DNA of 64,000 nt. It comes from an uncultured Methanosarcinales archaeon (GTDB lineage: Archaea; Halobacteriota; Methanosarcinia; Methanotrichales; Methanotrichaceae). The notes under the pieces were generated by a model. The model was given only the letters and a program-made list of their open reading frames with translations, searched no databases and was not told the DNA's origin. The stretch spans positions 192,001-256,000 of the forward strand of contig CAWJKV010000003.1 of NCBI GenBank assembly GCA_963843555.1, read 5' to 3'. Position numbers and translations under genes: made by a program. Positions within the stretch are counted from its first letter, which is position 1, and each line of letters opens with the position of its first letter. Shown here piece by piece: positions 1 to 64,000 of this stretch.

Positions 1-23
1 TCTTCCTGGGAGAGGCAGAATCA

Positions 24-311
24 TTGAATGCATCCTATTCCATGACTATGCAGTCCCTGGACGAGGGAAATCGAGAGAATGCCACTATGCAATACGGAAT
101 GCTGGAGAGCAGTTTTGGGAATTTTTCAAAAAAGTACAGCAAGTACAGGCCGCTGACGATCAAGTATGACGGCAACTTCACGGGTGACATGAATAACATC
201 TCGACAGCGATATCCGGCTCCGGAGAAGAGATCCGCCAGGGGGATCTCGTGCGCGCCCGGGAGAGACTGTCGCAGGCCGGTCCAAAGATGCAAAGGATGC
301 TGGACCGATAA
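24..311 (+). CDS. 3' part of a hypothetical protein, probably starting before the window
   Basis: Open frame to TAA at 311, convergent with ppiC; no recognisable motif. Confidence 0.5.
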   Translation: MNASYSMTMQSLDEGNRENATMQYGMLESSFGNFSKKYSKYRPLTIKYDGNFTGDMNNISTAISGSGEEIRQGDLVRARERLSQAGPKMQRMLDR

Positions 312-316
312 TTGCT

Positions 317-601
317 CTATTTTCTATCCACGACCTTGATGAGGTGATAGCCGAACTTGGACTTCACCGGCCCCAGGACTTTGCCTTTCTCGCCCTCAAA
401 GGCGGCCTTCTCAAACTCCGGTACCATTTTGCCCTTGCCAAACCAGCCCAGGTCTCCACCGCTCTTGCTGGAAGGGCATTGGGAGTATTTGCGGGCCATC
501 TCGGCAAAGTTCTCCTGACCGGTGGCCAGCTTCTCTTGGACCTCCAGCGCTTTCTTTTCCGTCTTGCATAAGATATGAACGGCATGAACTTCTTTTACCA
601 T
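317..601 (-). CDS. ppiC: Parvulin-type peptidyl-prolyl cis-trans isomerase
   Basis: HIL...F.EMARKYSQCPSSKSGGDLGWF.KG.MVPEFE.AAF...PVKS.FGYHLI rotamase signature. Confidence 0.95.
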   Translation of the reverse strand: MVKEVHAVHILCKTEKKALEVQEKLATGQENFAEMARKYSQCPSSKSGGDLGWFGKGKMVPEFEKAAFEGEKGKVLGPVKSKFGYHLIKVVDRK

Positions 602-781
602 GCCCGGGAATGAGGAAATGAAGAGATAAAAAGCTAGGGGTTAGCTACGGCGCTACAGGATAGAGGTGAGTTGGATCGGGGCAATTGCATCGATAACAAT
701 GATGTTGGCCACAATTGCCGGCGTTTCGATCTTTCCGATTTTTCAATGTATTGGATACAAAGGTACAAGAGATACAGCTGG

Positions 782-988
782 CTATTGCACGATCTCCTGC
801 ACCCGGCCCACCTGGCCGTCCTGCATCATTACCTTTATGCCGTGCGGATGGAATGAAGAACTGGTGAGAATGGTCTTCACAATTCCGCGCGTCCTTTTGC
901 CGGTGCGCTGGTCCTTCTTGAGAACAACATCCACCTCCAGGCCGGGGCGGATGTCTTTGCGATTCTGTCCATTTTTTGCGGGTGACAT
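782..988 (-). CDS. YwbE family small protein
   Basis: IRPGLEVDVVLKKDQRTGKRTRGIVKTILTSSSFHPHGIKV...GQVGRVQ is typical of YwbE. Confidence 0.9.
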   Translation of the reverse strand: MSPAKNGQNRKDIRPGLEVDVVLKKDQRTGKRTRGIVKTILTSSSFHPHGIKVMMQDGQVGRVQEIVQ

Positions 989-1135
989 TTAACCTCTGAT
1001 TGGTTGTGCTTCCTTCTGCATTTAAAGCCTATACTCATTGATCCCCAAAGCGCCTTTAGAGGATTCCGGCCCTCAAGGGTAGGCCGATTGGCAAAGGCTT
1101 GATTCGCATTCGCGGTGCCTGGCGTCAAGAGCTGG

Positions 1136-1402
1136 ATAAATTGTTCCCCGCGGACGCGGGGTTAAGGGGGGCCGCACGGCCATAAGTCGGGCCCCGTCAC
1201 CACAGCGCGTAATACCCGCGCGGAAGCCCGGAAGAAGAGGCTGGATAAATGTTTGCACTCAACGGATATGCTGATGTCATTCAATTGCAGACTGGACTTC
1301 GCAGACGCAGGCAGGACAGCATAAGCGCATTCTTCCGGGGTTCCGCGAGTCGGCCTGCTGGCCTCCCGCGCTACTGTGGGGGCGCGGCTTATGGCCGCGG
1401 CC
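1136..1402. repeat. GC-rich palindromic intergenic element, copy 1
   Basis: Arms 1219-1236 and 1330-1347 are a 17/18 inverted repeat; CGGCCATAAG near 1178 pairs with CTTATGGCCG near 1388; both arms recur at 2053-2270. Confidence 0.85.
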
Positions 1403-1558
1403 GGCCAAGCGACGACGGGCGGTTAAGATGAAGACTGATCGAATGCCGCATTGTTTCGATGGAGCCACGACTCTTCAGACATGCATAGGCGATCTTAAAG
1501 ACCGAAGCAAAGGCTATGATTGCTGGCATAGGTAATATATTGTCGAAAGAGAAATTAG

Positions 1559-1771
1559 TTGCCTATGCGGCAAGTGATGATCTACCCCGGCGAGGACGAC
1601 TATTGGGTGGCAGAAGTTCCAAGTCTCCCTGGTTGCATCAGCCAGGGGAAGACCCGAGAGGAAGCCATCGTCAACATAAAAGAGGCTATCAATGCGTACA
1701 TCAATGCACTGGCTGAGGATGGCCTCCCAATTCCAGAAGAACGCTTTGAGGCTCTTCTGGCGGTTGTATGA
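1559..1771 (+). CDS. hicB: HicB family antitoxin (short form, no DNA-binding domain)
   Basis: YWVAEVPSLPGCISQGKTREEAIVNIKEAI; ATGA overlap with hicA. Confidence 0.93.
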   Translation: MPMRQVMIYPGEDDYWVAEVPSLPGCISQGKTREEAIVNIKEAINAYINALAEDGLPIPEERFEALLAVV

Positions 1772-1989
1772 GCAAACTGCCTGTCATATCCGGACGCGAA
1801 TGCGTTAAAGCTCTGGAGAATGCAGGCTTTTACTTTAAGAGGCAAGAAGGGAGCCATATTGTGATGAGGCGAGATGATCCCTTTTCTCAGGTAATAGTAC
1901 CCAATCATAAAGAGCTTGATCGAGGCACTCTGAGGGCAATCATCAGGCAGGCAGGTTTAAGCTCAAATGAGTTCTTGAAGTTAATATGA
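1768..1989 (+). CDS. hicA: HicA family mRNA interferase toxin
   Basis: KLPVISGRE.VKALE.AGF...RQ.GSH...VP.H.EL..GTLRAIIRQAG. Confidence 0.93.
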   Translation: MSKLPVISGRECVKALENAGFYFKRQEGSHIVMRRDDPFSQVIVPNHKELDRGTLRAIIRQAGLSSNEFLKLI

Positions 1990-2052
1990 ATGTTGTATAC
2001 TTTTTCTTCTACTTGGTTTTCGTTTCCGCTTTCGCATAAAGGGCATCGCTTC

Positions 2053-2270
2053 ATAAATTGTTCCCCGCGGACGCGGGGTCAGGGGGGGCCGCCACGGCCT
2101 GGAGTGGGCCCCGTCACCCCTAGCGCGTAACACCGCGCGGAACCCCGGAAGAAGGAAGTGGAGATATATTTTAACTGCGTCTGCGATCAGGCAGACGCAC
2201 TTCTTCCGGGGTTCCGCGAGTCGGCCCGCGGCCTCCCGCGCTACTGTGGGGGCGCACCCTGCGGGGTGCA
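2053..2270. repeat. GC-rich palindromic intergenic element, copy 2
   Basis: Perfect 19-bp inverted repeat 2136-2154/2200-2218; inner 9-bp hairpin 2176-2184/2191-2199; direct repeat of 1136-1402. Confidence 0.85.
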
Positions 2271-2348
2271 ACGATGAAGCTGCAGACTATTAGTATGTCC
2301 CGATGTCTTGCCAAAAACCTGCAAAAAAAAGTTAAATCGCTCTCTTGC

Positions 2349-3051
2349 TCATCCTCGCATGAACTTGTCCCAGGCCGGGTAATTCTCCTTAAGGACAGTG
2401 CAGATGTCCTCCATCATCGCGAAAGGTATGCCTATCACTACGTCCTCATCCGCCAGCCCGGCGTTCTTCGCCGATCCATCGCAGCCCAGAGAAAAGTTCA
2501 CCTCGCCTTTGAGGTAGGGGGAGCTGGTGGCATCCACACAAAAGGACTGAATCCCGGCGGTATTGAAGGTCGAACGCCCTCCCTTTTTGAACTCAACCGC
2601 CTGCACAATTCTCCTGGCCTGAAGCGGATTGCCTACGAATATCACCACATCCGGATTCATCACCATCTTGTCCAGCGGAGCCACGTAAGTTGCGATTGTG
2701 CTGCCGGGAAGAAGTCGGGGCATATTGGCGGCGATGTTGGAGCCCACCTCCTTCGTCTCGCACTTATGCAATTTATCAAAGTACAGAGATCCTGATTGTG
2801 ATGTTCTCCGGGCATGCCTCCAGGCCGAGGCCGGATGAGCCTCCCTTGCATTCGTGGTAATCTGCATGCGCCAGGAAGCTTGTTCCCTGGAGCCTCGCTG
2901 TCTGGACCATGGAGCAGTACCGGAAGGGCTTCTCTATGATGTCGAGATCTTTGGGGATCTCCTCTTCGCTCTTGAACAGTCTCACGCCCACGATATGGTC
3001 CCTGATTCCCAGGGAGGACTTCAATACATCCGACATCTCTTCAAGATTCAT
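2349..3051 (-). CDS. DUF169 domain-containing protein (frameshift near 2790, probably a sequencing error)
   Basis: ORF 2776-3051 (VGVRL...YCSMV..AR...C.GG...LG) joins ORF 2349-2867 (PDVVIF...P.QA.RI...SLGCDGS). Confidence 0.8.
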
Positions 3052-3213
3052 TATAGTACACCGGAGAATAAGAGGTCAGGATCGGATTTTACACTTGCGC
3101 TCTGGTGCGGGCTTAATGGTGATGGAGAGGAGCTTAAGGGATGTTGCCAAAAGACGGCTGGTAGTGAAGAAGATAATCCGCAGGTATTAAAAAGAAAGAA
3201 AAATTGGGAGTTC

Positions 3214-3651
3214 TCAGGCCACTTGGGCTTCCTCGGGATAGCGGGAGACGATATTGCCCTCAGCATCCGTCAAGGTTGCCGTGTCCCCTCCGTTGTTCCA
3301 GATGGATGAGCTGCGATTCCAGAAGAGATCTTCAGAGGTGTCATCTCCAATTCCTGTTCTGATCTTAACTTTGGCCCCTGCTGTTAGACTAAAATCCGGG
3401 AAGGTGTATGTGTGATTCTGCCCATCCTCCAGAACCCAGCCGGTCAGATCTGCATCCGACGAGCCATCGTTGTAGATCTCCACCCATTCCTCATTCAAGT
3501 TCTCTTTCTCCGGGCTGGGAGCTACGAAACTGGCATTGGTAATGGCGATCTGGATGTCTGTGCTGCTGTCCTCTTCCTGGCCCAGTGCTGTTCCGAGGAA
3601 CAGTACGGCGAGGGAGAAGATTAGCGTGCCTGCTGATATTCGATTATTCAT
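3214..3651 (-). CDS. Secreted lamin tail domain (LTD) protein
   Basis: Signal peptide; EWVEIYN.G...DLTGW.L.D...YTFP...IWNN.GDTATL.D. Confidence 0.9.
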   Translation of the reverse strand: MNNRISAGTLIFSLAVLFLGTALGQEEDSSTDIQIAITNASFVAPSPEKENLNEEWVEIYNDGSSDADLTGWVLEDGQNHTYTFPDFSLTAGAKVKIRTGIGDDTSEDLFWNRSSSIWNNGGDTATLTDAEGNIVSRYPEEAQVA

Positions 3652-4247
3652 TTTTTTTTCTCCTTTATTTCTTCTCTAAGGTTTAGTATGATAAGTACCG
3701 ACTTAACTCATGTAATATAAATTTTTCTAAAGAGTTATACTTCTGAAGTGCTGGATCGATTTTAATCGATTAAACATTAAAGTAATAGATAAATAGTTTT
3801 AAGTGCTATCGATTATATATTCAGGTGAGAAGTAAAGGTGGGAGGTGCGACCATTTATTACTGTAATCATAACATGATGCAGATGTCTCAAAAAGAGGAT
3901 TGACCTTAGTCTCGCTCTTGCCTTCCTCTTCACAGACATTCCGTATTTGAGCCAGGATTTGATCCTTGAATCTCTTGTTGCCCACGAATTCTTTGTAAGC
4001 ATTTTACTACATATAAAAGTTTTTGATGTATAACTTGCGCGACATAGTGACCAAAAGGCCAAATGACTGCCCGATCCAGGCCAGCATAACCCCGAAGGGC
4101 TTGGCTGGGGCCACGCGCGCACGTGGGGGCGCGGGCGCCTGGGGCCGAGAAGCCGGGGGTCGATTTCAAGTTGCCAATTTCTCGGATAGTTTCTATCCCG
4201 TTATCTTGTTCACAGAAGCTGCCCCAATTTTTCTCCTCTAGGCCGGC

Positions 4248-4703
4248 TCACAACTGCCCTTTCTCCAACTGCCCCTTTTCCAGCATTTGCATCTTCTCTT
4301 TAGTCTCCGGACCCCAGGCAAATCCCCCCAGGCCCTTCCTGGCGACCACACGGTGACATGGCACGAGGACGGCAAAAGGATTCGTAGCCATGGCCCGGCC
4401 CACGGCGCGCGCGGCCTCTGGGCAGCCTGCGCAGACGGCAACCTCTCCATAGGTCATGGTCTCGCCGCGCCCGATCCCCTGCACCACGGCATAGATCCTC
4501 TTCTGAAACTCGGTGCAGGCCGAAAGATCCAGCTCTGCCGCAGGGCAGGGCGCGCCTCTCTCCAGGTAGGCCGCAATCCTTTCCGCCAACTCTGAGGGCT
4601 CCTCAGGTCTCTCTTTGGAAAAATAGATCCTTTTCACTTTTTGATCTGACCGCTCCACAAGGAGATAGAGACCCAAAGAGGGAACGAATGCGCCTTCGGT
4701 CAT
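4248..4703 (-). CDS. ogt: Methylated-DNA--protein-cysteine methyltransferase
   Basis: TYGEVA...AARAVG.A...NP...VPCHRVV active-site motif. Confidence 0.93.
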   Translation of the reverse strand: MTEGAFVPSLGLYLLVERSDQKVKRIYFSKERPEEPSELAERIAAYLERGAPCPAAELDLSACTEFQKRIYAVVQGIGRGETMTYGEVAVCAGCPEAARAVGRAMATNPFAVLVPCHRVVARKGLGGFAWGPETKEKMQMLEKGQLEKGQL

Positions 4704-5231
4704 CCTTTGATGATCTCCCGGAAGGTCTTGAACTGGCCCAGCTCGATCTTCTCCACCTTCAGGTCGGCGGTGTCCAGGATGGCGATACTGGAGAGGCCGG
4801 TGAAGTGGCCCCAGATCTCGCCCGGATTGATGAGCAGAGTCTTGCCCTGCCGCGTCACCTCGAAACGGTGGTTGTGGCCCCGGACCACTATATCGTAGAT
4901 CTGAGAGGCGACTACCGCCTTGACCAGCGGCTCCTCTGTGCCATGCATGAGGGCGATCCGCAGGCCGTCTGCCTCGACCTCACCGAAGTCGCCCAGGTAC
5001 TCTCCGCCCACGCGCGCAAACTCTCTGAAAAGACCGACACGATCTCCGTCGTTATTGCCGTAGACCAGCTTGATGGGAATGCCAAAGCCCTCGAAGGTGT
5101 AACAATTGCCCGAGCCTATCATATCTCCGGCAAAGAGCACCATGTTGACGTTTCTTTTGAGAAAATATCGATAGAGCATCTTTGACTCCTTGAATGCTGT
5201 CGTGTGCATCGGACATAATACCTATGAGCAT
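4700..5231 (-). CDS. YfcE-like metallophosphoesterase (frameshift near 5160)
   Basis: ATG at 5231 gives MLIGIMSDAHD; the main frame has AGD, YGNND, MHG, GHNH and INPGE motifs. Confidence 0.88.
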
Positions 5232-5345
5232 AAAATCACCCGGGCTCTAAATCCTCCTGGCTAAATCGCCCTGTTTATTGGATCGAGTGGGCCCTGATGT
5301 CATTGATATCGAGCCATTCAGGATCATATCGACTTTGCACTGACT

Positions 5346-6293
5346 CTAACTCGTATCTCCACCATCTTCCCAGTCACCAGCGCCAGCACCAGGATAACAG
5401 CTGCAGCCCTCAAGCAGGAGGTCCGTCTCCATCTTATTATTGGTTGCGCCCATCTCAATCGTCGCATTCAATGTATAGTCTCCAAAGAAGCTCTGATCAC
5501 CCTCGTTTATGGTCGTGACCATATCCGGAGCCGTCTGCTTGTATTTCAGATCAGTCATCCCGGAAGAGAAGGCTTCAATGTCATAATTCAGATGTTTTAT
5601 GGGGAGGAATTCTACCTTCACAACATCATTATTATCTGCAATCAGGGTGATATTCACGCGTGAAAACTCCATGCTGCTTCGCCTGACTCCGGAAAGCTCA
5701 GTTGCATAAAAAAAGGTCGCGGAAACGTAATCACGGTTGTTCGCAGATAGGTCACGATCGTTGATCTCCTTTCCTTTGTAGACAACTGCCTCATCCGATT
5801 GAAAATGCACCGGCCAAACCTCTGTAAAGTTGAACTCATAGAATGGGCTTCCAGAAGGCTTTAGTATCTCCCGGGTTATAGGCTCCTCAGCCTCGGCAGA
5901 TAATTTGGTATATTTTTCAGATTTTATCTCACCCTGAAAAGCACTTCGCCTCTGCTTTACGGCAACATCATTGAGATCAATGTCAATATACTTTGAGTGG
6001 CTGCCGCTCACTATCCTGCCTTGCGGCGTTGCCTCAATCCCGGTGATATTTCCTCTGCAATAATCCTGCAGTTCAAAGCTTATCGTCTCACTTTGCCTCT
6101 CTATTTTCCAGCTGCCAATATTCGCATACCAAGAGGTGGCATGGGTAGAGGGAGGCAACGATATAAATAGCATAATAAATAGCACAATCAACAGCAAAAC
6201 AATCCGCAAAATTCTTTTGTTATCCAGTTTGGCCTTGAATAAAATGCGCATGAAAGCCATATCGAGCTTCCATGCATCTTTGACGAACAGCAT
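5346..6293 (-). CDS. Secreted hypothetical beta-rich protein, paralog of 30802-31632
   Basis: Hydrophobic N-terminus; shares Y.G..IN.R....NN.D and Q..FG...I with the 30802 protein; ends with CSC. Confidence 0.75.
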   Translation of the reverse strand: MLFVKDAWKLDMAFMRILFKAKLDNKRILRIVLLLIVLFIMLFISLPPSTHATSWYANIGSWKIERQSETISFELQDYCRGNITGIEATPQGRIVSGSHSKYIDIDLNDVAVKQRRSAFQGEIKSEKYTKLSAEAEEPITREILKPSGSPFYEFNFTEVWPVHFQSDEAVVYKGKEINDRDLSANNRDYVSATFFYATELSGVRRSSMEFSRVNITLIADNNDVVKVEFLPIKHLNYDIEAFSSGMTDLKYKQTAPDMVTTINEGDQSFFGDYTLNATIEMGATNNKMETDLLLEGCSCYPGAGAGDWEDGGDTS

Positions 6294-6318
6294 GAACTGA
6301 TGGAGTCCTCAATAGAGC

Positions 6319-7017
6319 TTAAGCAGGTCTTAATATGCTTAATTTGCTCGTGGTTTTGGACTTGGTTGCGGTAACCTCGGTATTTGTCTGTGTTTTTATT
6401 GCTCTGGAGGACATAAGTGTGCTGCTCGAGCTTTGAGTGGAAAATTTTCTATTGGCCTCTGAAAAGACGCTGAATAGGGTCCTTGAGGGCACAATTGCCG
6501 TCTGATTGGCTGAGACAGACGTATCCGTGGCATTGCCCTGGTTGGAATAGCCGGTCAAAGAGCCAGTTGGAATTCTTAGTCCCACTTTTGTGGATTGCCC
6601 TAAAGAATTCCATGCCTGAGCAGAACATTCTATATCGTTTCCTTGATCTACAACCAGCGACTCAGCGACTCTAATTTCTTCGTTAGCCTTGTTTACGATT
6701 TTAAAATCATGGGCGTGATAGACGCTATTCGACATTTTGGCTATCAAGCGCACGTGCTCGCCGCCATTCAGAGAGTCAAAAGACTCATTGAAGTCCAGGC
6801 TTCCACCTCCAGCCACATTCGAGTTAGTGGAGTAGTATTCAGGACTTGCCACAGTGCTGCTGGCAAAGGCGTTATCGATACCCGCATTTAACCCGGAGCT
6901 TTCCGATGCGCCTCTTATTCCATTAGATATGCCCATGGAGAAATCTAGCCCATATGCTCCTGGCAGAAGGAGAATAATGGCAGAAACCAAAATGAAATAT
7001 GTCCTTAAGTAACTCAT
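6319..7017 (-). CDS. Secreted hypothetical Ser/Thr-rich protein
   Basis: Signal peptide ending in AYG; 232-aa ORF with upstream GAGG. Confidence 0.75.
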   Translation of the reverse strand: MSYLRTYFILVSAIILLLPGAYGLDFSMGISNGIRGASESSGLNAGIDNAFASSTVASPEYYSTNSNVAGGGSLDFNESFDSLNGGEHVRLIAKMSNSVYHAHDFKIVNKANEEIRVAESLVVDQGNDIECSAQAWNSLGQSTKVGLRIPTGSLTGYSNQGNATDTSVSANQTAIVPSRTLFSVFSEANRKFSTQSSSSTLMSSRAIKTQTNTEVTATKSKTTSKLSILRPA

Positions 7018-7670
7018 ATAAATAACCTCGCTTTGTTACGTAACATAAGAACGTAAGACTATAAAATTATGCTACCTTTTCTTAGTATTTCCCATCAGTA
7101 CTGCCCAGCACCATTATAGTACCACGATATTTCGAAATTTGATTCCTTCTCACCAATTTGGCGAAGAGGCGCATCAACTGCACTTCAACGCAAGGGCAAT
7201 ACGAGCAAAGCATTGCCTGTAGAAACCCGAAATTATTTTGCACTTGCTCAAAGTCCGAACTCGACATTTGAACGGAGTATTGAATAAGCAAAAAAAATCC
7301 ATTTGGGTTATTCGCGAAAAGAAGGCAAGCGTGAAAAACGAGCAAGATAGACAAGGGCGTGAAAATAACGCGCCCGAGCGAGTCCAGCAAATCGGGAAGC
7401 ATTATCTCGATGCAGGAATGGAGCAGATTATTGCGAAGACACTTGGTTCTCACATAGCCCTATCATGCAAAGACGGCTCAGCTTGTCGTTTTGGCATATG
7501 CTCACTGCAAATTTGAGGCAAGGATGGACGTGAGGTAAGTAACAATGAAGATCTATAAAAATATTAAAATATTCCATATAATCCGGTGTGATGCAAATGA
7601 TTCAGGACTGCACACAAGCAAAGCATTGCCCGAAAGGTCTAAGTACAAGGAGTAACCTGGTAGCGAGAGG

Positions 7671-7778
7671 CCCGCCTTAACTCAGCCTGGTAGAGTGCGC
7701 GGCTGTAGTATGTCTCGCACCGTAGAGGTGCTACGCGCAGTCACCGCGATGTCCCCGGTTCGAATCTGGGAGGCGGGA
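7671..7778 (+). tRNA. tRNA-Tyr(GTA) with a 34-nt canonical intron (7709-7742)
   Basis: Acceptor CCCGCCT/AGGCGGG; anticodon stem CGCGG/CCGCG with CT-GTA-G; GGTTCGAAT T-loop; CTGT/GCAG pairing compatible with a bulge-helix-bulge. Confidence 0.93.
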
Positions 7779-7786
7779 TCTGTTGT

Positions 7787-7859
7787 GTCCGGATGGTGTA
7801 GTGGCCCATCATGAAAGCCTGTCGAGCTTTCGACCCGGGTTCGAATCCCGGTCCGGGCG
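7787..7859 (+). tRNA. tRNA-Asp(GTC)
   Basis: Acceptor GTCCGGA/TCCGGGC; anticodon arm AAAGC-CTGTCGA-GCTTT; CCGGGTTCGAATCCCGG T-arm. Confidence 0.96.
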
Positions 7860-8103
7860 TTTAATACAGATATGAAATTGGGAAGAGCTTGCATTGGCTA
7901 TCGCTTTTCTCCATCTCTTTTTCATGTTTTTTTAGGGGCTATTTGTAGTCATCCTGAAATGTGCTCCGCCCGGCAGAATCCTGTCATTCGGAGAAATGTT
8001 GAAGCACCAGGCCTGCAAGTCGAAATAGCCTCTATCTCGAAGTACAACGTCGCCATTTTTTTAATGGATCAAATCGAATAATAAAAAAAAACGCGGCTCC
8101 GGC

Positions 8104-8646
8104 CTAGCTGACGGCCAGAGTCTTGATTATTTGAGTGGTATTATCCCTATCAAGTAACGATACCAACACGGCATAAGTGGATCTATCCAGGTCCCAGACG
8201 GCCATGTCGTAGCTGCCGCCAAGCATCTGAATCCGCTCATCCTCGGTGCTCATGGTGTGGACGGTCACATTATTTCCCAGGGAACTCACAGCGGTCCAGT
8301 TTCCGATCTCAGAATCGCCTCTGGCTTCAACAGCAGACATGCCCCCGACCAGGAAAAGCTCGGAAAGACTGCCGGGACTCATCTTGCCTAAGACTTCATC
8401 ATAGACGCTCATGACGGATACGAATGCCGCTCCTGCTGTGGCTGTGTTGTTGATTAGGAAGTCCTGGGAGGCCATACCTTTGCTACTGGCGTTAAATGCG
8501 CCGCTGTCAATCTCAAAGCTCGGTCCCAGATCCACGGATAGGGCCTTCTCCGAGACTGTGAGAACCTTCGATTCCAGGGCCAAGGTTGGCAAGGCCAGGC
8601 AGGCCAGGAAAAGCATGACCGATATAAAAGCTGCAAAAGGCTTCAT
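8104..8646 (-). CDS. Secreted hypothetical protein
   Basis: Signal peptide ending in TLA; upstream GGAG; 180-aa ORF. Confidence 0.75.
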   Translation of the reverse strand: MKPFAAFISVMLFLACLALPTLALESKVLTVSEKALSVDLGPSFEIDSGAFNASSKGMASQDFLINNTATAGAAFVSVMSVYDEVLGKMSPGSLSELFLVGGMSAVEARGDSEIGNWTAVSSLGNNVTVHTMSTEDERIQMLGGSYDMAVWDLDRSTYAVLVSLLDRDNTTQIIKTLAVS

Positions 8647-8750
8647 TTTTGTAACTCCTTTTGATCGGATTGATGTGGATAGTATAAAGATTTTTCTACA
8701 CTCTCAATAATATATAAAATCTTACTATAAAACTCTGTGATTCCAGGCCT

Positions 8751-9185
8751 TCAGATGGCCTGGATCTCCTCTTTCGTCGCGATCTTGACGTTCTTCTCGC
8801 CCAGCACCTTCCGGCCTTGGCGATGTCGTCCACCCGCAGGATGAGCATGGCACGCTGAGCTTTCGCCGTAACAAAGGCATAGGCGTAGTCCACATTCACG
8901 CTGTTCTGTCCCAGGGTATTGACTATCTCGTAAAGGCCGCCAGGAGTATCCTTCATCTCCACTGCCAGAACATCGGTCATGGAGACGGTGAAGGCGTTCT
9001 CCTTCAGGACTTTGTAGCCCTTCTCCGGGATCATCCAGTACCATGCGAATGACTCCGAAGTCGCCGGCCTCGGCGATGGTCAGAGCGCGTATGTTCACAC
9101 CTGCATCAGAAAGCGTTTTTGCAACCTTGGCCGTCCTTCCCGGCCGGTTCTCCACAAAGAGCGAAATTTGCTTGATCTCTTCCAT
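8751..9185 (-). CDS. Tandem ACT domain protein (two compensating frameshifts)
   Basis: IKQISLFVENRPG...NIRAL.IAE.GDFGVIRM; second ACT D.PGGL...NVDYAYAF in the alternative frame; follows paaK. Confidence 0.88.
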   Translation of the reverse strand: MEEIKQISLFVENRPGRTAKVAKTLSDAGVNIRALTIAEAGDFGVIRMVLDDPGEGLQSPEGERLHRLHDRCSGSGDEGYSWRPLRDSQYPGTEQRECGLRLCLCYGESSACHAHPAGGRHRQGRKVLGEKNVKIATKEEIQAI

Positions 9186-9209
9186 CTTGAAAGCCTCCTG
9201 CACCTTCCA

Positions 9210-10514
9210 CTAAACCTTCCTGTTATCTGTCACTCTCTTGGCCTTACCCATGGACCGGGGGATGGTTCCGGGCTCGACCAGATCCACTTCTGCAGCTATG
9301 TTCAGCACGCCTTTTAATTCCTTTGAGACTTTCTTCTTCAGCTTCATCAGGTCGCCGATCTTATCGGAGAAGCCGGACTCGGTCAGCTCCACGCGCACCG
9401 TCATCATATCCAGAGGCCCCTGGCGGTCCACCACGATCTCCCAGTGGTCGCCCACCTCAGGAATGTTCATCAGGACCGACTCCACCTGGCTCGGGAAGAC
9501 ATTGATGCCGCGAATGATGAGCATGTCGTCTGTGCGGCCCAGAATCCTCATGATGCGCGGGTGCGTACGGCCGCATGCACATGTCTCATTGGTTATGATG
9601 GATAAGTCGCCTATTCTGTAGCGAATGAGGGGCAGAGCGAATTTATGCAAAGTGGTGAAAACCAGCTCCCCGGTCTCGCCTTCAGAGACCGGCTCTCCTG
9701 TCTTCGGGTCTATGACCTCGGTCAGCAGCATATCTCCCCAGACGTGAATTCCCTTCTTCTCCTGGCACTCAGTGAACAGGGGTCCCGATATCTCGCTTGT
9801 CCCGTAGATGTCATAGGCATTGATTCCAGTTGCGTCTTCGATTCTCTTGCGGGTTTCAAGGGACCAGGGCTCGGCTCCGAAGATGCCCACCTTAAGATGA
9901 GTATCATTCCGGATGGAGATGCCCATCTTCTCCGCCACCTCCATGATATGCAGGAAGTAGGAGGGCGTACAGGCGATGGCGGTCGAGCCCAGATCCTGCA
10001 TCAGCTCAATCTGGCGTTCCGTGTTGCCCGTGCCGACCGGCAGTACAGCGGCGCCGATGCGCTCTGCGCCGTAGTGCAGCCCCAGGCCGCCGGTGAAGAG
10101 GCCGTAGCCGTAGCCTACCTGGACCACATCGTCCCGGCTGAGGCCGATGGATGTCAGCGCTCTGGCCAGGGACTCCGACCAGGTCTCGATATCTCCTTTG
10201 GTGTATCCCACTACGGTTGGCTTTCCAGTGGTGCCGCTGGAGACGTGGTAGCGCACTACCTGGCTCTTGGGAGCGCTGAACATGCCTGTAGGGTAGTTGT
10301 CCCGCAGGTCCACCTTCCTGGTGAAGGGCAACTTTGTGACATCGGCCAGGGTTTTAATGTCGCCCGGCTCCACGCCTGCCTCTTTGAATCTCCGCCTATA
10401 GAAGGCAGAGTGATCGTAGACATAGCGCACTATGGACTTGAGCCGATCCTCTTGAAGGGCATGCAAATCCTCGAGAGGCATGCGCTCAATATGCGGATCC
10501 CAGTAACCAGACAT
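9210..10514 (-). CDS. paaK: Phenylacetate--CoA ligase family protein
   Basis: SSGTTGKP, YGLFTGGLG, YGTSE, RYRIGD, GRTDDMLIIRGINVFPSQ, GKAKRV. Confidence 0.93.
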   Translation of the reverse strand: MSGYWDPHIERMPLEDLHALQEDRLKSIVRYVYDHSAFYRRRFKEAGVEPGDIKTLADVTKLPFTRKVDLRDNYPTGMFSAPKSQVVRYHVSSGTTGKPTVVGYTKGDIETWSESLARALTSIGLSRDDVVQVGYGYGLFTGGLGLHYGAERIGAAVLPVGTGNTERQIELMQDLGSTAIACTPSYFLHIMEVAEKMGISIRNDTHLKVGIFGAEPWSLETRKRIEDATGINAYDIYGTSEISGPLFTECQEKKGIHVWGDMLLTEVIDPKTGEPVSEGETGELVFTTLHKFALPLIRYRIGDLSIITNETCACGRTHPRIMRILGRTDDMLIIRGINVFPSQVESVLMNIPEVGDHWEIVVDRQGPLDMMTVRVELTESGFSDKIGDLMKLKKKVSKELKGVLNIAAEVDLVEPGTIPRSMGKAKRVTDNRKV

Positions 10515-10627
10515 TGATGATCAACCTGAGGCGATGAAGACCAGGGTGAATAAAAAGCAATCGATTCGTCTCTCATCATTTTTCTTTCAAAAAGATTTAA
10601 ATCCATTATGGCATTGTTTCATGCAGT

Positions 10628-11215
10628 TTGGATGCCAAGGCTGGAGCAACAGCACAAGTCAACTCACAAGAGACCACACAAGTCGCAATCCTCTGCCAAA
10701 GGCCAGAGCGGAACGGGAGATCATGGAACATCTCAATCTTCACCACTGGAAGAAATCCAGGCCATCTGCCCAACAACTTGGCCGTGGAGAAAATCCGCTC
10801 AGGCATTTCGAATATCAGAAACCCAATCCTGGTATCCTATGTAGCCAAAGGCCTGCTGCCCTACAAAGGATTAGGATCAGGAATTAAACGCGCTCTGGAG
10901 GACTGGCCGGATATCAGTTTCACCGACGACCGAGAAGGATCCATGTTCATCGCCACCGTCCACCGAAAGGAGCTTGAAGGTCTTGGGTCGTCGGAAAAAG
11001 ATTCCCAGAAAAGTACCCAGAAAAGTACCCAGAAAAGTACCCAGAAAATCATCGAACTCATGCAGAATGATCCGGCAATTACCATCACAGAGCTTGCGCT
11101 CCGCGTAGGCATTACAGAGTGGGCCATCAAGAAGCAAATAAGAAAAATGAAAGCGCAAGGTCGCATCCAGCGCATCGGCCCGGATAAGGGCGGCCATTGG
11201 CAGGTAGCAGAGTGA
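10628..11215 (+). pseudogene. C-terminal fragment of an AlbA_2/RecG-C-terminal-like ATP-binding HTH protein
   Basis: PGHLPNNL...RNP...GLGSGI.R and C-terminal wHTH ending RIGPDKGGHW; N-terminal two thirds absent. Confidence 0.7.
11004..11048 (+). repeat. 12-bp in-frame tandem repeat (CCCAGAAAAGTA x3.75, encoding QKST)
   Basis: Read directly from the sequence. Confidence 0.95.
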
Positions 11216-11414
11216 ACTCAATCATGAAAGCAATGATCAATGAAGAAGAACAATCCCTGGTGCACAAAGCAGTGGCGATCGAGATGATGGAACTGAAGGA
11301 TGGCAAAGTCAAGACTTGCTCCTTCCAGGAAGTGAAGAAGAGCATTTCATCGAGAAACGAGCCCTGACCTGCGCGAAACGCTCATCCTCCAGTTCCCTGG
11401 TGACAAAAAGCCGT

Positions 11415-12830
11415 CTAGCTCTTCTCCACCTCAGCCTTGACCAGAATATGCACCTCGCCAGGACTGGCCTTGCCCCGCGTCTTCTTCATAACCAGTCCCA
11501 CAATGAAGTTCAGGGCGCGCTCGCTTCCTGCCCTGTAGTCCGCCACGGCTGCCGCGCTCTCAGCTACGGCCTCTCGCACAGCTTTTTGCACAGCATCGTC
11601 CTCAGCCTTGCCCAGGCCCATTGTCCGGACGATCTCCTCCGGCGAGCTGCCTTTCTTGTCCAGGATGCTGCGGATGATCTCCACCGCCCCGTCCTCTGTG
11701 ATCTCGGCTCTCTCCAGCATCTGCACAATATCGACCATGTGCTCCTGGCGGAAGCTGTCGATGCCCAGGTTGCGGTAGTTCAGTTCTCCCTTGAGAACGT
11801 CGGCAATCCAGACTGCGGCCAGCTTGGGCGCCGCCCGGGCGGCGACGGCCTCGTAGAAGTGGGCTAGCCTTATCTCGGAGGTTAACGATTTGGCATGATC
11901 ATCAGCCAGAGCGTACTGCTTCACAAACCTCTCCCGCTTGTCATCTGGCAGTTCGGGCAGCGTGGCCTTGATCTCCGGAACCCAGGAGGCGATGCGCAGT
12001 GTCACCAGATCGCACTCCGGGAAGTAGCGGTAGTCATGGGCCCCCACCTTGCTTCTGATGGAGACGGTCACATTGCGCAACTCATCGAAGTGACGGGTCT
12101 CCTGCACCACTTTGATGTTGCGGCGCTGCAGGTTCTTCTGGCGGGTTATCTCATAGGAGAGGGCTTTTTCCACGCCCTTGAAGCCGGAGATGTTCTTGAC
12201 CTCAGACCTGTCTCCTCCTTTTAGAGAGATGTTCGCATCCACACGCATGGACCCTTCCAGGGAGCCGTCGAAGACATCCAGATATTCGAGAATGCTCTTC
12301 AGCTTGTCCAGGAAAGTGCGTGCTTCTTTGGGAGAGCGAAGATCCGGCTCGGTCACCACTTCCAGAAGCGGCATGCCGCAGCGGTTGTAGTCCACCATGG
12401 TGTACTTCGCCTTGTCGATGGTGCCGGCATGCACCAGCCGCCCGGGGTCCTCCTCCATATGCGCCCGGTTGATGCGGATATCTCTCTCCAATCCATCATC
12501 CCCCAGGATCATGATGTGTCCCTTGGTAGCCAGGGGAAAATCGTACTGGCTGATCTGGAAGCCCTTGGGGAGGTCCGGATAGTAGTAATTTTTGCGGTAG
12601 AAGAGCGTCTCCTCCTCAATGGTGCAGTTGAGGGCGAGACCCACTTTTATGCCGCACTCTACGGCTTTGCGGTTCAGCACGGGCAGGGAGCCCGGCAGAC
12701 CTAAGCAAACGGGGCAGGTATGGGTGTTGGGCTCGGAGTCGTGGTACGCAGTAGAGCAGCCGCAGAACATCTTGGATTGCAGACGGTTGAGCTGAACGTG
12801 AATCTCGAGACCAATGATGACGTCTTCCAT
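11415..12830 (-). CDS. gatB: Asp-tRNA(Asn)/Glu-tRNA(Gln) amidotransferase subunit B
   Basis: IGLEIHVQL, CPVCLGLPGSLP, RKNYYYPDLPKGFQISQ, EGSMRVDANIS. Confidence 0.98.
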   Translation of the reverse strand: MEDVIIGLEIHVQLNRLQSKMFCGCSTAYHDSEPNTHTCPVCLGLPGSLPVLNRKAVECGIKVGLALNCTIEEETLFYRKNYYYPDLPKGFQISQYDFPLATKGHIMILGDDGLERDIRINRAHMEEDPGRLVHAGTIDKAKYTMVDYNRCGMPLLEVVTEPDLRSPKEARTFLDKLKSILEYLDVFDGSLEGSMRVDANISLKGGDRSEVKNISGFKGVEKALSYEITRQKNLQRRNIKVVQETRHFDELRNVTVSIRSKVGAHDYRYFPECDLVTLRIASWVPEIKATLPELPDDKRERFVKQYALADDHAKSLTSEIRLAHFYEAVAARAAPKLAAVWIADVLKGELNYRNLGIDSFRQEHMVDIVQMLERAEITEDGAVEIIRSILDKKGSSPEEIVRTMGLGKAEDDAVQKAVREAVAESAAAVADYRAGSERALNFIVGLVMKKTRGKASPGEVHILVKAEVEKS

Positions 12831-14252
12831 TCAGACCACCTCCGGCGTTCTTTCATGGAAGGGTGTGGCCGCCTCGAAGGCATGCGCCGCCCGCAGCACG
12901 GCGGCCTCGCCGAAGTGCGGCCCCATGAGCTGCAAGCCGATGGGCAGCCGCCCGGCAAATCCGCAGGGCACGGAGACTGCAGGAACGCCGGCCAGGTTGA
13001 TGGGCACAGTGAAGACATCCGCCATGTAGAGCGAGAGTGGATCGTTGATGCGCTCTCCGATCTTGAAAGCAGGGATGGGCATGGTAGGGCTGGCCAGGAG
13101 ATCTACATCCTTGAAAGCCCGCAGGAAGTCCTCTTTGATCAGCGTTCTCACCTTCAAGGCCTTGAGATAATAGCGGCCGTAGTAGCCGGCTGAGAGTGCG
13201 TAGGTCCCCAGGAGTATGCGCCTCTTCACCTCCGGCCCAAAGCCCTTGCTGCGAATCTCGGAGAATGTGGTATGCCAGTCCTTGTCCTCACCCTTCTGGC
13301 GGAGCCCGTAGCGCAGGCCATCGAAACGGGCCAGATTGGAGGAGGCCTCGCTCATGGCAATGACATAGTAGGCGGCGAGAGCATAGCGCGTATGCGGCAG
13401 GCTGACCTCCTGCCACTCTGCGCCCAGGTTTTCCAGTTTGGAGACGGCGTCCCAGACCGCTTTTTCCACCTCTTTGTTCACGCCCTCGCCGAAATACTCC
13501 TTGGGGATACCGATCTTCAGGCCGCTGACTCCGTCTTTGAGGCCCGTCAGATAGCTTCCCTTCTCAGCCGAGGTTGTATCCCGCCAGTCATGGCCGGCGA
13601 TGATCTCCATGAGGAGGGCGGTGTCTTCCACGGTATGCGTCAGCGGTCCGATCTGTTCCAGAGAGTTGGCATAGGCAACGAGACCGAAGCGCGAGACCAA
13701 TCCGTAAGTGGGCTTCAGGCCCACGATACCGCAAAAGGATGCAGGACAGCGCACTGATCCGCCTGTATCTGAACCCAGGGCGCACGGGGCTTCGCCGCCG
13801 GCGACACAGGCCGCGCTCCCGCCGCTGGAACCGCCCGGAACGCAATTCTGGTCCCAGGGGTTTCTGGTCGGTCCGAAAGCGCTCGTCTCTGTGGAGGTGC
13901 CCATGGCAAACTCGTCCATATTGGTCTTGCCCATGATGATGGCCCCCTCCGCCTTGAGGCGTTCGACGACATGAGCGTCATAGGGAGGGATGTATCCGCG
14001 CAGTATCCTGGAGCTGCAGTTGGTCTCAATCCCCCTGGTAGATATGCACTCTTTGATGGCGATGGGAATGCCAGCCAATAGTCCCTGGCCGGGATTTTTA
14101 TCAAACTTTCTGGCCTGATCCATTGCGCTTTCTCTGGCAAGAGTGGTGAAGGCATTGAGCGAGCTCTTCTCGATCTTCTCAAAGAGCCGGCAAAGATACT
14201 CCTCAGCGGATCCGCTCCGCAAACTGGCCTTTAATTCGGAGAGCATAATCAC
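12831..14252 (-). CDS. gatA: Amidotransferase subunit A
   Basis: GKTNMDEFAMG, GGSSGGSAA, GSDTGGSVR, SNLARFDG. Confidence 0.98.
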   Translation of the reverse strand: MIMLSELKASLRSGSAEEYLCRLFEKIEKSSLNAFTTLARESAMDQARKFDKNPGQGLLAGIPIAIKECISTRGIETNCSSRILRGYIPPYDAHVVERLKAEGAIIMGKTNMDEFAMGTSTETSAFGPTRNPWDQNCVPGGSSGGSAACVAGGEAPCALGSDTGGSVRCPASFCGIVGLKPTYGLVSRFGLVAYANSLEQIGPLTHTVEDTALLMEIIAGHDWRDTTSAEKGSYLTGLKDGVSGLKIGIPKEYFGEGVNKEVEKAVWDAVSKLENLGAEWQEVSLPHTRYALAAYYVIAMSEASSNLARFDGLRYGLRQKGEDKDWHTTFSEIRSKGFGPEVKRRILLGTYALSAGYYGRYYLKALKVRTLIKEDFLRAFKDVDLLASPTMPIPAFKIGERINDPLSLYMADVFTVPINLAGVPAVSVPCGFAGRLPIGLQLMGPHFGEAAVLRAAHAFEAATPFHERTPEVV

Positions 14253-14530
14253 ACAATCCGGGGGCTCTTGAAGTAGCCGTTTTCGCGCCGCGGTGCATTT
14301 TTGAGCGCTTCCTCCTGGGTGAGTGACTCAAAAGCCACATCCTCTCGAAAGATATTGGCCAGGTCTACCACGCGGTAAGTGGGTTCTACTCCATCCGTAT
14401 CCACTTCGTCCAGCTGATGGAAGTACTCCAGAATGGAGTTGAACTGCTCCACGAACTCATCCTTCTCCTCATCCTCAATCTTGATGCTGGCAAGCCAGCT
14501 GATGTGCTCCACATCTTCCTTGGTGATCAT
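14249..14530 (-). CDS. gatC: Amidotransferase subunit C
   Basis: ITKEDVEHI..LA...L.EVDT.GVEPT...REDV...L.NAP....YFK.P; operon context. Confidence 0.97.
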   Translation of the reverse strand: MITKEDVEHISWLASIKIEDEEKDEFVEQFNSILEYFHQLDEVDTDGVEPTYRVVDLANIFREDVAFESLTQEEALKNAPRRENGYFKSPRIV

Positions 14531-14823
14531 GTCATCCCACGCTTTAATCCGCAGCCGTTCGGCGTTTCATAATAGTGATATATCAATAGTACATCAATAG
14601 AGAGACCTGCCATGCCAGTCCTTTTTTCGGGTCCTCGGGCCAGACAGAACCTTATCGGATATAAAGTCTCTTTTCGAATGAAAATGAGGAAGGAACTGAG
14701 GATGGACTCCAAGATCAATATGCCGGCATCATATCACAAAGTTGCGGAGATTTCAAGGCAAAAGGCTTAAGCATTCTGATGGGATGATAGCCAGGGGATA
14801 TATTGGAAATCGGATAATGATAT

Positions 14824-16150
14824 ATGAAAAAGAATGATGTTATTGTGATTGGTTCCGGAATCAGTGGCTTATTGACCGCGCTAGCCCTCTCCAGAGAAGG
14901 CAAGAAAGTACTGATTTTGGAAAAAGATGACTGCATTGGTGGAGTTTGCAGGTCTTACGAGGTAGATGGCTACCGTGTGGATACAGGACCTCATGCCATA
15001 ACAAGGTTGGAGAATGGCCCCCTTAAGGAACTGATGGACAAATATTTTAATGTGGTCCCTCAGTTCATTCCCTTTGGAAAGTACTATGTGAGAATCGGCA
15101 GCGAGATAAAGACGTTTCCCTGGAGCATCAATGCCTGGATGACTTTTAGCCTGCTCCCTATGACAGACAGACTGCTCCTGATGAGGGCCCTATTCAATAC
15201 GCTGTATCTGCTGAATTCAGGCAAGGATTTTTCCAATATTCCTCTATCCGAAATACTTCCCAACAAGGTTTCAATTACGACTAGACGATTTCTGGACTGG
15301 CTATGTTACTTTATGGTAGGCACGTCCATAGACAATGCGCCGATCTCTCGATTTATCGATAATAAGATCCATCACCCTCACCCGCATGTGGTTCCCTATG
15401 TGGGAAAACTATATGACTTATTTATAACAGATGGTGCCAGAGACCAGGGATACCCTAAAGGGGGTCTCCAATCTATAGTGAACTCCATTTTGGCATCATT
15501 TCCAAAAGAGGGAGTGGAAATCAGAGACGAATGAGAAGGTTACAAAGATCGAATGCAGCAAACGAGTGGAACGGGTGGTTACAGATGAGGATAGTTACGA
15601 GAGCGAAGTGGTTGTCTACTCGGGCTTCTCATCTAACTTACCATATCTGGTTGACGATTTACCGGATGATTATGCCAAGAATCTTCTATCAATCAATAAA
15701 GTAAGATCATTGACAATATGGCTTGGTCTGACCAAGAAGATCTTTACAAACTATGGTTCAGAGATGTGGATCGACTCGGATCCGTATGCATGGGTGGTTC
15801 CTACCACGAACTATGATCCCACATTAGCGCCCAGAGGGAATCAGCTTGCAAGTTTCGCATTTACCCTGCCGGGCGAGTACAATGCATCTACTATAAAGAA
15901 AAAAGCATTTGATAACATAGTCAATAACATTCCTGATATCGAAAAGCATATTGATATGATACATTATCAAGAACTAATACCAGAAAAGGCATCCTGGGGG
16001 CTAAATTCCGGCTTCGGGGATGTAAGAACTCCAATAGGAAATCTTTACTGCGTGGGGACAGATACCGAAAAGAGGAGCGCAGGAGTCAATCGGTCGGCGT
16101 ATTCCGTCTTGAGGTGTCTGGATATTATGAAGGCAGATGGAAATTTGTGA
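14824..16150 (+). CDS. FAD-dependent oxidoreductase, phytoene-dehydrogenase-like (frameshift near 15534)
   Basis: IGSGISGL..A..L...VLILEK...GG...VDTGPH; YPKGGLQ; TPI.NLY.VG. Confidence 0.85.
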
Positions 16151-16201
16151 TAAGCACCTAAAACGGAACCCTTTTATCTTTTCTCTTGTTTTGAGACCAG
16201 C

Positions 16202-17026
16202 ATGTTCAAGATCGGCTTTGTCAAGCTGGGAAATATCGCTACCTCGACGGTCATCGATCTTTCCCTGGACGAGATCGCGGAAAGAACAGATATCGAATTC
16301 AAGATCGTCAGCTTCGGCCCCAAGATGACTAAAAAAGAGGGCGAAGCGGTTTTGGAGCTGAAAGACTGGGGCCCCCAACTGGTGGTGATCACCAGCCCCA
16401 ATGCAGCGACATCCGGTCCAACAACGGCACGCGAGCTCTTCCGGGGTATCCCCACCATCATAGTCTCCGATGGTCCGACCAAGAAGGAGGCACGCGACCT
16501 GCTGGCAGCAGATGGATATGGTTACATCATCCTGCCCGTGGACCCGCTCATCGGTGCCAAGCGTGAGTTCCTCGACCCGGCTGAGATGGCGCTCTTCAAC
16601 TCAGATGCACTCAAGGTTCTGGCCGCCTGCGGTGCTATCAGACTGGTTTCGGAAGAGCTCGACGTCGCCATGGGCACAATCGCCAGGGGCGAGCCCCATC
16701 TGCCAGCCATTTTGGCCACACCTGAGAAGTGCGCAGAGCGCATGAGCTTCCAGAATCCTTATGCCAGGGCCAAAGCCGTTGGAGCTTTGCATATGGCCCA
16801 GACCGTAGCCGGCATCGACGCCCAGGCCTGCTTCCGTCTCAAGGAGCTGGAGCAGATCGCCCTGGCCGCGGCCGCGGGCCATGAGGTTATGCGGGCGGCG
16901 GCACGCCTCGCCGACGAGGCCAGAGAGCTGGAAAAGGCCAACGATACAGTCTCACGCAAGCCCCACGCCCGCACAGGAGAGTTGATGAGGAAGACCAGGC
17001 TTCTGGAAAAGCCGGAGAAGATTTAG
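16202..17026 (+). CDS. mtd: F420-dependent methylene-H4MPT dehydrogenase
   Basis: KLGNIA...LDE.AER.DI...SPN...GP...DPLIGAKREFLDPAEMALFN.D...FQNPYARAKA. Confidence 0.95.
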   Translation: MFKIGFVKLGNIATSTVIDLSLDEIAERTDIEFKIVSFGPKMTKKEGEAVLELKDWGPQLVVITSPNAATSGPTTARELFRGIPTIIVSDGPTKKEARDLLAADGYGYIILPVDPLIGAKREFLDPAEMALFNSDALKVLAACGAIRLVSEELDVAMGTIARGEPHLPAILATPEKCAERMSFQNPYARAKAVGALHMAQTVAGIDAQACFRLKELEQIALAAAAGHEVMRAAARLADEARELEKANDTVSRKPHARTGELMRKTRLLEKPEKI

Positions 17027-17227
17027 GACAGATTAATTTCGCTCCGCGCGCTCATTGGCTAAATAGATGCAGGTGCAATCATCTCCTGCAATTTAAGGGA
17101 CTGCTGCCCGGCCCTACTCGTTTCTGGGCAAGAGATGGGCGGCCTTCCCATTAACCCAGCATTTTTCCGAAAGCGACATATCCTGCATAGAAAGAGTTTT
17201 AGCATCCAAGCGTTTTGTCCTCCTCAC

Positions 17228-17986
17228 ATGGCTCTGCTGGAGATCAAGGGGGTGAATAAGCAATTTTTCGCGGATGGAAAAGAGATGGAGGCCCTGCATG
17301 ACATAAATTTGAGCATCAGGGAGAACGAGTTCGTCTGCTTCATCGGCCCCTCTGGCTGCGGTAAGACAACTCTACTTCGCATAATTGCGGGCCTGGAGGA
17401 CCCCACATCCGGCACTGTTACCCTCGATGGCGATCCCATAAGAGGTCCGTCTCCAGAGAGGGGCATGGTCTTCCAGGAGTATTCCCTCTTCCCCTGGCGA
17501 ACAGTCCTGGACAATATCGTCTTCGGCCTGGAATTGAAGGGAGTTCCTGTGAATGAACGCAAGAGGCTTGGGAGACAGTATCTGAAGATGGTCGGCCTGG
17601 AGAGCTTTGAGACCCGCTATCCTCATGAGCTCTCCGGTGGCATGAAACAGCGGGTGGCCATCGCCAGAGCTCTTGTCAACAATCCCAAGGCTCTGCTCAT
17701 GGATGAGCCCTTCGGAGCTCTGGACGCCCAGACGCGCAACATCATGCAGTCCGAGCTGCTGCGCATCTGGGAAGAGGAGAAGAAGACGGTGATCTTTGTC
17801 ACCCACAGCGTTGATGAGGCTATCTACCTGGCGGATACCATTGTGATCATGTCCGCACGCCCGGGAAGAATCAAGGACGTCATTCCGATTCCCCTCACAA
17901 GACCCAGAAGCAGGACCAGCACCGAGGTCAATCAGATAAGGGATCGTATACTCTGTGACCTTCGCTCTGAGATGGTGACCTGTTGA
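17228..17986 (+). CDS. ABC transporter ATP-binding protein (TauB/SsuB-like)
   Basis: [40 protein letters not shown]. Confidence 0.93.
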
Positions 17987-18040
17987 GGATATAGTTTTAT
18001 ATCGCCTTAGATCACTTGTATCTTAGCCTGTTTTTCGCTG

Positions 18041-19099
18041 GTGAGGCAGTTGGTCAGATCTAGATGGATGGAGCTTCCGCGCATAGTAGCGGTAGGTAGT
18101 GGAGTGATACTGGAACTGCCAGAGATCTGCGCCGATCTGTTGCTCAAGAGGCGCGGCCTTATCATAACCGGCCCCCGCACTGAGGACGTTGTGGGAAAAG
18201 CCATATTTGAGCTCCTGGAGGATGCCGGTTTTCAGCCCGAGACCCTGATTTGCACTGACTCCAAGCTGGAAGAGGTGCGTCGCGCAGAAGGGATGGCCCA
18301 GGAGATTGGGGCAGGATTCCTGATTGGTGCTGGTGGCGGCAGATCGATAGATATTGCCAAACTCGCCTCACTGGGAATGAATATTCCCTTCCTATCAGTT
18401 CCCACCGCCGCTTCGCACGATGGCATCTGCTCCTCCCAGGCGTCCTTGACGGTAAATGGAGAGACCTCTTCCCTTCCGGCACAGTCGCCCATGGCCATTG
18501 TGGCCGATACCAAAATAATATCTCAGGCGCCGGCAAGGCTCCTTCGTGCCGGTTGCGGCGACATTATCTCCAACTACACTGCCATCCTGGATTGGCAGCT
18601 GGCCCACAGGCTCAGAAATGAGGAGTTCAGCGAGTACGCCTCCGCCCTCTCCGGCATGACGGCGCACATGGTCGTCGAGCTTGCTGCAGAGATTCGTCCC
18701 GGCTTCGAGGAATCGGCAAAGATCGTCGTTAAAGCCTTGATCTCCAGCGGCGTGGCTATGAGCATAGCCGGCTCTTCCCGGCCAGCCAGCGGCTCAGAGC
18801 ACAAGTTTGCCCATGCCTTGAACCGCATCGCTCCAGGAAGAGCCCTGCATGGCGAGCTGTGCGGTCTGGGCACCATAATAATGATGTATCTGCATGGCGG
18901 CGACTGGAAGATGATAAAAAGAGCATTGGCGCTGGTGGGGGCCCCTACCTCCGCCGCAGAAGCGGGCCTGAATGCGGAGAACGTGATCGAAGCCCTGATC
19001 AAAGCCCACGAGATCCGGCCGGAACGCTATACTATCCTGGACACAGGCCTGAATAGAATTGCAGCGGTAAGAGCCGCCGAAGCTACAGGCATTATTTAA
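18041..19099 (+). CDS. egsA: sn-glycerol-1-phosphate dehydrogenase
   Basis: GGGRSIDIAK, VPTAASHDG, GSSRPASGSEHKF.HAL, LHGELCG, RPERYTIL. Confidence 0.96.
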   Translation: MRQLVRSRWMELPRIVAVGSGVILELPEICADLLLKRRGLIITGPRTEDVVGKAIFELLEDAGFQPETLICTDSKLEEVRRAEGMAQEIGAGFLIGAGGGRSIDIAKLASLGMNIPFLSVPTAASHDGICSSQASLTVNGETSSLPAQSPMAIVADTKIISQAPARLLRAGCGDIISNYTAILDWQLAHRLRNEEFSEYASALSGMTAHMVVELAAEIRPGFEESAKIVVKALISSGVAMSIAGSSRPASGSEHKFAHALNRIAPGRALHGELCGLGTIIMMYLHGGDWKMIKRALALVGAPTSAAEAGLNAENVIEALIKAHEIRPERYTILDTGLNRIAAVRAAEATGII

Positions 19100-19146
19100 T
19101 AAGATAATAATTATCAAATTATGATGATAAGAAAGGAGTATGAACT

Positions 19147-19596
19147 ATGTCCGAGGCATCTACACAAATTACGCTGATTGGAACGAAACTCGCCAGCATT
19201 GGCATGGAATTCACCTTTGTGGGCTCGACTCCGGAATGCGAATCCTGCAAGCTCAGGAACACCTGCATAAATCTGGAGCCTAAAAGGCGCTACAGAGTCT
19301 TGGGAACGCGCGGAGAGCTGGTCCACGAGTGTCCCATCCACGAGGCAGGGGTTCGAGCCGTGGAGGTTGCAGAAAGCCCCATAATTGCCGCTTTCGACGC
19401 CAGAAAGGCATTCCCCGGATCCAAGATCGTCTTTGAAGCCATGAAGTGCGATGATCCGGAATGCAGCATGTATGATATCTGTCATCCGACGGGGTTGAAG
19501 GATGGCGAGAGATGCACTATTGTGGAAGTTGTGGGCGAAGCTCCTGAGGATTGTCCACGGGGAAGTGTTTTGAAGCTGGTGGAGTTTCGCCGCTAG
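19147..19596 (+). CDS. UPF0179 family protein
   Basis: ITLIG..LA..G.EF.F.G...EC..CKL...C.NLE...HECPIHE.GV.AVEV. Confidence 0.9.
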
Positions 19597-20587
19597 ATGA
19601 ATACTATCACTTACACCCGAAATATTTTTCTTCCAGTGACGGACCTCTGCCGGAACCGTTGCGGTTATTGCTCTTTTCGAAAGGAACCGGACAAAGCCCA
19701 TTTGATTCAAAGATCACTGGCAGAGCGGCTGTTGGAACGCGGCGAAGAGGAGAATTGCTGTGAAGCGCTTTTCACCTTTGGCGAGAGCCCCTGGCAGGTT
19801 CCTGGCTTCCAGAGGCTGCTCGACGGGGCAAGAATCCCGGATCTCCTGGATTACGTGGTAGAGCTATGCGAGATGGCACTAGAGCATGGCCTATTGCCTC
19901 ACACCAACGCCGGCCTCCTGGCAGAAGAGGATTTGATTCGTTTGCAGCCCTATAACGCCTCCATGGGACTGATGCTGGAAAGCACTGCTAATCTGTCTGT
20001 CCATGACTCAGTCGCCGGGAAAGAGGCCTGACTTGAGATTGGAGCACATAGCCCGGGCGGGCAGGCTGCGAATCCCGTTCACCACCGGCATTCTGGTTGG
20101 CATCGGCGAGAGCTGGCAGGATCGTGTCGAGTCCCTGCGGGCCATCGCCCATCTGCATAGAGCCTTTGGCCATATTCAGGAGGTCATAATCCAGCCGCTT
20201 GATCCGAAGCCAGGAACAGACATGGCGAATGCTGCCCGGCCCGGGATGGATGATCTTTGCCGTCTGGTGAAGACTGCCCGCGAGATTCTGCCTCCTGATG
20301 TGGCGATCCAGGTTCCGCCTAACCTCGCGAACCCCTTGCCGCTTGTGAAAGCGGGCGCAACTGATATAGGCGGAATCAGCCCCGTGACGCCAGATGCGAT
20401 AAATCCCGAGAGAGCCTGGCCAAGAGAAGAGGAGCTGCAAGTCCTTCTCGCGGGTTATACTCTGAAAGAACGGCTGCCGGTCTATCCCCAATTCGTCGAG
20501 CGGGGGTGGCATGGTTGTAGAACCCGGGTGCTGGTGGCAACTCTGGCAGGCGAGGACGGCCTTCGGGCGAAAAAGTATATCTTCTAA
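19597..20587 (+). CDS. cofG: FO synthase subunit 1, radical SAM (frameshift near 20020)
   Basis: [60 protein letters not shown]. Confidence 0.93.
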
Positions 20588-20593
20588 GGCAGG

Positions 20594-20788
20594 GTGGTGA
20601 GTAAGCTTGTGAAGAAGAATTGGCTGGAGATAGGTATGAGCACGGGCCTCGTGTTCCTGATGATCGTCCTCATTTTAGGAGCTCAATTGGTCCTTCCTGT
20701 AGAGCTGAGACCTTCGAGCTTTGCTCTGATCATCTTGTTCTTCATGGTGGCCATGGGCTTTCTGGGATTGAGACTCGTGGATATGTAG
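20594..20788 (+). CDS. Small two-TM membrane protein
   Basis: Two hydrophobic segments; tight operon spacing. Confidence 0.7.
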   Translation: MVSKLVKKNWLEIGMSTGLVFLMIVLILGAQLVLPVELRPSSFALIILFFMVAMGFLGLRLVDM

Positions 20789-20840
20789 CAACGTTAAATA
20801 TAAATATAATAATACACATTTTCCGTCGAGGGTTTTTTAG

Positions 20841-21206
20841 ATGGCAGGATTTTTAGAAAAGCTCAAGCTCATAGGAAAGTCCGGAGAACAGGATTACTCT
20901 GAGGTAGATCTGGGTCAATTCGTGGAGTCGAACGGCTCCTCTGAGACTGTCTTGCGCGTCGCGGAACTGGGTCGAATCGAGGTTCTGCCGGAGATCAAGC
21001 AGGAGATCTACGCCGGGAATATCGTCCTGGTGGATATCGCAGGGCTGAAGAGGGATAAAGCCGCCCTGGATAGGGCCGTTGGTGAGCTCAAGAAGGCTGT
21101 CGAAGATGTCTCCGGAGATATTGCAGGAATCGGAGACGACTTAATCGTATTAGTCCCCAATGGCATAAAGATAGACCGCGAGAAGGTGGTCGGAGGAAAA
21201 GATTGA
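20841..21206 (+). CDS. sepF: Cell division protein SepF
   Basis: IY.GNIVLVDI...L.......GDIAGIG...IV..P.GIKIDR. Confidence 0.9.
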   Translation: MAGFLEKLKLIGKSGEQDYSEVDLGQFVESNGSSETVLRVAELGRIEVLPEIKQEIYAGNIVLVDIAGLKRDKAALDRAVGELKKAVEDVSGDIAGIGDDLIVLVPNGIKIDREKVVGGKD

Positions 21207-21772
21207 ATCTAACTACAAATGCTAACTGCCCAGTCTGCTCTGCCGAGATGCAGTTTTGTTGGGAGACTCGGGATATCCCGCATTTCGGGGAGGCCATGAT
21301 CATCGCCGGAGTCTGCGACTGCGGCTTTCGCCATAGCGATACCATTCTCTTGACTCAGAAGGAGCCGGTGCGGAGCACATTGCCTGTAGAGACCATCGAG
21401 GATCTGGACGCCAGGGTGATCCGCTCCTCCAGTGGCACCATAAGAGTCCCGGAGCTGGGCATTGATATCGAGCCGGGATTCGCCTCGGAGTCGTACATAT
21501 CCAATGTGGAGGGCGTCTTAGACAGGATCGAGGGCGTGGTATGTTTTGCCACACGCTCGGCGCGAGAGGCAGAAAACCTCGAAAGCACAACGAAAGGCGA
21601 AGAGATCCTGGAGAAGATTGAACTTGCTCGCAAGGGGCAGTTCCCACTGACACTAATTATTGAGGACCCCCTGGGAAATAGCGCCATCGTTTCTGAAAAG
21701 GCTGTGCAATCCCCTCTGACGGATGAGGATATTGCCCGCCTCAAGACCGGCATTATACTCTTGGACGCTTAG
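21203..21772 (+). CDS. ZPR1 zinc-finger domain protein
   Basis: CPVC...IPHFGE...C.CGFRHSD...[17 protein letters not shown]...SNVEGVL...DP.GNS. Confidence 0.93.
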
Positions 21773-21774
21773 AA

Positions 21775-22669
21775 ATGCTGGTCTTAAGCGGTGGCACGGG
21801 CACCCCCAAGCTTCTACTAGGACTAAAAGAACTTCTTCCCCCTTGCGAGCTCTCTGTGGTCGTAAATACAGCAGAAGATCTCTGGATTTCCGGGAACTAC
21901 ATCTCACCAGATCTCGATTCGGTGCTTTATACTCTGGCAGATTTGATAGATGAAAAAAAGTGGTGGGGCATAAAGGGCGACAAAACCCTCACCCATGACT
22001 TTCTGCTCACCCTGGGCGTGGATGAAAAGCTCACCGTAGGGGATAAAGATCGAGCCGTGCACATCTTTCGTTCCAATCTGCTCCGCCGAGGGGTCAAGTT
22101 GAGTCTGGCCACAGAAGCCCTGGCCGGGGCATTGGGAGTGGAGCAGAAGGTCGTCCCCATGACAGACGATATCGTCTCTACCGTTGTTGCCACATCAGAG
22201 GGGGTGATGCATTTTCAGGATTTCTGGGTAAGTCGGAGGGGCGAAGCCGGATGTTCGCTCAGTAGTTTTCACGGGATTGGAGGAGGCGCTTCCCAGCCAG
22301 GGATTCCTGGATCTGCTGGAGAAGGAGGATACGGTCCTTATCGGGCCCAGCAATCCGGTCACCAGCATCGGCCCCATCCTGGCTCTGCCCGGTGTACGAG
22401 AGCGCCTCCGGGACAAGAAGGTCGTGGCAGTGAGCCCTCTTGTTGGGAATAAGCCGGTCAGCGGTCCGGCTGCCAAGCTCATGGCGGCCTGCGGTGTTCC
22501 TGCCAGCGATGAAGGCGTGGCTGCTCTACTCGGGCATATCGACCTCTTCGTGGTGGACAGGAAGAGCGACTACCGCGGCGAATGCAAGCGTATGAAAACG
22601 CTTATGAGGACGAAAAATGAGAGTCTGGCAATGGCAAGAAGCTTGCTGGATATGATTTCATGTTCTTAG
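21775..22669 (+). CDS. cofD: 2-phospho-L-lactate transferase (frameshift near 22250)
   Basis: [53 protein letters not shown]. Confidence 0.93.
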
Positions 22670-23610
22670 GCATCGATCACGGCACCACAGCCATAAGGTT
22701 TGCCACAGAAAAAGGATGCTGCTGGGAGCTTCCCAGGCTTGAGGCGAGCCAGCTGTCTGCCCAGGAGATCATATCCCGGGTCTCGCAAAACCTTCTTCTC
22801 AGAGACGTAGACCTCGTGGCCCTGACTTATTCCATGGGAGACGGCCTCACCAGTATCGTCCGGCTGAAGGACGCCCCCCAACGGGGCCTGGTCAGCCTGG
22901 ATGGGGCCGGCCTTCACCAGGGCGGCGGAACCAGGGTCTTTGAAGCCATAAGTGAATCTGGCTGGCCGGCTATCCTCTTGCCCGGCATTCATCGCGCCAG
23001 CGATATCGATCCCAGGCTGAAGGTCTTCAGCCACGGCATGAGCCCGGAAAAGGTAGGTCTGGCTTACGGCGTCTTCAAAAAGGGAGTCAACAGCTTCATC
23101 GTCTGCGATGCCAGCTCCAATACAGTGAGCTTTTGCGTACTTGATGGAAAGATCATCGGGGCCATCGATGCGCCCATCTTTGCGCCCGGCCTGATGCAGG
23201 GGCCTCTGGACGTGGACGCCATAAGAGACGTAGATGCGGGAAAGATGACGGCCAACCAGGCCTTTTCCCGCGGAGGTATTCTCAGGAAGATGGGAAAAGC
23301 AGCATTGGAGGAATGCCGCCCGGAGGAGAGGATGCTGGCCCTCGAATCACTGGCTCTATTCGCGGCCATGGAGATCAATGCCCTGCTCGTCCTTACTCGG
23401 GATCTCGGCGAGCCGAATCCGGGTCTATTTTTAGCGGGAAGCCCGGCTCCTTTGATCAAAGGGCGCGTGGCCGGGCTTCTGGGCAGAGATGTAGGGACTC
23501 TTGAGAGATGCTCTGCAGCGCAAGGGTGCGCCTGTATTGCAGAAGATGTATTCAAAGGCTGCAAAGACATCCTGGGCTTGGATGTGGATGAGCGAGTCAG
23601 GGATGTTTAA
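22660..23610 (+). CDS. Methanogenesis marker 12 protein
   Basis: [23 protein letters not shown]...GGGTRVF, PGIHR, FSH..SPEK, GAIDA. Confidence 0.88.
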   Translation: MFLGIDHGTTAIRFATEKGCCWELPRLEASQLSAQEIISRVSQNLLLRDVDLVALTYSMGDGLTSIVRLKDAPQRGLVSLDGAGLHQGGGTRVFEAISESGWPAILLPGIHRASDIDPRLKVFSHGMSPEKVGLAYGVFKKGVNSFIVCDASSNTVSFCVLDGKIIGAIDAPIFAPGLMQGPLDVDAIRDVDAGKMTANQAFSRGGILRKMGKAALEECRPEERMLALESLALFAAMEINALLVLTRDLGEPNPGLFLAGSPAPLIKGRVAGLLGRDVGTLERCSAAQGCACIAEDVFKGCKDILGLDVDERVRDV

Positions 23611-23695
23611 TTAAGAAATATCTCGCCGACGGTCTTCCCGTCCACACCCGGGCGCGCGCGCACGCTGGCGAGCGTGCCGGCGGGAGTGCGGGCGC

Positions 23696-23911
23696 GTGCC
23701 GGAGGATGGCGGCATAGCTCAATTGCACACCAACCTGGTGATGATCAGTCCCGCAGTGAAAGCCGATACCAAGATGGCGGCATATCACAGTCGCGGGGAA
23801 TTCATATGGTACTGGCACACTGGCATATGCTGGAATGTGTATCTGACAAGTAAGGTAGGTGTGTACCATTCTGCGTTGTTGGGCGCTCTTTTTCCTTCAA
23901 AACCCACATGA
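23696..23911 (+). pseudogene. Degraded fragment of a matrixin-like protease paralog
   Basis: TNLVMISPAVKAD aligns with TNLVTLNPTVQAD, and YLTSKVGVYHSAL with YNSNRVDGYYTAL, of 24279-25544. Confidence 0.65.
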
Positions 23912-23917
23912 TTCGTT

Positions 23918-23973
23918 GACTCGTACATGGATGACGAAAATCGATACCTAACGAGAGATTTTCATGGGAAAAT
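23918..23973 (+). mobile_element. Ends-only remnant of the IS110 element
   Basis: GACTCGTACATGGA resembles the left junction GACTCATACATGGA; GATTTTCATGGGAAAAT resembles the right end GTTTCTCATGGGAAAT. Confidence 0.6.
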
Positions 23974-24222
23974 TGAGACTCTGATATTTTGGGAAACGAG
24001 CAAACAGGCTGCCGAGTCCTCGTGAAAGCTCTGACTGCTTCGTTAACCGGAGATATCATTCAAACTAAGGCTTTTGACGTATATCTTCCTTATTATTGGA
24101 TCTAATAGGTGATTTTAATCCATATCCGGGTCATTATTATGAACACCGTCTTTAACGAAACCTATTTATATATCGACACTCAACGAAGAAATATCTCCAA
24201 TAGAATGGGGATCTCTAAAAGC

Positions 24223-24259
24223 CTCAAGTATTATTTTATCACTATAATAAATACTTGAG
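24223..24259 (+). promoter_or_regulatory. 5'-leader hairpin just upstream of the RBS of protease copy 1
   Basis: Perfect 10-bp inverted repeat CTCAAGTATT/AATACTTGAG; covarying equivalent at 26101-26140. Confidence 0.6.
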
Positions 24260-24278
24260 ATAAAGGAGGATCAATTTA

Positions 24279-25544
24279 ATGGTAAAATGTATTTCAGTAC
24301 TAGCGCTAGCTATGCTTTTAGTTGGCCTAATGACACCTGCCCTGGGATTATCGGTGAGCGTCAGTGGTGGGGCTGGTGCGGACTCCGTTTCAACATCCAC
24401 TACCTATAACCTGGACAAATCGACATCGCTCCAGGAATCAGTCCGGTTGGCAGATGGCGAGATTTCTAAGGACCTTACTGCAAGCGGATCTGGTGATAAC
24501 AGTATATCAACCACATCCAGTGCAAACGATAAGAGTGCAGGCACAGAAATAGAAAGCTCTGGAGACTTCCGGACTGCGGCCTTTGCAGGCGCATCCGGCG
24601 AAGGTGTCGGGATCAGCCAGGACACGGCCATGTCAGGCAGCTATGGCGGCATAAGCTATCATGCTGATTCTCCGGAGAATAAAATGGTGGTATCGAGCGG
24701 CTTTGAGGGCGAAGGCGACCTGAAGGCAGGCATTAGTGCGACAGCTGGAGAAAATGCTGCTATATCGGGCAATTTGAACGCTCTGGGTGTGGAAATGCTT
24801 GACAGCGAAAGCTTGCAGGCCTTATCTTCTGGCGACGTTGCCATGTCTATGGATGGATTATACTCTCTGTCCGATGGGGGCCTGGGGAGTTTCGGCCTGA
24901 GCGCTGCAAATACCGGGAAGGAAACGGTTAGCAGCGGGACCTCCGCATTGCTTACAGGCCCGGTATCCACAGGGACCGGAGGAAATGCCAATGCTTATCT
25001 CTTAACGGGCCTGAGATGGAATACAAAAGATCCTCAGCTCAAAATTGTGCTGAAGAATGATGCGTACCTTAAAGGCGAAGGTATGAGCACCAGCGCAGTG
25101 CAGAGCGCAATCGCGGCAGCAGCCAACACCTGGGATGATGCCTCAAACCAGAATCTCTTTGCCAATACCAATCTGGTAACGCTGAACCCAACAGTACAGG
25201 CCGACGTTTACAACAGAATTAACACGTTTAGCTGGAAGCCATCCGGCGCCAGTTACTTAGGATACTCCAGGACCTGGTACAATTCAAATAGGGTTGACGG
25301 ATACTACACCGCCCTGGATTCAGATATTGTATTCAATTCGAACTATAAGTGGACCACGAATGGAAATGGTATCGATGTCCAGTCGGTGGCATTGCATGAA
25401 ATGGGCCATACACTCGGATTGGGAGATCTTTACGGCAAGGCTCAATTCAGCAAGGATACAAGACAGGTGATGCATTACTACACAGGAGTCAAGCGCACCC
25501 TTGGAAACGGCGACGCAACTGGTATCTGGAAGCTCTACCACTGA
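24279..25544 (+). CDS. Secreted matrixin-like (metzincin) zinc metalloprotease, copy 1
   Basis: Signal peptide; Ser/Gly-rich N-terminal domain; HEMGHTLGLGD (HExxHxxGxxD) and Met-turn VMHY; AAGGAGG RBS. Confidence 0.9.
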   Translation: MVKCISVLALAMLLVGLMTPALGLSVSVSGGAGADSVSTSTTYNLDKSTSLQESVRLADGEISKDLTASGSGDNSISTTSSANDKSAGTEIESSGDFRTAAFAGASGEGVGISQDTAMSGSYGGISYHADSPENKMVVSSGFEGEGDLKAGISATAGENAAISGNLNALGVEMLDSESLQALSSGDVAMSMDGLYSLSDGGLGSFGLSAANTGKETVSSGTSALLTGPVSTGTGGNANAYLLTGLRWNTKDPQLKIVLKNDAYLKGEGMSTSAVQSAIAAAANTWDDASNQNLFANTNLVTLNPTVQADVYNRINTFSWKPSGASYLGYSRTWYNSNRVDGYYTALDSDIVFNSNYKWTTNGNGIDVQSVALHEMGHTLGLGDLYGKAQFSKDTRQVMHYYTGVKRTLGNGDATGIWKLYH

Positions 25545-25684
25545 AACTGATGGCTCCGGGAGCGATCAAACTTTTTTTTTATCTTTTTAATTTTCAGGTC
25601 CATACATGCAGATAGTGTAGCACCTCTAGAAATTGGTCGGGTTCTCGAATCATTGAATGGCCTCCGTATGTTCGTCAGCTCCTC

Positions 25685-25805
25685 GATGCTCCATACCAGA
25701 ACCTCTTCGCTGACGCCAACCTTGTGACAATCAGCCCCAACAGTGAATGGTGCCAAGCGCACCTCCGGAAACGAAGACAAGACGAGGTTGGCGCTTTACA
25801 AATGA
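25685..25805 (+). pseudogene. Internally deleted relic of another protease copy
   Basis: QNLFADANLVTISPN fused to AKRTSGNEDKTRLALYK*, compared with VKRTLGNGDATGIWKLYH*. Confidence 0.75.
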
Positions 25806-26158
25806 GGCCGATGGCTCCAAGAGCATTGGGCCTCTTTTTCCATTCAAGGACGGAGAATCTGGTCACTGGAAAACGAGCGAACTGGCACCGAGTCCACGCG
25901 AAAGCTCTGACCCCTTCGTTAACCAGCGATACCAATTTAAACTAAGGCTTTTAACGTGTATTTTCTTATTACGGCTCTAACAACTGATTTAATCCGATAG
26001 GAATCGCTATATCGAATGCGTAGGCTTGAATGCAAAAACTATTTATACTACGACATTCAACGAAGATTCAACTCAAATATAACCTGAATGCTTCGTAAAA
26101 CCCAGGTACTTGTAATACTAACAACAAGTCAGTACTTGGGAAAAGGAGGATCGATTTA

Positions 26159-27419
26159 ATGAGGAAATACATTTTAGCATTAGCGTTAGCTATGGTTTTA
26201 GTTGGCTTAATGGCACCTGCCCTTGGATTATCTGTGAGTGCCATAGGCGGAACCGGAAGTGACTCCAGCTCAACATCGTCTACATATAATCTTGACGCAT
26301 CTACTTCTCTTCAGGAGTCAGTCACATTGGCAGATGGCCAGATTTCTAAGGTCCTCACTGCAAGCGGATCCGGAGATAATCTAGCATATCGATCTCATCC
26401 AGCGCAGACGACAAGAGTGCAAGCACTGAGATAGAAAGCTCTGGAAACTTTCAGACATTCGCCTTTACAGGAGCATCCGGCGAAGGTGTCGGGATCAGCC
26501 AGGACACGGCTATGTCCGGCAGCTATGGCGGCATGACCTATCACGCTGATTCTCCAGAGAACAAAATGGTAATCTCGAGCGGCTTCGATGGCGAGGGCGA
26601 CCTGACGGCAGGCATTTCTGCAGCAGCCGGAGAAAATGCCGCCATGTCGGGCAATTTGAATGCTCTGGGAGTGGAAATGCTTGACAGCGAAAGCATGCAG
26701 GCATTAGCTTCCGGCGACATTGCCATGTCGTGGATGGATCTATATTCCCTGCCCAATGGTGGCCTCGGGAATTTCGGCCTGAGCGCCGCAAATACCGAGA
26801 AGGAAACGGTTAGCAGCGATACCTCTGCCTTGCTCACAGGCCCGGAGTCTACTGCGTACGGCTGGGGGAAATGCTGATGCTTATGCCTTAATAGGTTATA
26901 GATGGAATACAAAAGATCCTCAGCTCAAATGGGTCCTGAAGAATGACGCATACATGACCGGCGAGGGTCTAAGCACCAGTGCGGTGCAGAGCGCCATCGC
27001 GACTGCAGCCAACACATGGGATGATGCCGACAAACCAGAATCTATTTGCCGATAGCAACCTGGTTACTTTGAATCCAAATGTAGCCACCGAAAGATACAA
27101 CAAGATAAATACAATTAGTTGGAGGCCGATTGACAAGGGTTTGTCTGGCCTATATACGCCTTAACTGGTCTAGTTGTGGCAGTGCTGTTGATTCCGATAT
27201 CGTGTTCAATTCGAAATACGAATGGAGTACGAGCGGAAAAAATGGTGTTGATGTTCAGTCGATAGCATTGCACGAAATGGGCCACACGATTGGATTGGCC
27301 GATCTTTACGGTAAGGCTCCATTCAGCGAGATACACGACAGGCTATGCACTACGATAGAGGCGTCAAGCGCACTCTCGGAAACGGTGACATGAAAGGCAT
27401 CTTCTATCTTTACCAATGA
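26159..27419 (+). CDS. Secreted matrixin-like protease, copy 2 (several frameshifts; error or pseudogene)
   Basis: High nucleotide similarity to copy 1; HEMGHTIGLAD. Confidence 0.8.
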
Positions 27420-27842
27420 GCTTGAAGGCCTCTATGGCATCACATATTTTTTTCATTTTGGATGTGTCAGCATAAGAAATTCGTGACTAATGGGGCACAT
27501 CAGTATATAAAAATGCTTTTGATATTGAAGCGAAGAAAGTAGATATTATCGGAAGCCTCATGGGCGAAGAGACTGCCGAGCCCTCGCGAAATCTCTATCT
27601 CCCTTCGTTAAACTGCGATTCTAGTTTTTAATTAAGACTTCTAATATATATTTTTCTCCTTATTGTTTTCAATGATTGATTTAACCTCAATCCATATCGC
27701 TGTTACGAATATCTGTGCTAAGCGGAAGATATTTAGATATCGGACTGCGAAAAAATTGTTTCGCCGAATAGAGACAACCTTAAAAACTCTTATACTCACA
27801 ATACCGAATAACATAAGTATTTCACATAGGAGGAATCGATTA

Positions 27843-29101
27843 ATGAAGAAATGTTTCATAGCTTTAGCCTTAGCTATATTCTTGTATGGATTGATGACTC
27901 CAGCCCTGAGCATCAGTTTGAGCTATAATGCCGAAAATAATGGTAAGATAGTCTCATCATCCTCCACCTATATGCTCGATAAATCTACATCACTAAAGGA
28001 GTCAGCCATTTTGGGAGATGGCAAGATCGCAAGGGACCTTACTGCTAGCGGATCAGGAAACAACCGCATATTAATCGCATCCAGCGCAAGCGGAAGGGTG
28101 CAGACACCAAGATGGAAGGCTCTGGAGACTTCAGGACTGCAGCCTCGGTGGGTGCATTTGATGACGGTGTCTTGATAAGTCAAGATACAGCTATTTCCGG
28201 CAGCCATGGCGACCTAACCTATCACGCTGATTCTCCAGAGAATGGGGCGGAAATTCGACAGGCTTTGATGGCGAGGGCGACCTGAAGGCAGGCATCTTTG
28301 CAGTAGCGGGAGAAAATGCTGAAATATCTGGCAATATTAAAGCTCTTGGAATAGAGATGCTCGATAGCGAACTCATGCACGCATTAGCTTCAGGCGACGT
28401 TGACATGTCCGTCGATGGACTATATATCCAGCCCAATGGCGACCTAGGGAATTTTGGCCTGAGCGCCGCAAATACCAAGAAGGGAAAAGTTGGCGGCGAT
28501 ACTTCCGGCCTTCCTTACAGGCCCAGATTACAGTGATGATGGAGGGAATGCCAATGCATATGCCTTCACTGGCACCAAGTGGACCACAAGAGATCCCAAG
28601 CTAAAGTGGGTCTTGAAGAATGATGCAAATATGGCAGCAGAGGGTCTAAGCGAAAGTGAGGTGCAGAGTCTCATGATATCAGTTGCTAACACTTGGGATG
28701 ATGCCTCAAACCAGAATCTCTTCGCAGATAGCAGCTTGGTAACGTTGAATCCCAACGTGAAAGCCGACAGTTTCGATAGATACAATCCCGTTAATACCAT
28801 TAATTGGATGTATTCGCCAAGCGTTTGTCTGGCCTATACGAGAACCTGGTCTAAGTATGGCAGTGCTATTGATTCCGATATCGTGTTTAATACGAAATAT
28901 GGCTGGGACACGAACGGAATAACCGGTCTTGATGTTCAATCGATAGCATTGCACGAAATGGGACACACGCTCGGCTTGGACGATCTATACGGTAAACCCG
29001 TGTTCAAGAGCGATACCCGCCAGGTGATGCATTACTACACAGGCATCAAGCGCACACTCGGAAACGGCGACTTGAAGGGTATCTGGAACCTCTACCAATG
29101 A
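27843..29101 (+). CDS. Secreted matrixin-like protease, copy 3 (frameshifted)
   Basis: MKKCFIALALA signal peptide; HEMGHTLGLDD; VMHYYTGIKRTLGNGD. Confidence 0.82.
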
Positions 29102-29187
29102 GCTGGATGGCTCAGACAGCCATCACTTATTTTCTAATTTCTAAAACCTCTTCGATTCCGGACTCATACATGGAGCATGAGAAACCT

Positions 29188-29372
29188 GATTGCCTGAACA
29201 GCCTTAATATGGTTGATATGGGCAGTGAAGGCTGTTTCATTTTTGGGACTGCGATCCTGTATTTAAAACTAGCCATCTGAACCGCTCGCATACATGGATG
29301 CGTCTTTGAACGCGTATGGGAAAATGTCCCTACGAGGGTTTTAGCATCTGCCCATATCAGGCCAGGTAATAA
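29188..29372 (+). ncRNA. Candidate IS110 bridge/seek RNA
   Basis: Non-coding left end; perfect 12-bp stem 29214-29225/29348-29359; internal matches to both element junctions. Confidence 0.55.
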
Positions 29373-29377
29373 TATGA

Positions 29378-30624
29378 CTGGAGCAAAGGAATAAAGTTTG
29401 CGGAGTTGATATCCACAAGAAATTTCTCATTGCTACGATTCTCTCCCGAGACGGAACCAAGATACAGAAGCGATATAGTACAGATATCGATGATCTATTG
29501 AATTTTAGAGACTGGGTTATCAAAGAAAACTGCGATTGCGTGGCTATTGAGTCAACTGGTGTCTATTGGTATCCAGTGAATGCCGTTCTAGAAAAAAGAG
29601 TCAAGCTGATATTGGCCAATGCTCATCAGATCAAGCATACTCCCGGCAGAAAGACAGATTCCATAGATTCTGAATGGATTGCGGAGCTTGCTCTTAACAA
29701 TCTGATTGATCCATCACGAATATTTCCGAAAGAAGATCGAGATCTTAGAAGACTGACCCGGACAAGAGAGAGTCTGGTCAAGATCAGATCTCAGATGAAG
29801 AATCAAGTTCATCAAGGACTGGAATCGTGTAGCATAAAAGCTCTCTTCGGTTCTTTCTGATAATTTTGGCAAATCGGGGAGATACATTCTGGATGGTCTG
29901 ATCAATGGAGAGAACATCGATGAGGTCATTGCTGGAATTCCCTCAAAGAGAGTTAGAAATAACGGCGATCAAATTCGGACGGCAATTAAGACGGGTCTAG
30001 ACCAAATCCAGGTATTTCTTATTCGATCTCATTTAGACACTATTGACTGCTTAACAAAGAAGCTTGACGAAATAGATCTCGAGATAAAGCAAAGGATCTC
30101 AGGAAGAAAGAACGATTTACAGATTGCTATGTCTGTACCGGGAATAGGATTTACAGCAGCTACGACAATTCTTGCGGAGATAGGGAATTACAGGGACTTT
30201 AGTACGCCAGATAAACTTGCCTCGTGGTGTGGAATAGTTCCCAGTGTGTACCAATCTGCAGATAAGCTTCTCACCGGAAGTATCACGAAGCAAGGTTCAA
30301 AGCATATTCGTCGGATACTGGTTCAAGTTGCTCACGCTGCAGCCAAGAAGAGGGGGTCGAAGCTCAGGAAATTCTTCCTAAGGGTAAAAGCCAAGAAAAG
30401 GATATAACGTGGCAGTCGTGGCTTTAGCCAGAAAGATACTCTGTATTTTGCATCATCTCCTTATGAACCAAGAATTGTATCAAGAAGACGGAGTGGAGAA
30501 ATCAAGTCAACAAAGATCGATTGGTCTTCCGCGACGAATGATAAGATGAGCTCTGAAGACCATGATTGAGATTATTGCCAAAGCTGGTTACGAGGTGAGG
30601 AAGATTGAACGAAATGGGGGTTAA
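29378..30624 (+). CDS. IS110 family DEDD recombinase/transposase (frameshifted)
   Basis: CGVDIHK, AIESTGVYW, PGRKTD..D..WIA; C-terminal SVPGIG...ILAEIG...F...LASWCG.VP...QS...ITKQG, VALARK. Confidence 0.93.
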
Positions 30625-30801
30625 GCCCCCCATTCTTGATTTTGGGAGGTTTCTCATGGGAAATGATGTGACCAAAGGCTTCCAGAGAACACTATCTGCA
30701 CTTATGATGAAAATTCAGCAAAAGCTATATGTATCAACAATCTAAAAGGGACTGGCAGGAGGGTGGAATAGATCAGAGCAAGGTTCATTTATCTCTTCAT
30801 A

Positions 30802-31632
30802 TTGATACTGGCGATCCTGGCTCAGGCAGAGGGAAAAGTCGGCTATAGCATCTCTGTTACCGTAAATGATAGTAATGCCAGCACCTCCTGGGGGAGGAGT
30901 CATTTTACTTCCGTGTTTGACTTCAACTCAGAAAGCCACACCAAGGGAGATGGAAACTCAACCCAATATACGAAAATAAGCGGATTGACAGGCGTGAGTT
31001 TGCTGGAAACCACCCACACCAAAGAAGGTAGACTCAAAGAAGATAAGCGTCTGTCAGCGATAAGTTCTGTGAATTCCATAGCCATTGATGAGTCTGTATC
31101 GAACAATGCAGAAAAATACAGCGTTACAATAAATGAAAGCATGCCATCTTATTTAATTAGCGTAAGCGAAGTTCAATATAGGGGAGAAGGAATTAATAAA
31201 AGGAGCAACTATATAAATAATGACGATGAAATAATGACCCGCTATCAGGCAAAGAAGTTCTCTGAATCAACCGCCTTCCTGGCAAAATATCGAAATGCGC
31301 TCATAGTTGCGGATGTAACCCCGAACGAAATCGTCGAATTCATAGGGGAGAATTACAGCACCGCGCTGCAGACGTCTTCGAATTCGGATATGTACTCCGG
31401 ATTCAAAATAAGATCCTCCAATGAATTCATCGAGCAGGATTACTTTGGCCAATTCAAAATAGATAGACGCATCGAAAAGTCTCATAGCTATGCAAAACAG
31501 GAACCGGATGATCTTGAGGATCTGCTGGATTGCTGCCCGTCAGAATATGCCAGTTTAGACTATTCCCTGCAGGCTGCAAGGCTATGCTTGTGTCGTTCGG
31601 CTCTATCCGGATTGGATAATGGCATGAAATGA
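30802..31632 (+). CDS. Secreted beta-rich hypothetical protein with a C-terminal CCP motif (true start slightly upstream)
   Basis: Hydrophobic leader ending in AEG; paralogous to 5346-6293. Confidence 0.78.
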   Translation: MILAILAQAEGKVGYSISVTVNDSNASTSWGRSHFTSVFDFNSESHTKGDGNSTQYTKISGLTGVSLLETTHTKEGRLKEDKRLSAISSVNSIAIDESVSNNAEKYSVTINESMPSYLISVSEVQYRGEGINKRSNYINNDDEIMTRYQAKKFSESTAFLAKYRNALIVADVTPNEIVEFIGENYSTALQTSSNSDMYSGFKIRSSNEFIEQDYFGQFKIDRRIEKSHSYAKQEPDDLEDLLDCCPSEYASLDYSLQAARLCLCRSALSGLDNGMK

Positions 31633-31648
31633 AATGGGTGAGTTAAAA

Positions 31649-32173
31649 ATGAGAAAATGTATCTTGGCAATAATGGCGCTATTATCAATAGCGGCCATAG
31701 GAATGATGAATGCGACTGCCATATCGCCTGATAGTGAAGGCGTGTCTGCCGGAGATGCGAGTGATCCGCTCCTAAAAACGCTGCAAGCCGGAGTGAATGA
31801 TACGGCTGAAGGTCAATCAGAATTGAGAGTCTGGAACAGCTTCATTGAGAACTTTGACTATCAGGGTGTGATTCTTAATGAGACTTTGCAGGGCAATATG
31901 ACATATGAAGAGGCCATGGTTGCAACCACAGCGCTCCTCGTTCTTAATTCCCAATCTGTCGCCGATGCGCAGAGTATTACTCCAGACGAAAAGTACACAG
32001 ATTTCCTTAGCTCCACGATCAATGCCATGAAATATTTCAATATATATCTCTACAATATGGCTAAGCTATTCGAAACGAGGGATGGGAGATACTCTGCTGT
32101 CGGTAGAGAAGCGTTTAATCGAAGCATGCAGTACTATGAAGCAGGAAAGAGCGAAGCTGAATTTATCTACTGA
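31649..32173 (+). CDS. Secreted, probably helical, hypothetical protein
   Basis: Signal peptide; 174-aa ORF in an operon with the previous gene. Confidence 0.75.
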   Translation: MRKCILAIMALLSIAAIGMMNATAISPDSEGVSAGDASDPLLKTLQAGVNDTAEGQSELRVWNSFIENFDYQGVILNETLQGNMTYEEAMVATTALLVLNSQSVADAQSITPDEKYTDFLSSTINAMKYFNIYLYNMAKLFETRDGRYSAVGREAFNRSMQYYEAGKSEAEFIY

Positions 32174-32450
32174 GACAAGGATATTCGATACAAAATATAA
32201 TTTATTTCATATTTTTAATTATTTTTCTGATAAACTTTTGATTATGGTAAGTGATGAATATATTTATTTTTTATGAAAAATCCCGGTGCATAGAGCCCGG
32301 CTAAAGAAACTAAATTAAGGACGGCAAGTTATCAGCTTAAACTCTAAGTTATTATTAGCATCACTTATTAGTGTTTATTTAATACTTCAGAGGGAAGAAC
32401 TCTTTAGGTAAATATTGGGGAGATAGACCCAGTAAAAGGAGGCAAAGTAT

Positions 32451-34434
32451 ATGTATAGTAAGTGGATTAAGAGCGGCTTCATTCTGGCGATGCTACTAGT
32501 ATCAATGGTTTCGCTATCGATGGCCGCGTGTCCTTGGTTTATCAAGAATGAACTTTATACCGCAGATTGCCGCGATATGGCAAAAGACGTTCCAGCAAGT
32601 GCGGGACTCTTGGCGAACGACCCCGGTGCGACTGCTGTATTGAATCCAGCAGGCATAACAATTGATCCCAAATACGGAACTCTGCATGTAAACGCTGATG
32701 GATCTTTTGTTTACAATCCAAATCCGGATATGACATCAGGCACCTATGTGCAATTCAAATATAATGCAACCAATGGTGCCTGCGCAGCCAAGTATGCGGG
32801 AACTGCCAAGATCCAGGTCTCCTGCAAGTGCAGGCCCAATCTTGTGCCCATCCCGCCCATTTGCCTGCCAAAAACTCTCGATGAAATAAGAGAGATCATC
32901 GAAGAAGCCGGCGTGGGCTGTATTGGATGCGGCGCTGCAACCCAAGTCCCCGTCGATCTGAGCAAGATCGAACTTGACGAAAATGGTATGCCCATTGCAG
33001 GCACATATCCATTCTTGCTGAAGTGCCCTGGCTGCCAGGATGCATTCGGAGAGGTAACCCTAATTGACCGGGATGCACGGCTGATGCTCCTGAAAACTTC
33101 GAGTTTTGCGAGGGAACTAGGACACTCGATGCAATCATGGCCGAGGCCACGGCAAGCAGCCCATTGTGTGGGCTGTGACCAGACACCTGTCCTTGACTTC
33201 TCTGTGTGATTGTAGTAGATGGATTTGTAGCCGGCGGCAGCTACACGGCCACTTGCGGAGTCAGTTACGGATTGCGGTGGCTCAGATACGGGTACCATCA
33301 CCGTCTTCCAGAAGTGCGAAGTCGCAGCACCACCTGTAGAGATCTGCGAGGGGAAAACCTTAGCTCAATTGGAGGATGCGATCGATGCTGAAGCCGGCTG
33401 CACTGGTGCGGACTGCGACGAAACTCCTGTATAAATACTATGAGAATGTGACTGTAGATGCCACTGGATTTGTAACCGGCGGCAAGCTACACAGCTTACC
33501 TGCACTGTGGCACAGCGAGGACTGCGAGTCCTCTGCCAACGGCGACATCACCGTGGTCCCGAAGTGCGAAGTGGAAGCTCATAGATGTGACAATATGTGA
33601 CTGCGCTACTCCAGAAGAGTTAGAGGCACTAATTGAGTTAACGAACAACTCGCCATGTGGCGATTGCGACATTGACCCCACGATTTCGATTTCCCTGATC
33701 TTGCCGAACAAACGCACAATTGGAAATGTAGTGAATGGCACATACCTATACACCGTTACTTGCAATGCAGAAAGCGTGATGACTGCGATTCTTCGGCGAC
33801 TGGCGAAGTAATTGTAGCCCATGCGATGAACCATCTGTCCATGTGAAGCCGTACTGCAAAACCCATGAAGTCTGCGGCGAAGTCAAGAAACATGCCTTGA
33901 AAGCTATGATACTGGATGGCTGATTAAGAATGACTATGCCACGTGCGATGACAATGTTAGCCTGCCTGAGCCTGTAGAATGCGACTCTACACCCGTGATA
34001 GATCTTAGCGTGAGTGACAGATAGCCAACGGATTCGTAACAGGCGGTACCTACACGGTAACTTGCCATGCCGAAGTCCAGATGCCTCCATCGTGCCACAG
34101 GCACAGTGACTCGTTACTGCCTGCCCGCTGCAGCTGCGAAGCCTATGCACCGGACATTTGCCTTGAGGTAGTCTGCTATGGCCACATATGCCACCAATAC
34201 ACTGACTACGAAATCAAGCAGAAGATACTGAATGCGGGTGCAAAGTGCACAGGTGGATGCACCACAAAGACCATTGAGCTCCCAACAGGCATGAAGTTCA
34301 ATGAGCTTGGCCACAACGAGGTTCGCGAATACACATACAAGGTCAAATGCAGAGACCAAAGCGGAAACTGCGTTGACGAAGATGAGGGTACAATCAAAGT
34401 CAAGAACGACTGCGGCTGCAGCAGCTGTCATTGA
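32451..34434 (+). CDS. Cys-rich repeat surface protein A with an N-terminal Big_9/VCBS-like Ig domain (heavily frameshifted)
   Basis: Signal peptide; GLLAND...YGTL.VN.DGSF.Y.P; about 80-aa Cys repeats with GFV.GG.Y recoverable across frames; ends DCGCSSCH. Confidence 0.78.
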
Positions 34435-34443
34435 TTTGATTAA

Positions 34444-34478
34444 GAGCACCATTTTGGTGCTCAACCTCAACTTTTTTT
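34444..34478 (+). terminator. Hairpin plus T-tract terminator
   Basis: GAGCACCA/TGGTGCTC stem followed by T7. Confidence 0.6.
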
Positions 34479-34592
34479 GATATATAATCTTCGAATAATA
34501 GCTGTCGATAGGCTAAAAAGACTGTTATGTTTGATCAAATGTCCTCATTAACATATCGCAGAAAATAAACGAATAGCCATAAATTCTTATAT

Positions 34593-34865
34593 ATGAAAAA
34601 GAGGAAAAGAACCATGAAATCCTTAATCTTCGTAATTTTTATTCTCATGATGCTATCAAGCTCAGCCAGCGGTTTCAGTGACGACTACCTGCGAGGAGTT
34701 AAAGATGGATTTATTTGGGGGGTCATGCTCACAGAATCCAAGCTCACCAATTCTCCGGAATATGAGCTCAAGCTTTCGCTCTTTGAAGAATTCCTGGATG
34801 ATATCGCTTTCTTTGATGAAGAAGGGATAGCGGATAAGCTCCGGGCTTTAATAGATAGCATATAG
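34593..34865 (+). CDS. Small secreted hypothetical protein
   Basis: Signal peptide ending in ASG; acidic helical mature region. Confidence 0.6.
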   Translation: MKKRKRTMKSLIFVIFILMMLSSSASGFSDDYLRGVKDGFIWGVMLTESKLTNSPEYELKLSLFEEFLDDIAFFDEEGIADKLRALIDSI

Positions 34866-34979
34866 ATTCGCAATCGCTAGAGGTTGCTATTATTAGATCG
34901 GATGAGATGTTAGCATCAATATTTATGTCTTAAACATCCTTTCAGTTATTTGGGAAGATAAATCTTATGGAGGCAAAAT

Positions 34980-36762
34980 ATGCACAAAAATTGGATAAAG
35001 AGCTGTTTTGTTCTGGCGGTGCTGATAATATCATTGGCCTCGCTTTCATCAGCTGCGTGTCCCTGGTTCATCAGGAACGAGCTGTATTCCGCACAATGCG
35101 GAGTCATAAAAGTGGTTCCTGCGAGCGCAGGAATTCTTGCCAATGATCCGGGTGCCGTGGCAGTGCTGAATCCGGGTGGGATAACGGTTGATCCCAAGTA
35201 CGGAACCCTGAAGGTTGAGGCAAATGGATCTTTCGTCTACGATCCTTCACCGAACATTCAATCAGGCACCTATGTGACATTCGCATACAGCGCAACTAAT
35301 GGAGCCTGTGCAGCCAAGTATAATGCAACTGCCAAGATCCAGGTGTCCTGCAAGTGCAGGCCCAATGTTATGGATGTAACTATGTGCATACCCCAGGACC
35401 TTGATGATGTCAAGGCCAGGCTTATGGCCGCAGGTGCGGGATGCTGGGGATGCGGCGACGTCTCTCCGTTATTTGATCTGAGTCAGGTCAAGCTTGATGC
35501 AGGAGGCGTGCCCATAGCAGGAACTTATGCTTACCTGCTGAAGTGTCCTTATTGCACAGCAGCAGCAGGCATTGTGACCATTACCGGGACATGCCAGATA
35601 TATGCTCCCGACTTCAACTTCTGCGAGGGCGAGGTCAAATTGGATGAATTGCTGGCTATGATCGAGGCGGAAGCCGACTGTGCCGGCGATGGCTGCGACC
35701 AATTCTCCTGCTATAAACACCGATAATGTCACTGTGGTGGACGGATATGTAGCCGGCGGCAGCTACACGGCCACCTGCAAAGAGGGCACTGATTGCGAGT
35801 CTTCAGATAGCGGCACTATTACTGTCTTCCAGAAATGCGAAGTGGAAGCGCTGAGCTTAAGCACTGCATGTACGACGTTAGATGAATTGGTAGAACTACT
35901 CAAGGATACGCAACCCTGTGGTGACTCTCTCGACGCTGCTCTGGAGATTGATACTAGTGGAGTGACTGTTGACAAGGATGGATTCGTCAGTGGCGGCAGC
36001 TACATAGCCACCTGCACTGTTGGTCCGGACTGCGAGTCTTCAGCCACAGGCGAGATCACATCTACGGGTGCCTGCAAATTCTGCTCTTGTGAAGCCGGTG
36101 TAGCGCCTATTGAGGTCTGCAAGGGAAGAGTCACCAAAGCTTCTCTGGAGGTAATGATTCTTAATGGAAATTCCACTTGTGAAGCCATCCCGGGCCTGGA
36201 ATGCGACTCTATTCCTGAGGTAAATCTCTCCGATGTGCAGGTGGATGAAAATGGGTACGTAACCGGCGGCGAGTACACGATTGGCTGTGGATCCGATCCG
36301 TCCTGTCCGCTAGCCTGGAGCACTGTGACTGCCATTGATTGCGCCGTCTGCAAATGCGACAAGACGGACCTCGGCAGCTATCCGGTATTGATGGATCAGA
36401 CTACCGATGTGGGTGTGGCCCATGTCGAGATAGCCGGCGGCAATCTGGTGGTGACGGTTGATGTTCCAGGAATGACTTCCAGCTACTTTAAGGCTCAAAC
36501 CACGCCAATAGCGGATTGCTCAACAGGCTCGGATTGGGAGCAGCTTGGTGGAGGGGATACTATAGTCTACACCAAGCCTTTATCTGAAATCAGCGGCCTG
36601 AGCTGCAGCTCGAATCTTTATATTGGCGTTCATGTCAATGCACCTAATACGGCCTGGGCAAAAGGAGGCTGCGACATCAATTGCGAATCAGGAAGCAGAT
36701 GGGCTTATGGTATATGCATAAGCGGCCCAATCTGCAAAGAGATATGTACCTGCGATCCGTAA
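34980..36762 (+). CDS. Cys-rich repeat surface protein B (one frameshift near 35705)
   Basis: Paralog of 32451 (ACPWFI.NELY, AKIQVSCKCRPN); four Cys repeats; distinct C-terminal domain ending ICKEICTCDP. Confidence 0.85.
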
Positions 36763-36774
36763 AATAGCCCAAAA

Positions 36775-36808
36775 ATGCGAGCGTAAGGCCCGCTCGCATG
36801 CTCTTTTT
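36775..36808 (+). terminator. Hairpin plus T-tract terminator
   Basis: ATGCGAGCG/CGCTCGCAT 9-bp stem followed by a T-tract. Confidence 0.65.
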
Positions 36809-36965
36809 ATTATAGTTATTCCGAGAATATACTTTATATTTAATAGATCGATTTCTATTTTGACTCAGCCCGGTTCCGAAAAAGGCATGCAAAACCATTT
36901 CTCATTTGGTGAGACCAAAATCTAATAATATGAACAAATGAGTCACATAATCGGTAAATGACAAA

Positions 36966-39164
36966 ATGACAAAATCAAGCGATCGCCCCGTCTCAAGACT
37001 CATTAAAATAATAATTGCAATTGGGCTGTTGAGCCAATTTAGCTATGCTGGCAATTTCAGCCTGGATTCCTGTAGGGGCCTGCAAGCATCTCCAGACAAT
37101 GCCAATGATGGGTCGCTTGATTTTCAGGACATTATATCTCTCCTTATGAGCCCTCTAATATCTCAAGCAGAAGCACAAGATTATAATTACACATATAAAA
37201 ATAGTAGAATCAGATTTGAATCGGAAGGCAGCGTTGCGGGCAAAGGTTTCACCAGCGTGAGAAATAATATGGAAGATGCGGGAAACGACAGCTTATCCCA
37301 CAACCTTCATGGAAGCGGCTCTTATTCAAGTGAAACCGCCGTACGCTATCTTTCCATAATTTCAAGTGAATTGCCGGAAGAGATCACCGACGAGTTCGGA
37401 GATGAGGGAGATCCTCTATTCAATGACACCTCAGACTCCCAGTTCTCCAGTTTGAAGACCGTCAATCTCTCTGCCGCCTATTACGCCACGTCTTTTGATC
37501 TCTTTGGCCATCCCCTCAACTTCTCCAGCAAATGGTCTGAAGTCACCAAAGCTAAAAGGGGCCAAAACGAGGCATCATTTCAGGAGTCGTACCGGCATGC
37601 TGAAAAGATAAATAAGAGCAGCGATCTCCTCATTGCAGCCAACGAAGTAGACTCCGAATCGGTGTCTAATTTCCAGGGCATGGCGGACCTTCAGTACAGC
37701 TCGCCGGAAAACTGCTTCAAGGATAGCTACATCGGCAACTACAGTCTGGAAAGGGATCTCTCTTCCGGTCAGCTCACCTATTCTTTGACGGGAACAGGCT
37801 TTGCGAATGTTGACAAGAAAATTAAGATAGACGGCCTGCAGAGGACATATGTGCACGGCAGCGGCGATATTGCCCTTGAGGAGAGCATAGGTGAGGAAGC
37901 TAACAGCATCGAAAAGAGCATAAGCCTAACTTATAAGCCCATAGAATTTGCCGTCAATCCAGAAAATTCTCTCAATCTATCCTCCAAATGGAGTGAAGGA
38001 GTATCATCTCAGACAGAGAATAATATCCTGCTGAGCGAGAGCTTTACAGACCTGGTGCTCATGGATAAGGAGACGAAGGTCTCAGATCTGACCAATGCCG
38101 AAACAAGAGTCAACTTCACTGGCAGAGGAGAATTCGTAGTTGCGGGAGACAACTATACTCTGGATGATGTCTACATAGGCAACTACAGCGTGGCAAGAAA
38201 GGTAGCCATCGTCCAGCTTCCCAAATACGATAAGCCTCACGTAACAGTGACTAAACAGCTCTACATAGATCGCGCAAACTGCAAAATAGCCGATTACAAC
38301 ATAACTATAACGAATGATGGCAATACGGCGCTCGGGCCGGTCTTTATCAGAGACACCTTCCCAACAGGTACATCCTTCCTGGGATCGTCAAGGCCGCCCA
38401 TTGAACTGACCACCAGAATTGCGAACTGGTCCATAGAAGATCTTTACCCCGGCGAAATAGAGCACATCCGGCTCAAGCTAAAGATCGAAAAAGAGGTCGA
38501 TAAGCTGACCAACCGTGTGAGGGCTACGGCCTATTACGTGGATGCGAGCAATAAACTCACCAGGACAACCTCGAATTACAACTCAACCGTCTTGCTTGAC
38601 AAGAACATATGCATGCCAGGAAAGCTATCTGTAGCCACGACATCCACCCTGGATAAGAAAGGCACTGGCATTATACGCTTCAGGTCGACGGTAGAGAACC
38701 TGGCGGATTACAATGTGAGTGTGAACCTCACCAGTTATCTTCCTGAAGGTGCCTCCTTCCTGAACTCAACGCCGAAAACTAAAATTATAGGCGACGGTAA
38801 TGTCACCTGGTCGTTCAAACTGGCCACAGGGAAGAAGAGATCCATAACCTATTATGTGCAATATAATGAGAGCGGCCTTATTGAGAGCAGAGCAGTAGCA
38901 CACGCCGTTTCAGCAGAAGGGTACGAGAATTTGACCGCAGAAACCAGCGCATCGGTATTAATTCCTGAACCCAAGGCCATCTATGTGGATAGAATTATCG
39001 ATGACTGGCTGCCGGAGGATTTATCCGATCCGCTGTTGCCGGCGTGCGGATCCGACGACGGACAATGCCTGTTGGTACCATCTGAAAATACAATTTTATA
39101 TCCAGCGCCTATAAGAATCGTGCCGCCCTCACCTGGGTACAGCAGTGAATTATCATGCTGCTGA
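36966..39164 (+). CDS. Large secreted protein with two tandem beta-rich domains and two DUF11-like Ig domains, ending in CC
   Basis: Duplicated G.GF...HGSG...SSKWSE...ES...NF.G...YIGNYS; YNITITNDGNTALGPVFIRDTFPTG is DUF11-like. Confidence 0.85.
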   Translation: MTKSSDRPVSRLIKIIIAIGLLSQFSYAGNFSLDSCRGLQASPDNANDGSLDFQDIISLLMSPLISQAEAQDYNYTYKNSRIRFESEGSVAGKGFTSVRNNMEDAGNDSLSHNLHGSGSYSSETAVRYLSIISSELPEEITDEFGDEGDPLFNDTSDSQFSSLKTVNLSAAYYATSFDLFGHPLNFSSKWSEVTKAKRGQNEASFQESYRHAEKINKSSDLLIAANEVDSESVSNFQGMADLQYSSPENCFKDSYIGNYSLERDLSSGQLTYSLTGTGFANVDKKIKIDGLQRTYVHGSGDIALEESIGEEANSIEKSISLTYKPIEFAVNPENSLNLSSKWSEGVSSQTENNILLSESFTDLVLMDKETKVSDLTNAETRVNFTGRGEFVVAGDNYTLDDVYIGNYSVARKVAIVQLPKYDKPHVTVTKQLYIDRANCKIADYNITITNDGNTALGPVFIRDTFPTGTSFLGSSRPPIELTTRIANWSIEDLYPGEIEHIRLKLKIEKEVDKLTNRVRATAYYVDASNKLTRTTSNYNSTVLLDKNICMPGKLSVATTSTLDKKGTGIIRFRSTVENLADYNVSVNLTSYLPEGASFLNSTPKTKIIGDGNVTWSFKLATGKKRSITYYVQYNESGLIESRAVAHAVSAEGYENLTAETSASVLIPEPKAIYVDRIIDDWLPEDLSDPLLPACGSDDGQCLLVPSENTILYPAPIRIVPPSPGYSSELSCC

Positions 39165-39173
39165 CATTCAATT

Positions 39174-40670
39174 TTAGTTAATATAATATTTTCCGCCCGT
39201 GAGATCGGTAAGGACAGGTGTTTGGCTGATGAAGCGGCCCCGAGACCATTTGATTGTATCATTGTATGCTTTGTCGAAACATTCCTGCAAGAGAACCTTT
39301 TTGTTTCTTGCCCTCTCTTCTTTAATGGCCTTAATTAAGTTTGAGGTGAATATGCTCAAGGAACCGGTCCATTCCTCATTGCTGGATTCGTTATACCTGG
39401 AAGAAGCTAATATGAGCTGACCTTCTCCTATTGCCGGGCTCAAGCCTTCACTATTGCAGGCATCGATAATCACTGCCAGGTTTTTAAGATCCTTTATTTG
39501 CTGCTTGAGTTCATACTCGCTGATATAAGATGATATACTGCCATCAGCATCCTGGGGGATCAGATAGAAGGTGTCATTGTTGGCCCTAATTCCATGTCCT
39601 GAAAAGTAAAAGATAACATTTCCTAATTCCGTCTCATCTTTGATCTCTTTTAAGGCCACCTCCAGGATGTTGCGTTTTGTCGGCTTTCTTTCCGTTTGGT
39701 CGCTGAGCAAAACTACCGTATATCCAAGCGTGCTCATGAGGTCTGCGACCGATCTGGCATCATTAGCGCATGTATGCAAGCTCATTCGATCTTTGTATTC
39801 GTCGATTCCCACAATAATCGCATAGTTCTTGGAGTTCCTCGTCTCTTTCTTTAGATTTGGGAGCTTTTCCGGAATATATGTAAAATCGGTGCTCGAAAGA
39901 CTGCTGATAGAAAACGGATCAACTGGGTCCAAAGTTGGACGAGATGGGTTTCCGTCAGCCAGACTCCTCGTCGCGGAGGGGGCACCTCCAGTGGTAGCCC
40001 CCAATAGTTCCAAGAAAAGTTCCCCACCTGATAGATGACTGCGAAGAGATGTGCTGGTCTTAAGCTCATTATTTTCTGTAATATTTGAATAAGGCACAAC
40101 ATTCTTGATCCAATCCAGGGAATTCTCAGCCATTGAATGATCCTGATATGAGGTTTGATGCTCATCATCAGGCTTGCGGAATTGATAACCGAAGTCTATT
40201 CTATCCTGTATTGCCCTATCTTTTTCATATATATATTTTAATCCTGCTGCACTCGCCTCCAGATCTCCGCCACGTTCTTCTATCTCGAATACATTATTAT
40301 CTATAGTCGACAAGAACTCGTTTGACCGGCCAGGATCATAGCGGCCAACATCATAGAATTGAATACCACTATTATGTTCGGGTATCTCTTTCATAATCGA
40401 TTCCTTTTTCAGGAATATCTCCGAGTCGAAGACTGTGAGGTTCTCAGAAAAGGAATGGCGATCTGAGAAATCCTGTTTCTGCAACGATGCAAGTCTATCC
40501 CATTCAATATTTAATTGTTCTTTAGGTATGGAAAGGGGCTCATTGGAACTTTCAGCTTCTGCCAGTATCTTTAGATAATTTTCAGTCCTGGTTACAGGAT
40601 CTGGCACAGCCCCAGCTAAAGACGCAATTAAAATGAAGAGCAGCAGGATGCTGGGATACTTCGCATTCAA
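39174..40670 (-). CDS. Secreted caspase-family (peptidase C14) protein
   Basis: Signal peptide; YAIIVGIDEY...L....NDA; FYFSGHG (His) and IIDACNS (Cys) dyad; FT..L...Q.P. Confidence 0.9.
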   Translation of the reverse strand: MNAKYPSILLLFILIASLAGAVPDPVTRTENYLKILAEAESSNEPLSIPKEQLNIEWDRLASLQKQDFSDRHSFSENLTVFDSEIFLKKESIMKEIPEHNSGIQFYDVGRYDPGRSNEFLSTIDNNVFEIEERGGDLEASAAGLKYIYEKDRAIQDRIDFGYQFRKPDDEHQTSYQDHSMAENSLDWIKNVVPYSNITENNELKTSTSLRSHLSGGELFLELLGATTGGAPSATRSLADGNPSRPTLDPVDPFSISSLSSTDFTYIPEKLPNLKKETRNSKNYAIIVGIDEYKDRMSLHTCANDARSVADLMSTLGYTVVLLSDQTERKPTKRNILEVALKEIKDETELGNVIFYFSGHGIRANNDTFYLIPQDADGSISSYISEYELKQQIKDLKNLAVIIDACNSEGLSPAIGEGQLILASSRYNESSNEEWTGSLSIFTSNLIKAIKEERARNKKVLLQECFDKAYNDTIKWSRGRFISQTPVLTDLTGGKYYIN

Positions 40671-40907
40671 CTACATCACAGTCTATTTATCGATTTGTTA
40701 CAATCTTCGCATAATCCTATATATAAAAGATCCATATTTTTTGTACTTAGTGGCATTACTTATCATTCTTTCCGAGATGCAACTCTTACGCTTGATTCCT
40801 ATCCCTTTAATAAATTACAGGGATATGTTAATAGTAGACCTGCCTGGAGAGGGCAAATTTCCTTTCCAAGGATTGGGGAAGAATTACATAAAGGAGGCAA
40901 AAAAGCA

Positions 40908-41579
40908 ATGTTGAAATATATTGGAGTATTGATGCTGGTTCTCCTGGCAATGGGAGCCGCTAGCGCACAGCCAAAGGTTTGCGATGTATGCTATGCAAAC
41001 ATCATCACCCAAACAGATACCCAAACCATCGAAAACGTGAAACTTGGGATGTCTGATGTCGGCAAGGAAACCGTTGGCGTCGTAAATGAAGGTCTGTCCG
41101 CTGCTATCATAGTTACACCTCCCTACGAGGACAATGAAACCGGCAGTATGTTCGCGGTCGCTGGCTTCGCGAGAATCGACCAGGCCATGACCCAGACCAT
41201 CAACGGACTTGGAACCGATGACCCAGCACTCATTGAACTTGGTGCAGAGGGTGCAAAGGGCCTCGTACTTAACAAGGCTATTCAGGCTGCCTGGATCACC
41301 AATCAGGGCCTTAAAGAGAGAGAGAATCTCACCTGGGTAAAAGAGGGCGCCTACATCGGTCAGACCACGAACCAGAATGTCAAGAATGTATGGGATTTCG
41401 ACAGCCGCGAGGGAGCCAAGATTCTGAACCTCGACAACAAGGTAGCCTTGATTGTTGATGATCTGAACACAGTTATTAACCTCACCGCCAGCGCAGATTC
41501 CGACACAACCGACAATGCGACCTCTTCCGGAAACTTCTACGATGATGTTAACATCACCGTTGCCGCAAAGGATCCTTAG
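40908..41579 (+). CDS. Secreted three-repeat beta-solenoid/amyloid-like protein with N-terminal CxxC
   Basis: AAGGAGG RBS; signal peptide ending in ASA; three I.Q...Q.[IV] repeats; downstream hairpin. Confidence 0.8.
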   Translation: MLKYIGVLMLVLLAMGAASAQPKVCDVCYANIITQTDTQTIENVKLGMSDVGKETVGVVNEGLSAAIIVTPPYEDNETGSMFAVAGFARIDQAMTQTINGLGTDDPALIELGAEGAKGLVLNKAIQAAWITNQGLKERENLTWVKEGAYIGQTTNQNVKNVWDFDSREGAKILNLDNKVALIVDDLNTVINLTASADSDTTDNATSSGNFYDDVNITVAAKDP

Positions 41580-41629
41580 AGAACTGGTTAGTCGCTGAAA
41601 CGCCATAAAGAATAAAAAAAAGCAGGTGG

Positions 41630-41661
41630 ATAAGGCGCAGGCATGAAAACCCGCGCCTTAT
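41630..41661 (+). terminator. Stable hairpin after the 40908 gene
   Basis: ATAAGGCGC/GCGCCTTAT 9-bp stem. Confidence 0.55.
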
Positions 41662-41674
41662 TCCCAAATATTAT

Positions 41675-42127
41675 TTGATGATTATGTCTCAGATTGCCAG
41701 AGTTTCCAGATCGTATCCCTTGTTGATAACGATCGTTGTTCTATTGATGAGTCTATCATTAGAAACTAGCTTATGCCAGGTTCCTGATAACAATACTGCA
41801 GACTATAAATTAGAGAACGTCACACCTACCCAGATTCTCGAAGATCAAAAGATAATATCAGACGAAATTAATCCGTCCAATATAAAATTTGTCACCACCC
41901 GGGATTCATATCAGTTGTCCTCGTTTAGCAACCTCCCTAAAATGGGTTTGTTCAGCAATTTGAATACGTCACTAATGTCGACAGAAGATGGTTGGAAAAG
42001 ATCGCGCCAATTTAGCGTGTTTTCCTACGGATCAGAATTGATGGAGCTAAGTGAGTTCTCATGGATGAAGAGTGAAGGGTTTAATAGTGAAGACGAGCTA
42101 GAAAGTTTTATACGAAGGGGGTTATGA
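41675..42127 (+). CDS. Secreted hypothetical protein
   Basis: Hydrophobic N-terminus; 150-aa ORF. Confidence 0.6.
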   Translation: MMIMSQIARVSRSYPLLITIVVLLMSLSLETSLCQVPDNNTADYKLENVTPTQILEDQKIISDEINPSNIKFVTTRDSYQLSSFSNLPKMGLFSNLNTSLMSTEDGWKRSRQFSVFSYGSELMELSEFSWMKSEGFNSEDELESFIRRGL

Positions 42128-42212
42128 CCGATCGGCCACCCTTAAGGATGCCTCATATCCCTTTGTTGCTATTAGAGAAGATCTCGCAGAGCTATCAGAT
42201 GCACTAACCCTG

Positions 42213-42581
42213 GTGAACTCAACTTCAAAAATTTGTTATATATTATTTGATGATCCCTTATTAAACTATGATATTACCGCCCTGAACAGGGCTTTTGGAA
42301 ATTCGAGCCAGTTCGAAACGTTTAAATACAATCCAAATTATGATCCAGAAATGGCTAATTTAACCAGAACATCAGGACTCGACTTGAGTTTGTTCTTAAA
42401 TGACGATATATGGGCACAATTTGGGTCGATATTTAATAACAAAGAGATCATGAAATTGTTTCACGATGCGGCATTGAAACAACGAGACGGGAATAACCAG
42501 CCACCTAATACAGAAAGATCGCGACATTGGTTTGAGGAATCAGACGGCGGAGTATACTGCAGATGGGGTGCCACACCATAA
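42213..42581 (+). CDS. Hypothetical protein (start uncertain)
   Basis: 122-aa ORF co-oriented with the cluster. Confidence 0.45.
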   Translation: MNSTSKICYILFDDPLLNYDITALNRAFGNSSQFETFKYNPNYDPEMANLTRTSGLDLSLFLNDDIWAQFGSIFNNKEIMKLFHDAALKQRDGNNQPPNTERSRHWFEESDGGVYCRWGATP

Positions 42582-42607
42582 ATTGCCATGAAAAAGAACG
42601 TGTGTAC

Positions 42608-43153
42608 ATGAAGTTCTTTTATTTATATATCTGTATCTTATTCGCAATCGTTACATCCACAGCCGTAGCAGATGAGTCAACTCTGGGGTCATTTTCCGAG
42701 AATGAGAGTTCAGGGAATATGTTGCTTGCCAATGATACTGGAAAGCTAATAAACGAATCAAGATCGATTCTCGAGGGGTTGGAGTCGTCGAATGCACCCT
42801 CCAAAGGAGGAAAGCTATTCGTGATAGGCGAGGTTGCCCTATCTCTGGCCTCGAAAAATCTGGATAGACTGTCCAACGATCCGGCTTTAAAGATCGAAAC
42901 CGGAGAATTCACGGAGCTGTACAGCGAAATGAGTTCTGCCTTCGGAATAAAAAAAATTCCTATTCAATTCATCAAGTACGAACCCCAGGAAAGACAAATA
43001 TCCATAGATAATAACTTTTCTTCAGAAATCGGGCCTATTAACATCATAATTCAGGATCAACTTGAACCAAATCCTACCACGTTTTTTATGTATGATATTT
43101 CAAATGGGCACAGAGAAGCCTCCGGTGGAGTTGAAGTTATATGGGATTATTAG
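42608..43153 (+). CDS. Secreted hypothetical protein
   Basis: MKFFYLYICILFAIVTSTAVA signal peptide. Confidence 0.72.
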   Translation: MKFFYLYICILFAIVTSTAVADESTLGSFSENESSGNMLLANDTGKLINESRSILEGLESSNAPSKGGKLFVIGEVALSLASKNLDRLSNDPALKIETGEFTELYSEMSSAFGIKKIPIQFIKYEPQERQISIDNNFSSEIGPINIIIQDQLEPNPTTFFMYDISNGHREASGGVEVIWDY

Positions 43154-43164
43154 GATGCTTGCCA

Positions 43165-44049
43165 ATGATGCAGGATCTCAGGGTGCAGGTGCTGGTCATG
43201 GTCCTGATATTTGCCATCTCCATTGCGTCGGGTGACGTCAGTCTTCAGAACAGCTATTATACCACAGGCAGCGATAGCCGCGAACAAATATACTTGCATG
43301 AAATGGATTATTCAAATTCAGCGAGTGTTTCTTCAATCTCGTATTATGCCAGTTCACAAGCCAGTCCTGCGAATCAATCCAAGGATAGCAGTTTTGAAGA
43401 TGCTGCCTATATGCATTCAATTGATGGAGCGCAAGGTGCAAGCCTTAAAATCGATGCTGAGGATCCGGAATACTCTCGATCGATAAGTGGCGGCGAATCC
43501 AATTCAATAACGTTCTCCTATTCTAATGGACCTGGCATTGTCCAGGCGGATTACTTTACGCCTTCTACTAAATATAGCGAAGACATTTCCCTTATCAATA
43601 GCACATATTATGCTGACTTTGGCGTATACGATTCAAATTCGCATTCCTATGGGATCGGAGACTCTATGGGCGATAATCAGAGCAGCTTTAAACAAGATAT
43701 TTATATGGCGTTTTCGGATAAATTTTGTAGCATAAAAACTGTCTTGAACACAGGTAGTAAAAACAACGGAACCAATCCAGTGAATTACACCTGGGATGCC
43801 TTCAGCGGTCAGAGGCAATATGCTTATGCTGGGACAAATCTGCAAGTCTTTCCAGGTAATAGAACCGTCGAATTCTGGATTGATGGCACAAGCTCTATAT
43901 TGGAGGATAAATTTTCCCCGGACAAGAAAAATGATACATATCCTGCCAAATTCGATAAGGATGGATATTTAGTATTAAAAAATAATAGTTTGACACGAGT
44001 ATCAAGCAAGACCATCCTCATGCAGTATCGGCTGAACCAAACAAGCTAG
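43165..44049 (+). CDS. Secreted Ser/Tyr-rich beta-rich hypothetical protein
   Basis: Signal peptide ending in ASG; long ORF directly after the previous gene. Confidence 0.75.
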   Translation: MMQDLRVQVLVMVLIFAISIASGDVSLQNSYYTTGSDSREQIYLHEMDYSNSASVSSISYYASSQASPANQSKDSSFEDAAYMHSIDGAQGASLKIDAEDPEYSRSISGGESNSITFSYSNGPGIVQADYFTPSTKYSEDISLINSTYYADFGVYDSNSHSYGIGDSMGDNQSSFKQDIYMAFSDKFCSIKTVLNTGSKNNGTNPVNYTWDAFSGQRQYAYAGTNLQVFPGNRTVEFWIDGTSSILEDKFSPDKKNDTYPAKFDKDGYLVLKNNSLTRVSSKTILMQYRLNQTS

Positions 44050-44305
44050 ATGTGATAATTCTTTAAATCAAATTTGGCGTGCTGCCCTGCCCCGCCTGAG
44101 AATAAGGTATGATCGGGCGCACACCCAGTTTTCAGGAACTCAGCAGGCCTCGAGTCTTCGTTTGCCCAGATCCCCTTGAATCACATCTTAGCCATAGGTG
44201 GATGGCACCGTCTGTGGCTTAGGTGCGAAATAACAACCACATTTTTTTGAAAAGATGAATGGTTTGTAGATCTCGGATAGCGTAAAAGAACGTGGGGGGA
44301 GAGGG

Positions 44306-45322
44306 TCATGATGTAATAATTCTCACGCAATAGTCTTCCACCTCTCCATCGGGTGCCAGCCCGTCGAAGGACAATCCTTTTTCACTGCTGAAGCGGAAAC
44401 GGGAATAGGTATCGCCTTGCAACGCCTTTGCCGGAACAATAAAGGAAACATGATTGATGCCGATATCCAGGTCCAGGTCGGAGAAGATCTTCTCCTCCCC
44501 GTCGGCCCAATCGCCATCTCCGTTAAAATCCATCCAGGCATTCAGAAAACCAGGGCATGAAGCAGTTATTTCGATGAGAGCCTTCGCTCCAGGATGGAGG
44601 GGCCCTGCAAAAGCGACGCCGTCTTCGTCATCAGTCTCATTGATATCATCCCCTGCAGCATTTGCGTGCGGCTGTCCATCCAATTCGGCATCAATTTTTT
44701 TGCCTATATAAATGCCGGGCACGATCAGATGTCTCGCACCCCGGGAAGCCAGAAGCGTGTGATACTGCGGATCCGGGGCATCCCCGAAGTCCCACTTTCC
44801 TTCAGTTAGAATTATGGTATATTCGTAAAGTTCGGTGTCATTTATTGTTCTCAGTTCGTGGGGCTCTTCTAGCGTCTCATTCGATAAGTCACCCGACCTT
44901 TCACTTATTAATGGAAAATTCATTTTGCAGAAGACTATTCCTGGTTTATCATCATCTTTGCTTCTGATTTCATCAACGACTTTAATGATATCTTCAGGGA
45001 TGTTGCTCTCTGTCACTACCGGACCACTAACTTCTATTATCGCCATTTCGCTGATATCCAAATCATTCACTCCAGCCTCTTGCACTATGTGTTGGACTAT
45101 GAAGACGTCATCATAAGGGGCACCTGCTACCTGTATGCTATTTTGCAGACCAGGAGAAACGTCATTTGCACTCACTTCCTGGCTGATGCTCTGCATGATC
45201 CAGCTCCCGGTTGCCAGTGGCATTGCGAGACAAAATAATATGAACGCAGCACACAATATTGATCTAATGGTGAACCTCATTTGGATAATCCTCTGGAGGA
45301 TGATAATTTTTTGGGGATACAT
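44306..45322 (-). CDS. Secreted GEVED domain protein
   Basis: DFGDAP, GARH, DDEDGV, LNAWMDFNGDGDW, TY.RFR, GEVEDY. Confidence 0.92.
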   Translation of the reverse strand: MYPQKIIILQRIIQMRFTIRSILCAAFILFCLAMPLATGSWIMQSISQEVSANDVSPGLQNSIQVAGAPYDDVFIVQHIVQEAGVNDLDISEMAIIEVSGPVVTESNIPEDIIKVVDEIRSKDDDKPGIVFCKMNFPLISERSGDLSNETLEEPHELRTINDTELYEYTIILTEGKWDFGDAPDPQYHTLLASRGARHLIVPGIYIGKKIDAELDGQPHANAAGDDINETDDEDGVAFAGPLHPGAKALIEITASCPGFLNAWMDFNGDGDWADGEEKIFSDLDLDIGINHVSFIVPAKALQGDTYSRFRFSSEKGLSFDGLAPDGEVEDYCVRIITS

Positions 45323-45525
45323 TTACTATGATGAGAGATCTTTTTGGCGTATAAATGGTACGGAATATTGAGACCTGAGATGTGATCAATATTTCGGATC
45401 AGTAATTGGTATGTCTTATCAAATCGCACCATCATTCTAATAGAAAGGAATTTAACGAGGAGCAGCCCAATTTATCTAGAAATTGGCGTCATAAAGCAAT
45501 ATTAAGAAAGCAAGGACGATGATAT

Positions 45526-46515
45526 ATGTCAGAACTCAAATTGATAGCCGGGAGCAATATACGGGCGTTTTGCATAATTATAATAGCGATGACTATCCTT
45601 TGTGCATCTGCAAGCGCTGAATGCTCTCCCTGCACCTTTGTGAATAATTGGATAAAGGAAACGATCAACAGGATCCTTCCAGGTGATTCCCAACCTGACA
45701 AGGAGATGACTTTTGCAGCCAGTTCAGAGATCTTGGAGGTAAAATCGGCTACACCAGAGAGTTCCTCTCAGAGCGAATTGGCCAATGACATGCTGGTGCC
45801 TGTTTCCGGAGTCGGCAAAGATGACATAATCCTCGATGTAAGCGAAAATACAAAATCCTACATACCCGGTGCAATTCATATTTCGTATGTGAATTTTATA
45901 GATAATAACAATACAGCTCAGATCAAGACTCTGCCGGAAATTGCCAAGATCCTGGGAGATGCAGGCATTGGAAGCAGCGATTCTGTGGTCGTATACGGCG
46001 AATGTAAGCCCTGTGGGGGAGGGCCCTCGGCAACATCCTATGTTTACTGGCTGCTTCGCTACATCGGCCACGATAAAGTCAAAGTGCTGGATGGTGGGAT
46101 CGATGCCTGGACTGGGGCAGGAATGCCCGTTGAGAATTCTTCGTCTGTCAGGCCGGCCACAACTTATTCACCCTCTCTGAGACCGGAACTGTATGCGACA
46201 TATGATTATGTCAAGAGCGGGGCCGCTCAGATAGTTGATGCCAGGTCCGCCCGGGAGTTCGAGTCCAGAACGATACCTGGTGCCATCAACATTCCCTACG
46301 ATGAGGTATTGAAAGGAAAGATGTTCAAGGATAGGGCCGGGATTGAGGATGTCTTCCGCAATTTGACGAGCGATAAACCTGTGGTTGTATTTACCACGAC
46401 GGGCACCAAAGCGTCCCTGGCATGGTTCGCTCTTATGATGACGGGCCATGATGCCAAGATGTACACATGGCGCGATTGGATCAAGAGCAATAGTACGAGG
46501 ACGAGCACAGGATGA
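45526..46515 (+). CDS. Secreted tandem rhodanese-domain protein lacking the canonical catalytic Cys
   Basis: Signal peptide; YIPGAIHI, VKVLDGG..AW, IVDARS..EF...IPGAINIP; C-terminal loop reads FTTTGTKA. Confidence 0.88.
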   Translation: MSELKLIAGSNIRAFCIIIIAMTILCASASAECSPCTFVNNWIKETINRILPGDSQPDKEMTFAASSEILEVKSATPESSSQSELANDMLVPVSGVGKDDIILDVSENTKSYIPGAIHISYVNFIDNNNTAQIKTLPEIAKILGDAGIGSSDSVVVYGECKPCGGGPSATSYVYWLLRYIGHDKVKVLDGGIDAWTGAGMPVENSSSVRPATTYSPSLRPELYATYDYVKSGAAQIVDARSAREFESRTIPGAINIPYDEVLKGKMFKDRAGIEDVFRNLTSDKPVVVFTTTGTKASLAWFALMMTGHDAKMYTWRDWIKSNSTRTSTG

Positions 46516-46625
46516 ATCAATCTTAACCTGTCTAATTAATAAAATATATTTTTTTATTTTCATTTATTTCATTGTCCTGTTCTTTTCGCCAATAGTTTTA
46601 TGCTTTATGCCTCTATCCTATTTCT

Positions 46626-48026
46626 ATGAGAATTATTTCAGCGGAAGAGATGCAGGCCCTTGATTCTAATTGCAGGTATTTTGGCCTGCTTCCTCTCCAG
46701 CTCATGGAGAATGCAGGTGCGGCTTTAGCTCGCGAGGTGATGGGGCAAAGATCGGGAAAGAGGATCAAAATTGTCGCCGGCCGGGGCAATAACGGCGGCG
46801 ATGCCTTCGTCGCCGCGCGCCATCTGGTCGGCCTCGATGTAACGGTCTATCTTCTGGGCCGTATCCCGGGATATCATCCACAGAAGAGGCGAAGAGGAAC
46901 TGGGAAATTCTGGAGAAGATGGACTACGATCTGCAGGAGATAAAGGACCCCATGGATATGTCGTTGGGGGAATGCGACCTGATCGTAGATGCCATTTTCG
47001 GAACGGGCGTGCGAGGCAGCGTCAAGGGACTGGAGGCCGGGGCAATCGATGCCATCAACTCCTCAGGAAAAACCGTGATCTCTGTGGATGTTCCGAGCGG
47101 TCTGGGCACCAATAAGGTCGTGCGGGCTGATGTTGTCGTAACATTTCACCGGCCCAAGCCCGATATGACCGGCAATGTCGTGGTTGCGGATATAGGCATA
47201 CCACCTAGCGCGGAGTTCTTTGTGGGACCGGGCGATCTATGGCTGATGGGAAAAAGGACTCCCGGAGAGCCACAAGGGAGACAGCGGCAGGATTCTGGTA
47301 ATTGGCGGCGGGCCATACACCGGCGCTCCGGCACTCTCGGCCCTGGCGGCTCTGCGGGCCGGAGCGGACATTGTCACTGTGGCCGCGCCCAGGACTGCAG
47401 CCAGGACCATCTCAGGCTATTCTCCCAACTTGATCGTTCAGGAGCTGTCGGCAGATCACCTCTGTCCTGAAGACATGACAGTTCTCAAGGAGCAGATCGC
47501 CAGGCATGATGTGGTGGTCATGGGCATGGGACTGGGAAGGCATCCGGAGACGATGGCAGCATTGGCCCAGATAATTCCTCTCGGCCAAGAAGTCGTCATC
47601 GATGCCGATGCCCTGCAGCCGGATCTTCCTCTGAAGGGCATTGTGACGCCTCATGCAGGCGAGTTTAAGAGAATCAGCGGCATCTCTCTGGTCGATCTGG
47701 ACTACCGGGAGCGAGTAGAGCCGCTGAAGGGCTATGCCCGCGAGAAGGGTCTGGTGGTTCTGCTCAAGGGGAAGGTCGATCTGATCTCGGATGGAGAGGT
47801 GGTGCGGGCCAATACCACAGGAAATCCAGGCATGACCGTTGGCGGAACGGGAGACGTTCTGGCCGGAGTTACAGCCGCTTTTTACGCTCGAACCTCCGCC
47901 CTACGGGCCGCGACTGCTGCAGCATTCGTCAACGGAAGGGCAGGCGATCTGGTCTACACGGAATTGGACTTTGGCATGGTGGCCACCGATGTGATCGAGA
48001 AGATTCCCCAGGCAATGAGGCTGTGA
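46626..48026 (+). CDS. nnr: Bifunctional NAD(P)HX epimerase/dehydratase (frameshifted)
   Basis: LMENAG, GRGNNGGD, VDAIFGTG, VDVPSG, DADAL, TPHAGEF, GNPGMTVGGTGDVLAG. Confidence 0.93.
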
Positions 48027-48030
48027 GACC

Positions 48031-48504
48031 TTGACCGATGATGGAGAAGCTGGCCGGAATGGTGGATATCACTGCCAAGCCGCCTCTTTTCAGGAAAGGC
48101 CACCGCCACGGGCACAATCCGGCTCAAGAGAGTCCACAATCGAGGCCATAAAAGCCGGGCAGGTGAAGAAAGGAGACGTCCTCGGCACGGCCAGGCTCGC
48201 TGCCATCCTGGCAGTCAAGGACACGCCCCGTTTGATTCCCACTCTGCCATCCCATCCCCATCACCGGGCTGGAGGTGAACTTCGAGCTGGAGGGGAGAGA
48301 GTGCGGGCCACAGTCACTGTGACATCAGTGGGCAAGACGGGCGTGGAGATGGAGGCCCTGACAGGGGTGGCCGTAGCGTTGCTCAATGTCTGGGATATGG
48401 TCAAGTACCTGGAGAAGGACGAGACGGGAAACTATCCGGAGACGGAGATAGAGGAAATCCGGGTGTTGCAGAAAAAGAAAGTGCGCAAAAGAATTGAGCC
48501 ATGA
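48031..48504 (+). CDS. moaC: Cyclic pyranopterin monophosphate synthase (frameshifted)
   Basis: MVDITAK (alternative frame), KKGDVL..ARLA.I.AVK.T..LIP, KTGVEMEAL, WDMVK..EKD. Confidence 0.92.
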   Translation: MTDDGEAGRNGGYHCQAASFQERPPPRAQSGSRESTIEAIKAGQVKKGDVLGTARLAAILAVKDTPRLIPTLPSHPHHRAGGELRAGGERVRATVTVTSVGKTGVEMEALTGVAVALLNVWDMVKYLEKDETGNYPETEIEEIRVLQKKKVRKRIEP

Positions 48505-48602
48505 GTTCTTTCACAGCATCTCTTGTCCTGCAGCAAGATCTGGCAGCTTCTCGCCTGACTCCGATCAGACATGATGATTATCAACAGTGTCTATGAACAA
48601 GG

Positions 48603-48841
48603 TCAATTCAAGAGCTGAGTAAACTCCTCTCTTGACATATTTGCTTGCTGAAGAATCGATAATAGCACGCCTTTTGGCATCTTATCCCTTTTTGGAATTA
48701 TGACCAAAGCTTTCGTCCCTTCTCATCGAGCTTAAAAAGCGCCGTATGACTACCTTTTCCTCTCTTGGGTGCGATATCGAATCCCGCCTTTCGAAGGGCT
48801 TTGATAATCTCCTGCGAGGAAAGAGCGGGGAGCCTCGTTAT
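48603..48841 (-). pseudogene. hicA: HicA toxin with a lost start codon (ATA) and one frameshift
   Basis: Manual translation: ITRLPALSSQEIIKALRKAGF...RGKGSH.../LVIIPKRDKMPKGVLLSILQQANMSREEF. Confidence 0.75.
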
Positions 48842-49074
48842 GCGAATACCTCTATCTGGGCGGTGAATTTGTGGGATGAGTTCAGGGCAGCATTAAGATC
48901 TTCCAGCATCCCCAACTCCTTTGCATTTTCCAAATAAAGCTCCACAGCCTCCTTCAGGTTGCACAGGGCCTCATCTGGGGTGTCGCCACAGCTTGCGACT
49001 CCCGTTTCCGGAGACTTGGCTACGTAGACTCCCTCCTCTTCCCAAATTGTAGCCGCCAAGCTTAGTTTCTTCAT
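48838..49074 (-). CDS. hicB: HicB family antitoxin
   Basis: IWEEEGVYVA..PE.GVASCGDT.DEAL.NLKEAVELYLE. Confidence 0.9.
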   Translation of the reverse strand: MKKLSLAATIWEEEGVYVAKSPETGVASCGDTPDEALCNLKEAVELYLENAKELGMLEDLNAALNSSHKFTAQIEVFA

Positions 49075-49211
49075 CCTTACCGACCTCGTTTACACATTGG
49101 AATAATTATAGACACTCTAGCTTCTTCAATCCTTCGCATTGCTTGATCCTAAATCCTCAAAATCGATCCATATGAATACAATTAAGGTTCCGCCTTAGAT
49201 TGGTAAAGCAC

Positions 49212-50553
49212 TCAGGCTTTTATCCCAAACTCCGGCAGCCTCTCTCTCGCCGCCTCGCGGGCCTGCTGGTGCTCGCGCAGGAATCTTTCGATTCTCTCCG
49301 CCACATCCTTCTTGCAGGTTCCGCACATGCGCCTGCCGCTGCGGCATTCTGCGTCCAGCTCCAGGAGTTCTTTGTCGTCGTCAGAGAGATGGAAGACCAG
49401 AAACTCGTAGATGGAGCACTTTTCCGGCTCGCCTCCCAGCTTCTTTTGCTCTGCCAGGCTCTGTCGGCCACCTGTGATGGCCCGCATGATCTTCTTGGCC
49501 GCCTCTTTGGGATCTTCCGTCAGAGCGATATGGCTCTCCGGCTTGGAGGAGGACATCTTTCCTCCGGTCAGGCCCGTCATGAACCGGTGGTAGATGGAGG
49601 CAGGAGGTATGAAGCCGTAATGCCCATGCTCAATTTCCAATTTTATTATGAGCCGGTCGATCTGCTTCCAGAAGACGCATCTGATGCCAGGCCATTCATC
49701 GATCTCGGAGATCTCTGTGACATCGATGTGCTCCTCGTACCGCTTCACCCTTCCCAATCCCATTTCCTTCAGGGCCGATTCCGCCGCCTGCATCAGCTCC
49801 TGGCTGGCCGCTTTGCCCCGGATGCTGATGTAATCTTCTCGTCAGCTCCACCAGAAACTTTCTCATGCGATAGGCCAGGTCGCGGGTGAGCTTGATATGA
49901 GGATCTTGATCAGCCCCTACCGGGATGACGACTGGCTTTGGTCCGCCGAATTCCTCTAATTGAGGATGAAGGATGTCTGCACTCTGGGCCATGACGCTCT
50001 CCATGTGAGAGATATGGGTCTCGCCGGAAAATCCATAGATGGCACTGACCTCGGAGAAGTTGGCCTCTCTGCCCAGCTCAAAGGCCAGATTCCTCATCTT
50101 GTAGTTCTCCGACTGGAAGTAGATATGGCTGTTCTCTTTTGGCTCAAAGCCCAGGGCGATGAGGCTGAGGATATACTCGTTGATGCCCAGGATTCTGCAT
50201 TTCTCCCAGCTTATGCCCCGCACGGCATGAGCTTCCATATCGGCGATAGCTGCAAAAGCGTCCCCTCCCTGCTGCTGGTGCCAGATGATCTCGTTCATGA
50301 CCATCATGTGGCCGAAATGAGCTCTGCCGGAGGGCATGAAGCCGCTCATGACGGCAAAGGGCTCATGCCTTTGCATGGCACGAAGAACTGAGTCGTAGTT
50401 TCTGTGGCCGAAGATGATCTTGCGCGCCATGTAGGGATGAGGCTCTTTAAGCTCGGGAAGGATATCATCAAAGCTCGATATGCCAAACTCCTCAAAGAGC
50501 TTGGTGTAATCGTCTACATGAACTGCGCCCCAGGGATCAAGCTTCAATTCCAT
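49212..50553 (-). CDS. trpS: Tryptophan--tRNA ligase (frameshift near 49840, almost certainly an error)
   Basis: LDPWG, SGFMPSG..HFGH, VPVG.DQDPH-like motif, GGKMSSS, CG.CKK. Confidence 0.95.
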
Positions 50554-51015
50554 GGCCCAAGGGAGTGAAAACGATGATATATCTATCTTCTCATTGTTAT
50601 TTTGAGGCTTGATCCCTGTCATAGTCAAGATTGAAATAGCAATATTATTAAGTGTATCTTTATGCGCGACTGGTCAGTAATATATTCTAGCATTATTTCA
50701 TAATATCTATGCTACCTGTATCATTCCAATATTATTACTGTATTATTATAATATTATTTGATATTTTCCTATATTATATTATCTATTACAGATATTTATG
50801 AATGATATTCACCCCCCTTACGAATGAGCAGGTCGAGAATTCCATTTTTTTGGATCTATGAATTGAAAGATATATTATCATTATGCTGAAGGAATATCTT
50901 TACGCAGTTGCATATTTATAGCATAATCTTAGGCTCAAGAAACAATAAGTAGTCGAGAAATAAACTATTTATATCATAGGGTATTTGTTATATCTAAAAA
51001 TAGAATGAGGTCGTT

Positions 51016-51411
51016 ATGAGACAATTCTCTGTAAAAGTTCTGGATGATGCAGACAGGGAGTTCGTAGAGGTTCTGCGAGAACTCAGCATTCCCAGAAATG
51101 TGGCCAGTATGATCACCTATCTAGCCAATGTGGAGGAGGCCACCTCTCGGGAGATAGAGATCGGCTCGAACCTGCGTCAACCAGAGGTGAGCATTGCTAT
51201 GCGCACGCTGCGCAACAACAACTGGGTGGAGGAAAGAGAGATCAAGAAGGACGGAAAAGGCCGGCCCATGAAGGTCTACAGGCTTACTATATCCTTAGAC
51301 GAGATCATAAAGCACTTTGAGGATGAGAAGCGAAAAGAGTCGGCCAAGACCCAGGAGAGCATCGAAAAGCTCAAGGAGCTAAGTCGGGGCTTGAGCGTAA
51401 CGCCAACATAA
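51016..51411 (+). CDS. Winged-helix transcriptional regulator, methanogen ArsR-like family
   Basis: PRNVA..I.YL....EATSREIE....LRQPEVS.AMR...GKGRP.K.Y.L. Confidence 0.88.
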   Translation: MRQFSVKVLDDADREFVEVLRELSIPRNVASMITYLANVEEATSREIEIGSNLRQPEVSIAMRTLRNNNWVEEREIKKDGKGRPMKVYRLTISLDEIIKHFEDEKRKESAKTQESIEKLKELSRGLSVTPT

Positions 51412-51543
51412 TGCAAAGCAAAATAGCAAAAATGTAATGAGAATTTCTAAGAGATGAGATGGCAAAAAGGCATCCCATCTCCATAATCGTTCCTGTGCTT
51501 CATGAGAGCTCTGCTTTGGCCAGCGATAAACACTACGAAGGAT

Positions 51544-51666
51544 TTATTTCTCTTCTTCTCCCCTACCCCGGAGGTCATCGAGGTTCTCTTCCATGAGCTT
51601 CTTGCTTTTGGTCTCTTCCTTTTTGCCACCCTTTCTCTCGGTATTTCTTTTCTTAAAATCAGCCAA
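51544..51666 (-). CDS. Putative 40-aa highly charged small protein
   Basis: AGGTGAG RBS followed by TTG; MADFKKRNTERKGGKKEETKSKKLMEENLDDLRGRGEEEK*. Confidence 0.45.
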   Translation of the reverse strand: MADFKKRNTERKGGKKEETKSKKLMEENLDDLRGRGEEEK

Positions 51667-51716
51667 GAATCTCACCTATATCTCATCCACTCCGGGAACT
51701 GTAATTAACCTTTCCA

Positions 51717-52654
51717 TCATTCTTCCATCACTGCCAAATAGGCCCACTGGTCATAAATTCCCCTGGAGTCGCGATTATCGATTACCCTGCCCTTCCAGCC
51801 GGCTTCCCCAAGCGCCTTCGCGATGAGTTCCGCTTCTTTTTGCGTGTAAACGGTAAATAGAACCCTCTTTTTCGCGAGGCTGGAGGCTTTGAGGAGAATG
51901 TCCCTCCAGAGAGGCCAGTTGAAATCATCTATCAGTCCCACCATGAATCCCAGAACGGTATGAAACGACCGGGCTGGAAAGATGTCGGGCAAGAGCCTGG
52001 CATCCAGGACGAAGCATCTTTTGGGATCCAAAAGTTCGCTCTTCAAGGACCAGGCACAGATCGCAGCGATCGGAGTCCATGGAGAGAGGATGCTGCCCCA
52101 GGCGAACAAGCGCCTGTGTGGCCATGCCGCTGCCGCAGCAGATCTCCAGGATGCTTTCATCTTTGGGCAGTATCGGTTGCAGGAAAGCTGATTAGCCTCT
52201 CGATTCTCTCTTCTACGTAAAGAGGCGCTCCTTTCAGAGAGCAGCTCTCGCAGAAAAGCTCTCCTGCCAGAGAATTGGAAAAGTATTCCGTCAGAGCCAG
52301 GAAAAAATCGTCCTCATTTGCCTGCACCGTCTTGATGATCTTCGATCTCCATTTCCCGGCATGATCCTGCAAAATTTTGCGGGAGGAATATTTATCCGTC
52401 AGCAGCAGCCAGAACTCTGCCGGCTCGGATAGGTGCAGGGCAAAGCCCAGATCTTTGATCTCGATGCAGGCATCTGCATCCAGCCCCTCCTGCAGTATCT
52501 CGGTAGTGACGGGCAGCTCCAGCAGATCTTGCCAGGACTCTTCTGCGAGAAATATACTCTCCTCTTCTCCCAGGTCCAGTAGACGATTTAGTAGCACGAG
52601 ACCCATCTCTTTTGGCCCCCGGAATATCAAGCTTCTCACTTCATGCCGCCTCAT
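51717..52654 (-). CDS. Putative SAM-dependent methyltransferase-like protein (frameshifted)
   Basis: ILEICCGSGMATQAL glycine-rich motif across frames; C-terminal F.TVLGFMVG. Confidence 0.65.
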
Positions 52655-52698
52655 GCCGCCGGAACAGATATATTATATTCCTGGCAAAATGGGGCTGT

Positions 52699-54708
52699 TT
52701 GAAACTGGTAGATCTGCCCGGCGTGGGCTCTCGCATAAGAGAGCGCCTCTTGGAGCAATACGGGGACGAGGAAAAAGCCCTGCAGGCGGTCTTGAATGCA
52801 GATGTGGCCGGCCTGTGCAGGGCCTTGAGCGAACGCCAGGCACTCTCCTCTTGGTGCAGCATGCCAGGGGTTTGAAGTATGCCGTCACGCCCGAGCAGTT
52901 CCTGGCCACGGATGAGGCGGCCAGGATCCAACAGATGCTCATCTCCCGCCTGGCAGGCTATGCACATACCGAATATGCCCGGCTCAAGATCGGCACTCTG
53001 TTTGCCTCTTCGTCAATGGAGCTTCTGGCCGAGAACCGCAAGTTGCGTCCGGCAGCGCTTGAGACGGCAAAGAAGGTGCAGGGACAGGGCCTGGAGGAGC
53101 TGCTGAAAAAAATCCGGCCGCTGCGGGAGAAGGCATCTTCCAGGGTCAGGGAGAGGGCGGTGGCCGCCACCTCGGCCGAGGCCTTTCAGAGGCTGAAAGC
53201 GCGAGGGTCTGGATAGATTGATAGATCTTCATTTGGCAGAAAGCCCGGCGGAATTGATGGACCTGGCCAGGAGCTACAGCCACGTCTGCCTGGTGGGCGA
53301 GGATATGGAGGGACCCGCAGGAGCTGGAGCTGGCCGAGTCTTTGGAGGAGTGGTATCTGGTGCCCGAGGCGGTCCTGGGATTTTATAAGGAAAATTTAGA
53401 GTACTCTGCTGGCCGCAGTCGAGGCGGCTTCCAGGCTGCAGGCTGCGGGGATTGACTGATTTTCGGAATGGGAGGACTTGCAGAAGCTGATCTCGCAGAT
53501 TGAATGAGAGCGGGGACGGTGAAGGAGAACGTCTGGACAGATTGGCGGCGCGGCTGGGCGGGTGCGTGAGCGAGGCCGTCTCCTGGGCCAATGAGGAGCT
53601 GAAGAGAAAGATCGAGAAGAGCTCGCTGACCTTGGGCGGGACGGATCTGCTCCTGGTCATGAGCCGGGGAGAAGGCGTGCGGGAGCTCTTGGAGGTGCAG
53701 ATGAAGGGCGTCTTTGCAGGAGGTCTTGCGGGAGGCAAAATTGCGCGCTGCCCGGCGATCTGGAGCTGCAGGGAGTCGGAGACGGTGTGGCTGGATGAGA
53801 TCTTCTCGGCTGAGGTCAGCTATCCTCTGGAGCTGGACCGACAGGCTTTGCGCTCCTTTGAGCAGGATCTAAGAAGCCGGAGGGAAGGACGGGGCTTGAG
53901 GGCAAGAAGGGAGACTGGCCCGGGGCCTGGACGGCCAGAAGGATAAGGCCAGCGGCACTGGTCCATGCGCTGATGGAGTTTGACTTCGCCTATGCCCTGG
54001 GCTGCTTTGCCCTGGCGGAGAATCTCACCTTTCCCGAGATCGCCGAGGAGCCGTGCCTCTGTTTTGAGGAGGGCCACCATCTCTTTTTGGAGAAGCCGGA
54101 TGCCGGTGAGCTACTCCCTGGGCGCGGCCGAGCACAAGGAGACGGTGGCCCTGCTCAGCGGCGTCAACTCGGGCGGCAAGACCTCGTTGCTGGATCTGAT
54201 CGCCCAGATCGTCATCCTGGCGCACATGGGCCTGCCCGTGCCTGCCCGAGCCTGCAGGCTCTGTCTCTTTGAGGAGATGTACTACTTCAGCAAGAGCCGT
54301 GGCACTCTCTCTGCCGGGGCCTTCGAGACGGCCATGAAGAAGTTTGCCGTGGTGGAGAATCAGAAGAGAAAGCTGGTCCTGGCGGACGAGCTGGAGGCCA
54401 TCACCGAGCCGGGAGCCTCGGCGCGCATCATCGCCTGCATGCTGGACGAGCTGAACCGGCGCGACTGCGTGGCCATCTTCGTCAGCCACCTGGCCGAGGA
54501 TGTGCGCCGCTTTGCCGAGACACCGGTGCGGGTGGACGGGATAGAGGCGGAAGGGCTGGATGAGAACAACTGCCTTGTGGTGAACCGAAGCCCGCGATAC
54601 AATTATCTGGCGCGCAGCACTCCCGAGCTGATACTGGACAGGCTGGTGCGCTCCACCAAAGGGCCGGAGCGGGAGTTTTATGCCAGACTGCTGGCGAAGT
54701 TTAAGTGA
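52699..54708 (+). CDS. Archaeal MutS-family ATPase with N-terminal helix-hairpin-helix (multiple frameshifts)
   Basis: LPGVG HhH; LSGVNSGGKTSLL, LAHMGLPVPA, AGAFE, LADELEAITEPGASARII, FVSHLA. Confidence 0.88.
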
Positions 54709-54803
54709 AGCATAAAGAAATTGATGGCGGTGCACGGGCGAAGTTTGTTGTTGCGGATCGGCTCAAGGTGCTCCTTTTATATTCTTGAGACCAGGCTATT
54801 TTT

Positions 54804-55021
54804 ATGGAAATCTGGCAGATAGTCGTGATCTGTATTCTCATGATCCCCCTCTTCCTGGTCGCCAACTACATCATCGTCAAGAAGATGGCCGCGAACAGAA
54901 GAGTCGCGACGACCGGATCGAGCGGGCCGTCTCCGACAGCGTGGCGGCGAGCTATGCTGACAAGGGGCTGCCCCGCCAGAGCTGGCCCAAGTATAAGGCG
55001 GCGAGGAAGAGGAAAAAATAG
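54804..55021 (+). CDS. Small single-TM protein (probable frameshift)
   Basis: MEIWQIVVICILMIPLFLVANYIIVKK followed by a basic tail ending ARKRKK in the other frame. Confidence 0.5.
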
Positions 55022-55384
55022 CAATTTGGCCGCAGGATTTGACCGATAGATATATAGTCCAGAAGGTATCTCTTTAATAGGCTTCATTGCATTGATTTGG
55101 AAATGGCAGAGGCAGCAACACTTGGTCTCAAGAATGATGACCAACATGAGGCTCCCTTAAACGAGACGGATCTTATTAAAACGACTTGATCATTATATTA
55201 TCACTTCAGTTTTAAAAATAGCATTCTTCGTTTAGCGCCTCTGCATCCGGTTGGAGTATCTATCTGGAAGGCTTTACAGCAGATAGACTCAACTTGTTTT
55301 CAGATCCTCGCTCAGTAGAGCTTCAACCAAAATTGAGGGCATCGCCCTATAGGGCATCGCTCTAATATCATTAAGAGGCAATAA

Positions 55385-56653
55385 ATGTCATTTGGAAATT
55401 TAAATATCATAGATCCGCTCTTGCGAGCGCTGGCCAAAGAAGGATACACCACACCCACGCCGATTCAGATGCTGGCCATACCTCCTCTGCTGGATGGAAA
55501 AGACCTGGTGGGCATCGCTCAGACGGGCACGGGCAAGACGGCAGCATTCGTCCTGCCCATACTGCAGAAGATGATGGAGGTGCGCAAGTCTTCTCCACCG
55601 GGAGTTCCACGCGTACTTGTGCTCGCGCCTACCCGTGAGCTGGCTGCCCAGATAGGTCAGAGCTTTGCCACATATGGTCAGTTTCTCCGCTTCAGGCAAT
55701 TGGTCATATTCGGCGGGGTCCGCCAGGGGCCGCAGGTCCAGACGCTCTCCCGGGGAGTCGATATCCTCATCGCCACACCAGGGCGGCTGCTCGACCTGAT
55801 GAATCAGGGTTACATACAACTGAAGGGCGTGGAGTTCTTCGTCCTGGACGAGATCGACCGTATGCTTGACATGGGTTTCATCAAGGATGTGCGCCGGGTG
55901 GTCTCAGCGTTGCCTGAGAAGCGCAATTCACTATTCTTCTCAGCCACAATGTCTCCCCAGACCAGCGAGTTTGCGGAGAGCTTTCTCCATAATCCTGTGC
56001 ATGTAGAGGCAGCCCATACTACGTGCACTCTGGACTGTATCGATCAGAGCGTCTTCTTTGTGGATCAGAACTCCAAGAATTCCCTGTTGCTGGAGCTTCT
56101 CAGAGATGGAGATATGGACCGCGTTCTGGTCTTCGCCCGCACGAAACACCGGGCGGACAAAGTTGCCATGATGCTGGAAAAGAACCGGGTCCGGGCGGAT
56201 GCCATTCACGGCAACAAGTCGCAAAACCAGCGCACCAAGGCCATGCATAACTTCAAATCCGGTCACATCCAGGTACTTGTGGCAACGGATATTGCGGCGC
56301 GCGGTATCGATATCGATGACATTACTCATGTCGTAAATTACGATCTGCCCAACGAGCCGGAGAGCTATGTTCACCGCATCGGCCGCACCGGGCGGGCAGG
56401 CGCGAGCGGCACGGCATTCTCGTTCTGCGCTGCAGATGAGCGCAGCTTCCTGAGGGATATCGAGAGGCTCACCCGGGAACAGATAAAGGTGGCAGAGCAC
56501 CAGTTCCATTCCGAAAAAGCCAAGATGGCGACGGGTTTGGCTGCAAAGCCGGTCCCACCCGGCAGATCGAGGGTCACACAGAGATCGATCCAGACGAAGA
56601 GCATGGGAAAATCTGCTCCTCGCAGATCGCACTCTGCCAGAGTAGCCTGCTGA
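55385..56653 (+). CDS. DEAD-box RNA helicase (RhlE-like)
   Basis: PTPIQ, AQTGTGKT, PTRELA, TPGRL, DEID, SAT, ARGID, HRIGRTGR. Confidence 0.96.
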   Translation: MSFGNLNIIDPLLRALAKEGYTTPTPIQMLAIPPLLDGKDLVGIAQTGTGKTAAFVLPILQKMMEVRKSSPPGVPRVLVLAPTRELAAQIGQSFATYGQFLRFRQLVIFGGVRQGPQVQTLSRGVDILIATPGRLLDLMNQGYIQLKGVEFFVLDEIDRMLDMGFIKDVRRVVSALPEKRNSLFFSATMSPQTSEFAESFLHNPVHVEAAHTTCTLDCIDQSVFFVDQNSKNSLLLELLRDGDMDRVLVFARTKHRADKVAMMLEKNRVRADAIHGNKSQNQRTKAMHNFKSGHIQVLVATDIAARGIDIDDITHVVNYDLPNEPESYVHRIGRTGRAGASGTAFSFCAADERSFLRDIERLTREQIKVAEHQFHSEKAKMATGLAAKPVPPGRSRVTQRSIQTKSMGKSAPRRSHSARVAC

Positions 56654-57152
56654 TTGGGCTGTTGGATAGGGCTATTTTGTGATAGAAAAATAGCCCGCTA
56701 TTTTTTTAAATTTTTGATTACGGGCCTCGCATGTGCGCATACGGTACGGGCGTGCGCATGTGGGCGCGGCCCCGCCCGGGCGAGCGTGGCGGGCTGCGTG
56801 CAGATGGCTGCACTTACGAGCCTGGGTTCAGTTTGCCTCCAGCTCCTTGGCCCTGGCGAAGGCGGCCTCGGCTTCTGTCGGTCCTTCCGAGGGCCTCAAG
56901 AGCAATGGCTTTGTTTTGAACTCTTCAATATCTTTGCCTTAGCAGAATTTCGGGGAAATCTTCCCGATTCACCTAGATATTCTAGCCATCCCAATCGCCG
57001 AATTGGTTTGAGCCTAATCCAGTAAAAGTCTTGTATGTAGCCAAATCAGGCTTTTCGGCATCACCTATGCATTTTTCCTGTTATCCGCTGGCATGATTGC
57101 AACAAAAATGTGCTTTAATCCAAAGCGACCATAATAGGAAAGAGGCTTTTGT

Positions 57153-58192
57153 ATGAAACTTATGAAACTGATCTTAGTGGCCATGCTCATTGGCACGATG
57201 ATGCCTGTGGCTCTATCTCAAGGAAGTTATCTCAGTCCCTACATAGGCCAAATATACCCAACCGACTGGCTGGAAGGCGGGTACGTTAGCAGTTTCGACC
57301 GTTCAACGATGATGGACCCGGGGATAGCTGGCATGGTTCATTGGCTCGACGCTCCTGTTCCATACGTCTCCGGGTACAGTTCCGATGCTTCCTTCTATAA
57401 GCAAATGGTACCGGCCTCGACGTTCTCGCCTTTCAGCAGAGTATTATGGAACCGCAAGTGCACCCATTGGGGGTGAGATAATTAGCGATCCTGTAAGATT
57501 CGATATCACCCAGGCGACACCATCCAGCGTGTACTACGGAGCCGGCCAGGGTTTGCCTTACTCTCAGTATCTATCCATTGTGCCCTCCAAGACCAATGAT
57601 CTCTGGATCCGGGGGACAAGAAAATTGGACACAGTATCTGGTGAGCCCTGTGGGAATGACTCTGGAGCTGATTGCCGATGTTCCTGGTGGTGGGGTGGGA
57701 AGCTTCTATCATACTATTCAGACGGAAACAAGCCGCCAAGAGTCCAAAATAGTTCAGTTCAACGCAGGCTATAACACCATGAAATTCAATGCTGACCAGA
57801 TAGGAAGACATATCCTATACTTCGTAGCAGGCAACCAGCCGAGCAATGTGGTCATTGTGGATGTGTTTGCCCAGGCGCCGCAGGCTCAGCCTTCTACTTA
57901 TCCTTTGACAGATTCAGCAAATGCTCCGCAGTACTTATCTCCATCACAAATGCCGGCAACAGCGCCTTCTTCTGGAGAAGTGCCAGTGACAATAAGCTAT
58001 CCCAATCCGGGTAGCTTCCAGGTTTACGTCGACGGTGCCTACGTGGGCACTGGCGCAAATGGAGACTTCACCTTCAAAGCCAAAGGTGGCATGTCTCATG
58101 TGATAAGCATTTGGGATGGCTTCTGGATGTACCAGAAGAGCATTTACTTCGAGAGCGGATTGCCAAAAGTGATCAATGTTGAGGCAATTTAG
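57153..58192 (+). CDS. Secreted Tyr/Pro-rich hypothetical protein with a PEGA-like C-terminus (frameshifted)
   Basis: Signal peptide; three overlapping ORFs join; QVYVDGAYVG. Confidence 0.7.
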
Positions 58193-58207
58193 CGGTGAAA
58201 ATACCGA

Positions 58208-60407
58208 TCAAGAATGTGATGGTTGATACCTGTTCAGCACCTCGGCCAGTTCATTCATTTTTACGGGCTTGGTGATGTAGGCGTCCATCCCGGCACCCAG
58301 ACACTTGTCCCGGTCGCCTTCCAGAGCATAGGCAGTGATGGCTATCACCTTCGGCCCATCGACAGGCCAGCGCTGGCGGATAATCCGGGTGGCTTCATGC
58401 CCGTCCATCTCAGGCATTCTCACGTCCATGAGCACAATGTCGTAACGCTGGCGTTCCAGCGCCTGGCATACTTCAATTCCATTAGCAGCCGCGTCCGCGC
58501 TGTAGCCCAGGTGTTTGAGCATCTGCAGAATGACTTTCTGGCTTGATACATTATCCTCGGCCAGGAGTATCCGCAGAGGATTGGCCTCTGCCTTCTTATC
58601 GACATTGCCGGGCCGGGTTGCTTCTTGAGCATTTCCTCTCGATATGATCTCCATCAACATCTTATGCAGTTGGGACGGCTTGATGGGCGTCGTCAGGTGG
58701 AAGGCATGATTGGCTGGAATACGCCGTCCCAAAGTGGTCAGCATCACCAGTGGCAGAGACTTGTTGTATTTGCTGATCTCCCCGGCCAGAGCCAGGCCAT
58801 CCATATCCGGCATATCCATATCCAGAATGGCCACATCGAAAGCATCTCCTCTCCTGACCCAGTCCAGAGCCTCCTGGCTCAAGGATGCGATCCGAGGAAC
58901 CATGCCCCAGGTGTAGGCATAGGCTCCCAGGATGCGGCGGTTGGTCTTGTTGCCATCGACTATGAGCACATGCTTTCCCACAAGCTCTGGCTGAACTCCA
59001 TTCAAATCAGCGGTCTGCTCTTCAGGAACGGCAACAGCAAGGATAGTGAAATGGAAGGTTGAGCCCTTTCCAGGTCTGCTCTCAACCCAGATCCTGCCTC
59101 CCATCAGCTCCACAAGCTTCTTACTTATGGCCAGACCCAGGCCAGTTCCACCCTCGGAACGAAAGGATAAGGGCTCTACCTGGCTGAAGGATTGGAAGAG
59201 CAGGTCCAGCTTGTCACCGGGAATGCCTATTCCCGTATCCTGAACAGCAAAGTGAATTTCGCGATCATTGCCCTGATTGCGGGACACGGACAGCTTGACC
59301 TCACCCCTATCTGTAAACCTTATGGCGTTGCTCAGCAGATTGCCCAGGATCTGGCGAAGCCTGGCAGGATCAGAGATGATGTGCCCGGGAACACTGGTGT
59401 CAATGGTGTAAGCCAGGTTCAGACCCTTCTCCACAGCCTTGACGTTTACCAGTTCGAGGGCTTCTTCGATGGTGGACCGGAGGTCGAAGGGCTGCTCCTC
59501 CAGCACCACCCTATTGCTTTCCATCTTGGAGAAATCCAGGATATCGTTTATGACGACCATCAGGGCATCACCGCTGAGCCGGATGGTCTCTACGAAGTCC
59601 TTCTGCTCCTCCGTCAGAGTATCATCATAAAGGAGCAGGCTGGTCATACCTATGACGGAGTTCATGGGCGTGCGAATCTCGTGGCTCATGCTGGCCATGA
59701 AAGCGGATTTGGCCTCGACAGCGACCTCGGCCGCCTCTTTGGCCCTCAATAGATCCAGGTTGATTCTCTCAAGATCTGCCGTTCTCTCCTGAACCCTCTG
59801 CTCCAGATCGTTCTTCAATTGTATCAGAGCCTTTTCGGCAAGCTTTGTCTCGGTTATATCGATGACGGCGATCCGGCACTCTCTCTCTTGCCTTTTCGGG
59901 AGGTCTTCCGTGGCCGTGCCCTTCAAGGCGGGCATAGAATGGAGGCCCATTTTTTTTGAGAAGGAACAATTCGCACATTTGCTTGACAGAGGTCTCAAAT
60001 GCTTTTTGGGAGAAATCTTCAAAAGAAGGACGGTCTTTTGGCGCAACAAACCTCTGGAAACTTTTTTTTGTAAGATTGCGCCTCTCCACGCCGAGGAGAG
60101 TGGCACCCGCCAGATTGGACTCCAGGATCTGCCCTCGCTCATCCAGAGTGAACAATCCGATGGGCGCAAAGTCGTAGAGGTCGGAGTACTTCGCAAACGC
60201 CTCTTCCGCCTCCAGCCTGGCACGCTTCAGCTCCTCGTTCTGCATCTCCAGTTCTATCTGATGGACCTGCAGCTCGTGAACCAGAGCCAGAGCGTTTATG
60301 CTCTCCTCTTCCCCGGGGTCGAGCTACCTCTTCTATCCTTCAGGCTCTCCTCTGCCAATCTGGCGCAGATCACTTTCATTGTTTAGCTTGGTTTTTTCCT
60401 TCTTCAT
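58208..60407 (-). CDS. Hybrid sensor histidine kinase/response regulator (PAS-HisKA-HATPase-REC-REC; frameshifted)
   Basis: [51 protein letters not shown]; two receiver domains. Confidence 0.93.
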
Positions 60408-60411
60408 GACC

Positions 60412-63366
60412 TTACCCGTCTGTAATTGGGGACTGCTCTTTGCGATTCGTGATGTCTTCTATGGCGAGGAGGATAAGCTCTTTACGGGAGGCCTCCTGAG
60501 CAGATGCGTCGTGCATTGAGGAGCATTCTTCTCTTGCCGATGGCTGGAAACTCATGCTCCATCTGGAACCCCTCGATTGGAGTGTTTCTGGGAAGCAGTT
60601 CCTCCAGAAGCTTTCTTAAGGCAGGAATGTTCCACTGCCCGTTTCCGAGATCGTAAAGAGTTTTGCCCTCGGTCTCTTCGGGCGTTACCTGGAACGTCCG
60701 GTAGAATGAGGGATTGGCCGATACAATTTTTAGATCGTTGTTCAGCACCAAAAGCGATTCCCGAACCGTGCGGATTATCCCCTCGGCGTACTCGGCCCGG
60801 TCGATCATGCGCTCCCCCATCCGTTTGAAATCGGTAATGTCGGAAAAGGTGACCACAACTCCGTCGATGATGTTGTCGGTGGTTCGATAGGGAACGATCC
60901 TCATCAGGTACCACGACCCCCTTTGGTCTGCACCTCTATCTCCTTGAAGACCAGCGACTTCAGCACCTCATTTGCATCTCTGGCCAGACCATCGTATTGC
61001 AGGTTGCTGACTATGTCAGTGATCGGACGGCCTATGTCGCTCTGTATCAGACTGATTATCTTCGTCGCATACGGCGTGAACCTTTTGATTTTGAGGTTGT
61101 TGTCCAGGAATAATGTCGGAACTTGCGTGCTGTCGAGGAGGTTCTTCACATCGTTGTTGATCTCCGAGAGCTCTTCATTCTTAGACTGCAGCTCATAATT
61201 GAGGGTTGTCAGCTCCTCATTGAGGGATTGAAGCTCCTCTTTGGAGGTAACCATCTCTTCATTGGTGCTCTGCATCTCCTCATTGGTCGATTGAAGCTCC
61301 TCGTTCGCGGATTTCAGCTCTTCCTGGCTGGTCTCCATCTCTTCGACGACGGTCTGAAGGTGCTCCTTCGTGTACTGTAGCTCCTTTTCGAGCTCTTCGT
61401 TGATGACCTTCAGCCGGGAAGTGGATCTTGATTTTCCACGGGCTGATCGAGCCCCTTCGACGGGCATGGCTACATCCTCGAACAGGACTATCATCAGCCC
61501 GCGCATCACATCTGGCTTGTCGAAAGGAGTGACTGTGAGGTTGATGGTCTGCAAGGCCCCATTCGTCATAACCCTCAGTCCCTCAATAGTTATCTTCCTC
61601 TTCTCGGCCTTTGCTTTGCGGATGGCGATTCCCAGCTCCGCCCTCAACCCCTCGCGGGCCATGGCGTAGATGTTCATGTTTGCTTTCCCAACAGGCGGTT
61701 CCAGATACTTCCCGGTTTGCCGGGTCAGGTAGAGGATATCTCCCAGGTCATTGATGAGCACAACCGGAGGAGCGATGGTCTGGAGGATGAGAGTTTGGGC
61801 CGTCTCGATGATGCTGGCACTTGGGCCTCTTGGTTCTGCTTTCGGCTTCTGCATTTGGTCTTCATAGGGGAGAGGCAAGGTGGGGAATTCGACCAGTGAC
61901 CTGCGGGCGACTAGATTTTCCCTGCGTTCGAAGAGCTTCCATTTGTTGTCCAGAGGGAGAAGAGGTCTGTGAAGCCTCCAATGGATTCCGATGAGCCGAG
62001 GAGGAGAAGGCCTCCGGGATTCAGGGTGTAATGGAATAACGGCATCAGCTTCTTTTGCGTCTCAGGGCTCAGGTAGATGAGAAGATTTCGGCAACTGAGC
62101 AGATCCAGCCTGGTGAATGGAGGGTCCGTGAGAACGTTCTGCTGCGCAAAGACGATCATCTCCCGGATCTCGCTTCTGATGCGGTAACACTGCTGTCTTC
62201 TTTTATGAAAAACCGCTGCAAACGCTCCTCGGATACGTCCTGGGCGATGTTGGCAGGGTAAGTTCCAGTGCGAGCTATGTCAATGGCCTCTTTGTCTATG
62301 TCGGTGGCGTAGATCTGGATCTTGAAATTGCCTTTCGGCCTTTGCTCATCCAGGCATTCTCTGAAGACGATGGCAATGGAGTATGCCTCTTCGCCGGTGG
62401 AGCATCCGACCACCCAGACGCGGATGGTCTCTTTTCCGTTCTTGCTCTTCAAGAGACGCGATTTGAGTTTATCTTTCAGGGCTTCATAGGAATCCGGTTC
62501 CCTGAAAAAGCTGGTCACGCCGATGAGGAGCTCTTTGAAGAGCAGATCGATCTCATGAGAATTTTCAGACAGGTAACGAACATACTGATTAATATTGCTG
62601 ATTTGATGGATATTCAACCGCCTTTCAATACGGCGGTTAACAGTGCTCTTCTTGTAGAGGCTGAAGTCATTTCCGGTTTGAGCCCGGAGAAGGGCAAATA
62701 TCTTGTTCAGTGCGCCGGTAGTCTTCTTTTCCGCAGCATCGGCAGCCTTCTGGTCAGGCTGGGAGAGTGATTCACATAGCTTTGCAGCCTGGCCGGCAGC
62801 TCATTCACCGGAGCCACAATATCGGCAATGCCCGTATTGATGGCGCTCTGGGGCATTCCGTCGTACTTGGCCGAGCTTATGTCCTGCACCATCACCAAAC
62901 CCATCTTCTCTTTGATGGCCTTCAGGCCTAAAGTCCCGTCCGTACCCATTCCGGAGAGGATGATGCCGATGCCCAACTCCTTCTGGTCATCGGCCAGGTG
63001 CCTGAAGAAGAAGTCGATGGGCATCCGAAATCCTCTGGGCATGGAAGGCTCCAGAAGCTGAAGGGTTCCGTGCATGATGGACATGTCCTTATTGGGCGGA
63101 ATCACATAGACAGAGTTCGGCAGGACCTTCATCCCATCCGCTACCTCAATTACCTTCATGGTGGTGACACGCTGGAGCAGCTCGGCCAGGAGAGCCTTAT
63201 GTGTTGGGTCGAGATGAGAGACCAGCACAAAGGCCATTCCGGTGTCAACTGGCATGTTGCGGAAGAACTCTTCAAATGCCTCCAGAGAACCGGCCGACCC
63301 GCCGATTCCTGCGATGTAGAAAGGCTTCTTTCGTTTTTTCTCAATTTTGAGACTATCGGAAGGCAT
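60412..63366 (-). CDS. CheB methylesterase/CheR methyltransferase/PAS fusion (frameshifted)
   Basis: GGSAGS, SHLDP, LSGMGTDG (CheB); IGVTSFFR, GCSTGEEAYS, CRNLLIY (CheR); EELQSTNEE coiled coil; PAS domains. Confidence 0.93.
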
Positions 63367-63648
63367 GTCTATCGCACCAGTGCAACTCATCATTAATTTG
63401 ATTTCGACCCGTGATTGGAAGAGAGAAGAGCCATAGTCCCAAAAAGGAAGCTTCGATATGGCAATCGGCACCGCACGCTTGCACCAATTGCGTCCGTAGC
63501 CGCCTCACCACTTTGTGGATTTTGGGATTAATTCTAGCTTTGGGCGCAATAGATAACGGCTTTAGTATAAGAATTTATTTAAGAACCTATACTTAAAAGA
63601 TACAAAGAGGGAAAATTAAAAAGAGATTTTACTTTTATGAAGCTTTAC

Positions 63649-63765
63649 TCACAGGTATCGAGAAGGCTCTTTTTTCTTGCCGCCCCTCTTGTCTCCAAGC
63701 TTAATGGGCTCGACCTTCACTTCTGTCTCTTCCTTTTTCTCTTTCTTTTCTTCGTGGTGTGTCAT
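63649..63765 (-). CDS. Putative 38-aa charged small protein
   Basis: GAGGA RBS; MTHHEEKKEKKEETEVKVEPIKLGDKRGGKKKEPSRYL*. Confidence 0.45.
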   Translation of the reverse strand: MTHHEEKKEKKEETEVKVEPIKLGDKRGGKKKEPSRYL

Positions 63766-64000
63766 TTCATTCCTCAATCTATTATTGCAGCTGATCTTAA
63801 ATATATCTTCCGGTGAGCATCATTCGCGCAATCGTTAGCGAATTTGATCATAAAAAAGTGAATTTGAATTTCATCCCAGGACTCAGGTGCCCTTCTGCTC
63901 CAGAATACAGGTGGGGTCCTCTGCCAGCAGGTCACCGTGATAGTAGTAGGCTTTCTGGCGGCATCCACCACATAGTTCCAGATAGTCGCATTTTCCGCAT

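What the first reader, a model, noticed from the sequence alone, without database searches (positions are those of the whole stretch)
29165..30670. Archaeal IS110 whose 5' non-coding end carries guide-like copies of its own junctions (candidate bridge RNA)
Seen: a non-coding left end of about 190 nt closed by a perfect 12-bp stem. CATACATGGA (29289-29298) is identical to the left junction (29165-29174), and ATGGGAAAATG (29316-29326) matches the right junction ATGGGAAATG (30656-30665) with one extra A. With ATG as the shared core, the excised circle has the 12-bp IRs 10 bp apart (GGAAATGGAG), and the empty target reads CTCATAC-ATG-ATGTG. Established: IS110 recombinases use a bispecific RNA for target and donor; subterminal IRs typify the IS1111 group, whose non-coding end is usually 3'. 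Inference: IRs combined with a 5' RNA, and both putative guides only 17 nt apart, suggest a variant guide architecture.
Basis: partly seen in the sequence, partly recalled or inferred. Interest (0 to 1): 0.76.

Follow-up and report, generated by a model that had tools for sequence, protein, structure and literature searches.

The report
Decayed archaeal IS110 with bridge RNA
This is a worn-out copy of an RNA-guided jumping gene in a methane-producing archaeon; its guide-RNA region carries short copies of the element's own two ends, and a whole archaeal clade shares this layout, which differs in one respect from the textbook bridge RNA.

Summary
The element is an IS110-family insertion sequence with a structured RNA gene in its 5' non-coding end. 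The boundaries and the "ATG core" are wrong. Relatives, an uninterrupted target in a sister family, and a 97%-like copy at another site place the ends at about 29142-29146 and 30663, with an A-run as the shared core. CATACATGGA at 29165-29174 is therefore not a junction. It lies about 20 nt inside the left end and abuts the left inverted repeat.

The RNA has two internal loops. Loop 1 (29235-29244 and 29260-29269) carries the target guides, which covary with the flanks. G1 (29289-29298) copies the left-end internal site. G2 (29316-29326) copies the right-end tip plus core. Both covary with their DNA sites across many sequence classes and several archaeal families, so they are donor (self-end) guides.

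The layout is a hybrid: 5' RNA as in IS110, guide order and 12-bp subterminal repeats as in IS1111. Unusually, both donor guides read the same DNA strand. The window's transposase gene carries five frameshifts, so this copy is probably dead. I rate it a new variant of a known kind.

The parts
29132..29141 (+). Left flank (target left half, LT), ending ...TTTCT
   Evidence: No homology to relatives left of the A-run. Partly matched by the left target guide.
29142..29146 (+). Left copy of the core: A-run AAAA followed by C. The exact crossover within it is uncertain by a few nt.
   Evidence: An A-run lies at both boundaries in 4 of 4 full-length close elements. The sister family's uninterrupted target shows that LT plus core is target-derived.
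29142..30663 (+). Insertion sequence, about 1.52 kb, IS110 family; a decayed copy
   Evidence: Homology limits. Pfam PF01548 and PF02371.
29147..29164 (+). Left-end proximal spacer. In relatives it is a CATGA...TCATG palindrome; here it is degenerate.
   Evidence: DNA fold -0.3 kcal/mol here, against a mean of -3.76 over 25 distinct relatives, whose stems show compensatory changes.
29165..29174 (+). S1: internal left-end site CATACATGGA, copied by guide G1.
   Evidence: Identical to 29289-29298. Covaries with G1.
29176..29187 (+). IRL, left subterminal inverted repeat CATGAGAAACCT
   Evidence: Perfect 12-bp complement of 30647-30658.
29213..29360 (+). Bridge/seek-type RNA gene: outer stem 29213-29225 with 29348-29360, enclosing two internal-loop domains
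   Evidence: MFE -51.3 kcal/mol, z -3.29. 31 pairs, 94.9% of cells paired against 28-51% when slid, 7 pairs with changes on both sides. The covariance model R1 finds it in 11 of 151 sampled genomes of the phylum.
29235..29244 (+). Right target guide (RTG), 5' side of loop 1. It is the reverse complement of core plus right flank.
   Evidence: Here a 6-nt match (AAATGA). 9-nt contiguous matches in 6 of 24 relatives. It changes together with the flank in the X1 copy.
29245..29258 (+). Hairpin inside loop 1 (GGGA with TCCT)
   Evidence: Pairs with compensatory AU to GC changes in 6 sequences.
29260..29269 (+). Left target guide (LTG), 3' side of loop 1. It has the same sense as left flank plus core.
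   Evidence: Here a 6-nt contiguous match (TAAAAC). 8-11 nt in 20 of 30 elements.
29285..29288 (+). 5' arm of the loop-2 closing stem (CTCG); pairs with 29333-29336 (CGAG)
   Evidence: Helix 4 has 81% of cells paired and one pair with changes on both sides.
29289..29298 (+). G1: 5' side of loop 2, same sense as S1
   Evidence: At least 8 of 10 matches to the element's own left end at a fixed place in 29 of 30 elements and in 13 of 16 further model hits. Covariation diagonal.
29299..29314 (+). Conserved hairpin between G1 and G2 (TGCGT...ACGCG)
   Evidence: Stem nearly invariant in 30 of 30 sequences.
29316..29326 (+). G2 = left donor guide (LDG), 3' side of loop 2. Same sense as the right-end tip, the core and the first bases of the right flank.
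   Evidence: 7-11 nt contiguous match starting at the ATG of IRR in 20 of 25 elements. Covariation diagonal.
29374..30624 (+). Transposase pseudogene (IS110 family, DEDD plus Transposase_20 domains)
   Evidence: Pfam hits. Five single-base indels relative to the intact 415-aa ORFs of L005, L006 and L007. The same indel places differ in public contigs.
30647..30658 (+). IRR, right subterminal inverted repeat
30656..30663 (+). Right-end tip ATGGGAAA (left donor half plus core), read by G2
30664..30670 (+). Right flank (target right half, RT), TGATGTG
   Evidence: Homology to relatives ends at 30663.

Best explanation
Window 29142-30663 is a decayed copy of an IS110-family, RNA-guided insertion sequence that belongs to a clade spread through Methanothrix and other archaea of the same phylum.

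Its 5' non-coding end encodes a structured RNA of about 150 nt on the transposase strand, with two internal loops. Loop 1 is the target-binding loop. Its 5' side is complementary to the top strand of core plus right flank. Its 3' side has the sense of left flank plus core, so it would pair with the bottom strand. The core is a short A-run.

G2, on the 3' side, has the sense of the right-end tip just outside the right inverted repeat, plus the core. G1, on the 5' side, has the sense of a 9-10-nt site just outside the left inverted repeat. That site lies about 18-23 nt in from the crossover, beyond a small palindrome.

Shown here: the anatomy, the RNA structure, and the covariation of all four segments with their DNA partners. 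Inferred: the RNA is made, binds the transposase, and base-pairs with DNA as in IS621, ISEc11 and ISEc21.

Two further points. Both donor guides would pair with the same (bottom) strand. Their order in the RNA, G1 then G2, matches the order of the left and right ends in the integrated element. I therefore infer that loop 2 holds the two ends of the element together, with the palindrome bound by protein or looped out, rather than reading a compact circle junction on opposite strands. This particular copy is most likely immobile.
For: Family: Pfam PF01548 (E 1e-23) and PF02371 (E 4.8e-24) on the fragments. An intact relative scores 272 bits on NCBIfam NF033542, 'IS110 family RNA-guided transposase', cut-off 140.

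Ends: alignment of 5 elements from 5 genomes. Multi-copy relatives. Uninterrupted copies of the sister family's target read ...GTGAAAC directly followed by GGCGGCGGC. A copy in run X1 has different flanks.

RNA: z -3.29. 31 pairs, 94.9% paired against 28-51% slid, and G-U pairs that fit only this strand. Found beside 42 of 47 transposase hits by anchors, plus 3 more by the model. Found in 11 of 151 sampled genomes of the phylum, 9 of 63 genera.

Target loop: the longest common string of LTG with its own left junction is 8-11 nt in 20 of 30 elements, while only 3 of 608 cross-element controls reach 8. RTG reaches 9 nt in 6 of 24, while only 2 of 596 controls reach 8. The X1 copy changes RTG (29238, 29239) together with its right flank.

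Donor loop: G1 matches the element's own left end at 10/10 in 5 elements, 9/10 in 13, 8/10 in 11 and 7/10 in 1 of 30, always next to IRL. Reverse-complement matches reach only 6-8. Of 532 cross-controls, 63 reach 8 or more. G2 matches the right-end tip over 7-11 contiguous nt in 20 of 25 elements. The only covariation diagonals found are G1-S1 and G2-right end, both direct. Distant members with new S1 classes keep the rule in 13 of 16.

Literature: bridge-RNA loops with two guides each (PMC11208160, passages). Reversed guide order in IS1111 (PMC11187229, abstract and sections 9 and 12).
Against: No RNA evidence. The one RNA run laid covers only parts of the transposase gene, as contigs.

In the window copy the target guides match its flanks over only 6 nt each.

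One subfamily (L012, L014, L017, L019, L020, L021, L024) has a constant mismatch in the middle of G1 against S1.

Related elements are not independent, so the counts overstate the support. The number of independent two-sided changes is perhaps ten, not thirty.

The same-strand polarity of G1 has no counterpart in what I read about IS621. In one classical IS1111 member, IS4321, the only match to the left extension is a 6-nt antisense one. The mechanistic role of G1 is therefore inference only.

No guide complementary to the first bases of the left end was found that holds across families.
Confidence: 0.72

Rival explanations
1. The element runs from about 29170 to 30665 with ATG as core. CATACATGG in the non-coding region is a target (left-flank) guide and ATGGGAAAATG a donor guide. 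The circle has the inverted repeats 10 bp apart.
For: The strings match as stated. The spacing of S1 and the right-end tail next to the inverted repeats resembles the 7-bp and 3-bp terminal extensions of classical IS1111 (PMC11187229, introduction passage).
Against: Homology among 5 elements in different contexts extends about 20 nt further left, as it does in multi-copy relatives. L006 (ACA) and L004 (ACG) change the supposed core on the left, while L006's right junction has no such triplet (L004's right end lies beyond its contig). The right junctions of L005 and L007 lack ATG. The real flank-matching guides are in loop 1. The sister family's uninterrupted target fixes the crossover at the A-run.
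Confidence: 0.03
2. The S1/G1 identity is a relic of an old duplication of left-end sequence into the non-coding region and has no function. The RNA uses only the target loop and G2.
For: In one subfamily (group B) the RNA linker before G1 also resembles the left-end palindrome arm (CCATGATC). Identity rather than complementarity is what a duplication gives.
Against: Across 22 elements the RNA linker and the DNA spacer are no more alike than shuffles: mean score -5.09 against -5.15. Yet the 9-10-nt segment stays matched through more than ten different sequences, while neighbouring bases differ. Within the window's own family the two sides changed together twice (L004, L006).
Confidence: 0.07
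3. G1 is a real guide, but its job is regulatory. The transposase-RNA complex binds S1, just upstream of its own RNA and transposase genes, to control transcription. Alternatively, G1 pairs with an antisense transcript of the left end. It would not take part in strand exchange.
For: S1 lies inside the element in both the integrated and the circular form, upstream of the RNA gene. It is 18-23 nt away from the crossover. No antisense guide for the first left-end bases holds across families.
Against: G1 occupies the position in the loop that is a donor guide in known bridge RNAs. S1 abuts IRL in the same geometry as the G2 site abuts IRR: each begins at the ATG of a CATG repeat. That geometry points to end recognition. 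There are no expression data either way.
Confidence: 0.13

Closest known systems
IS621 and the IS110-group bridge RNA (Durrant et al. 2024, PMC11208160; passages of sections 6-7 and section 12 read)
   Same: DEDD plus Transposase_20 recombinase. RNA encoded in the left (5') non-coding end. Two internal loops, each with two guide segments around a hairpin, one loop for the target and one for the element's own ends. The core is included in the pairings.
   Different: The guide order in the target loop is reversed: the top-strand guide is 5'. There are 12-bp perfect subterminal repeats instead of 2-3 bp. The left extension is about 30 bp with a palindrome. The 5' donor guide has the sense of the DNA top strand at a distal site instead of being antisense to the first left-end bases. 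The core is an A-run rather than CT.
IS1111-family seekRNA elements ISEc11, ISPa11 and ISKpn4 (Siddiquee et al. 2024, PMC11187229; abstract, sections 6, 9 and 12, and passages read)
   Same: Subterminal inverted repeats of 11-13 bp. The top-strand-complementary target segment lies 5' of the bottom-strand one.
   Different: The RNA is upstream, not downstream, of the transposase gene. The transposase is 415 aa against 330-350. The terminal extensions are about 30 bp (left) and 2-5 bp (right) instead of 7 and 3. That paper notes a few exceptions with an upstream non-coding region or with sTIR inside the IS110 tree, but does not describe their guides in the parts I read.
ISEc21 (IS110 type with upstream seekRNA; same paper, section 12)
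   Same: Upstream non-coding region that gives the guide RNA. Site-specific insertion without duplication.
   Different: ISEc21 has the bottom-strand match 5' of the top-strand match, and no long sTIR.
IS4321 (classical IS1111 member, read here from plasmid record CP067915.1 as a control)
   Same: 12-bp perfect sTIR. The non-coding region has a 9-nt antisense match to the right flank and an 8-nt same-sense match to the right-end tip (ATAGATTC), which is the equivalent of G2.
   Different: The RNA region is downstream. There is no same-sense match of 6 nt or more between the non-coding region and the left end; the only match to the 7-bp left extension is a 6-nt antisense one. This is a single element, read quickly.

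Membership tests
IS110 family (sensu lato) | Recombinase with an N-terminal DEDD/RuvC-like domain (PF01548) and a C-terminal Transposase_20 domain (PF02371) | tested here: met
   both domains on the window fragments. NF033542 at 272 bits on the intact relative L005.
IS110 family (sensu lato) | Site-specific insertion without a target duplication beyond a short shared core | tested here: met
   only a short A-run (or AAAC in the sister family) is shared by the two junctions. The uninterrupted target was seen for the sister family only.
IS110 family (sensu lato) | Structured non-coding RNA in one end whose loops match target and donor | tested here: met
   by sequence and covariation. Expression was not tested.
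IS110 group (IS621-like) | Long non-coding end upstream of the recombinase gene | tested here: met
   232 nt lie between the left end and the ATG at 29374.
IS110 group (IS621-like) | [quoted passage not shown] | tested here: not met
   In loop 1 the order is reversed. In loop 2 both sides have top-strand sense.
IS110 group (IS621-like) | No subterminal inverted repeats, or only very short ones (2-3 bp) | tested here: not met
   12-bp perfect repeat. 8-12 bp in relatives.
IS1111 group | Subterminal inverted repeats of about 11-13 bp | tested here: met
IS1111 group | Terminal extensions of 7 (or 6) bp left and 3 bp right beyond the repeats (PMC11187229 introduction) | tested here: not met
   The left extension is about 30-34 bp and the right 2-5 bp.
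IS1111 group | Long non-coding end downstream of the transposase gene; transposase of 330-350 aa | tested here: not met
   The non-coding region is upstream. Intact relatives are 415 aa.
IS1111 group | The top-strand-complementary target segment lies 5' of the bottom-strand one in the RNA | tested here: met
   IS4321 control.
Active (autonomous) element | Intact transposase reading frame | tested here: not met
   Five single-base indels relative to three intact relatives. A local assembly error cannot be excluded.

The most novel reading that the evidence does not exclude
A widespread archaeal IS110 clade uses a bridge RNA in which three of the four guides (left target guide, G1 and G2) read one DNA strand and only one reads the other. 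The donor loop grips the two ends of the element at sites next to the subterminal repeats, across a hairpin-forming spacer, rather than reading a compact junction on opposite strands. That would imply a mechanistically distinct mode of donor recognition, for example synapsis of the ends of the integrated copy with transfer of a single strand.
Probability: 0.3. Interest if true: 0.8.

Novelty: new variant of a known kind. Interest (0 to 1): 0.6.

Why it matters
Bridge and seek RNAs are the newest class of programmable recombination guides. What I read describes two layouts, IS110-type and IS1111-type. This archaeal clade mixes features of both and adds a donor guide of unexpected polarity and position, together with a conserved left-end hairpin.

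If the pairing is real, donor recognition in this family is more varied than the IS621 model. It would also offer natural, covarying examples for working out how the ends of sTIR-bearing elements are recognised, a point the seekRNA authors flag as likely to differ between the groups (PMC11187229, section 6).

For genome annotation, the work gives corrected ends, a covariance model (R1) and a rule for predicting the target of each copy. For this window alone, the element is a dead copy in an intergenic region and is of little consequence.

Tried and rejected
1. Empty site for the window copy. The left flank was searched in 59 genomes of the genus. Only paralogues at 76% identity or less were found, and no uninterrupted site.

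2. Public runs. None held more than 29% of the sampled words. The four runs laid gave no joint across the element and no circle joint, and none covered the flanks. The RNA run X18 covered only parts of the transposase gene, as contigs, so nothing can be said about transcription of the RNA gene.

3. Rfam. No family matched at E up to 1 in 28000-32000 except a chance hit elsewhere. There was none at gathering score on four loci.

4. GAGGGTTTT (29337-29345) as an antisense guide for the first left-end bases. It fits L005 and L007 but is invariant while the left end varies, and it has no counterpart in the sister families. Rejected.

5. The idea that the RNA stretch from LTG to G1 is a full copy of the left junction. 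Linker against spacer similarity equals shuffles. Rejected, except in group B.

6. My first count of the loop-2 closing stem used columns off by one. It was redone.

7. Earlier notes of this scan: none for this genome.

8. A promoter scan was not run, because the tool covers sigma-70 promoters only.

Full report
**Observation.**
- CATACATGGA occurs twice in the 64-kb window, at 29165-29174 and 29289-29298. Chance expectation is 0.16 occurrences, and 1 of 100 shuffles reached two.
- The 12-bp inverted repeat (29176-29187 with 30647-30658) and the 12-bp stem (29214-29225 with 29349-29360) are perfect.
- The coding part is IS110 family: PF01548 on 29378-29854 and PF02371 on 29853-30404.
- The frame is broken. 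Against the intact 415-aa ORFs of three close relatives, the window has five single-base indels: +C at 29378, +A at 29836, +A at 30393, one base missing after 30506, and +C at 30551. Related copies in public contigs differ at the same places (table 4).
- About 76% of the window is covered by open frames of 150 aa or more. A generally error-ridden assembly is therefore unlikely and the copy is probably a pseudogene. A local assembly fault cannot be excluded.
- The genome, 82% complete, holds only this copy plus two weak remnants of the RNA region.

**Where the element ends.**
A protein search of 105 genomes of the same order found relatives in 56.
- Four are close, at 80-86% nucleotide identity: L004, L005, L006 and L007. 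Each lies in a different genome and context.
- Aligned with the window, homology begins at an A-run followed by CC (window 29142-29147). Homology ends at CATGGGAAA (window 30663).
- Multi-copy relatives in two genomes give the same picture. A conserved piece of 30-45 bp precedes the left inverted repeat, and only 2-7 bp follow the right one.
- Copy comparison cannot separate the element from a conserved target. I therefore searched the right-flank repeat of a sister family (L009) in three genomes. Uninterrupted copies read ...(A)GTGAAAC directly followed by GGCGGCGGC. This shows that the first 8 conserved bases of that family's apparent left end are target (left half plus core). The element proper starts after AAA(C).
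- A 1572-nt contig in run X1 carries a 97%-like copy of the window's element. It has other flanks and the same kind of left-end piece (tables 7 and 8).

The ATG-core model fails. L006 and L004 have ACA and ACG at the supposed left core. L006 has no such triplet at its right junction, and L004's right end lies beyond its contig. The right junctions of L005 and L007 have no ATG.

**The RNA.**
- The stretch 29212-29362 folds to -51.3 kcal/mol, z -3.29.
- An alignment of 30 distinct non-coding regions (A1) supports an outer stem, a closing stem and hairpin for loop 1, and a closing stem and invariant hairpin for loop 2. There are 31 pairs. 94.9% of cells are paired, against 28-51% when partners are slid. 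Seven pairs changed on both sides.
- Frequent G-U pairs fit only the transposase strand.
- Anchor motifs found this RNA next to 42 of 47 transposase hits.
- The covariance model R1 added three more. It found the RNA in 11 of 151 sampled genomes of the phylum, in 9 of 63 genera.
- Rfam 15 has no matching family.

**Loop 1 reads the target.**
- The 3' side of loop 1 (window 29260-29269) has the sense of the left flank plus A-run. The 5' side (29235-29244) is the reverse complement of A-run plus right flank.
- The longest common string between the left guide and its own left junction is 8-11 nt in 20 of 30 elements. Only 3 of 608 cross-element controls reach 8.
- The right guide reaches 9 nt in 6 of 24 elements. 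Only 2 of 596 controls reach 8.
- In the sister family the two guides together spell the uninterrupted repeat seen.
- The X1 copy differs from the window at 29238 and 29239 (right guide) and at 29260, 29262 and 29265 (left guide). Its new right guide fits its new right flank. This is natural retargeting within one element species.
- In the window copy itself each guide matches only 6 nt (TAAAAC and AAATGA).
- The order, top-strand guide 5' and bottom-strand guide 3', is the one reported for IS1111-type seekRNAs. It is the reverse of ISEc21 and IS621 (PMC11187229 abstract, sections 9 and 12; PMC11208160 passages).

- G2 (29316-29326) has the sense of the right-end tip. The match starts at the ATG of the right inverted repeat and runs through the core, often 1-4 nt into the flank. 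It is 7-11 nt contiguous in 20 of 25 elements. The five misses lack a right end in the stretch searched.
- G1 (29289-29298) has the sense of S1, a site that ends 1-3 nt before the left inverted repeat. Matches to the element's own left end are 10/10 in 5 elements, 9/10 in 13, 8/10 in 11 and 7/10 in 1 of 30. They are always at the same place, and reverse-complement matches reach only 6-8.
- The first base is usually the mismatch, so the matched unit is 9 nt.
- One subfamily keeps a constant internal mismatch (GCCAGAA against GCCCGAA).
- A scan of every RNA column against every anchored DNA position gave only two diagonals: G1-S1 (four positions, 0.93-0.97 identity, n=29) and G2-right end (two positions, 0.95-1.0, n=20). 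Both are same-sense.
- In the window's own family the two sides changed together in L004 (ACACGG) and L006 (ACACAG).
- Thirteen of 16 further model hits, from other families of the phylum and with new S1 sequences, keep the rule. The other three are one hit with 7/10 and two remnants.
- Identity, not complementarity, between two segments of one strand cannot be an RNA helix. In a family known to use guide RNAs, pairing of the RNA with the opposite DNA strand is the economical reading.

**What is unusual.**
- In IS621 the 5' guide of each loop pairs with the bottom strand left of the core, and the 3' guide with the top strand right of it.
- Here G2 behaves as a left donor guide. G1, however, is not antisense to the first left-end bases. 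It has top-strand sense and lies 18-23 nt from the crossover.
- The spacer between them is a CATGA...TCATG palindrome whose 3' arm ends in the first bases of S1. Twelve of 25 distinct spacers fold at -3 kcal/mol or better as DNA, and their stems differ by compensatory changes. The window's spacer is degenerate at -0.3.
- S1 follows a CATG repeat in the same way as the G2 site follows the CATG of the right inverted repeat. The left end therefore contains a second, junction-like unit.
- The RNA order LTG, G1, hairpin, G2 is colinear with left flank, S1, body and right-end tip of the integrated element. All three of these guides would pair with the bottom strand.
- From this I infer that loop 2 grips both ends of the element. 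Whether this serves excision, insertion from a circle with the palindrome looped out, or regulation is open.
- One classical IS1111 member, IS4321, served as a control. It has an antisense right-flank guide and a same-sense right-end guide like G2. It has no same-sense match of 6 nt or more to its left end, only a 6-nt antisense one.

**Comparison and novelty.**
The element is a member of the IS110 family by its protein. It fits neither subgroup.
- IS1111-like: 12-bp subterminal repeats and IS1111 guide order.
- IS110-like: an upstream RNA and a 415-aa transposase.
- Like neither: a left extension of about 30 bp, against the 7 bp of classical IS1111.

The seekRNA paper mentions exceptions of this general sort, namely sTIR elements in a deep IS110 branch and upstream non-coding regions. 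In the parts I read (section 6) it does not describe their guides.

Three full-text searches gave no paper on guide architecture in archaeal IS110. One preprint counts 662 archaeal IS110 recombinases but does not treat their RNAs (passages). I saw only listings or abstracts of the 2025-2026 preprints on excision and half-match recombination. Supplements of the key papers were not opened and may hold relevant structures.

**Verdict.**
The specific copy is dead. At clade level the RNA layout is a new variant of a known kind.

Noticed in passing
G000:C5:195669-195734 (L002 1500-1635) and G000:C7:178803-178904 (L085 1501-1602): Two degenerate remnants of the same RNA region lie in the window's own genome with no transposase gene next to them. 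They score 27.8 and 29.5 bits with model R1.
   Followed up: partly
L059-L083 (G077, G035, G074), e.g. L063, L072, L074: The sister family's target is a repeat beginning (A)GTGAAAC followed by GGCGGCGGC and a GC-rich hairpin. G077 gave 20 matches. No Rfam family matches. Its nature is unknown.
   Followed up: partly
L012, L014 left and right junctions: Some subfamilies are inserted at TTTATAAAA followed by TATCA-like sequence, which resembles an archaeal TATA box. A host promoter would then sit about 20 nt upstream of S1.
   Followed up: no
window 28490-29101 and G000:C3:217122-219429: The gene left of the element is a matrixin-like zinc protease (PF00413, HEMGH motif). It has two tandem paralogues upstream, at 69-76% nucleotide identity.
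   Followed up: no
window 30616-30631: A GC-rich hairpin (GGGGG TTAA G CCCCC) overlaps the transposase stop codon and is conserved in L005-L007. It may be a terminator or a structural element.
   Followed up: no
L046, L047, L050, L051, L053 (G035): Of the 8 full copies of one subfamily, four (L047, L050, L051, L053) share near-identical flanks on both sides and L046 shares the left flank only, so these copies sit inside a larger repeated unit. The other copies have a conserved right flank, GAGTCACAGAG, which that subfamily's right target guide matches over 8 nt.
   Followed up: partly
L014 154-249: A second, partial copy of the RNA region (73% identity to window 29218-29315) lies close to the full element in that contig.
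   Followed up: no
run X1 contig laid on window 29159-30663: A 97%-like copy from a sediment metagenome lies at a different site and has altered target guides. Contigs of a peat metatranscriptome run (X18) cover parts of a 95-99%-like transposase gene.
   Followed up: partly
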